The translations under genes were made by a program, and so were the position numbers. This document shows positions 1 to 64,000 of a DNA stretch of 64,000 nt, in pieces; positions within the stretch are counted from its first letter, which is position 1, and each line of letters starts with the position of its first letter. The notes beneath the pieces are model-generated. The model did not search any database, was not told the DNA's origin, and saw only the letters and a program-made list of their open reading frames with translations. This stretch comes from Eledone cirrhosa (Eukaryota): positions 328,972,001 to 329,036,000 of the forward strand of contig OZ024743.1 in NCBI GenBank assembly GCA_964016885.1, in the 5' to 3' direction.

Positions 1-128
1 GAAACGGCCAGAGCTCAGCCGTCGGGGTCCTGACTCTTTTCCTATTTCCTATCACCCACTCTACTACCCTAAGTATCCAGTACTCTGGTGCGTTCTGGTC
101 CATCTGGTTTCTTACCACACCTTTGTTA
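1..128 (+). mobile_element. Short repeat family A, (TA)n-embedded; carries the 3' half of a hammerhead-like motif
   Basis: GAAAcggc..gccGTC^ggggt plus a conserved tail; homologous copies at 24251-24335, 28311-28500, 30145-30327, 45931-45987, 63767-63958. Confidence 0.65.
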
Positions 129-168
129 TATATATATATATATATATATATACTACCCTAAATATATA

Positions 169-235
<67 letters not shown>

Positions 236-280
236 TAAAAGGTAAACCTTATGTACCTTCACACACACACACACACACAC

Positions 281-335
<55 letters not shown>

Positions 336-376
336 GAAAAATTGAACAGGGACAGAACAGAGAGGCAGTACAATAA

Positions 377-458
<82 letters not shown>

Positions 459-460
<2 letters not shown>

Positions 461-1795
461 GATAACAAGTTATCGTTATAGGTAATCCAGTTAGAGGTTG
501 TGAGTACTCTGCGTCGTGGATAGTTTTAACGTACGGCTTTATTTGACTCAACAAGATGCTTCCATAGTTATGCAGCGAGTTCGCGGTAATTTCTATGCAG
601 GTTATACTTGGATTAATAATAGTTAAAGAATATAAAATCTTGCCTTAAAGGAAGTGGAAGTGGAACCAAAGTAGATAAAAGAATTAGTACCAGTTATAAC
701 CTTACATTCATACACTAAATTTTTATCAAGACATTGGTTACTAAGAGGACAGTTCTAATAGGGCAATGGACTTAACATGTTTGTTGTTGAACCAGAGATA
801 AATGTCTCATATAGGATGTTACTGTTATATATATGTATGAGATGAAAGAATGGTATTTAACTAATGTAATGGTACGCGATGGGGCCCACCCACAGCCCCG
901 GCGGACAGAATGGAGAAGGCGTTTCCCTGGAGGACGGCAAGGGAGACGCGCTGGAAAAGCCACTCCAACTCGCAGGGCTCACACCTACGGCTGGCCAGCT
1001 CAGCGCCTATGGTGGTGAGCAAGGAGGTAGCCCTGGGGCCGAGGACACGAGAAGTTTCCACTGCCAGGGGAACGACCGCAAACCTGTCGGAGAGCGACCG
1101 GTATTTGAGGAGTTTGGCCCCCTCAGCCCGACGTGCAGCAGAACCTGGGTCAGTCGCAGACTGCACCAGGTTGCGGCTGCAGAAAGTGTCGGTGCAAGTG
1201 GCATCCCAGACGAGGGGTTTGCCACCGCGGAACGGGAAGATGGTCATGCCATAGTTAAAGAAAGAAGAGTAATATGGTTGGCTGTACAATAAGGGCTTTA
1301 TTTAAAGTACTGACAATTGTTTCGTTGATCATGTGGTCTAGAGTTCGCTAATCGCTTGAGGTTGCGTTATTTGATCTCCAATACATTATTCACCTCTGGT
1401 CAACACATCAGAGTATGTAGATATGAAAGTAATTCACTCGAGGCAAGACTTATATAAAAAAAATAGCGTGTAATTAAAACAATAACATCAATAATAAAAT
1501 AGCGTATAATCTAAACAATAACATCATTAATAATACATGTATGGTAAATAGATAGAGAGGCTACAGATGTAAAAAGTAAAAGCAGAATATAAGATAGGGT
1601 ACATAAAAAAGTAAGAAAATGAGAGAATGGAAAATATAAAGAGATAAATAAATAAATAAGTGAGAGCGTGTAAGTACATAGTAGTAGTTTTTAAGTAAGT
1701 GTTCGTATAAGGATTCGTTGGTGGGAAACTAGATTTGAGATGTACATAGATACGTGTAGAGGGTCCGATAAAAGAAACAATAAATTAGAGATTAT
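459..1795 (-). mobile_element. Repeat family B (PLE pLTR-like, long-stem-II HHR), split by a CRE insertion at 631-1250
   Basis: Homologous to 25741-25910, 45993-46160 and 46730-46951. Minus-strand motif at 1308-1415: tact CTGATG(t) gttga..tcaac GAAA caatt GTC agta. Right boundary approximate. Confidence 0.6.
631..1250 (-). mobile_element. 5'-truncated CRE-type non-LTR retrotransposon copy (RLE endonuclease end) with 12-bp target-site duplication
   Basis: 835-1247 is nearly identical to 8875-9286; ORF 861-1289 has GKPLVWDATCTDT..K..KY..PLAVET; atagttaaagaa at both 619-630 and 1251-1262. Confidence 0.85.
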
Positions 1796-1804
1796 ATATA
1801 TATA

Positions 1805-1887
<83 letters not shown>

Positions 1888-2785
1888 GTGAAGGTAGATA
1901 AGGTTTTGTTTATGTATATCAGGAATGAATGCTTAAACAAGAAAGCTGTTTACCAGAAAGTTTGACTCGACAGTATCCTTTGAATCCTATAGCATAATAT
2001 CCAAGCAGGGAATATGGCATATAGGCCTAGAAGGGATCACAGAGTATATTAATATAAGCAAGTATTATACCAAGAAAAATAAAACGTCGGCGTATATATG
2101 TATCGTGGTAATTGTTGCAAATACCACCACCCTCACCACTAAATGATTTGACAGGTGTCAATAACCCATTGATACTAAACCTTTTTGGGGCCAGAACCTG
2201 ACAATTCAGTCGCTCAATGAAACTTTTTTGTTTACTTAGAATAAAGGAACCCTAAAAAAATGTGTGGGTGTTTGTATGTATGTGTGTGTATGAGTAGCTG
2301 AGTGTCAATTTGAACCTTGTCTTTTATCTATTTCATTTCTTGTATGTTTCACAGACCCAAGAGTCGATTTTTCAAAGAATCCATGTTTTTTTTAGTTCCT
2401 TGGCCGACGATCTCTACACATCTTCGAAATCACCACTTTCCTCAACCACCAGAAAACATATAAATATCACCATATTACAATGACAGTTGGCTTTCCTCGT
2501 GATTTCTTTCGAATGAAACAGTTCTAGTCCTGTAGAAGCCATTTCCATATTAAATTTGATATTTACACTCTACTAACGTATTGAGTAACTTACTATGGTT
2601 ACCCCCCGCCCCTGATTGAACCCGGGACTCACAGACACACACACACTCAGACACACAGACACACACACACTCAGACACACACAGACACACACACACACAC
2701 ACACACACACTCATACACACACACTCACACGTACACACACGCACACACTCACACACACACACACACATACACACTCACACACACA

Positions 2786-2817
<32 letters not shown>

Positions 2818-2962
2818 ATCATACAGACACGCATACACACACACACACCCATACACACAAATATATATATATTTAATTTCGTAATCCTTAATAAGTAATG
2901 ATTATGTATAACTATTTATAATTTTTTCACCCGAAATATTTTAGAGAAGAGCCTCACATTTT

Positions 2963-3207
2963 GAATCCCTTAGGGCCTCAGCTGGTGAAAGCCCGTCGAA
3001 TCCCTTAGGGCCTCAGCTGGTGAAAGCCCGTCGAATCCCTTAGGGCCTCAGCTGGTGAAAGTCCGTCGAATCCCTTAGGACCTCAGCAGGGGAAAGCCCG
3101 TCGAATACCTTAGGGCTTCAGCAGGTGAAAGCCCGTTGAATCCCTTAGGGCTTCAGCAAGTGAAAGCCCGTCGAATCCCTTAGGACGTCAGCAGGTGAAA
3201 GCCCGTC
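2963..3207. repeat. 35-bp minisatellite, 7 copies
   Basis: Unit gaatcccttagggcctcagctggtgaaagcccgtc starts at 2963, 2998, 3033, 3068, 3103, 3138, 3173. Confidence 0.95.
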
Positions 3208-3663
3208 CCTGATTGTAGTGAAGACAGACTGAGTTCGAGTAGCAGCTCACTGATCGATATAAGTGTTTGATGAAGATGTTAGCAGGAAGACTACAAGTTA
3301 TTTATAGTGTTTGTTATGTCAAGAAATCTCCACTATTGATCTTTCTATCCGTCTCATGTCTGTCTGACATACGTAATTAGTTGAAACGACTAATGCCGTA
3401 AACAGGTCTTACAAACTAACGCAACTTGTTTGAAATAGATATTGCCGTAAATAGATTTAACTGAAACGCTACACAAACTGATGAGAATTACTTTCAACTG
3501 TTAAATGGTATCGACAACAGATTCACTGATTTCTAGAATTAGTTTCATACAAACACCACTAAATCTAATGGAACATTTCTATAGCAGACGACAGAGCAGC
3601 CGACCACGGACAGATTATAGTGTTACAGCATTTTACAGTCTATTGATCACACACTCATATATA

Positions 3664-3748
<85 letters not shown>

Positions 3749-3839
3749 TATGTATACGTACTTATATGTATATATAAGTATGTATAAGTACGCCAGCCGT
3801 ACAAAGAGTGAGAAAAGAAATTTCGTTTCATTCTTTTCC

Positions 3840-3905
<66 letters not shown>

Positions 3906-4641
3906 TTTTCCCCATCATTCTTGTGCGTAATGACAACCCGTCTGTCCTATATAGTTATGTCGACAGCCACCGCATGTGATTACATAGATCAGGTTCTCCG
4001 AGTTGCAAGTGAAGTTGTTTTTCACTGTGAAAGTTTGGCCATCTTTAAATTTCCCACCACAAAGGGACCTGTGACAAACAGGCTGAAAAAAACATACCCC
4101 CCCCCCCTCATGTTTGTATTGTTATATATATATATATACACACACACCACAAAATAAGAGAGGAAAATTTACTCATTCCAGAAGTTTCCTGTTTGAGAGC
4201 CGCTACTGATACTCTGCTCTGGCTTTTAAAACATTTTTTAAGTTTTTAAATTTTGAATTTTGAAGGAATTCTTAAATTTTAGGAATGTTTTGAATTTTGA
4301 AGAAAATTTTTTTTGAAATATTCCACCACAAAAGGACCTATGGTAGACAGGCTGAACCTCTTTTAGTTTTAGTTTTTAATTCCTATTAATTCTTTTTAAT
4401 TGCAATACTCAACATTTGATAAGATGAATTTTAATAATACATCGAAACCGGTAATACTTTATGTACTTTATAAAACCTTTTTTTAAAAAGAATTGTCCCT
4501 CTCATTTTTTCAATAATGTCACTTTGATGAATCAAAGAAAGAAAAAAAAAAAGAAAAACAGACCCTAAAAAATATTTTCGGTGCTATTTCCAACTTCTCC
4601 TTTTCTCTATATCCACTGTTTTGTATAGAACCTTACTTCCC

Positions 4642-4744
<103 letters not shown>

Positions 4745-4922
4745 CCTGGGTTCAATCGCGGGTAACCACAGTAAGTAAGGTACTCAATACATAGCAGAGT
4801 ATACATTTTTAATATAGAAATGGCTTCTATAGGACTAGCACTGTTTCATTTGAAGGAAATCATCAACCTGATGATTTCCTTCGAAAGAAACAGTTCTAGT
4901 CCTGTAGAAGCCATTTCTATAA
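4745..4922. mobile_element. Family C HHR element, head-to-head inverted insertion
   Basis: Minus arm 4745-4866, plus arm from 4867 (cCTGATGAtttcc..GAAAcagttctagtcctGTA); homologous to 8610-8678, 21435-21655, 45754-45811, 63611-63746 and a degenerate copy at 2495-2554. Confidence 0.8.
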
Positions 4923-4950
4923 TATATATATTGCATAATAGTTATATAAT

Positions 4951-5128
4951 TGTTTCTACTTTTGGCACAAGGCCATCAATTATCCCAGTGCATTACTGGT
5001 ACTTTATTTTATCGACCTCGTAAGGATGAAAGGCAAAGTCAACCTCGGCGGGATTTGAACTCAGATCGTAAAGGGACGTAACTATGCTGGAAAGCATGGT
5101 GTCTGACCCTCTACCGATACTGCCAATC
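4951..5128 (-). mobile_element. tRNA-derived SINE with 17-bp TSD
   Basis: Minus strand has A-box-like tggcagtatcggt and B-box gagttcaaatcc; cataatagttatataat flanks both sides (4934-4950, 5129-5145). Other copies near 5812-6000(+), 15017-15202(-), 24917-24990(+), 46230-46334(-), 46444-46632(-), 56568-56750(+), 57075-57245(-), 57785-57915(-), 60210-60385(+), 60393-60577(+), 60866-61047(-). Confidence 0.85.
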
Positions 5129-6129
5129 CATAATAGTTATATAATAAAGGAATAATGGTAAAGACAAGAGGCTACAAGGAGAGAAAGCGATCAAGGGGAC
5201 CAGTTGTTGACAGTTTGATCGCCTTCCAAGGAATTCACCAGTCCGGCCTCATTTTACTCAATAATAATTAACTACGTTCGCGCAACACCAAGATTCAACA
5301 TAAAAAAATGGATGAGTTGCAAAATATATATATATATATATATATTTAAGGGCGGTGCTTCAGCATGGCCTCAGCCGGATGGCTGGAATAGGTAAAAGAG
5401 TAAAAGATATATATATATATATATATATACAAACAAGTATATATATATATATATATATACATACACACACACAGAAACACGTTTATCTATAACATAATTC
5501 TCAGGGAGATTCAACTTAACACACCGTGTAATGAGGCCGAACCATTGAATTACAGGCACGGACCAACATATTATTGTAGTATAAGTGGTTGAGCATTCCA
5601 CAGATACCTTTAACGTAATTCTCAGGGACATTCAGCATGATATAGTATATGACAAGGCTGGACCAGTGAATTACAGGTACAGTCTCTTCCATAGAGGTTA
5701 TGGAATATTTCTGAGAATCAGTGCGGGTTTCTTAACGAAGTCTGCTTCAATCATGTCTCTGATTATTACTGGTTCGTATCTTATAATTGCTTCATTAAGT
5801 TGGGGGGCGGTCATTTTGGCAGAATCGTTACAGGGTCTGACGTCATGCTTTGCAGCAAAGAGTTACGGCCCTTTATGATCTGAGTTCAAATCCCGCCGAG
5901 GTTAACTTTGCCTTTCATCCTTACGGGGTCGATAAAATAAAGTACCAGTAATACACTGGGAGATTTGCTGGCTTTGTGCCAAAAGTAGAAACAATTATTA
6001 ATGAAAGAATACGATTGTGAATACAAGTGCCCAAAATAGGGTTCTCCGAAGGGGCTTTGGAGTAATGTTATTCGATGGAATGCGTAGCTCGAAGATGAGA
6101 GAGTCGCTACAGAAAGAAGCATTACTGCT

Positions 6130-6400
6130 CTGAATTGAGAGATCAACTGTTTAAATACCACAGGCAGGTGGGAGAATGTTCCAGGAAAGAATCGCTGGTC
6201 AGATTTCGCAGACAAAATCAACGAACAGGAGACCCAGGGGTAGATCCGGAGCAAGATGGTTGGATAACACCCATGAGCTGGTCTGGTCTCGATTGGGGAT
6301 TCAGCTGGATCAACTGGAAACGGTTGCTTCTGACATGACTTGCTGGACGCTGTGCTTGAGGACTGCCTCCACGACCATCCCAGGAATAAGTGGTTGAAGG
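6130..6400 (+). pseudogene. RTE-like LINE 3' fragment
   Basis: Translates to ERIAGQI..RRPRGRSGARWLD, typical of the RTE ORF C-terminus; second copy on minus at about 25155-25401. Confidence 0.6.
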
Positions 6401-6679
6401 CGACGGAGAACTTTGGGGGTCACTATTTTGTAGAGAATGTTGTGTTATTTAATGTAATGTATGAGTCCAAGTTCGAATCATTTGCATGTTAAAAATAGTT
6501 TTCTTATTTCATACATTTGTGTATATTATGAAACACACATACACACACTTGTATTAGTAGAACATTTCCTCGTGGGCGGCATTTGTGCTTGTATATACAT
6601 AGATACATAGTGTGTCGCAATTAATGGCCCTGGGTGTCCAACAGTAAGTTTAAAGCTGACCTAGGGCTAAACAACATCT

Positions 6680-7200
6680 CCCAAAACAACAACACTACCA
6701 GAAACGACAACAACATTATTACCACCATCATCACCACCACAAACAACAAGAACAACACAACGACTATTAGCACCAGAAACTGTCTACAACAACCACTATC
6801 AACAACGTCACCACAAATAACAACAACGACAACAATAACACCACTACCAAAATACATCACCATCGTCATTATCATGATCATTATAATGATATAAACCATC
6901 ACCACCACCGCCACCACCAGCACCACCACCAAAATCGTCATTATCATTACTATATATATTTATATCAACATCATCATCACCATCATAACCAATTTGTATA
7001 TTTTACTATCAATAAGGGGTGGTGTTGGTGTTGACGTCTATGAACACATTGTACACCATATTGTCTGTTGAACAGTTAAACAAACTGCAGACTAAATTGT
7101 GATGTTGTTGGTGTGGTTGTTGTTGTTGTTGGTGGTGGTAATAGCTGTGAGGATTTTAATGAAGAATTGGTGGTGTTGGTTATAGTGACGACGATAATGA
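6680..7200. repeat. Degenerate (CAA/CAC/CAT)n trinucleotide low-complexity tract
   Basis: Runs of aac/acc/atc followed by gtt/ggt. Confidence 0.8.
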
Positions 7201-7238
7201 TAAATTCAAGTTATATTTACAGTGTGTGTGTATATATA

Positions 7239-7640
7239 CTAGCTGAATGACCTGGCGTTGCTCGGGTCACTGCTGTTCTTAGATATATATTCTTTCTCAT
7301 AATTATTTCAAAAAATCTATATTTCATAAAAGAAATATCAAAATAGAATTTAGAAGTGAAAATCGGTCAATCTTGAAGCACCTCATTGTGTAATTTTTGT
7401 TGGTGTCCAAATGAATAAATTATTGCTGCTTCCAACTCGTGAGCAACCAACTCGTGAGCAACCAACATAGAGTTGGCCGTGGAAGAAACATGTAATAGAG
7501 AGATCAAGTCCAACTACCTTGAGGGATTGACCCTTAGATTTATTAATTGAAATAACAAAACTTAGATTGACTAGAAACTGAAGCCTCTTAAATTCAAAGA
7601 GAACAGCTGCTGGTATGAGAGGAATTTTCAGAATAAAGAC
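7239..7640 (-). mobile_element. Helitron 3' fragment (PIF1-like helicase C-terminus plus 3' hairpin-CTAG end)
   Basis: ORF 7383-7886 contains FKRLQFLVNLSFVISINKSKGQSLKVVGLDL..FFHGQLYVGCSRV; minus strand ends gacccgagcaacgccaggtc..CTAG|T at 7239. Confidence 0.85.
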
Positions 7641-8100
7641 ATTTTTTTCAATATTGTAAACAAATAAGTAACAACATATAAAAAAAACACACAGACATAC
7701 ATTCATAGAAACACACACAGAGTTCACACACATATACTTGTCAGTCATTACATATGTATATGTGTGTGTAGATATGTGTGTGTTTAATTCTCTGATTAAA
7801 TATCTACGTGAAGATGTGTGTGTATGTAACTTACTAAGGCCTAACGTACGCAATGAACGCGCAAACACACACACACTCATATACAAAATGTGACGTCGTC
7901 GTCGTCGTGTTATAAAATGTCCGTTTTCTTATAGTTGACTATAGAAAGATTAATTTAGTTAAAAAGTTAAATTGTTTTAATCCAAATGAAAATAAAAATT
8001 ACATGTTAATCTCGGAGTACTAATACCTTGTAAAATTTGATTTGATTTGGTCAAGTCGTTTGAGAATGCATAAGAAAAATACAGACAGCAGACAAAGAAT

Positions 8101-8306
<206 letters not shown>

Positions 8307-8466
8307 CATACATACATATATACACATATGTAGAGTGTATACATGTACATATTTATATGCATTATACACATGTTATGTATATATATTAAACACACACACA
8401 CACATATATATATATGTATATACATAAATGTTGAGTAAGTATAATATATATATTTAAGTTATATTT

Positions 8467-8505
<39 letters not shown>

Positions 8506-8535
8506 GGTAGGTACAATATTGAAGTTATATTTACA

Positions 8536-8610
<75 letters not shown>

Positions 8611-8613
<3 letters not shown>

Positions 8614-8661
8614 TTCCTGATGATTTCTAAAGAATGAAACAGTTCTAGTCCTGTAGAATCT
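8611..8661 (+). ncRNA. Type I hammerhead ribozyme (family C)
   Basis: agattc CTGATGA tttctaaagaat GAAA cag-ttctagtc-ctG TA ^ gaatct; stem I agattc/gaatct, GUA triplet. Confidence 0.85.
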
Positions 8662-8677
8662 CATCTATATTAAAACT

Positions 8678-8708
<31 letters not shown>

Positions 8709-8874
8709 GTTTAAATGTGGTGGTTTACCACTAGGTAGAATTGGTAATTCTGCAGTGTTAATCATGACGTAATATGAGAAAAGTGCTCGACGTTATGCAA
8801 CTCATCCATCTTCAATGTTGAATCATGTTGGTGGTGCGGGAACGGAGTAAATGTATTTATCTATTAGAAATTAC

Positions 8875-11800
8875 GTATGAGATGACAGAATGGTATTTAA
8901 CTAATGTAATGGTACGCGATGGGGCCCACCCACAGCCCTGGCGGACAGAATGGAGAAGGCGTTTCTCCGGAGGACGGCAAGGGAGACGCGCTGGAAAAGC
9001 CACCCCACTCGCGAGGCTCACACCTACGGCTGGCCAGCTCAGCGTCTATGGTGGTGAGTAAGGAGGTAGCCCTGGGGCCGAGGACACCAGAAATTTCCAC
9101 TGCCAGGGGGACGACCGCAAACCTGTCGGAGAGCGACCGGTATTTGAGGAGTTTGGCCCCCTCAGCCCGACGTGCAGCAGAACCTGGGTCAGTCGCAGAC
9201 TGCACCAGGTTGCGGCTGCAGAAAGTGTCGGTGCAAGTGGCATCCCAGACGAGGGGTTTGCCACTTCGGAACGGGAAGATGGTCATTTGCCGTCCCCTCG
9301 ATCCAGCCCCACCGGCTCGAGCTGGGAAGGCAAGCCTGCAGCGTCCAAGCCATGCTTAATGACCTCGTTGAGGGCAGTATGGTGTGGAATGCGGCCGGCA
9401 CTGTGGCGACAGGAAAGCGGGTAGAGGCCGAAAGAGTCCACGGTGAAACCGCAGCGACATTGGTGTGGCTGGCAGATCCGGAGGCCGAGCCTCAGGGAAA
9501 CGCTGATTCGCAGGCTATGGTTGTCTAACTGCGTGCCAGTGGGGAAGGAAGGCAGAGCATGGAGCGTGGCACCACTGTGGGGTTTGGAGGCCGCACGAAA
9601 ACAAGCAAGGCGGTGCTGGTCGAGCTGGCGCGTGAGCCTGTCTGAGGCCAGGCTGCACTGGATGGCATCCCAAGTGCGTCGGGGGGGGGGGGGCTTGACG
9701 TCAACAGGAGGAGAAGGAGGAGGGACGTCTACTGGGCCAAGTCCCAGCCGGACCTACGTGTCACAGGCGGCCTCACGTTCGCTGAACACAGATGGTTCTG
9801 TTGTGTTTTGAAGAATTCTGCTGACGAGTACGCGGCACGAGGTTACCGACGAAAGATGCGCCGGCAAAGCTAGTGAGATCGGGGACCGGAGGCCAAGGCC
9901 GCTATACCTGGCCGGTAAAGTGGCCTGTGGCCACCCTATGTCGTCAAACTTGACGTTGCATATCCCCTCGGCTGCTGCTCGGATACAAGTATCGAGGTCA
10001 GCGAGGAGAGATGTCTGGGTGTAGCATGGAGCGCTGCGGAGTGTATAGAGGAGCTTCGACATGGCGAAGTAGTTCCTCAGCAGAAAGAGAGCTGGGTGGC
10101 CGTCAAACAAGCCCAGTCGGCTCGTGAGAGTCTGGAGATGTTGAAGTCTGGACCTGATGGTGGAGCGGATGGCCGGCGGGTGGAATCACCGATTGAAGGT
10201 CTTGGCAGACCGTCCGTACGGGCCCGCCCAACGTAGCATCATCCAGATACCAAACGTTGAGAGGGGTCGTGATACTCCGGGCGATGTGGTCAACACCAAG
10301 GGCGAACAGGAGGGGTCCCAAAGAGTCTCCCTGTTGCACCTCAGAAGCCGAGGGTATGACCGTATCAGCAGCTAGGAGCATGCTCGGGGCTCCATATGAC
10401 AGGTAGGCCAGCGGGTAGGCAGAGGGGGCTCGGCTGAGGCAGGCCTCGAGCAGATGATCCCGGCGTAAAGAGTTAAAAGCATTACTCATGTCAAGCTTAA
10501 CAATGAGGTGCCTGGAGTCCCTGGATGCCGGTACCGATGGGCAGCTGCTGAAGAACTGCCTGATTGCATGAGAGGCTCCCTCACAGCCACCGGACACGCC
10601 GACACCCATTTGCACCGGACTAAACTCCTCACCCAGTTCGTGTGTGACGGACTTGCAGATCACCTTGGCAGCCAGCCTCCGGAAGACATTGCCCACAGTA
10701 ATGGGGCGTATGCCACCCTCTTTCTTCCTGAGAGCGGTGAGGCTGGCCGAAAAAAAGAGGCCTCGGACGTAAGCGTCGAGGGCACCGTGAATGAGCCTAT
10801 TGGTGAGCGCCACAATTGCACTCAGAAGGCGGCGCCAGGCCTCAGCGGAGAGGGGGGATTTCAACTCCTTGAGGTGGCCTGGTCGGAGACCATCAACACC
10901 TCCGCAGCTGCTAGCTGGAAGGACCTGATGGCGGACATGATATCTGCATCAGTAGCCACAAGGAGTAGGTGGGGGTCGGGTGAGGGCATGGGTCTGAGAT
11001 CAGTGGGTGGCTCTGGGTGTTTGAGCCGCAGAGCAGCCAGGATCTCCTCGGTGGGTTGGATGACAGTGTCCTCTGAGGCAACAACTCTGACTGCGGCCGA
11101 GACATCACCCATGATAAGCTTTATCTGGTCACGCAAACGCTTGGCGCTGGTCACGGGGGTGGAGGATAGGGGGTACCTGAGGGTGGAGTGTGTGGCGTCC
11201 CTGGGCACGCTTGGAATGGGCGCTCGCCCAAATGACGAGACATTGGCCTTGACGAAGGCTGCTGTTGACCGGCCGCCCCGGTCAGCGCCAGAACTGGGGA
11301 GGCCGAGGGCGAGAGGGGCGAAATAGAACAGCCACTCCCAGTCACTGGCTCGATTGGAGTCCAGGGCGCTCTCAATCGAGGAAGCGAGGGCATCGGCTAC
11401 CGGCACCCGTGCCGCTCTCGGGATCCTGAGTGGGATCTTCCGGAGCCGCCTGAGCCGAGCGATGTTGACCAGCGAGGCTCGGGCGTCAGGCAAGCTCGCT
11501 GTCCCATCTGGTGGTGTGCCAGACGGCCGTGGCTGGGAAGACGTGGGGGAAGAGGCAGCTCCTGCACCTCCACGCTGCGAGGGCACTGGAAGCTCGACGA
11601 GTCAAGCCAACGCAGGTGAGGTGGTGGAAGCAGCCGCACCCCAAACAGTTCCGGCCCCTCTTCCGTTTGTTAGTAGTGCCGCAAGTGCTCCAGGTGTCGA
11701 TTTGGAGGGGTGGAGGATGGGGCGTGGGGCCGGGGACTGGGGCACCGAGCGGCATCAGGGGTGGGTGGCTGGTGTGTGTGGTTGGAAGGGAAAGTGGTGG

Positions 11801-12010
11801 TAAGAGGTCAGCATAGCTCACCTATATATATGGAGGTGCCAGAAAACGAGAGCGAAAAGAGGGTGCATGGAGGGGGAGACACAGGAAGGTAGAATGGCAG
11901 TAAATGAATGAGTGAATGGATGGATGTACAAAAAAAGGGTGGGGGGGGGGGAACAAGGGGTTGTTCCCAGCGGAAAGATCCAGAATTCAGCACGCACACA
12001 TGCGAGCAAC
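8875..12010 (-). mobile_element. CRE-clade-like RLE non-LTR retrotransposon, near full length, frameshifted
   Basis: Consecutive minus ORFs: PHD-like finger (11486-11821), RT (10103-10864: GIRPI, KLDMSNAF, QQGDSLGPLLF, WYLDD), thumb (9754-10110), Cys/His knuckle near 9380-9460, RLE (8897-9286). GC-rich relative to flanks; 5' boundary approximate. Confidence 0.85.
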
Positions 12011-13106
12011 TGACCAGTGTGTCAAAGACGATATTCTCAATGGACGCGCTTACAATATTTGAATATAACTGAACCGTCGTGTCATTTAATTTGAAAAGTG
12101 GAGCAAAATAAAAGGAAACGGCGCGTGGAACCTAGGGACAGCTGGGGAATGTGTATAGTTCTTCCTATCTTATTGTATCTTACGTAGCTTCAATTTTGAT
12201 ACTTCTCGACTTTAGCACTAACTTCACTAGCATGGATGGCTACGAATACATGGCATGTTACGACACAGGCTGGCTATGGATACCCTTCTAGCTGCACTCA
12301 GAGTGACTGGGTCTGTCCACTCCCTTGAATGCCTGGAAATAAACTAAATTTCCCTTTTCTATGGTAAACCGTAATTATTTGGAAGGGTCCGACTTTTGAG
12401 CCCTGTGTGTGTTGGGGATGGGGTGGGGGTGGGGGTGGGGGTGGGGGCGCCTTTCTCAGTTGTTGTTAACCGCCATACTTTACTACTATCATAATTTAAT
12501 ATAATATAACATTGAACTATGAGGGGAATCCGAAGCAGATAGCAACTGAGCTTAGCTTAACTAACATTGTGTTATCTGTCTTATTAGGTCCCTGATTTAC
12601 ACAACTCTATAATTGGAATCATTAACGTAACTGGTCTACTTATTTAAACATTTAGTTTTAATCTTCAATTCCTAAAATTAATCCTAACTCCAACTTATAT
12701 ACATTTCTAACCGGATTTTGTCTCTACTTGATATGTTTCTGGTCCCCAACCCCGCATGTTGTATGCTTTCTGTGAGTGCATAGACCTTAGCTTGACCCAG
12801 GCGAATTACCATTCTCTGTAACACGATATTCTCCCCCTCACTGGCCTGCTGTCCGAAGTTTGCTAGAGTTGAGGGGTAGTATTGATTCGCCAAGTAAACT
12901 ACACACCCTCCTATCCGCTAGCAAACTAGCAGGACAGATTTATTAAAAATAACCTCAGTCAGAGGTGGGCGAGCAATGTGGCAGCATGCCACTACATCCA
13001 TCTCTGGGTCAAAAGCATAGCACAGAGTTTTTTTCTCTTTGTTTTTATTTGCTTGTTTCCTTAAAGCTTACCATCATACAGTTGGTATACATCTATTACG
13101 CAATTT

Positions 13107-13165
13107 ACACCTGATGAGGTCACCGGGTTCTTACGTAACCTGGCCACTGAAATGTGCATAGCATT
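13107..13165 (+). ncRNA. Hammerhead ribozyme motif (weak stem I)
   Basis: CTGATGA 13111-13117, stem II ccgggtt/aacctgg, GAAA tgtgca TA; AATAAA at 13172. Confidence 0.6.
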
Positions 13166-13245
13166 TACAGTAATAAAAAACAATTAAGGAAATTCAATAT
13201 ATTTGACCTCCTGTCATTTCACTTTATAATAAATATATATACATA

Positions 13246-14069
13246 CTAGCAGCAGTACCCAGCGTTGCCTGGGTAGGTAAAATAATATCTGCTTTGATGA
13301 AAAGGTGTTGATCTTAGCGACTGCTTCTCGATGACTCATCTATGACCACACAGGCCATTCGGGGAAGGGTGGTGATGACCTCTATCACTGAGAAACGCGG
13401 GTGACTGACGAAGGGGCATGCTGGGGGTGGGGAGTTTCGAATTTGAATGAAATCGGTTGAAAAATGTGGGAGCTAGAGCCGAAAAGGCGGAAATTTGAGC
13501 GAACAGGTGGTATTTTCGAATATTTAAGCGGATGCCACGCCGTTCCTGAACAAAAAATGCAAAATGTAAAGTCACTTTAAGACGTGAAATAATCATATCT
13601 ATCGTAGTGTAAAATTTGAACAAAGTAGGTTGATTAATGTGGGAGCTAGAGCCGAAAAAGTGGAAATTTGAGTCTCAAAGTGGTATTTTTGAATATTTAA
13701 GCGGCTGCCGCGCCGTCCCTGAAGAACAAATGCAAAATATAAAGCCATTACAGGATGTGCAATGATAAATTCTATTTTGCTTTAAAATTTGAACGAAATC
13801 GGTGGCAAAATGTGGGAGCTAGAGCCAAAAATCTTATTTTTCGATACCTAAAAAAAGGTGATCCCCCCTGATCGATTTTTATCTGCAGAATGACCCCTTA
13901 ATAAAAAATAAAAAAAACGATACGCTGATATATAGAAAACACTCCCCGATGACTAATCTATAAGCCTGTAAAGTTTCATGAAAATCGGTCGTAAGATATA
14001 GACCCCTATAGGTAATACACAGACACACAGACACACATACACACATACTTAATTTTATATATATACAGA
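13246..14069 (-). mobile_element. Non-autonomous Helitron-type element
   Basis: Minus strand starts TCtgtatatatataaaa (14069) and ends hairpin + CTAG|T (13246); three internal ~178-bp subrepeats share aatgtgggagctagagcc. Confidence 0.75.
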
Positions 14070-14156
<87 letters not shown>

Positions 14157-14712
14157 TTATATATGTGTGTGTGTGTGGATGGGGGTAGGTATAATATATA
14201 CACTACATGTGGGTGGTTGCCAATGCTGAGCTTGGAATGTTTCCCAACTAATGTTAGTAGTAATATGCTTATTAAAAGGACGACAAGGGCAGATAACAAA
14301 GGTGCTTACCAAATTAGAGTGGTACCATATCTTGCCAAAATAATATGAAGACGTTAGGAACGGTTGGTAGCCACCAGGGTGTATATTTGAGATAAACAGA
14401 TAAACACGAAAAATATACGCATATATATACACTGGCATATTGTCGGACTATACTTGTATCCCTGTGTGTATTACATGTAGGAACCCATACTTTTATTATT
14501 ATTCTCCCCAATAGTAGAGAAACCTATAGTCGTCTGAATGGCTGCTATTTTTAGCAGTACAGGATTGACTTGTCCACCGTGCTCTCGCCTTTGCACACGG
14601 TACCATACCAAATACTGCTTTATCATTCATTTGCTTTCATTCTGAGGCAGTTTAGAATGGCGCCAGTTTGAAATTTTTAACTCGGGAATTTTATATTCTC
14701 CGGGAGAGAAAT

Positions 14713-14793
14713 GTCTTCTGATGATAATCTCCTTCTCAATGAAATTCCGCCTGGATTATCTATTCGTTTGGGATTTGAAACCGCGGTAAAGGC
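14713..14793 (+). ncRNA. Type I hammerhead ribozyme inside a ~480-bp unit bounded by ~73-bp direct repeats
   Basis: gtctt CTGATGA t aatct..ggatt t GAAA ccgcgG TA ^ aaggc; direct repeats at 14428-14500 and 14908-14980. Confidence 0.75.
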
Positions 14794-14976
14794 CCATATA
14801 ATAAGTACAGTTAATTAAAAAAAAATTATTTAAAATTTTTATCTTTATTTGCTTTCCCTTGATTTTATATGTTCTGGCTTGTTAATTTATTAACTTGCCA
14901 TTGAACCACACTGGCATACGGTCGGGCTATACTTGTATCCCTGTGTGTATTATTTATATGTAGGAACACATACTTT

Positions 14977-15020
<44 letters not shown>

Positions 15021-15263
15021 GTTTCTACTTTAGGCACAAGGCCAGCAAATACTCAGTGCATTACTGGTACTTTATTTTATCGACCCCGTAAGGATGAAAG
15101 GCAAAGTCAACCTCGGTGGGATTTGAACTCAGATCGTAAAGGGACGTAACTATGCTGGAAAGCATGGCGCCCGACCCTCTACCGATACTGCCAATCCACC
15201 GCCCTATATATATATATATATACATATATACATATATATATATACATATATACATATATATAT

Positions 15264-15423
<160 letters not shown>

Positions 15424-15570
15424 TATTTTCCGTTGTGTTGTAATATAAATATTACACACAGTAGATTATCAGCTCACGTAGAGTTTGCTCGACGGTTTCA
15501 GTTGTAGTTCCAAAAGTAATCCGGAGAAAAATAGAAAGATTTGAATGGATACACTTTAGTTGAAAGGAAT

Positions 15571-15690
15571 TTATTGACACGTGTTTCTATAACAGTTACA
15601 TAACCTAAAACAGCTGCTATCTACAAACTTTTAGTTATGCAGACATTCAATATTTCAATGTTATTATTTACTGTCATTTCATCAGAATAA
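15571..15690 (-). ncRNA. HHR of PLE1 pLTR with 73-nt insert in stem II
   Basis: ttatt CTGATGA a atgacagt [73 nt] actgttat a GAAA cacgtG TC ^ aataa; second copy at 37395-37511. Confidence 0.75.
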
Positions 15691-16276
15691 TATTACTGTG
15701 AGGACCTATTTAGTTTTTATAGAGAATATTAGGAGGGAGGGGTGAAGTTGTTAGAAGAATAGTTGAAGGAGTGGTTTTTCGATAGCAGTGAGAATTCTTG
15801 GTGGCAGTGAGTAATTAGATTCCCATCTGTTGTTTTGACATTTTTTATAGAATATATTATTGGTTATTTTTCTAAATCTATAGAAGGATTAGAGATAGTA
15901 AAGATATGCGTGGTTGGTTTTGTGTTTGCACTTAATTAACATTCAGACTTAAATTTTTCTTTCAAGTGTAAGTATCCTTTCACCCACGCATTCACACACA
16001 AATATATTTGCACACCTCTACAAAATACATATAGTCACAATTCACATATTCATACTTACATATATATACACATGCATACACATATATATACACACATGTA
16101 TTCATGTACATACATACGCGCTCATGTGTATACATTTTCATACTCAACTTATCTTTATATACACACGTATAGACACACACATATATACATACATACTCTA
16201 GTCCATGTGTACACACATACACATACATACACATCCATATACACATATATACATACATATATATATATATATATAT

Positions 16277-16327
<51 letters not shown>

Positions 16328-16602
16328 TATATAAGCACTTTAATACATGAATACACTTACATCTAACTATACACATCAAACATATATATATATTTACTTA
16401 TTTATATACATTTTCACATATATATACATACTTATGGACGTTTTTAGACACATTCATTATCGCATATTTGCACCTATTCTCATCAGCATATATTTCCATT
16501 ATTAGTGTGGTAATTTAAGGTTATTAATATATGTTGAGAAGAGATTGTTTTTATATTTTTCTAACTAGATTAAGGTTTATATAGTTGGGGGATGTCCCTC
16601 TT

Positions 16603-18858
16603 TTATGTAATATTCGGCTTGTAGTGGGAAAAAAGGGTTTTAGTTCTGTGACGGCAGAATAATGTTCGTTCAATTCTGTTATTCAGCAGTTTCTTCTTGT
16701 GTGTGATTATGTAATAAATCTCAAGATTACACAATTTGCAGAAATTTTGGCTCCTGGAAAAGCTTTTGGTTTTAGCTAATTTCTCCCATTTTAGGGTAAA
16801 CTTTTGATCGCTATCCCTGAGCGTCCAAGCTTTTTCTGCTAAAGTTGTTACATTTCTTTGGCTCTGGTGTTTTATTGAGTAAGAATGCCTATACAATCGA
16901 GATTTAAACGATGTTGCCGTTGATCCCACGTAATACCACTCGTTGCCTCCAGATTTAATGGTACACTTATAAATAATATTTTTTTCCAGGCAGTTATTGC
17001 CGAGGGGGCAGTTGTCAGGATAGGTGCAGTTACAGTTGTGTACGTTGGGTTTTCTCTGGAGTAGTATTGCGGACGAACTTAGGTGTGGTTTATTTATGTT
17101 CTGTAGTGTATTGTCTACTGTTTTTTTTGTGTTCTTTGTACTTAAGTTCTTAGTGTTTTCGTTTAACCTTCTAGTATTGATCTTTTTTATGTGTTGTTCA
17201 AGGTTTAACGCTGTAGAGTATGACAGTCTTATAGTGGTAGGGTTTAGGATTTTGTGGTATTTGTGTGATGTGGGAAAATGTCTTTTAATTATTTTAAAGA
17301 AGAGTACTGGTAAATTTGTACTAATGGAACTATTGTATTCGGGGTTATACCATAAGTACTCTTTGCATCGCTTTCTATTAGTTTTGTTTGTTGGTTTACT
17401 GGTGTGCATACTATGGTAGTAAGTGTGGTTTGGTGTTGTGTTATTATATCTACCTATGTGGGATTTATTTTGGGTGTTTTGATTGTTCCCATCTATGTAC
17501 TCTATTTTGTTGAGGTAGCCTGCTTTACTAAGGGCGTTATCGTAGTACTCGGCGTGTTCCTTAAATACTTGTATGTTAGAAGATAGACCCGAGATTCTAA
17601 GGGAAATATTTTTAGGGATAGATTTAATTATAGAGATGGGGTGGTTAGACCCAACATTTACGTATTTGAGATTTTCATTCAATTTATGAAACGGTTTAAT
17701 CAAACCAGAGTTTAAATTGAGTGTGACATCCAGGAAGTTAACTACTTTAAGGTTGTATTCATATGTTATAGTTAGTCCTATTTCGAATAGTAGTTTTCTT
17801 ATATCTTTGCGTAGTTTTTCTAGTTTTTGGTTATTAAGGTTTTTAGCTAGGAGGAGAACATCGTCGCGGTATATTCCGCCGTGGAGATTGCTGAATTTTT
17901 CCTGGAGTCTAAAAGCGATAAATAACCCCACAATATCAGTTATTTCCGCCGAATCGTTAGAGCCCATTGTTATGTCAAAGTTAGAGGGTCTATCTTTACG
18001 TACCCAATAACTGTTCTCAAATTTAACTATAGTTTTCCTAGCTTCTAATATAATCTTAATTTCATCGTTTGTAAGGTCAGAGTTATCCTTAGCAAACTTA
18101 ATGGCTCTATTCAAAGTTTCAGGTGATATCGATGAGTAATATTCATCGATATCAAACTGGATAAACTTAGATTTATTCTTATTGCTAATGCTATTAAACC
18201 ATCTTATTGCTTCTTGGGTCTTCCCCCAGAGTTTAATGTTAACCTTAGCCTTAATTTGGGGGATGATTCTATCTAAGATATATTTGTTTATTTTACCTAT
18301 ATCTGATTTAGAGGGGCAGATTAATCTAATTTTAGGGTCATTATCAAAGTTTACCTTGTGGTCCTTAAGATTGAAGGTGGGTACCGCCGGTAAGAGTGGT
18401 CCTGTCCTATCTTCGATTCCGAGATTTTTCACTATTTCGCATGCCTCATCATTGATGTGCTTAAGGGTTACTTCACTCGTTTTTCTATATTTTTTATGTA
18501 ATTCTTTTCGAATGAAGTTGTTGTATGTAGTGCAATCCATAGTGTACAGGTTTGATGTTTTGTCCGCTTTTACTACAATTCCTTTGGTGTTTTTAAGGTC
18601 GTCCAGTAGTTTTTTTATATCTTTCTGTAATTTGCTGTTGGTGTTGCGTCCTTTGAATTTAATTTTAAGGATTAAGTTCATAAGGTCCTGCTCAAATACA
18701 TCTAATAGTGGGTTGGTGGGTGGGTTTTTACAAGTCCTAAAACCGAATTTGTTGTTTACACCACTTTCTAATGTTGAGTTCATACGGCTTCTATCATAGT
18801 GGAGCGTTTTCCACCTGACACGTCGAATGAATTCATTAGTTTTTTGAATCATACTCAA
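16603..18858 (-). CDS. PLE reverse transcriptase + GIY-YIG endonuclease (751 aa, uninterrupted, probably slightly 5'-truncated)
   Basis: [38 protein letters not shown], CNCx5CPx4C linker, IIYKC..YYVGST..R..H, CKLCNLE, CRH. Confidence 0.92.
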
Positions 18859-18870
18859 TAAATATTCCTT

Positions 18871-18955
<85 letters not shown>

Positions 18956-19093
18956 CTTTGTTTGTATATATATATATATATATATAGCTTTGTTAGTATG
19001 TATATATATACATCAAAAGCATGTATTGAGTTAGAAACTCAAAATAGTCTCATTACAGTAAATTAGCTCTAGGATAAAGATTTTTCCGAGCCG

Positions 19094-19510
19094 TATATAA
19101 CTGGACAAAAAGGAAAAACGAATATAGACATATATATATATATATATATGTGTGTGTTCAAATCGTAATGGCCCAAAATCGCTAAGGTGAAAACAATACT
19201 AACTACAGACAATAGGGTTTGATTTAGAAGTGAGGAGGATACTAATTTCTTCACCCACTGTTGAGCCTGGAATTTGGTATATCTCTTCGCAAATAATATT
19301 GCGAAACGGTTCTATCAAAGACGGTCTGGGTGATGGTAGTTACCACAATACTGGTTTGTATTTATTTTTCTTAATTTATTCTTAAATTGAGTCTAGCAAA
19401 CCCTATTGTCTGTAGTTAATATTTTTTTCACCTTAGCGATTTTGGTCCCTTACGATTTGAACACATATATATATGTCTGTGTTCGTTTTTCCTTTTTGTT
19501 CAGTTATATA
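19094..19510. repeat. Inverted-repeat element between (TA)n tracts, no HHR recognised
   Basis: 19094-19221 is the reverse complement of 19397-19510. Confidence 0.75.
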
Positions 19511-19539
19511 TATACATATACATTTATACAAACACGCAA

Positions 19540-19591
<52 letters not shown>

Positions 19592-20049
19592 TATGAGTGT
19601 GTGTCTGCATATATGGTTCTCTTTCTTCCATTCCCTCCCCCTCTCCCTTCTTCTGCTCAATATGTGGTTATATTTTAACCCAACATTTTGCTATCGACAT
19701 AGAAATCAGCTATTCACAGCTACCTCCGCGCTGAAAACCCTACAGTTTCGTGAAAATTCATGTTCACTCATCGCTTCAAACCCGTTCAATTAATGTTTAC
19801 CTACATAAATTGAACCATGTTGGCTTCCTAAATTGGATGGTTAATGGTTTCAGGGACAGGTAACTCTTTATATATTTATCTATCTACCTATTTACGTCTC
19901 TCTTTCTCCTCCTTCCTACCTATCTATTTTTGTCTCCCACTCTCTTTATTTTCCCGCGCGAAACCATGTAGATCTAGTAAGAAGCTGAAGAGGTCATCAC
20001 GACAGTTCTGTATTTCTCCTTAGTTTACCATTCTTCATTCTTTCTCTAG

Positions 20050-20175
20050 CATTTTTATCTTTGGCAATTCTCCAAAAATATTTTGTTCAATCATGTGCAA
20101 TTCCTTCTTCAAAAATTCTTACTCTTTTCGAAGAATGGGCGGGCACGGAGTCCTGTAGAAACATGACTCGACTTG
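20050..20175 (-). pseudogene. Tc1/mariner transposase relic
   Basis: Minus translation RVMFLQDSVPAHSSKRV resembles the Tc1 F-QDNAPAH motif. Confidence 0.45.
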
Positions 20176-21318
20176 CATCACTATGATTCCTAATCTAAGG
20201 CTACAAATCTTCTTCTTAAGATTTTGAGATACTCTGCTGTGTTGATTTTAAGATCCGCTTCAATAAAAGCTGAAGGAACTTGGGAGGGGTCGTATGCTAT
20301 TACTTGTTAGTTTTGACGGTTTGTAACTTCGTCAACCACGAACGTCTTTCATCCAAGAAAATGCAGACGTCTCAGATGACTAAAAAGTTTGGGACTTCTT
20401 TCAGCTCGAATGGCTTTGGAACAAGTAGTTAGGATGTTACGGTGTCCCCTCACATACAGTTTCATATGGCGGTTTGTCTCACAACCCTAGTAACGGTCTC
20501 ACAACCCTAGTAACGTCATTTTACTGCTTCTTAAATCTTGAGCCAACTTCGCCATCGATTTTTATGGGTTCGACTCAATCAATCTTTTATGTCCTGCTAA
20601 GAAGCGAGGTGTGCGTTTTCAGTAACTGCGAGGGCTTCTCTAAACATCATGACTTTTCTTCAAATTGGCTACAATTCTAAAAACAGTAGATTTGGCATAC
20701 TTTGTGGCTCCAATGACGCTAGAAATAGCAGCCCAAAACAATCTAAATCAACTCTACAATGAAGGAGTTGTTAATATTAATTAAAAGGTTATTTGACTCT
20801 AATACTTAGACATCTCAATGAATTGGATAAAATATATAGATAAGATCTCATTCAGAGAAGCAAGTTTACATGTTAACAACTCCTTGATTGTAGAGTTAAT
20901 TTAGATGGTTTCTTGTCTGCTATTTCTAGCGTCATTAGAAGTCCGTCACATTGTCCTAATATATAGAGAGAGACTTGTTCATTTAGTAGTTCAACAAAGC
21001 AATGTGTTTGACTGCACGTGGCTTCGGCAACGAAATGACATGTATACTTTATGATCAATACTCCTCTTGTTCCAAAGAATACTCCCCTGACGAAAAAAAT
21101 AAATTCTTACAATATTGGTTATTCCAATGACTTGAAATGGCTGGCATTGCTTCTTTTGTTTTTGAAACCATGGTAGGAAGACGTTTATATGACTTTCAGA
21201 TTTTAGTTTGTCTGACTTATACTCCCCTAAATAGAGTTTTTAGGCATAAGTTTAATATGTTATATATATATATATATATGTGTGTGTATGTATATATATA
21301 CATATATATGTAAATATA

Positions 21319-21383
<65 letters not shown>

Positions 21384-21434
21384 ATATATATACATATATA
21401 TGTAAATATATATATGTATATATATATATATATA

Positions 21435-21653
21435 CGTTATTCCGGGTTGAATCGGAGGTAACCACAGTAAGTAAGGTACTCAATACATTGCAGAGTATAA
21501 AAGTTTTAATATAGATGAGATTCTACAGGACTAGAACTGTTTCATTCTTTAGAAATCATCAGGAATCTGGGTATCAAAAAATTTATTTTTTGCTACCCAG
21601 ATTCCTGATGATTTCTAAAGAATGAAACAGTTCTAGTCCTGTAGAATGTCATC

Positions 21654-21655
<2 letters not shown>
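21435..21655. mobile_element. Family C head-to-head insertion with two HHRs
   Basis: Minus HHR 21518-21568, plus HHR 21599-21647, near-perfect palindrome centred near 21583, (TA)n on both flanks. Confidence 0.85.
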
Positions 21656-21736
<81 letters not shown>

Positions 21737-21737
21737 T

Positions 21738-21803
<66 letters not shown>

Positions 21804-21842
21804 TAAATATACACGGGTGTGTATGATTGTGTATAGAAGATT

Positions 21843-22152
21843 ATATTAATAAGAGGAATTCCAACTTTGTCTGATTTACTCGTTTTATTTACAATCCTTT
21901 AAAATATATATAATGGTATTATAATGAAATAGTATGATAGAATATTAAATTCTAAGTGTTAATTGAACAAGTACTTTCATGCTTTCGCAATCTTCAGGTT
22001 CATGATATGTGGTGACAGTCGAGTTTGCAATTTGAAAATTAGACACTTAGAATTTAATATTCTATCATACTATTTCATTATAATACCATTATATATATTT
22101 TAAAGGATTGTAAATAAAACGAGTAAATCAGACAAAGTTGGAATTCCTCTTA

Positions 22153-22159
<7 letters not shown>
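21843..22159. mobile_element. Inverted-repeat element with a minimal HHR in the spacer
   Basis: Arms 21843-21958 and 22043-22159; minus 21964-22002: tgaac CTGAAGA ttgcgaaagcat GAAA gtac TT ^ gttca. Confidence 0.75.
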
Positions 22160-22221
<62 letters not shown>

Positions 22222-22724
22222 GGGGGAGGCAGCGATTTAAAAAGGGAAGCACTTAGAGGAATACTGTAATATTTGTGCAAGAGTAATCTGACTGTAATAT
22301 GACAGTAGGGTGACGATAGGGAGAGAGGGTAAAAGAGAAAGAGAGTAGCTGCAAGCCACAAGGTTATATGATTTATATCTTATATATACTCTCGGGTCTC
22401 GAATAATTGTCCCCACCCTGCTTATTATTTTTTTAGGACCCTCAACCCATTCCGGCGAAATTTTATTTTAAGTGGTAGCATTCCTGCAACATTTAATTTT
22501 CTTTATACATTAAACAACATTAAACATGACAAAAATGTACATTACTAGAAATTCCATACGTTATAAAATAAATAGGATGGGTCGAGATCTCAATATGCAA
22601 ACTAAACGACTAATATTCTGGTTTAATAAAAAAAATACAACGGATTACTACTTAGAAAAATTACCAATTTTCCACACCTGTTATTCTTATTATTTGGGAC
22701 CCGAGAGTATATAACATACATCTT

Positions 22725-22816
<92 letters not shown>

Positions 22817-23079
22817 TAAAATAACATATTAAAGTTTAAGCAAAGAATCGCTGCTTTCACCCTTAACGGGATCTTCTGAAACTAAAAAAAATCAATCTGT
22901 GAACTCAGAAGTAAATATTTCGAAAACAAAAATATTAATCTGTTATTTTAATAAGTATTTGCTCTAGGGTTCTTATATATTTGATATATATATTTATCCT
23001 TATCGAGCCCTCTTTGGATTTTAGTCTTCATATTTATTATTATTACTATATATATGTATATCTATCTCTCACTGTGTGT

Positions 23080-23172
<93 letters not shown>

Positions 23173-23486
23173 GTACACACACTCACACATAAATAAAAAT
23201 AGAATTACTATAAAGAGCCTAGTTCGGTTCAGCTTCAGTTTGGATAGAATCCAAACTGAACCTGAACCGATAAGGTCTGCTCTCTTGGGTATGTCAACAT
23301 TTATGAAACAAATTTTGTATTATAACTCTCATTTCTTGAAATATATATAATAAAATAAATATGGTTTTATAAATATAGTTTCCATTTATTAATATCATTG
23401 ATATTATACTCCAGAAAACTTGTAGAGTGCTTCGAATCTGTTATAAATAAATTTGTTGAATAACCAACAAATTAAATATCTCTTTG

Positions 23487-23541
<55 letters not shown>

Positions 23542-23583
23542 ATGAAACATAAGTCAATTGCATGAACTCATAATCCTTTATTT

Positions 23584-23639
23584 ACTGCTATATATATTTC
23601 GATGATAGCCATTGAATGGCTATGACCTCATCAGGCAGT
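23584..23639 (-). ncRNA. Type I hammerhead ribozyme
   Basis: actgc CTGATGA ggtc atagccat/atggctat catc GAAA tatata TA ^ gcagt a AATAAA. Confidence 0.8.
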
Positions 23640-23754
23640 TAGTCAGTTCTTAGATATGCCAGCTCTGTGTTTATGGTGTTGATGGTATCAGAGCCTTGGG
23701 ACATATATATATATAGAGAGAGAGATTTACACAAACACATACATACATGTGTGT

Positions 23755-23839
<85 letters not shown>

Positions 23840-23848
<9 letters not shown>

Positions 23849-24172
23849 GAAGAAAAAATGGCTTCACTTGTGCTTTCAATAAATTTATTTTCTTCACAAA
23901 ATCCCAAAAGAATTTTTTTCCGGATTAGAAAAAAATTTTTTTCTTAAAAAAAATTATTTTATAAATTAAGTTAGGTCTTAGGAGTTCTTGGTTAACGTAG
24001 GAGGTATTGTTTCGTTTTTAGAACGACCTTTCACGCTGAGGTGCGCTTGTCTAATCCGGAAAAAAATTCTTTTTGGATTTTGTGAAGAAAATAAATTTGT
24101 TGAAAGCACAAGTGAAGCCATTTTTTCTTCCCCCCTGTCTTAATATACCTAACTGTACCAAGGATTACACAC

Positions 24173-24178
<6 letters not shown>
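23840..24178. repeat. Inverted-repeat element between microsatellites
   Basis: 23840-23929 is the reverse complement of 24050-24140; only a degenerate gTGAAGA..GAAA motif. Confidence 0.75.
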
Positions 24179-24252
<74 letters not shown>

Positions 24253-24361
24253 CGAAGGAGTTGTGGTAAGGAACCAGATGGACCATAACGCACCAGAGTA
24301 CTCAATACTTAGGGTAGAAAAGTAACACATAGTTGATATATATATATATATATATATATAT

Positions 24362-24915
24362 AAATGGAAAAGAATGAAACGAAATTTCATTTCTCACTCT
24401 TGGTACGGCTGATACTTAAATGTAAGTATGTATGTATACGTACATACATATATGTATACAGACGAACAGTAGTATGTATATGCACACATATATATATATG
24501 TACGTATGGGTTTACCGAACATTTATTATAATGTTCGGTTTGTTTGTAAACAAACAAACAGCCCGAATTACGCCGTACAGTGTTCAGGCAACCATCGTCG
24601 CCTTTTTGTTCAACACTGACACAGGAACGATGAACTAGTTTCAAGCTTATTAGCTATCGTCAGCATCGTATACCTTCCTGCCAGATGATTGAACGTCTGA
24701 AAGTATATACTTTCCTCATGCACATTAACGGCTGAGCAGACGATAGCTAATAAGCTTGAAACTAGTACATCGTTCCTGTGTCAGTGTTGAACAAAAAGGC
24801 GACGATGGTTGCCTGAACAATGTACTGCGTAATTAGGGCTGTTTGTTTACAAACAAACCGAACATTATAATAAATGTTCGGTAAACCCATACGTACATAT
24901 ATATATGTGTGCATG
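24362..24915. mobile_element. Family D HHR element, head-to-head
   Basis: Minus HHR 24627-24669 (acgatg CTGACGA tagctaataagctt GAAA cta GTT ^ catcgt); inverted arm 24739-24915; other copies 3747-3843, 34720-35650, 38172-38762. Confidence 0.85.
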
Positions 24916-25668
24916 TTAAAATCACACCGAAGTCTACTTTGTCGTTCATTCTTTCAGGGTCGATAAAGAAAGTGCAAGCGTAATGCTGGTGCAGAGCTCT
25001 CTCCATCAACTTGTCACATCCAAGATGTGACACTCGGTCAAAGGAGGTAGCGTGGAGAGAATCCCTCTGTTTGCTAACAACTACATAGGCACTTAAAGCC
25101 CTTAGCGGAAGCATCGTAAATAATACTAAGTTATACTCGTTTGCAAGTCTGATCCTATGAGAAGCCACCGTCTCCAACTGATCTGATTGGATCGCCAAGT
25201 GAGACCAGCCAAGCTCATGGATATTATCCAACCGATTTTCTCGGCGTCTACCCTGGGTCTCCTACCTGTTGGTTTTGTCCGTAAAATCTGTCCAGCGATT
25301 CTTTCCTGAGACATTCTAACCATATTTCTATAGTATCGGAGCTGTGATCTCTCAATTTTGAGACGTAGCGGCTCTACCTGGAGTGACTCTCTCATCTCCA
25401 AGCTAAGTACACTATCGATTGCTAGTGACTGTTGAAATGCCAGTTATCGTAGAGGGGAATGTGGGATTATGTTTTTCATTGGCTTGGGTTCATCGATAAC
25501 ATGGGCTTGATTTAGATTTGTTTACTTTCTAGTTGAGGCACACACGCAAATGGAAAAATATGAGTACTGACGTTTATATACGTTAATGCTCATCTTTCTC
25601 CATTTCTTAGAGGGTTCTAAACCCCACTATCAGGCTAAATTCTTTAATAAAAAAAAACACGGCAAAAG

Positions 25669-25739
<71 letters not shown>

Positions 25740-26130
25740 TTTAGTTAACGATGTATCGTTTAAGGCAATCCAGTTAGAGGTTGTGAGTACTCTGTATCGA
25801 GGATAGTTTTAACGTTCGGCGTTGTTTGACTCAACAAGGAGTTTCCTTAGTTGTGGTGTTCGGGTCGCCGATTCAAGACAGTTCCTAGGTAAGCAGTAGC
25901 TGGATACTTTTAATAAAGGAGTGAGGAATAACCTGGATCGCCTATAGCCGATAGGGTTTATTCCAGGTTTTAACAAATGTTTCATTAATCCAATGTGTTT
26001 CATTAGTACAGACCGCTGTTCGTAAAATGCTACCTCACTCGATTTTAATTACAATTGATACCCAACCAAATTTTCAGAATACTGATCTGTGTACATGATA
26101 TAGTGTACATGTATCTATAAATACTAGCGC

Positions 26131-26206
<76 letters not shown>

Positions 26207-26696
26207 ATATTAAACGTTGGCTGTGCTACAGGAGGAACACAATCTCAGGGCTGCAACCTGTCACCTGTCGCCCCATGCATTAAGGCAGGAACAAAGGAAC
26301 GAGGGTACCTTCCTCATTGAAAAGGAAACCGCCACCAGGATTGTTTTGAAATTCATGTTTCATTTAAAAGTTGCTTTAAATGCACTTTGGATGACAAACG
26401 GAAAAGTGTCACCCGACATATGACACAGAAAAGTGTCACCCAACATATGACACAGTATCTTATCGTCTCTTGCTCCTAGCCCCCACCCATCCTCCGGGGG
26501 TTGCTGTTGCGTCTTGTGCATCTGGAAGAAATTAACTTTGCCCTAAATAGCTACTTTATTGCATAAAGTTTTAGCAAGTGGATTATCTTTGTTGAAGAGA
26601 TGACATGCTGGATATACATCTACATTTACATATATATATATATACATGCATACACACATGCATTTTGTGCGAGTGTGTACATGCAAGTCTCTCTCT

Positions 26697-26790
<94 letters not shown>

Positions 26791-26912
26791 CATACAGATA
26801 TTTGTGCGAGTGTGTAGTTGTGTTTACATATGTGTACATATATGTATAATACTCATATATATATCTGGACAACAATCCAGCAACTCGAACCGTATATATA
26901 TTCATGTATGTA

Positions 26913-26972
<60 letters not shown>

Positions 26973-27038
26973 CATGTGTGTATATATATATATATGTATG
27001 TGTATATATATATACATGTATGTGTATGTATATATATA

Positions 27039-27143
27039 TGTCTGTCTACCGAAGTCTCCGTCTCACTGGAATGTAGAGCTGGTTACGTTGTTTTAACGAG
27101 CACACATACACACACACACACACACATGCATACACACACACAC

Positions 27144-27232
<89 letters not shown>

Positions 27233-27294
27233 CTCGTTAAAACAACGTAACCAGCTCTACATTCCAGTGAGACGGAGACTTCGGTAGACAGACA
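27039..27294. repeat. Palindrome centred on a (CA)n-(TA)n-(TG)n tract
   Basis: 27039-27103 is the reverse complement of about 27230-27294. Confidence 0.85.
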
Positions 27295-27418
27295 CCTGTG
27301 AGGTATTTGTAGCTGGTCTGCCATCCATCACTAACAATTACGTTGAAGTTACAGAAGTAGAGGAGACGAGGTCAAACATAAATGTCATTGGAGGTACGTA
27401 GAAGAGAAGGGGGATGAC

Positions 27419-27458
<40 letters not shown>

Positions 27459-27500
27459 TATATATATGTATATATATATATATAATTGCTTGCTCCGCTC

Positions 27501-27537
<37 letters not shown>

Positions 27538-28310
27538 TATATATATATGGTGGCTGCCAACTCGTCTTCGAGTACGGCCACTACTTTATATCCATATAGG
27601 AGAACCCCTACCGATGCGCTGAACGAGTGTGACTTTTTAGTCCAGCCAGCGACTTGAAATCTCTGGTACAAACACTACACTTGTGACAATTATTGACACA
27701 TAGTGCTGGGCCCATGGTACCATGTGACGACAAGTGCAGAGAGATCTCCAGATATAAAGCAATGCCTGTGCTGTGAAGCTTTTATAGTGAGCAAAGGCAC
27801 TGCACAAAGCCAGTCCCACTCTCTTAACCAAGATGATATTTACCAAAAAGAAGAACAAGTCAACATCATTGGATACCATCAGGATTGCAGGTGTTATATC
27901 AGAGTTTTCTTTCTCCTAGAATTCTGCCTTGACAAAGGCTAAGGGGTAATCTCTCCCGGTGATTTTGGATGGCCATTGACTCTTAAGAGCTCCTTTGCCC
28001 CTTTGACAGGTTTTGTTTTTAGTCCTGCAGGATGTCCAAAGTCACCCTCCTCACCAAGAAACCTTGGTGGGGTTGCCAGTTTAGTCGCCAACGACCCGAC
28101 CATGAGACAGGTTGTACTGGGATACATGTTACCAGTAGCACCAACTGGTGACCTGACATATATATATATATACATGTGTGTGTGTGTGTATGCGTGTGTG
28201 TGTGTATGTGTGTGTGTTTGAACAATAAAAACAGAAGTCAGGTGTAGGTAGCGAGTTAGTTCATTGTTTTACGATCGTTTCACAACCATTTGTACTTCTA
28301 TATATATATA

Positions 28311-28500
28311 AAACAAAGAAAGTTTGGTAAGGAACTAGGTGGACCATAACGTACCAGAGTACTGGATACTTAGTGTAGTAGAGTGGGTAATAGGAAAAGA
28401 ATCAGGATCCCGACGGCTGAGCTCCGGCGTTTCGACAGCTAGATCCGAACTGTTCGGATCTAGCTGTCGAAACGGCCGGGGCTCAGCCGACGGGGTCATG
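28311..28500. mobile_element. Family A head-to-head insertion
   Basis: Palindrome centred near 28451 (gatccgaac t gttcggatc); tail homologous to 1-128. Confidence 0.7.
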
Positions 28501-28579
28501 TATATATATATATATATACATCTATATATATATATTATATTACTATCACACCCATCCCCTGTCCCTCCCTCTCCCCCCT

Positions 28580-28772
28580 CTTCTTCGTAGCTCCCTTCTT
28601 CTTCTTCTTCTTCTTCGTAGCTCCCTTCTTCTTCTTCTTCTTCTTCTTCTTCTTCGTAGCTCCCTTCTTCTTCTTCTTCTTCTTCTTCTTCTTCTTCTTC
28701 TTCTTCTTCTTCTTCTTCTTCTTCTTCTTCTTCTTCTTCTTCTTCTTCTTCTTCTTCTTCTTCTTCTTCTTC
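28580..28772. repeat. (TTC)n microsatellite with gtagctccc interruptions
   Basis: Direct reading. Confidence 0.95.
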
Positions 28773-29113
28773 CCCACTACTACCACTACAGTCGAAACCA
28801 ACAATCAAACTGCTACCACCACTGTTGGACAACACTAACAGAGAACGACAGAAAACTACGGACAAAAATATGAACTTTTCTCTCTAAATATTTATATAAA
28901 AACTAAAAAAAATTTTTCTCTATTTTATTATTATTCGTATAAATATGCAATTTAACTGCTCTACACACTGCCGTCGTTGAAAAAAGCATATAAAGCTGAA
29001 ACCAGTACACGATTAAATGCGGAAATCCCCACTTTGTAAATACATGTTTTGATGTTATACTGAAAAAATCCCTCTACCATTTTCTACTGTATTTTTTCCC
29101 CTTTTTACTATTT

Positions 29114-29207
<94 letters not shown>

Positions 29208-30325
29208 TTATATATATAAGTAGAAGGGATATTTAATTTGTTGGAAATTCAACAAATATAAATGTTTATAACTGATTCAGAGCACTCGAAAGTTTTCTGG
29301 AGTGAATATTCAATGATATTAAATTTATGACTACCCAAAGAAAATTCAATTGATAAGGTATGTTTCCTTGGCTATGTCAACATTTATAAAACGCACTTTG
29401 TATTTTATCTGATAAAAGCGGACCAAAGTTTTTGGTACCCTTGAAATATATATAATAGAATAAATATGATTTTATAAATATAGCTTCCATTTATTTAATA
29501 TCATTATATATATATGCGTGTATATTTAATACATGCATACATTTATTTTTTTTAAAATCTAATTGAGTTCTTAACACGCGGGTTTAAATTTGTTGACGGA
29601 ATTTATCTCACCCACGTGTATATTATTTTACTTTCTTGTGTTTCGCGATTACCTCCCCTTTCCGCTTCGTGACGCTGTGTAGTTCCTCTTTCTGAGACTG
29701 CTGGAATTTCAAATTTGGTGCTCATTATGTTGCATGAAGAGATGGTTAGCTGACACAAAAAATAACATCGGTAGGGAATTTTTTCTTGTATCAATGTTTT
29801 ACGGGCGTCCACTGATGATTTATAAGTTCCCTCCTGCATGTATTCTTACGGAAATATATGTTGGCTTTTACATAACCCGGATACATTATCCCAACTTGTA
29901 AAAAACTTATAATGAAACAACTGTTTGGAAAGAGAGATATATATTTTAATTTTAATTGTATCTCATATAAAATAATACAGCTGGCTTTCCACAAAATACA
30001 TATAGTTAGCACCCCAAACATATAATTGGGATTATACTAAGGTATATCCTAATGTTTGTTGAGTGAGATGGTTGCCAGTCAGAGTATAGCTTAAGGCTTT
30101 CTCTGTTTATGTATTTAATATATATAGATATATATATATATATAGGAACAAGTATAACCCCGACGGCAGAGCTCAAGCCGTTTCGACAGAATTAGCCGTC
30201 GAAACTGCTTAAGCTCTGCCGTCGGGGTCATACTTGTTCCTATTACCCACTCTACCACCCTAAGTAGGACCATAAGGACCATAACGCACTTTGGTGCGTT
30301 ATGGTCCTTACCCCATTTCCTTCGT

Positions 30326-30353
<28 letters not shown>

Positions 30354-30357
<4 letters not shown>

Positions 30358-32651
30358 TAGACATAGAATATTCGAAAATATTCTGTATGTTTATAATAAA
30401 CATTTTGAAGACCTAATCGCTATAGAATAGAATACGTCACGTATTACAATTAGATTCTCGATAAAAGCAAGGGAAGTAATCTACGCGTTTCATTCTCGTT
30501 AGAAATCATCAGGACTACATATCCAGTGCTTTTATCGAGAATGACACAGCTAGAGACTTATAGAATACTTAGCTGTGAACAGGAACTGGTTTGAAAGAGC
30601 GGTTGCCGGTCCGGCAGAAATTAGAAATTGGAATAAATGCTCTGAAATAGCGATATATATGTGAATATAGACATAGAATATTCGAAAATATTCTGTATGT
30701 TTATAATAAACATTTTGAAGACCTAATCGCTATAGAATAGAATACGTCACGTATTACAATTAGATTCTCGATAAAAGCAAGGGAAGTAATCTACGCGTTT
30801 CATTCTCGTTAGAAATCATCAGGACTACATATCCAGTGCTTTTATCGAGAATGACACAGCTAGAGACTTATAGAATACTTAGCTGTGTACAGGAACTGGT
30901 TTGAAAGAGCGGTTGCCGGTCCGGCAGAAATTAGAAATTGGAATAAATGCTCTGAAATAGCGATATATATGTGAATATAGACATAGAATATTCGAAAATA
31001 TTCTGTATGTTTATAATAAACATTTTGAAGACCTAATCGCTATAGAATAGAATACGTCACGTATTACAATTAGATTCTCGATAAAAGCAAGGGAAGTAAT
31101 CTCCGCGTTTCATTCTCGTTAGAAATCATCAGGACTACATATCCAGTGCTTTTATCGAGAATGACACAGCTAGAGACTTATAGAATACTTAGCTGTGTAC
31201 AGGAACTGGTTTGAAAGAGCGGTTGCCGGTCCGGCAGAAATTAGAAATTGGAATAAATGCTCTGAAATAGCGATATATATGTGAATATAGACATAGAATA
31301 TTCGAAAATATTCTGTATGTTTATAATAAACATTTTGAAGACCTAATCGCTATAGAATAGAATACGTCACGTATTACAATTAGATTCTCGATAAAAGCAA
31401 GGGAAGTAATCTACGCGTTTCATTCTCGTTAGAAATCATCAGGACTACATATCCAGTGCTTTTATCGAGAATGACACAGCTAGAGACTTATAGAATACTT
31501 AGCTGTGTACAGGAACTGGTTTGAAAGAGCGGTTGCCGGTCCGGCAGAAATTAGAAATTGGAATAAATGCTCTGAAATAGCGATATATATGTGAATATAG
31601 ACATAGAATATTCGAAAATATTCTGTATGTTTATAATAAACATTTTGAAGACCTAATCGCTATAGAATAGAATACGTCACGTATTACAATTAGATTCTCG
31701 ATAAAAGCAAGGGAAGTAATCTACGCGTTTCATTCTCGTTAGAAATCATCAGGACTACATATCCAGTGCTTTTATCGAGAATGACACAGCTAGAGACTTA
31801 TAGAATACTTAGCTGTGTACAGGAACTGGTTTGAAAGAGCGGTTGCCGGTCCGGCAGAAATTAGAAATTGGAATAAATGCTCTGAAATAGCGATATATAT
31901 GTGAATATAGACATAGAATATTCGAAAATATTCTGTATGTTTATAATAAACATTTTGAAGACCTAATCGCTATAGAATAGAATACGTCACGTATTACAAT
32001 TAGATTCTCGATAAAAGCAAGGGAAGTAATCTACGCGTTTCATTCTCGTTAGAAATCATCAGGACTACATATCCAGTGCTTTTATCGAGAATGACACAGC
32101 TAGAGACTTATAGAATACTTAGCTGTGTACAGGAACTGGTTTGAAAGAGCGGTTGCCGGTCCGGCAGAAATTAGAAATTGGAATAAATGCTCTGAAATAG
32201 CGATATATATGTGAATATAGACATAGAATATTCGAAAATATTCTGTATGTTTATAATAAACATTTTGAAGACCTAATCGCTATAGAATAGAATACGTCAC
32301 GTATTACAATTAGATTCTCGATAAAAGCAAGGGAAGTAATCTCCGCGTTTCATTCTCGTTAGAAATCATCAGGACTACATATCCAGTGCTTTTATCGAGA
32401 ATGACACAGCTAGAGACTTATAGAATACTTAGCTGTGTACAGGAACTGGTTTGAAAGAGCGGTTGCCGGTCCGGCAGAAATTAGAAATTGGAATAAATGC
32501 TCTGAAATAGCGATATATATGTGAATATAGACATAGAATATTCGAAAATATTCTGTATGTTTAAAATAAACATTTTGAAGACCTAATCGCTATAGAATAG
32601 AATACGTCACGTATTACAATTAGATTCTCGATAAAAGCAAGGGAAGTAATC
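30354..32651 (-). repeat. 310-bp HHR-bearing tandem array (retrozyme-like), left arm, 7.4 units
   Basis: Units start at 30354 + n*310; HHR on minus at 30476-30518 + n*310 (7 copies, two with GUA->GGA at 31103 and 32343). Confidence 0.95.
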
Positions 32652-34585
32652 ATACAGAATATTTTCGAATATTCTATGTCTATATTCACATATATATCGC
32701 TATTTCAGAGCATTTATTCCAATTTCTAATTTCTGCCGGACCGGCAACCGCTCTTTCAAACCAGTTCCTGTACACAGCTAAGTATTCTATAAGTCTCTAG
32801 CTGTGTCATTCTCGATAAAAGCACTGGATATGTAGTCCTGATGATTTCTAACGAGAATGAAACGCGTAGATTACTTCCCTTGCTTTTATCGAGAATCTAA
32901 TTGTAATACGTGACGTATTCTATTCTATAGCGATTAGGTCTTCAAAATGTTTATTATAAACATACAGAATATTTTCGAATATTCTATGTCTATATTCACA
33001 TATATATCGCTATTTCAGAGCATTTATTCCAATTTCTAATTTCTGCCGGACCGGCAACCGCTCTTTCAAACCAGTTCCTGTACACAGCTAAGTATTCTAT
33101 AAGTCTCTAGCTGTGTCATTCTCGATAAAAGCACTGGATATGTAGTCCTGATGATTTCTAACGAGAATGAAACGCGTAGATTACTTCCCTTGCTTTTATC
33201 GAGAATCTAATTGTAATACGTGACGTATTCTATTCTATAGCGATTAGGTCTTCAAAATGTTTATTATAAACATACAGAATATTTTCGAATATTCTATGTC
33301 TATATTCACATATATATCGCTATTTCAGAGCATTTATTCCAATTTCTAATTTCTGCCGGACCGGCAACCGCTCTTTCAAACCAGTTCCTGTACACAGCTA
33401 AGTATTCTATAAGTCTCTAGCTGTGTCATTCTCGATAAAAGCACTGGATATGTAGTCCTGATGATTTCTAACGAGAATGAAACGCGTAGATTACTTCCCT
33501 TGCTTTTATCGAGAATCTAATTGTAATACGTGACGTATTCTATTCTATAGCGATTAGGTCTTCAAAATGTTTATTATAAACATACAGAATATTTTCGAAT
33601 ATTCTATGTCTATATTCACATATATATCGCTATTTCAGAGCATTTATTCCAATTTCTAATTTCTGCCGGACCGGCAACCGCTCTTTCAAACCAGTTCCTG
33701 TTCACAGCTAAGTATTCTATAAGTCTCTAGCTGTGTCATTCTCGATAAAAGCACTGGATATGTAGTCCTGATGATTTCTAACGAGAATGAAACGCGTAGA
33801 TTACTTCCCTTGCTTTTATCGAGAATCTAATTGTAATACGTGACGTATTCTATTCTATAGCGATTAGGTCTTCAAAATGTTTATTATAAACATACAGAAT
33901 ATTTTCGAATATTCTATGTCTATATTCACATATATATCGCTATTTCAGAGCATTTATTCCAATTTCTAATTTCTGCCGGACCGGCAACCGCTCTTTCAAA
34001 CCAGTTCCTGTACACAGCTAAGTATTCTATAAGTCTCTAGCTGTGTCATTCTCGATAAAAGCACTGGATATGTAGTCCTGATGATTTCTAACGAGAATGA
34101 AACGCGTAGATTACTTCCCTTGCTTTTATCGAGAATCTAATTGTAATACGTGACGTATTCTATTCTATAGCGATTAGGTCTTCAAAATGTTTATTATAAA
34201 CATACAGAATATTTTCGAATATTCTATGTCTATATTCACATATATATCGCTATTTCAGAGCATTTATTCCAATTTCTAATTTCTGCCGGACCGGCAACCG
34301 CTCTTTCAAACCAGTTCCTGTACACAGCTAAGTATTCTATAAGTCTCTAGCTGTGTCATTCTCGATAAAAGCACTGGATATGTAGTCCTGATGATTTCTA
34401 ACGAGAATGAAACGCGTAGATTACTTCCCTTGCTTTTATCGAGAATCTAATTGTAATACGTGACGTATTCTATTCTATAGCGATTAGGTCTTCAAAATGT
34501 TTATTATAAACATACAGAATATTTTCGAATATTCTATGTCTATATTCACATATATATCGCTATTTCAGAGCATTTATTCCAATTT
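32651..34585 (+). repeat. 310-bp HHR-bearing tandem array, inverted right arm, 6.2 units
   Basis: Reverse complement of the left-arm unit; HHR at 32832-32874 + n*310 (6 copies). Confidence 0.95.
32832..32874 (+). ncRNA. Type I hammerhead ribozyme of the 310-bp unit (representative copy)
   Basis: gtagtc CTGATGA t ttct aacg agaa t GAAA cgc GTA ^ gattac; stem I continues past an internal loop as the 16-bp helix attctcgataaaagca/tgcttttatcgagaat. Confidence 0.9.
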
Positions 34586-34719
34586 ATATATATATATGTA
34601 TATTTATATATATATATAAAGAGAGAGAGAGAATTAGTATATTTACTAGTAAGTAAGTTAATTTTTAATTTTTAAAATTTTCTTATTTTACGTCTTTCAC
34701 ATATATATATATATATATA

Positions 34720-34835
34720 CGTTGTAATAAAATGAAAACGAAATTTCATTTCTCACTCTTAGTACGGCACTTACTTAAATGTAAGTATGTATGTATACGT
34801 ACATACATATATGTATACAGACGTACAGTAGCATG

Positions 34836-34905
<70 letters not shown>

Positions 34906-35540
34906 CAGGTACACATACATATATGTACGCATCAGTTTAGCGGACGCTTATTATAGCGCCCGCTTTGTTCGTTTGTAAACAAACTGAACAGCCTGAATTT
35001 ATGCCGCACGGTGTTAAGGCAACCACGTCACCTTTTTGTTCAACACTGACACAGGAACGATGTACTAGTTTCAAGCTTGTTAGCTATCATCAGCACCGTA
35101 TACCCATCTGCCAGATAGTTGAACGTTCGAAAGTATATCCTTTCCTTATACATACATACTTACATTTAAGTAAGTGCTGTACTAAGAGTGAGAAATGAAA
35201 TTTCGTTTTCATTTTATTACAACTCATCGTTTTCGGTGCGCCTGACCGATTTAACTCACTCGATATGCAAATTAGGCTGCCCAGCCGTTAATTTTAATAA
35301 GGAAAGTATATACTTTCGAACGTTCAACTATCTGGCAGATGGGTATACGGTGCTGATGATAGCTAACAAGCTTGAAACTAGTACATCGTTCCTGTGTCAG
35401 TGTTGAACAAAAAGGTGACGTGGTTGCCTTAACACCGTGCGGCATAAATTCAGGCTGTTCAGTTTGTTTACAAACGAACAAAGCGGGCGCTATAATAAGC
35501 GTCCGCTAAACTGATGCGTACATATATGTATGTGTACCTG

Positions 35541-35586
<46 letters not shown>

Positions 35587-35649
35587 ATATGCATGCTACT
35601 GTACGTCTGTATACATATATGTATGTACGTATACATACATACTTACATT

Positions 35650-35650
<1 letters not shown>
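34720..35650. mobile_element. Family D complex inverted insertion with two intact HHRs
   Basis: HHRs at 35057-35099(-) and 35347-35389(+); extra inverted tail copy at 35148-35223. Confidence 0.85.
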
Positions 35651-35683
<33 letters not shown>

Positions 35684-35789
35684 TATATATATATATATAT
35701 ATATACTTCGATTTTGAATTTGTTTTGCGAGATTTCTTATCTGTAAATGTGTGTTGAAAGATATATTGTTTTACTTTAGGAGGTCATGC

Positions 35790-36660
35790 TGCCAATATAA
35801 CACATGCACCTGTTGGGTTTCACTTCAATTTATTGTAAATTTCCGGTTGGTTGGTTCGATAACCAGATGGTTGTTTATATATTGTCAAAGCTCTTTCGTC
35901 ACACATTCTGTGGTGCGGTGGACGGCGCGGGTGCAAGTGGGGGCGGGGTGGACAAGGGAGGGGGTAACCCTTCCGGGGGAAATGACAGACCAGAGAAAAG
36001 GCCTGGGTTTCAAAGTTCGCATCTCGGCTGCAAAGGCGGAGGATCCGGAAAAGTTGGGAGTAGGGAATGGAGTGTTTGGTGGTGTGAGTGGTGTGAGTGT
36101 GGTAGGAGGAGGTAAAGTCGAGGTAGGAGTGGGAGTCAGTAAGTTTGAAGAAAGCGGAGTTGATGTGTGAGTGGTGGGAGGAGTCGATGGCGACGGAGAT
36201 GTCCAAGAAGTGGACGGAGGTGGTGGAGATGGAGGCGGTGAAGTGGTGTGAGGGATAGAAGGAGCAGAGGAAAGAGTGAATAGAGTTTGTGGAGCTTGGT
36301 AGAGGTGAGGAAGGAGAAGGGTGACAGGTGGAGCGGAGACGAAGGAGGGTTGCGGTCGAAGTTTCGGATGGTAGAGAGGCAGGAACGGAGTGAGGTGTGC
36401 ATGAGGAGACGGGAGGAGTGGGTGAGGATGTGTTGGGTGATGAGGGAGGAAATGTGGAAGAAGAGTCGGAATCCGTGGGGGGTGAGATGGAGGCAGCAGG
36501 TGAGGAATTGGATGTGGCTGGAATGTCAGGTCTTAGCGTAGAGGAGGTAGGAGAGTTGGATAGTGGGTTGGCGGGTAGCGGGGTGGGGGAGGAAGGAGTG
36601 AGGAAGTATTTGAGGCGGGTGTGGAGTTGGTGGAGGAAGGATTTCAGGTTAGGCATGGTG
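35790..36660 (-). pseudogene. Internally deleted PLE RT relic (Neptune-like thumb)
   Basis: ORF 35820-36884 contains FT.SIS.TSVHFLDISV..KLTDSHSYLDFTSS..KHSIPYSQLFRILRLCS..KGYP. Confidence 0.7.
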
Positions 36661-37353
36661 AAGGACGGGGTGTCCAAAGGGGAGACAGTGATGAAAAAAA
36701 CAAACGAAAAACAAATAAAAAAAATAACAAATGGAAAACAAAAGGAGGGAAACAGGAAAATGAAAAAAAAAAAAAATACAAAGAGGAATGAAATCAAAGA
36801 GAAGAGGAGCAAAGTAATTAGGAAAATATCGGAAACATCGGAAAAAATTGTAAAAATTCGGACAAAAGTCAAGAGGTGAGTCACGGTAAATTGTAGAGGT
36901 GTTGAGCCAGTGACGAAGATCCTACGGGAGAAGACTGGTGGATCGGTGGTGATCTGTTGTAATCCAATAGTAGGTAATATCCAAGTCGAGGAGGCTGGAG
37001 GTCGTGTAAGCGTGGGTGAGATAGTTCAAAAGGAGAAACAAACAAATATATATATATATGTTTGTTGGTTATATCTAACGAGATGTTGAAGAGTCGGGAC
37101 CCGCCATTTTGATTGTACCCTGAACTGATCGATATCAAAAACAATTGTGATATGCCGATAAAGTATGTACTGTATATATGATGCAACACTGACTTCGATT
37201 CCACATACTTTATTTACATTCTGTACACTACAGCCGCCTTAACTTTGGTATACAACCCAACACGAGACGGATCTCGCAACAACATTGAATGATTCGCGCC
37301 GCCTGTAACACTGTAGTTACACACCTAGTTATAAATATATATATATATATATA

Positions 37354-37742
37354 TATAGAAAGATTTGAATGGATACAGTTTAGTTGAAAGGAATTTATTG
37401 ACACGTGTTTCTATAACAGTTACATAACCTAAAACAGCTATCTACAAACTTTTAGTTATGCAGACATTCAATATTTCAATGTTATTGTTTACTGTCATTT
37501 CATCAGAATAATATTACTGAGGACCTATTTAGTTTTTATAGAGAATATTAGGAGGAAGGGGTGAAGTTGTTAGAAGAATAGTTGAAGGAGTGGTTTTTCG
37601 ATAGCAGTGAGAATTCTTGGTGGCAGTGATTAATTAGATTCCCATCTGTTGTTTTGACATTTTTTGACAACCGTCGAGCAAACTCTACGTGAGCTGATAA
37701 TCTACTGTGTGTAATATTTATATTACAACACAACGGAAAAAA

Positions 37743-37745
<3 letters not shown>
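37354..37745. mobile_element. Solo, partly inverted copy of the PLE1 3' pLTR
   Basis: 37354-37665 matches 15531-15845; 37669-37745 is the reverse complement of 15421-15497; (TA)n flanks. Confidence 0.9.
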
Positions 37746-37835
<90 letters not shown>

Positions 37836-37896
37836 AATGAAGTAATTCCGTCGGAAAAGTCCAGGAAAACAGAGTGCTCTATGTAAGCAACAGAGC

Positions 37897-38100
37897 TTAA
37901 TTATTATTATGTAATAAACAACATAAGGCAATTATTCCATTTACCAGTGGTTTCTTAAAAGCAAAAGGTTTTGCTTTCAATCCTCAGAATGAAAAAATCC
38001 AGGATTTTTTCATTCTGAGGATTGAAAGCAAAACCTTTTGCTTTTAAGAAACCACTGGTTAATGGAATAATTGCCTTATGTTGTTTATTACATAATAATA
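37897..38100. mobile_element. Near-perfect palindrome with minimal HHR-like motifs lacking stem II
   Basis: Centre 38001; plus 38015-38043 CTGAGGA tt GAAA gcaaaa cc ttttgc TT, mirrored on minus; stem I weak. Confidence 0.6.
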
Positions 38101-38114
38101 ATAATAATATATAT

Positions 38115-38171
<57 letters not shown>

Positions 38172-38175
<4 letters not shown>

Positions 38176-38762
38176 GGAAAAAAATGAAACGAAATTTAAT
38201 TTCCCACTCTTAGTACGGCTGTTACTTAAATATAAGTATGTATACGTACATACATATATGTATACAGACGTAAAGTAGTATGTATATATATATATACATA
38301 CATGCACACATATATATATGTACGTATGGATTCACCGAACATTTATTATAATGCTCGGTGTGTTTGAAAAAAAACATCCCGTATTAAGCCGTAGTGTCTA
38401 GCAACCATCGTTGCTCATTTGTTCAACACTGACAAAGGAACGCTGTACTAGTTTCAAGCTTATTAGCTATCATCAGCAACGTATACCTTCCTGCCAGATT
38501 GATACTAATATACGTGCCAATGTATAAAATATAATAATAAGCTTGAAACTAGTACAGCGTTCCTTTGTCAGTGTTGAACAAACGAGCAACGATGGTTGCT
38601 AGACACTACGGCTTAATACGGGATGTTTTTTTACAAACACACCGAGCATTATAATACATGTTCGGTGAATCCATACTTACGTATATATGTGTGCATGTAT
38701 GTATATATATATACATACTACTGTACGTCTGTATACATATATGTATGTACGTGTACATACTT
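38172..38762. mobile_element. Family D head-to-head insertion (diverged copy)
   Basis: Minus HHR 38440-38482 with altered but still pairing stem I acgttg/cagcgt. Confidence 0.8.
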
Positions 38763-39142
38763 ATATATATATATATAAACAATGAGTTATTTGGCTTGTT
38801 GATTAATCAACAAAGTTAATTTTACAACAGATTAGAAGCACTCATCAGAATTTTTTTCGGAGTATCATTAATGTCAGTAATATTAATAAATCGAAAATAT
38901 CTTTATAAAACCATATTTATTTTATTATACGTATTTCAAGGGTACTGATATGTAAGTACGCTTTCAATCACTGAACTTATAACATGAAGTTCACATGAAG
39001 ATATGTTACTATCTTTACACCAATTATTATATTTTATGCATTGGCACATATATTAGTATCCTTGAAATACGCATAATAAAATAAATATGGTTTTATAAAG
39101 ATATTTTCCATTTATTAATATTACTGATATATATATATATAT

Positions 39143-39655
39143 ATTATAAAATAACAGGACGCTGGACTGGTGTAATTCCTTAAAAGGTTTATTATACTAT
39201 GATCATTTCAATGACCGGGTTTAGTATGAATCCGGTGACATCATCAGGTATTCGAAATATAACAAAGGAATATAATAGACAAAATCCACGGGGCTGAAAA
39301 TCAGAGACATGAAGATGACTGAACATTTAACAGCTTCTACCCCTGTCGGCCTGATTTTCAGCCCGATAGATTTTGTCTATTATATTCCTTTGTTATATTT
39401 CGAATACCTGATGATGTCACCGGATTCATACTGAGCCGGTCATTGAAATGATCATAGTATAATAAACCTTTTAAGGAATTACACCAGTCCAGCCTCCTGT
39501 TATTTTATAATAATTAACACCGTACTCGCAACACCAACTACACAAACGAAGACGGGTGAGTTGCATTACGTTGAGTGCTCTCCATAATATTACATCGAGG
39601 TTGACCATACGGAATGACCAGTTCTATCCAGTGGGGAACCAACAAACCTAAATAA
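39143..39655. mobile_element. Family G HHR element, head-to-head
   Basis: HHRs 39194-39251(-) and 39404-39460(+): atac CTGATGA..accgg/ccggt..GAAA tgatca TA ^ gtat AATAAA; second copy 47468-47930; diverged tail at 8706-8865. Confidence 0.85.
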
Positions 39656-39659
39656 ATAA

Positions 39660-39725
<66 letters not shown>

Positions 39726-39731
<6 letters not shown>

Positions 39732-40343
39732 TATACAATTATCAAAGTTGTGTTCAAATCATTTAATAGCTGACAATCGTTTCTTCCAAACTCTCGTTTA
39801 GAGTCATCGGAGTATTATCAATGTTTGCACATATAATTGCCCCCCTATTCAACTGAACTTTCTCAAAACTGCTTTCTCAATGCCTCGTTAATATTTGGAC
39901 TATTCCCTTGTTTTAACTGTTGCATGTATTCCACTCAGTGCTTTTAATTTTGATTTGAATTTGAACTTGAATGTTTGTACAATTATTGTACAATTCTCGT
40001 AAAATATATGTCACATCCACTCCACCCTGTAAATACGAAACTGTTGCTCACAACATCAATTTAAATGTATCTATATTATTGTTCAGTTGAATAGGAGGGC
40101 AATTATATGTGTAAACATTGATAATGCTCCGATGACTCCAAACGTGTGTTTGGAAGAAACGATTGTCAGCTATTAAATGATTTGAACACAACTTTGATAA
40201 TTGTATAATTTATTTATTTAACTGCTCTGTAAAACAACTGATGTTCATACATTGAGCTATTTCTCTTACTGGTAATAAGGTAATTAAGAAATTACTGACC
40301 TTCCTGTTTATAGTTGTTTATACTATATACATAACTAAAAATA

Positions 40344-40344
<1 letters not shown>
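39726..40344. mobile_element. Family I element, head-to-head, HHR with CCGAUGA core
   Basis: Arms 39726-39858 and 40081-40213; plus 40123-40174 aatgct CCGATGA c tccaaac/gtttgga a GAAA cgatt GTC ^ agctatt. Confidence 0.75.
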
Positions 40345-40402
<58 letters not shown>

Positions 40403-40405
<3 letters not shown>

Positions 40406-41258
40406 GGTGTTGCATGCTTAAAGCGTCCTATATGCGGTGGGCTTTATGAGCACTCAATGCCCTCGTAAACCAGAGTATGATATCACAGAAAAAATAGAAT
40501 CAGTGTTGCGACGAAAGGAATTTATTGGCCATATTACAATTGTTTCTCGGGTGACCAGCTAGAGGCACGATCGATATGGTGATCAAACCTGACTCTGAAA
40601 TCACACGGTCGTCGGATACGTCTCGATTCTACGAAGTAGATTTTCCTATAACCCTTTAACATCGAATTTCTTCGTTTGTTGATTTAGATCCTGTTGTTGT
40701 CCTTCCATGAGTGGTCAAGAATTGTACACGTCACCGGTATTTCTAGCCACTCATGGTTTCCCACTTCTTGCTTCTTCTCGTTCTCCACCTGTCAATCACA
40801 ATATCTTCATGTATCAGAATTACTACTGTGGTCGGAGAGGGGTTGTAATCTTGAACGGCTGGCATCACTTCGACGTCTTCATTGTCCCTAGGTACCTTAG
40901 TCTACATCGGTCAGGTACACACCCGCAATTATGCTGTATGCGGCATTCATCATAAATAATGTTTTGCGGGAATTAAAAAAAAAACCAAATCATAGGGATA
41001 TTTAGCGTAACATTTGTGGGACACAGCCTTAGGATACACTCCACCATACATATTTCAAAAAGGAGAAGAAAAAGAAAAAGAAAAAGAAAAAGAAAAAGAA
41101 AAAGAAAAAGAAAAAGAAAAAGAAAAAGAAAAAAACCTGTATCTTATAACTTTACTTTAATATCAAGAACGTGCCTCTAGCTGGTCACCCGAGAAACAAT
41201 TGTAATATGTTCAATAAATTCCTTGCGTCGCAACACTGATTCTCTTTTTTCTGTGATA
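40403..41258. mobile_element. Family F element, head-to-head, long-stem-II HHR
   Basis: Minus 40530-40620 cgtat CCGACGA [about 60 nt] GAAA caatt GTA ^ atatg; inverted arm 41170-41258; homologous to 41895-42275. Confidence 0.7.
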
Positions 41259-41344
41259 TATATATATATATATATATATAATTATATATATATATAATCA
41301 TATATATATATATATACTCAGAGAGGAAGAGAGAGAGAAAGAGA

Positions 41345-41503
<159 letters not shown>

Positions 41504-41791
41504 TCAATCAAAAATAGATAGACAGATACAGGCAGACGGATATAGATAGATGCATATATATTGGAGTGAGAAGAGAGTGGAAGAGGAAAGAAAGAGAGAG
41601 GGATAAAAGAGGGATGAGAAAGAGAGGACATTTAGTTGTATTTGATTAAACCAGAAAACATCTGCAAGTGATGTAGTTTCTAAGCGACCCAAATATGTTA
41701 GGAAACAGTTACATCCCGGTTGAATTACCATGTGTGAATCTTACAGCTTCCTACATATTCTAAATTATTCAATATTTATATATATATTTAT

Positions 41792-41848
<57 letters not shown>

Positions 41849-41894
41849 CACACACATATATATATATATTATATATATATATATACATATATAT

Positions 41895-42275
41895 ATAATA
41901 TGGAAAACGAAGAATCAGTGATGCATCGGAACACAATTTATTAACGTATTACAATTGTTTGTCCGGTGAACAGCTCGTGGTGCGATCTGTTTGTGGCTCG
42001 AACCTGACTCTGGATTCGCAAGTTCCTCAGATACGTCTTGTGATGTCTCGAAATCACTAGACGTATCTGAGGAACTTGCGAATCCAGAGTCAGGTTCGAG
42101 CCACAAACAGATCGCACCACGAGCTGTTCGCCGGACAAACAATTGTAATACGTTAATAAATTGTGTTCCGATGCATCACTGATTCTTCGTTTTCCATATT
42201 ATCATACTTTGGTCCGAAGGAGCATAGAGTGCTCAACCGGCATACCGCCTATGGACGCATCCTAGCAACCATACT
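41895..42275. mobile_element. Family F palindromic insertion with two long-stem-II HHR motifs
   Basis: Plus 42061-42153 acgtat CTGAGGA [62 nt] cAAA caatt GTA ^ atacgt t AATAAA; mirror at 41944-42036. Confidence 0.75.
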
Positions 42276-42797
42276 ACACACACACACATACACACACATA
42301 CACACACACACATATATATATATATATCTCAACCCTTATATATACATATATAATCAGTATGACTTAGAACTACTTGTGGTTTCAAGACTCAAACTCGTCT
42401 AAATCATCAGGTGTATTTTGAGAAAAGTAAAGCAAGAAGGGGAATGGAGTAGGGTTCATTCTTCTAAGGTCTTCCTTTGGTTGATTCAAGGCACGTGACG
42501 GCAGTGATATGTCATCAACAGCCCGAGGAAGTTTTCATCTTAATGGTGGCCTTAATTTTAGTAAAACCCAGCAACGTCAAGCATGCGATCTGATTCACTT
42601 CTTAGCGGAGCTAATGAGTCATTGATCTTCTTCCCTGTGTACCCTGCGGTTACCTTTGATGAACCTGATTGTTGGTGTGCGTGGTGATTTGATCTGTCTG
42701 CCTCACAGTTACACATAAGTCAGGTAGAGCTAACTACGGTAGTTTTTGTAGGATGTCTGGGTCAGTGCTTTGAAGGTGACTAACAGAACATTTCTCC

Positions 42798-42876
<79 letters not shown>

Positions 42877-44376
42877 AACTATGTGGTTAATAAATAAAGT
42901 ATCAATCCAGTAATGAGAGCGATTCTAGCTCTATATATTTCTCACTATCGCCTTCTCAGGATGGAATCGGCTGTGTTAGGAGCTGGAGAGTGGATGTGTT
43001 TCGACAGGTCTAATTGCCCAAGACACACCAGGATGATGCCACTAAAACTCTATCAGGAATTAAGTGTCAATAACATTGAAAGTGTTGTTGGATATCGTAT
43101 CTAATTTATCACAACAATATTCAGATATATTAAAGTGAAGTGGTACTAATTTATCAGAACTATATTTAGGTGCATCAAAAGTGCAGGGGTTTAGTGATAG
43201 ATAAAACGGTATCAGTGGTTTATGAAAAAAATAGAAACACACAGATAACTTTGAAAACATAAAGACATCCATAAGGAATACTTATTACTTTCTCTAAGTG
43301 TAAACATACGGATTGTTATGTATTATTATTGGACATAACCAGTAGAGACGATCAGTGGTCATATGTATTGGAAAATATCAAATGAAAAAGAAAAGCTAAA
43401 CTGAGGCTCATTAGATTTGCTGTAAACAACGGAAATGATTGCTGTTTTCTGGCAAAATACTTATTCGACATCCAATATCTTTCTCCGTTCAGTTTTGTTA
43501 ATCGGTCATTAGTTTTATTATGTCTCAATACAAAAATTCGGTTGAAATTGTATTTATTAAACCAGTGTCATATGTTCGATTGGTGAACATCCTACTCCTC
43601 CTCCTCCTCCTCCTCCTCCTCACCATCACCACCACCACCGTTTACCGTCGTCCATTTTTCCACCTTGCATGGGTTAGAAAAGGTGTACCGTTGTGAGACA
43701 AGTCAGATCAGATGTCCGTGTCTTGCTCATACAAAGTTGTTCCTGGCTTAGTTTCTACGTCCTTCCTAACCCCAGCCACATTTACAGTGTGGACAAGGTG
43801 TTTTTCATCGTGGTGCCAAAACGACCACTTTACATTGTTGAATGGCCGCTTTTTCTCGTGTCAAACCATATGATATATATATATATAAACTGACGAAGGA
43901 CTAGTGTCCGAAATGTTAAGACTCTTTTCCTGTTATTTCAAGCGTTAAACTAATATATTTTTTCAATGTACTGTTTCATTTTCTTTTTTATGGATACTGT
44001 TCAATGTCTATTCTTATACAAAAACTGCGTAATTTGATGGTTAGAGCGGGTTGGGGGTTGGGATATATGGATGATGTCTGAGGTAGGGATTATGGAGGAT
44101 GTCTCAGTTCTAATATATGTATCTAGTTCATTATTGACTCGGTTTTAACGAAAGTAATTTTTACTAGTTTGGAATCCAAAGGTCTTATCCACTAGATGCT
44201 TTGTTTTCTGTTGGCCTTGTATTCCTAGTGTATTATTTATGTGTAGGGGATTCGATGATTGCTTTGTCTTTATTCTATATATAAATATAGTGTATATATG
44301 TGTAACGTAAGTGTATGCATATATAGGGTAGTTATCGATGGTGAATAGACTGGTTGGTGCAATAACGGTCTTATTT

Positions 44377-44409
<33 letters not shown>

Positions 44410-44423
44410 CATATATACATACC

Positions 44424-44502
<79 letters not shown>

Positions 44503-45100
44503 GTATATCTATATCTCTCTATCCCCCTCTCCTCCCTCTCTCTCTCTCTATTTATATATACACACTCACACAATGATTCGACAGTAACAGTAATGACTGA
44601 CCGACAACAAACGTTAATCTATGGAGCTTGGATTAGACAATAGTAACAACTGTACTACTACTCTCACTATTCCTTCCCCACTTTATACCACCTCCTCTCT
44701 CTCTTCCTTAACATTCCCTTCCTATTGAACACCTCCTTCCCATACCCCGCTCTCACTCGCTATTCAACACGTCTTTCCCTACCCCCTCCTCTCTATTCAA
44801 CACCTATTTATCAAACCCTTCCCTCTATCCTTCTCTCCCTCCCCATACCACACCCCCTATACAACTCCTTTCTCCCCTATCCCTCTCTCTTCCAATTCAT
44901 ATTGTTTTCCCTGAAAATATTGATTAATCAATCGATCACAGAATGTAAATATTTGTATATTTGTATATTTCACGAAACCCACAAGGACCAATGATTTAAA
45001 AGGAAATGGAAAGAAGAGGTGCTGGTGTTCATAGCTTTCCCCAACATCAGCGGTGAGAAGGGTATGCAGAAGACTTCAACATGTTTCACCTAATCGCTCC

Positions 45101-45320
45101 ACCAAATACCGGTCGCTCTCCGACAGATTTGCGGTCGTACCTTTGGCAGTGGAAACTTCTGGTGTCCTCGGCCCTAGAGCTACCTACCTACCTACCACCC
45201 CACCATAGGGGCTGAGCTGGCTAGCCGCAGGTGTGACCCTCGCGAGTTGGAATGGCTCTTCCAGCGCGTCTCCCTTGCCGTCCTCCGGGAAAACGCCTTC
45301 TCCATTCTGTCCGCCGAGAC
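45101..45320 (+). mobile_element. Third CRE-type fragment (RLE C-terminus), diverged
   Basis: Reverse-complement homology to about 8935-9150 (KYRSLSDRFAVVPLAVET..WLFQRVSLAVL). Confidence 0.8.
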
Positions 45321-45621
45321 TGCGGGGAGGCCACCAATATGACTGACCAACTCTTCATTTTATCATGCTTACTTCAAACAATATAGCAGCGGACGTCAGT
45401 CAGAATATGTATATAGTGCTCTGTCGAAATTTATAAAGTTGGTTCTACAATATTTTCTCAGAAACATCTAGAATCTAATTCACAATCTATCATTACCAAC
45501 TACCCGCCCCTGTATTGAGTGTTCTTTCTCCCGTCCGTCAATATCACACGGGTTTCTTTTGATATACTGGCGGTGAATATACATACATACATACACATAT
45601 ATATATATATATATATATATT

Positions 45622-45661
<40 letters not shown>

Positions 45662-45670
45662 CATATATAT

Positions 45671-45705
<35 letters not shown>

Positions 45706-45808
45706 AATATATATATATAGAGATATAAATACCACAACATTTATTTTGGAAAGCCAGATTCCTGATGATTTCTAAAGAATGAAACAGTTCTAGTCCTGTA
45801 GAATCTCA

Positions 45809-45843
<35 letters not shown>

Positions 45844-45899
45844 CGTTTCTGAATTTGTTTTGCAAGATTCTTATTGGCAACATGACCCTCCCAAAGCAT

Positions 45900-45930
<31 letters not shown>

Positions 45931-46948
45931 GGAAAAAGTATGACCCGACGGCAGAGCTCAAACCGTTTCGACGGCTATTTCTGGACATATATATAGCAAA
46001 AGAATGAAGAATAACATGGTCGGCTGTACAAAAGGGTTTATCTAAAGTATTAACAGTTGTTTCATTAGTCAGGTATGTCTAAAAGTCGCTGATTGTTAGA
46101 AGTTAAGTCTTTCGACCTTAATTACAGTTGATACTCCACCAAATCGTCAGAACACTATGAACATAACTCAGGGCACTGGTATTTATAGATACGTCGGAGA
46201 ATAACATAAATGAAAACAAGAACAATAATTGTTTCTACATTTTGGCACAAGGCCAGCAAATACTCAGTACATTACTGGTACTATATTTTATCGACCCTGT
46301 AAGGATGAAAGGCAAAGTTAACCCCGGCGGGATTTGAAAACAAGAACAATAATAATAAGATTAATGACAACAATAATAGTAGTAGTAGTAGTAGTTGCAA
46401 TGATGAGTGGATAGAGGCATAAAATAGTAATGATAATAATAATAATTGTTTCTACTTTTGGCACAGGGCCAACAATGAATCCAGTGTATTACTGGTACTT
46501 TATTTTATCGACCCCGTAAGGATGAAAGGCAAAGTTAATCTCGGCGGGATTTGAACTCCGACCATAAAGGGCCGTAACTCTTTGCCGCAAAGCATGGCGT
46601 CCGACCCTCTACCGATTCTGCCAATACACGCCTATATGACAATAATAATAATAACATGAAAAAGTGGGGGAAGAGATGATGTGATAAGCAAGATACTGGT
46701 CAGTCATAAAATGGTGTATTGGCGCCATTCCAATATAGTGGGTTTTCCATAATAAACCCTATTGTACAGCCGACCATGTTATTCTTCATGCTTTTACTAT
46801 TATTACTCCTGCCTAGGAACATTCTTAAACCGGCCACCTGACTAATGAAACTTCTTGGTGAGTCAAACAACGCCGTACGTTAAAACTATCCTCGACACAA
46901 GAGTACTCATAACCTCTAGCTGGATTACCTTAAACGATACCTTGTTAT

Positions 46949-46990
<42 letters not shown>

Positions 46991-46997
<7 letters not shown>

Positions 46998-47384
46998 AAA
47001 TTTCAGGTTATCAATAATGTAGTGATAATATATCGTTACGTTAGAGATGAACAGCGTACGTGCAGGTTTGCTCAACGAGTATAAATTATATTCCGGAGAA
47101 AATGTAGAAAGGATGAATATAAAATGAAAGTGCTTTTTTTAAAAAAGGAATTTATTAGGTATTGACATATGTTTCTGTAACAGACGGAATACCTATGTAT
47201 CGCTGCTTGCGTAATCATATAATGTTAGCAAGTATTCGATAGCAAATGTATAATCAGTTGTCACTTCTTCAGAGATTTTGGATAAACTCAGCGATACATA
47301 GGTATTCCGTCTGTTACAGAAACATATGTCAATACCTAATAAATTCCTTTTTTAAAAAAAGCACTTTCATTTTATATTCATCCT

Positions 47385-47390
<6 letters not shown>
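46991..47390. mobile_element. Family J head-to-head element related to the PLE1 pLTR
   Basis: Arms 47105-47205 and 47289-47389; minus CTGAAGA a gtgaca..tgttac a GAAA catatG TC; shares ccggagaaaa and aaggaatttatt blocks with 15520-15575. Confidence 0.7.
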
Positions 47391-47471
<81 letters not shown>

Positions 47472-47925
47472 GGTTTGTTGGTTCACCACTGGATAGAACT
47501 GGTCATTCCGTATGGTCAGCCTCGATGTAATATTAGGGAGAGCACTCGACGTAATGCAACTCACCCGTCTTCGTTTGTGTAGTTGGTGGTGCGAGTACAG
47601 AGTTAGTTATTATAAAATAACAGGAGGCTGGACTGGTGTAATTCCTTAAAAGGTTTATTATACTCTGAACATTTCAATGACTGGGTTCAGTATGAATCCG
47701 GTGACATCATCAGGTATTCGAAATATAACAAAGGAATATAATAAAGGGGCGGCCGACCGGGGTAGAAGCTGCTAAATGTTCGGTCGCCCTCATGTCTCTG
47801 ATTTTCATCCCCATGGATTTTGTCTATTATATTCCTTTGTTATATTTCGAATACCTGATGATGTCACCGGATTCATACTGAACCCGGTCATTGACATGAT
47901 CATAGTATAATAAACCTTTATTTTA

Positions 47926-47964
<39 letters not shown>

Positions 47965-47967
<3 letters not shown>

Positions 47968-48424
47968 AAAGTTTTATTTAAATTGTTGGGATACTACACG
48001 CAAATATTTTTTATAACTGATATAAAGCACTCGACAAGTATTTGGAGTAAATATACGATATTAACAAATGGAAACTATATTTATAAAACCATATCTATTT
48101 TATTATACATATTTCAAGGATACCATGTTAAATTATGGTATGCTTTCATCAGACAAAATACAATATATACCAGTTTTATAAATAAACATTGACGTACCCT
48201 TTCAAAATGCAACCGTTAGTTTTGGAAGACATCAAGGATATCCTTGATGTATCCAAAGCTAACGGTTGCATTTTGAAAGGGTACGTCAATGTTTATTTAT
48301 AAAACTGGTATATATTGTATTTTGTCTGATGAAAGCATACCATAATTTAACATGGTATCCTTGAAATATGTATAATAAAATAGATATGGTTTTATAAATA
48401 TAGTTTCCATTTGTTAATATCGTA

Positions 48425-48425
<1 letters not shown>
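47965..48425. mobile_element. Family E palindromic insertion with two HHRs
   Basis: Centre ggatatcc near 48240; plus CTGATGA aagc ataccat/atggtat cctt GAAA tat GTA t AATAAA; relatives at 23210-23488, 29221-29506, 38780-39128, 58691-59116. Confidence 0.8.
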
Positions 48426-48482
<57 letters not shown>

Positions 48483-48487
<5 letters not shown>

Positions 48488-48704
48488 GTAAACAGAAATA
48501 ACAACACAATCGGTACAGTATATGGAAGGGATATATTAGGTTAACGCTTGATATAGCAGGAAGAGGGTCTTAACGTTTCAGACGCTAGTCCTTCATCAGA
48601 AGAAAGAATGAGAAATAAAATAGATTAAGGGGACGGGCGGGTTGGAATTGGAAAAAAATGTCTTTAGATAAAAATAACGGGTCTATTCATGTTGACATCT
48701 CTTG
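48483..48704 (-). mobile_element. Family H HHR element
   Basis: Minus 48568-48603 tctt CTGATGA aggactagcgtct GAAA c GTT ^ aaga; copies 57360-57530, 63001-63223 and plus 43890-43957. Confidence 0.8.
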
Positions 48705-48980
48705 AAAAACTGTTGGTGCTGGCGTTTTGTGTATGATATACTTTAAAAAAGTGGATGATGGAGCGCGTCTACCTGAAATGGAAAAAAAAACGTTTTGTAA
48801 AAAGAACTATACTTGTGCACGTGCGTAAGCATGTGTGTGTGGGGGGGTGAGGGGGGGGGGGTTATACGTCCGTACGAAGCTAAGAAGAAATGTGTGTGTA
48901 TGTGAGTGAAAGAGTGTGTGTATGTAAGTACGAAGCTATGAGCAAAAATATGTTAATATAAGGGTGTATATGTGTATACA

Positions 48981-49017
<37 letters not shown>

Positions 49018-49259
49018 GGAATACTGTTGGCTTTTTGCTACAATGTTTTCTATACCTTTCATTTATATATATATATATATATATAAGGAAACAAGTATTA
49101 TCCAACCGTATGCCAATGTGGTTCTATGGCGGGTTAATAAATTAACAACCCAGAACATATAAAATCGAGGTGGTAAAGGCACATATAGTAAGTACAGGTA
49201 ATTTTTTAAAATTTATTTTAAAACTTTTTCTCTATTTGCTAGACCTCGATCGTATATAC

Positions 49260-49870
<611 letters not shown>

Positions 49871-49893
49871 ATTGGTATCTTCATTTTGAAGAT

Positions 49894-52828
<2,935 letters not shown>

Positions 52829-52837
52829 ATATTTATA

Positions 52838-53724
52838 TCAGAAAAGTTCCAGGACTGATGTCACAAAAGATTTATTTCAAACCCAAACTTCACACTAAGA
52901 GTTTCCTCCTTCAAAGTAATCCCCCTGGAGTATGTAACTGTAATCTTAGCTCTCTGCAGCGATCAAACTTTTTTCTTCATAATTTTATATACATGACCTC
53001 TGTTTCAGGTCGTCAAGCAATGAGCACAGAGCAACGAACAGACTTGAAAACTCCGTCAGAAGCACTGGGATTGCTGCAGCAAGTATATGGAGATGAGACG
53101 ATGTCACGCTCACGTGTTTTTGAGTGGTGCAAGAGGTTTAAAGAAGGACGCGAGGACGTGGAAGATGACCCCAGGAGCGGAAGGCCCTCAACAACCAGGA
53201 CTGATGTCAACGTTGAGCGCGTCAGGCAGATGGTGCTTAGCGATCGTCGGCTGACTGTTCGACTGATGGCAAATGAGCTGGGCATGAATCGGGACAGCGT
53301 CTGGAAGATTCTAATTGAAGATTTGGACATGCAGAAAGTCTCCGCGAAGATGGTGCCAACACTGCTGAACGATGACCAGAAGGGTCGACGCATGCAAGTG
53401 TGCCAGGACATCCCCCAGCGTCTTGAAACCGAACCAGACTTGCTAGGGACAGTCATCACCGGTGATGAGTCATGGATCTTCGAGTACGACCCGGAGGGGA
53501 GCCGTTTTGAAGACGTGGACGACATCAAAAAGGCCGTGACGACGGAACTGCGGAGGATCCCGGAAGCATCCTTCCAGGAGTGCATGCAAACGTGGCAGAA
53601 AAGGATGGAAAAGTGCATTAGACTCCAGGGGGATTACTTTGAAGGAGAAAACTCTTAGTGAAAAGTTTGGGTTTGAAATAAATCTTTTGTGACATCAGTC
53701 CTGGAACTTTTCTGACACACCTCG
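52838..53724 (+). mobile_element. Internally deleted mariner element with ~95-bp inverted repeats
   Basis: 52838-52931 is the reverse complement of 53622-53715; right end cacacctcg|TA; ORF has VFEWCKRFKEGR..DDPRSGRP, KMVP, VITGDESWIFEYDPE fused to RFEDVDDIK..GDYFE. Confidence 0.9.
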
Positions 53725-53759
53725 TATATATATATGTATCTGTGTATATATATATATTT

Positions 53760-55412
53760 AAAAGAATAGAAGTGTAACACACGAGTTATGATATATTGGT
53801 AAAAGGAAAAGAAAATGCTGACAAATTGTTCCCAGTGAAAAATAGTTTAATTAGGAATAAGTAAAAATTAGTAATAGTATTGGCTAGTATTCAGTTTCGG
53901 TTTTAAGTTTTACCGGTTGCGCATTTCTAATGCTTTACAAAATAATTTTAATCCTACGAACACACGATATCATAAAGAGCAAAAGACAATCTAAGTCAAT
54001 GAAAAACATCCTAACACATGCCAAAGTACTGCCAACCACAACAACGAAACCCACAGTAAAAAAATGCGATAGACCCAACTGTGGCATATGCATCAACCTA
54101 ATAGAGGGTTCGAAATTCTATTTCAAAGAAGGACAACGTTTTATAGTAAAACACAATTTCACATGCGCATCAGAAAATCTAATATATGTATTAACTTGCT
54201 CAGGTTGTCGAGAACAATACATAGGCCAGACCAAAAACAGCCTCCGCCAACGCATGACTGTCCATAGATCCCAAATTAAAATACGGGAATACAGGAAAAT
54301 ACCACTGAGTGAACACATTGATACCTGTGTCGCCCAAAATCATCCCAACTTCAGAATCTTTCCCCTCTACAAATTTAAAGATAATGCCACCCACACCCAG
54401 CGCATCATCAAGGAATCTCACTTTATTAACAAATACGGACCCCGTCTAAACACTTGTAGTGACTGAGATGGTCGCTTAGAAACTAGCAGTTGCCTCCTCT
54501 TAACAACTCTTCAGAGAGCGGAGGCAATATACATCCGGTCACAGACGCGGGTTTGCTCACTCTCTTTCTCATGGACCGCGAACATGAACAGACGTGAAAG
54601 GATTCGCTCCTCAACAAATATTGACCATGCTGGCTTCGTAAGGGACTATGTGAAAATGCCTTCCTTCGGATCAAGGACGCCACGATATCTCGACTAATAG
54701 GCATTTGCTTATGTCTTCGTTATTCCTGCACCGGAGAATATAATTACACTACTTCTATTAACCCACAAGGTATGTTTGAATTGACATTGTACATAATTTA
54801 TTAAATGTCGCATTTAATAAAGGATCGTTGATTTTTGACTGTTCACCCCCCTTCTGGAGTCATTTATTTCTACAAAGAGAAACGATGTATTGTCCATTCA
54901 TCGACAATCTTTCGTTTCCTTTACACTTCTCCCTAAGACGAACCCACAACATACACACGTCAACATACATACCTACATCAGCATACATCTCTATCTACAC
55001 ATAAACACAATGACATACGTAAACACACATGTTCTATGGTGCAACACAAATATACACAAATTTGCATGCCTTTTGATGTCTATAGATATAAACGTGCCGA
55101 CACACACACATACATATACGCACACATGCATTGCACACTGATGGGCACATACATATTTGTACACAAGTATTCCAATACGGCAAGGCCTAATGGATTCCCC
55201 TTGCAGTACGTACAATCTGGACACTCACACACACCTTGGTATTATGCCAATACTATATATCATTTCAGACCTTTTATTATTAAGGTTTTTGATGTTCTAT
55301 TGAGAGAATCGTTTTTACTGAAAATATCGAATAATGTACACCATTTTTACCAGTATCACAAAAATACTGGTCCACCCACCCACCCACCCACCCACCCCCA
55401 CACACACACATT

Positions 55413-55502
<90 letters not shown>

Positions 55503-55672
55503 CACACACACATACACACGCGTACATTAACATACAAAGAGACATACACACACACACGCACACTTCTCCGTATAAGACAAGAGCTGAAAAATATCTTTTA
55601 ACATGTTAAAATATCCCCCACACACGTACGGACACATTCCTACTGACCATCCCTCTACCACGAATTACTCTG

Positions 55673-55709
<37 letters not shown>

Positions 55710-56198
55710 TCTTAATAGGCATTTGAACTGTCAACAGGCTGCGGTTCGCACATACATCCCTGCTGACCATTATCACAACAACGAATCTCTTTACTACTAC
55801 TACACACACACTCACACACATGTTTGTCTTGAAAGACTTATTTTTCAGTGACTTCTCAATCAGCCGAGACAAACCTACATTTGGCGCAAAATCAATTTTT
55901 AACATTCACATGACCTCTACCGACCAATCAAAATTGTTTTGACCACAAGAATTTTTTCATACATCTGGAGCCACTTTTTTTTACATAAAACAGGTAGAGT
56001 TTCCAACACTAATCAGATTAGAGCAAACATCACGGACGCTCTATCTCAAAATTATTTTTGAAAAGCATTAGAAATGCGCAACCGGTAAAACTTAAAACCA
56101 AAACTGAATACTAACCAATACTATTACTAATTTTTACTTATTCCTAATTAAACTATTTTTCACTGGGAACAATTTGTCAGTATTTTCTTTTCCTGTTA

Positions 56199-56203
<5 letters not shown>
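53760..56203 (+). mobile_element. PLE3: 5'-truncated GIY-YIG PLE with an inverted pLTR copy at its 5' end
   Basis: 53791-53936 is the reverse complement of 56062-56205. Confidence 0.8.
53937..54466 (+). pseudogene. PLE GIY-YIG endonuclease domain with CxxxxCxxC linker (Neptune/Nematis-like), 5'-truncated
   Basis: CDRPNCGIC, NLIYVLTCSGC..QYIGQT..LRQRMTVH..SEH..E..I..PRLN. Confidence 0.85.
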
Positions 56204-56293
<90 letters not shown>

Positions 56294-58616
56294 TAATTAA
56301 AACAATAGTGTATAGTACAGCTGAACCAGAATAGTGTACTGCATAGCTAAAATAAAGAGACGTTTGTCTGTGGAAGGAGCTCTGCGAGGAGGGGTGGCTG
56401 TTCCCGCAGGTGTCCCTGACCATTGTTAGCGGAAATGCCTTTACAGTTTTGTCCGCGGGGCGCAGCCGAAACACCCCTTTCATCTATCTTTCTTCCGTAG
56501 CCTAATAGTCCTTGCTCTTTCCCTCCTTTTCTTCTCATTTATGGCATTTATAGTCCTTTCTTTTCCAGGGCCGTGGATTGGCAGTATCAATAGAGTCGGA
56601 CGCCATGCTTTCTGGCATAATTACGTCCCATTACGGTCTGAGTTCAAATCCCGTCGAGGTTAACTTTGTCTTTCATCCTTAGGGGGTCGATAAAATAAAG
56701 TACCAGTAATGTACTGGGTAATTGCTGGCATTGTGCCAAATGTAGAAACAATTTATAGTCCTTTATTTTCCTATACAGCCAGCTCTGCCCTTCTTTACCC
56801 TCCTTTGATTTTTTATATAATTAATTATGAAAACTTAGTAAATTATTTACAACCTCCCCACCAAGCTATATATCAGTTGTTCCAAACCTTTTCACTACCA
56901 AGCACCCCCCCTCTGACCTACTATATTTCCCCTCCTTGATTTTTATACAACGCTAATGTTAACCTTTTTGATACCAAACCACCTGAAACCGTCACTTTTT
57001 CTATGATATAAAACTGTTTATTTTAAAGAGTTTATATTTATCTAAAATCTCCCATCATAATTTCATATAAGAATGGTTTCTAATTTAGACACAAAGCCAA
57101 CAATTTTGGGGGAGTGGAAAGTAAATTAAATCGACCCCACTACTTTACTGGTACTTTATTTCATCGACCCCGTAAGGATAAAAAGCAAAGCTCAAGGCGG
57201 GATTTGAACTAAGAACATAAATGGCCGTTGCTTAATACCACAAAGGAATTGTGTGTCCTTCTATTTTAATGAATGTTTCACGGCCAGAAACACATTTGGG
57301 TCGAGAGTGGGTGTTTTTATGGTTTAGTCTGAGAAAGAAAGGTAATATCTATATATATGTAAAAGGTAAACAGAAATAACAACACAATCGGTACAGTATA
57401 TGGCAGGTATATATTAGGTTAATGCTTGATATAGCAAGGAGCGGGTCTTAACGTTTCGGACGCTAATCCTTCATCAGAAGAAAGAATGAGAAATAAGATA
57501 GATTGAGGGGATGGGCGGGTTGGAATTGGAACAGATCTCCACGAGACTAGTTGGAGGGGGTGGGTGGGTGGGGGGCGTATCCTCATGTCGGTGATCTTGC
57601 CCGAATGTTTACGAGAGAGATAACTCCACTTATGGCCAGGTGTTGGTGTTAAGTTTATCACCCAAGTGGTCCACGGCGGGGTATGAACTGAGAATGTAAT
57701 GTGTAAGAACAAATACTATACTACAAGGCATCTCGACTGACGCTTTAACAATCTCACCAATTCTTCGTCATAGAATGGCTCTTTATACTTCATTTTATCG
57801 ATTACGAAAAAATAGAATGAAACGTTGACTCAACTGAATTTGAACTCAGAGAGCAGAGGGGCGGAACAAGCACCACAAAGCATCTTGTCTCGCGCTCTGA
57901 CGACATTGCCAACGTAATTGTATTATTTTATTTTCAATTTCAACAGACAATCACAGATGAGGTCGCTTGTCAGACAACTACAATAACGAGACTATAGTTT
58001 TATTGATTTCACTAAGAATAAAGACGATTCTCGAGGTTAAAGTACTTGTGCCTTTGATGGTGTTATTGACATTAGAATGTTTGTGTATTTAGACTAATTA
58101 AATCATAGAAAACAGATGGATTATTCGCCATAAGATTTGAAGAATGATATCGTATCAAAAATAGATGAAAGTTGTACTCGATCCATCAATGTCAAATATT
58201 ATTTAAATGTATCATATACAGCTCAGATGGTTTTAAAATTTCAATCTCAAACAGGAATATCAATGAAATATTTAAGGACTGAATTCTATATTATAATCTG
58301 TATATTCTGCTTTGGTTTTCACATGTCTATTAATTTTAAATGTTCTTATTTGTATAACACTTTTACAACGATGCCCTACAGTTACTACAGCGGTACCACG
58401 CGTTTCGTTGTTGCTGAGGACCAACTTGTTTAAACTGTCACATTCGGCATAGATTGTACAAGTTTGTCGTCAAGACCAAGGATACGTATGTACCCGTCGC
58501 AGTTGTAGTAACTAGCCTTAATAATTATACACGCACACATACACACACACACATATATATAGTAATAATAAATACGAAGATCAAAATCCGAAGTGGGCTT
58601 GATAAGAATTGTATGC

Positions 58617-58690
<74 letters not shown>

Positions 58691-58693
<3 letters not shown>

Positions 58694-59113
58694 ATATTAA
58701 CAAATGGAAACTATATTTATAAAACCATATTTATTTTATTATACATATTTCAAGGGCCACCAAGGCAAGTTATGGTTGGCTTTCATCAGATAAAATACAA
58801 TACAGATTAGTTTTATAAATAAATATTGACATACCCTGAAAAAAGACAACCTTAGCGGTTGGAGTTGTCTTTTTTCAGGGTATGTCAATATTTATTTATA
58901 AAACTAATCTGTATTGTATTTTATCTGATGAAAGCGCACCATAACTTGCCTTGGTGGCCCTTGAAATATGTATAATAAAATAAATATGGTTTTATAAATA
59001 TAGTTTCCATTTGTTAATATATTGAATATTTACTCCACAAAACTGTTGAGTGCTTTATATCAGTTATAAAAATGTTTAAGCTTGTTGAATCCCAACAAAT
59101 TAAATATAACCTC

Positions 59114-59116
<3 letters not shown>
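58691..59116. mobile_element. Family E palindromic insertion with two HHRs
   Basis: Arms 58691-58850 and 58864-59022; CTGATGA at 58925(+) and tcatcag at 58783(-). Confidence 0.8.
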
Positions 59117-59198
<82 letters not shown>

Positions 59199-59267
59199 AA
59201 ATAAAAATATATTACGGGAACTTCTGAAACAGTATGAACAGAGGCATTTTTTTCTATTAATACCTCG

Positions 59268-60080
59268 ACCGCCATGGCCTTAATACACCCCCTCTTTCCC
59301 TCTCATCTGGCTCCCTCTACCGCCATGGCCTTAATACACCCCCTCTTTCTATCTCATCTAGCTCCCTCTACCGCCATGGCCTTAATACACCCCCTCTTTC
59401 TATCTCATCTAGCTCCCTCTACCGCCATGGCCTTAATACACCCCCTCTTTCCCTCTCATCTGGCTCCCTCTACCGCCATGGCCTTAATACACCCCCTCTT
59501 TCCCTCTCATCTGGCTCCCTCTACCGCCATGGCCTTAATACACCCCCTCTTTCCCTCTCATCTGGCTCCCTCTACCGCCATGGCCTTAATACACCCCCTC
59601 TTTCTATCTCATCTGGCTCCCTCTACCGCCATGGCCTTAATACACCCCCTCTTTCTATCTCATCTAGCTCCCTCTACCGCCATGTCCTTAATACACCCCC
59701 TCTTTCCCTCTCATCTGGCTCCCTCTACCGCCATGTCCTTAATACACCCCCTCTTTCCCTCTCATCTGGCTCCCTCTACCGCCATGGCCTTAATACACCC
59801 CCTCTTTCCCTCTCATCTGGCTCCCTCTACCGCCATGGCCTTAATACACCCCCTCTTTCTATCTCATCTAGCTCCCTCTACCGCCATGTCCTTAATACAC
59901 CCCCTCTTTCCCTCTCATCTGGCTCCCTCTACCGCCATGTCCTTAATACACCCCCTCTTTCCCTCTCATCTGGCTCCCTCTACCGCCATGGCCTTAATAC
60001 ACCCCCTCTTTCCCTCTCATCTGGCTCCCTCTACCGCCATGGCCTTAATACACCCCCTCTTTCCCTCTCACCTGGCTCCC
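59268..60080. repeat. 51-bp minisatellite, 16 copies
   Basis: Unit accgccatggccttaatacaccccctctttccctctcatctggctccctct. Confidence 0.95.
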
Positions 60081-61366
60081 ACAGCCGATCCAGGACCCTT
60101 CCCACTCCTCACGTCCATACTGAAATCCTCACATGCCCTTACAAGCATTATACAACGTATACTACAACAAAATAACTCTAACACACTTATTAATAAACTG
60201 ACACACAAGGGCAGTGGTTTGGCAGTATGAGTAAAGTGTCAGCATAGAGTTATGGCCCTTTACGTTATGAGTTCAAATCCCACCGAGATTAACTTTGCTT
60301 TTCATCCTTACGGGGGTCTATAAAATGAAGCACCAGTAATGCACTGGGGTAATTACTAGCCTTGTGCCCAAAGTAGAAGCATCATAAATAAACGGATTGG
60401 CAGTATCGGTAGAGGGTCGAACGCCATGCTTTGCAGCAAAGAGTTACGGCCCTTTATAGTCTGAGTTCACATCCTGCCGAGGCTAGCTTTGCCTTTCATC
60501 CTTACGGGGTCAATAAGATAAAGTACCAGTAATGCACTGGTTAATTGCTGGCCTTGTGCCAAATGTAGAAACAATTATCAATAAAAACGTAAAAACGCGC
60601 ACATGGCACACACACACACACACACACACAGACATACACAGACACACGCACAGACACATACACACACACACACAGACACACACACACACACACACAGACA
60701 CATACACATATCACCACATACGCGTATTATCTTGTTGCCTTGACTACAACTGACTTCAATATTATCTTATCCACCTAAGTTACATTTTGTTTTAACGATA
60801 TTTAAAAAAAAAAAAAAAAAATTCTTTATCTTTTCTTTAGCTTTCATCTAAGCATGAACCAAATAACTGTTTCTATTTTAGGAACAAGGTCCGCAATTAT
60901 CCAGTGTATTACTGGTACTTTATTTTATCGACCCCGTAAGGATGAAAGGCAAAGTTAACCTCGGCGGGATTTGAACTCAGATCATAAAGGGACGTAACTC
61001 TATGCTTCAAAGCATGGCGTCCGACTCTTTACCGATACTGCCAATGCACCTGAACATTAGTTGTTTTGTAAATCCTGTGGTTGCCTTGTTTTAAACACAC
61101 ACACACATTATATACATATATATAGAGAGAGGGAGGGGGAGAGAGAGAGAGGGGGGGGGGGGAGAAGAGAGAGGGGGAGAGAGAAAGAGACAAAGAGCAG
61201 TACTACAATCAAAACAACAGGAACGTACGTTTCGTTGGCTTGATCAACCCCCCCACCCCGTGGGCTTGAGTTCTCTACGCCGAGGATATTTCTACCAAGT
61301 TATTACTACAAAACACCCACCCACACACACACATATATATATAAATATACATACACATACACACAC

Positions 61367-61399
<33 letters not shown>

Positions 61400-61643
61400 A
61401 AATTTAGTACAGCATCATCGAAGCTCTGGATGCAATCTCGGTGTGCAGCTAAGCACTCAATAGGGTATATTACCCTAGAGTTACAACATTACGTTTAGAC
61501 AGCTTTGTAAATTGAAGACAGCGACCGATAGACGGGCCGCAGGGACCATAGCGACGAAAAGAACTGAACTCAGGATAAACATTTGACTATATATAGTATA
61601 TATATATATATATACTTCTTACGGTAACCTTATTATGTAAGAA

Positions 61644-61718
61644 GCTGTCTGATGATGTCACGGCACTGGGTACACGGAATCGTGTGGCCACCGTCGTCAT
61701 TGAAATATGTATCACAGC
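61644..61718 (+). ncRNA. Type I hammerhead ribozyme
   Basis: gctgt CTGATGA tgtcacgg..ccgtcgtcatt GAAA tatgta TC ^ acagc; AATAAA at 61725. Confidence 0.8.
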
Positions 61719-61767
61719 ATTATCAATAAAGGACTTTAACATCTGAAACTACTTCGCATTTTCTTAT

Positions 61768-61824
<57 letters not shown>

Positions 61825-62048
61825 TGCAGTTTAATAACTCTTGATAGGCAGAATATTGCATAGAAACGGAATCCCTCCAGAGAGTTTGTTACTTGACGTA
61901 TCTTTACCAAAACACTGCCACTGTACTCACTATATAACTATTATGCGTGAACTCTGTAAGCTTATTGTCTCGTTGAGTGAGGAGGTCATGGCCAGAGATC
62001 TCTGAAATAACATCAGTGATTTTCGTAAACTGTATATATTTATATATA

Positions 62049-63001
<953 letters not shown>

Positions 63002-63226
63002 AAAAGGTAAACAGAAATAACAACACAATCGGTACAGTATATGGAAGGGATATATTAGGTTAACGCTTGATATAGCAGGAAGAAGGTCTTAACGTTTCGG
63101 ACGCTAGTCCTTCATCAGAAGGAAGAATGAGAAATAAGATAGATTGAGGGGACGGGTGAGTTGGAATTGGAAAAAAATGTCTTTAGATAAAAATAACAGG
63201 TCCATTCAAGTTGACATCTCTTGCAA

Positions 63227-63279
<53 letters not shown>

Positions 63280-63356
63280 AACTATAAAGCTGATATACAT
63301 ATATATATATATATGTATATATATATTTGTAGAGATGTCAACTTGAATGGACCTGT

Positions 63357-63409
<53 letters not shown>

Positions 63410-63766
63410 CACACATAATAAATAAGAGAGATAGTTTTATTCGTATATATTTATTATACTAAAATTCCGGACGTTACCTTACGGAGAAAATCCTAAGGAA
63501 CAAAAACAGTCGAGTGCTTCATGTCTGTTTAAGAATAAGTCTGCAAATTTTTGATCAACCACCTTTCTTCAACTGAATAAAAATATATATACACACTTAT
63601 ACATATATATATTCCTGATGATTTCTAAAGAATGAAACAGTTCTAGTCCTGTAGAATCTCAACTATATTAAAACTTTTATACTCTGCTTTGTATTGAGTA
63701 CCTTACTTACTGTGGTTACCTCCGATTCAATCCGGAATAACTTACCTATATATATATATATATATA

Positions 63767-63955
63767 GGAACAAGTAAGACCCCGACGGCTGAGCTCAAGC
63801 CGTTTCGACGGCTAATTCTGTACAGAATTAGCCGTCGAAACGGCTTGAGCTCAGCTGTCGGGGTCTTACTGGTTCCTATTACCCACTCTACTACCTCAAG
63901 TATTGAGTACTTTGGTGCGTTATGGTCCACCTGGTTCCTTACCACATTTCCTTCG

Positions 63956-63958
<3 letters not shown>
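63767..63958. mobile_element. Family A palindromic insertion
   Basis: Centre ctgt|acag at 63821/63822; GAAAcggct..agctGTC on plus, mirrored on minus. Confidence 0.75.

Positions 63959-64000
<42 letters not shown>

Follow-up and report, generated by a model that had tools for sequence, protein, structure and literature searches.

The 310-nt repeat array studied here belongs to a large family of hammerhead-bearing arrays with a common architecture: two tandem arms lie head to head within a (TA)n target, their inner ends are distributed uniformly over the unit, their outer ends are paired between two fixed sites, and the units of an array are clonal. The arrays are non-LTR retrozymes. We think it likely that they were inserted by a Penelope-like enzyme that copies one small RNA circle, and that the junction of the array in the window (the whole 64,000-nt stretch of Eledone cirrhosa DNA that was analysed) lies on the predicted ribozyme cut by chance.

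The array has a repeat period of 310 bp, with 7.4 and 6.3 copies in the two arms (the tandem-repeat criterion was 150-450 bp), and a GC content of ~0.34 (below 50%, as used for retrozymes). Unit positions were numbered from 0, the first base after the GAAACGCGUA^ cut. Each unit carries a type I hammerhead with core and helices, as judged by pattern and pairing, and its variants preserve pairing. In the copy listed in Table 1 the core CUGAUGA spans 32838-32844, together with GAAA and a long helix I. Helix II has a U-U pair at its base, and helix III is minimal, with one or two pairs and the palindrome ACGCGU. The predicted cut lies between 32868 and 32869; its placement after GUA follows the hammerhead consensus, which we presume to hold here. 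U16.1G occurs in 2 of the window's units. The unit hammerhead had no Rfam match at the gathering threshold. No ORF of ≥150 aa was found in 30354-34585, and the array passes directly into (TA)n without an LTR. By tandem unit, GC content, type I hammerhead and absence of ORF and LTR, the element bears the testable marks of a non-LTR retrozyme, and self-cleavage and a circular RNA are predicted. A pattern search with a 29-mer of the unit yielded 14,078 exact matches in the genome, and head-to-head pairs made up 11 of the first 16 family loci on contig 1.

In the window array the RNA-sense 5' ends of both arms meet at the junction and the 3' ends point to the flanks. The left arm extends from unit position 0 (32651) to position 127 (site A) and the right arm from position 92 to position 166 (site B), where it carries a tail of 35-40 nt; both 3' ends pass into (TA)n. 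The original prediction had described an inversion point at 32651 with one shared C, which was exact to the base. If one mismatch is allowed, the overlap amounts to 4/5 bases (TAATC vs TAAAC). The junction C is the first base 3' of the cut predicted for the left arm, and beyond the junction this arm passes through seven further hammerheads. A mirror artefact of the assembly is unlikely, since no mirroring extends into the flanks and the outer ends lie at two different family-typical sites. Other short head-to-head inserts in (TA)n are common in the window, several of them with hammerhead-like cores, and the studied array sits in (TA)n adjoining one such insert.

Table 1. Features of the window, in window coordinates
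Feature	Position	Strand	Remarks
Left (TA)n target tract	30326..30353	none	
Left arm, 7.4 units of the 310-nt hammerhead repeat	30354..32651	minus (ribozyme strand)	
Head-to-head junction	32651		single C common to both arms
Right arm, about 6.2-6.3 units of the 310-nt repeat	32651..34585	plus	
Right (TA)n target tract	34586..34618	none	
Reference unit, 310 nt	32869..33178	plus	~34% GC; positions 0 to 309
One type I hammerhead copy	32810..32894	plus	pattern and pairing
Short head-to-head inserts in (TA)n	30146-30325, 34871-35575, 38282-38718, 39719-40220, 41895-42202, 48039-48439, 49325-49870, 58682-59032		
Second hammerhead family	8616, 21562-21604, 45761, 63614, 4867		
Hydra-clade Penelope-like element, slightly 5'-truncated	15421-18852	minus	RWK, DKT and CxCX5C motifs
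Second Hydra-like fragment	49950-51330	plus	
GIY-YIG fragment	53888-54466	plus	PF01541
Frameshifted non-LTR reverse transcriptase	8897-11800	minus	PF00078
Fragment that we take to be mariner-like	52900-53658	plus	
51-bp minisatellite	59263-60080		16 copies

The outer 3' ends of the family fall into two classes, A at ~125-138 (mode 129) and B at ~164-171 (mode 164), whose modes are 35 nt apart; both classes of end pass into the (TA)n target. Among 110 mapped junctions both outer ends were in view in 68, with one end unclassifiable in 11. The classifiable arrays combined A with B in 56 of 57 cases and B with B in one (1/57), and none had two A ends (0/57). The window array likewise pairs A (127) with B (166). 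Penelope-like elements are characterised in PMC8557442 by an inverted 5'-truncated copy, a tail of 30-40 bp that is often one-sided, (TA)n targets and tandem copies, and the tail is the stretch between two internal reverse-transcription start sites (PMC11167929). The same marks were found here, namely an inverted 5'-truncated copy joined at its 5' end, a one-sided tail of 30-40 bp and a (TA)n target. With inverted 5'-truncated arms and a one-sided tail, the arrays match the published Penelope signature in layout, and by this analogy the family was likely inserted by a Penelope-like reverse transcriptase-endonuclease. The resemblance in layout, tail, target and tandem copies includes the endonuclease-bearing elements of the Hydra clade, as described by Craig et al. 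2021 (PMC8557442). In contrast to the elements described there, the retrozyme arrays have no ORF and contain up to ~20 tandem units per arm. The window array has no ORF for a reverse transcriptase with a GIY-YIG endonuclease, so it is not an autonomous Penelope-like element.

A comparison for the two ends is Poseidon, a Penelope element of Anolis, which in vitro uses two adjacent internal start sites, with both target strands cut and extended (PMC11167929). Poseidon (Frangieh et al. 2024, PMC11167929) resembles the retrozyme in the two starts that define a tail, in its AT-rich targets, in a predicted dimer and in the absence of reads starting or ending at the ribozyme site. In Poseidon, however, the start site was not seen to differ between strands, whereas retrozyme insertions each use one A and one B; moreover, the Poseidon ribozyme is dispensable in vitro, whereas the essential core bases of the retrozyme look selected.

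Haplotypes were compared in 74 arrays with approximately a full unit in each arm; mutant-site arrays were omitted save one that had already been sampled. The two arms had the same haplotype in 70 of the 74 arrays, compared to 10% for arms taken from different arrays. Eighteen variants private to one array filled all units of both arms (15/74 arrays), and in example arrays variants were fixed through 9 to 20 units. Unit-specific substitutions amounted to 0.05% per base, and arms of up to 17-22 units were nearly free of differences while exact A and B ends were kept. Given the common arm haplotype and the private variants present throughout, every array goes back to a single unit; a monomer circle is a direct explanation for this.

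Mutations of the hammerhead core were followed through the arrays at three essential sites, with one planned control, a test that cannot assess lone mutant units in very short insertions. Genome-wide, 18 units were mutant at G5, 24 at G8 and 14 at G12, and among these no array was fixed for a mutation at any of the three sites (0 each). Five ambiguous G5, G8 or G12 arrays proved to be mixed on inspection. At the control G218 (52 units genome-wide) 2 arrays were fixed for a mutation and 1 was mixed; at position 17 (65 units) there were 5 fixed arrays, of which 3 had U and 2 had G. From the private-variant rate we estimate that three neutral sites should yield ~4 fixed arrays (p ~0.02; with the planned control only, p ~0.06). 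Of the 38 fixed variant types in the 74-array sample, none fell on the 11 core positions, where 1.3 were expected, a difference not significant alone. Helix variants exchange only Watson-Crick and wobble pairs; two-sided covariation was absent from the hammerhead, and the shuffle control was uninformative. Selection on the core is suggestive of cutting in vivo, and is better evidence for it than the junction. According to the NUH rule a G at position 17 should cut poorly. Two arrays of different haplotypes (L209 and L214) have G at this position throughout both arms (20 and 9 units, respectively), and by this rule they argue against a need for cutting.

The uniformity of the arrays and the G17 cases would also suit a Penelope-type insertion from a long uncut linear donor transcript, where uniformity is inherited from donors homogenised at the DNA level. 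Such a transcript accounts for the common haplotype, the multi-unit arms and the uniform starts, and requires no cutting of the G17 arrays; multi-unit duplications exist, and in vitro the enzyme worked mainly on unprocessed RNA (PMC11167929). We nevertheless regard this explanation as unlikely, as it fails to predict either the private variants that fill every unit in 15 of 74 young arrays or the absent fixation of G5, G8 and G12 mutants.

The original prediction had interpreted the junction on the cut site as a coincidence beyond chance, and the break as the 5' end of a ribozyme-made RNA and hence as evidence of cleavage in vivo. Its odds of about 2 in 310 per junction were correct. However, the family comprises ~1,600 junctions and ~3,300 arm starts, or ~10 arm starts per unit position (estimated from the listed matches), and therefore ~10 arms are expected on the cut base by chance. 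Junctions were sampled by a two-anchor pattern that selects on the sum of both offsets (a gap window of 31 of 310) and is blind to the cut site. The pattern had 297 genome matches, the first 100 of which represented 55 junctions; together with 11 junctions from contig-1 loci, this allowed 132 arm starts to be mapped. None of the 132 was located at position 0 or within 1 nt of the cut (1.3 expected), and 2 were within 2 nt (2.1 expected). Compared to a uniform distribution, the starts gave a KS p=0.13 (p=0.37 in an earlier pass with 122 starts).

A genome-wide start pattern at the cut window (-2 to 0) had 20 matches, 18 of them true arm starts on inspection, and a control pattern of the same design (unit positions 186-188) had 19, of which 18-19 were true. 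Within these matches the exact cut base accounted for 3 starts and the exact control base for 7. When three mismatches were required just upstream of a start at the cut base, the genome yielded 3 cases, the window's arm included, and at least 4 arms in the genome begin at unit position 0. The counts are compatible with at most about a twofold excess at the cut, corresponding to at most about 1% of arm starts. Junctions were thus not enriched at the cleavage nucleotide; the starts were uniform, an outcome that the original prediction itself had named as speaking against it. With 0/132 starts near the cut and 20 matches against 19, neither of its interpretations is supported: chance is the most likely reason why the junction of the window array falls on the predicted cut, and the coincidence at 32651 is evidence of nothing. 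The wider picture of an RNA intermediate and two joined cDNAs, primed from opposite sides of the target, was retained on other grounds than the cut-site junction, namely the outer ends at two fixed (TA)n sites, the common arm haplotype and the short junction overlaps.

For the left arm of the window we consider it very unlikely that a reverse transcriptase ran off the ribozyme-made 5' end of a linear multimer. The arm start is exact to the base, it has company at position 0 elsewhere in the genome, and the counts leave room for the up to ~twofold excess mentioned above. The same arm, however, crosses the seven further hammerheads, its partner starts at 92, and neither the pattern counts nor the exact-base counts (3 vs 7) reveal an excess.

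In some long arrays variants recur every 4-10 units (L205, L206, L207, L208, L211: 5, 6, 10), and T308G is present in laps 3 and 7 of the window's left arm. Periodic variants may be due to local duplication, conversion or multimeric templates, and indicate that the arrays also undergo local duplication or conversion at a later stage, by which they could be homogenised. Multimeric circles were not adopted as their source; in the 6-unit case the variant order differs between the arms and other variants are unrepeated. Local tandem expansion is discussed, with its mechanism left open, by Li, Clavereau and Pollet 2026 (bioRxiv 10.64898/2026.07.22.740005). As the origin of whole arrays, single-unit insertions later expanded and homogenised by unequal crossover, inter-arm gene conversion or DNA circles are nonetheless highly improbable, even though periodic variants occur: arms of 17-22 units are nearly difference-free with exact A and B ends, and such processes would fix ribozyme-dead units at the neutral rate. 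Least credible of all is a circle-free mode in which the enzyme jumps end to end between cut linear monomers, which would require ribozyme activity and yield tandem units, but predicts starts at position 0 and error scars at 309/0, neither of which was found (0 events at 309 and 0 and 2 at 308, of 132), and would mix haplotypes within arrays by jumps between molecules.

An overlap of at least 2 bases was present at 28 of the 47 junctions lacking inserted bases, compared to 18% at random, and 19 of 66 junctions contained inserted bases. The same junction coordinates were noted at separate loci (L228/L229, L025/L143, L067/L072, L162/L131, L089/L100), mostly at sites of longer overlap. Arm lengths within arrays were correlated (Spearman 0.51), a correlation that differing sizes of the fetched stretches can create. 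In LINE-1 twin priming, two cDNAs start from opposite strands of the target and are linked through short overlaps, and the outer-primed cDNA is predicted to end where the second cDNA was primed. The retrozyme arrays are alike in the two cDNAs from opposite strands and their joining through short overlaps, but the first retrozyme cDNA does not end beside the second priming site. Starts at unit 120-150 were seen in only 3 of 56 B arms, where 5.6 are expected at random, and LINE-1-type twin priming was rejected.

In the reading that we favour, a Penelope-like enzyme copying one small RNA circle, the array would be transcribed and neighbouring hammerheads would cut the RNA, probably as dimers because helix III is minimal; the monomer would then be ligated to a circle. 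Judging from the ends, the enzyme would nick both (TA)n strands and prime a cDNA at each of the two sites, A (unit ~129-138) and B (~164-171). Each cDNA would circle the same RNA several times, across the ligated cut site. Both would halt at arbitrary positions, which are seen in the mapped junctions, and would be joined by a presumed chemistry that often uses 2-4 shared bases. Since a circle lacks a 5' end, no junction excess at the cut is expected, and none was found. Points against the circle are the two arrays (9 and 20 units) fixed for G17, the lack of two-sided hammerhead covariation, the lack of a sequence-similar autonomous partner among the window's elements, and the dispensability of ribozyme cutting for insertion in vitro (PMC11167929). 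More specifically, and with slightly more doubt than belief, we propose that each array could be the fossil of a single reaction, in which a Penelope dimer, starting from both ends of the cut (TA)n, extended an A and a B cDNA rolling on one ribozyme-made monomer circle. If this is true, the arrays would prove at the genomic level that the ribozyme is indispensable to retrozymes and that they spread through reverse transcription of the rolling-circle type. The single-circle reaction would then also account for the inverted, one-tailed and tandem structure of Penelope insertions, which has long lacked an explanation.

For metazoan non-LTR retrozymes, Penelope-like elements spreading via circles are a proposed model in PMC7229834, PMC7761336 and bioRxiv 10.64898/2026.07.22.740005. 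The present family shares with the metazoan retrozymes of Cervera and de la Pena 2020 (PMC7229834) and of the 2026 preprint a non-coding low-GC tandem unit with a type I hammerhead per copy. It also shares the weak palindromic helix III and the U-U pair at the helix II base of the axolotl motifs in these texts, and the helix III of one or two pairs with a palindrome of the amphibian motifs in PMC7229834. Cutting and circles are demonstrated there for other families, whereas for the present one they are predicted. Head-to-head arrays, paired A and B ends, a shared arm haplotype and core selection are not described in the accessible parts of PMC7229834 or the preprint, and a literature search, with supplements and subscription journals outside it, returned no report of head-to-head A+B retrozyme arrays. 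With ~14,000 units and ~1,600 young junctions, the family is a large natural data set on animal retrozyme mobilisation, and it also bears on how Penelope-like elements form tandem, inverted, one-tailed insertions. With the results on clonality and core selection the circle model becomes open to direct tests: it predicts a circular monomer, strict pairing of A with B in every insertion and dependence on the catalytic core.

Intact copies of the Hydra-clade family are 98-100% identical and show that Penelope machinery was, judging by this identity, recently active in the genome: all 107 candidates scored had this identity to the window copy, so that the family has at least 107 near-identical members, and many were head to head. 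The clade label rests on the RWK, DKT and CxCX5C motifs as compared with PMC8557442; the ORF was unrecognised by Pfam. The element has a C-terminal GIY-YIG-type domain and a hammerhead-like motif in its pseudo-LTR. Ten head-to-head pairs were fetched, and both ends were fully visible in seven, all of which were A+B (7/7). The tail, the distance between A and B ends, is 113 nt, compared to 35 nt in the retrozyme, and no sequence similarity links the unit to the window's Hydra-clade element. The family has the same layout, but with its 113-nt tail and no similarity it was not identified as the retrozyme's partner.

At least half of the unit's words were present in 20 sequencing runs under 18 organism labels, and in 6 contig runs (X1, X2, X3, X7, X10, X16) the unit was identical or differed by two bases. 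Its occurrence under other labels could be due to horizontal transfer, close relatives or mixed samples. A second hammerhead family in the window occurs as short inserts within (TA)n; its core and helix II are almost those of the unit, but its flanks are different.
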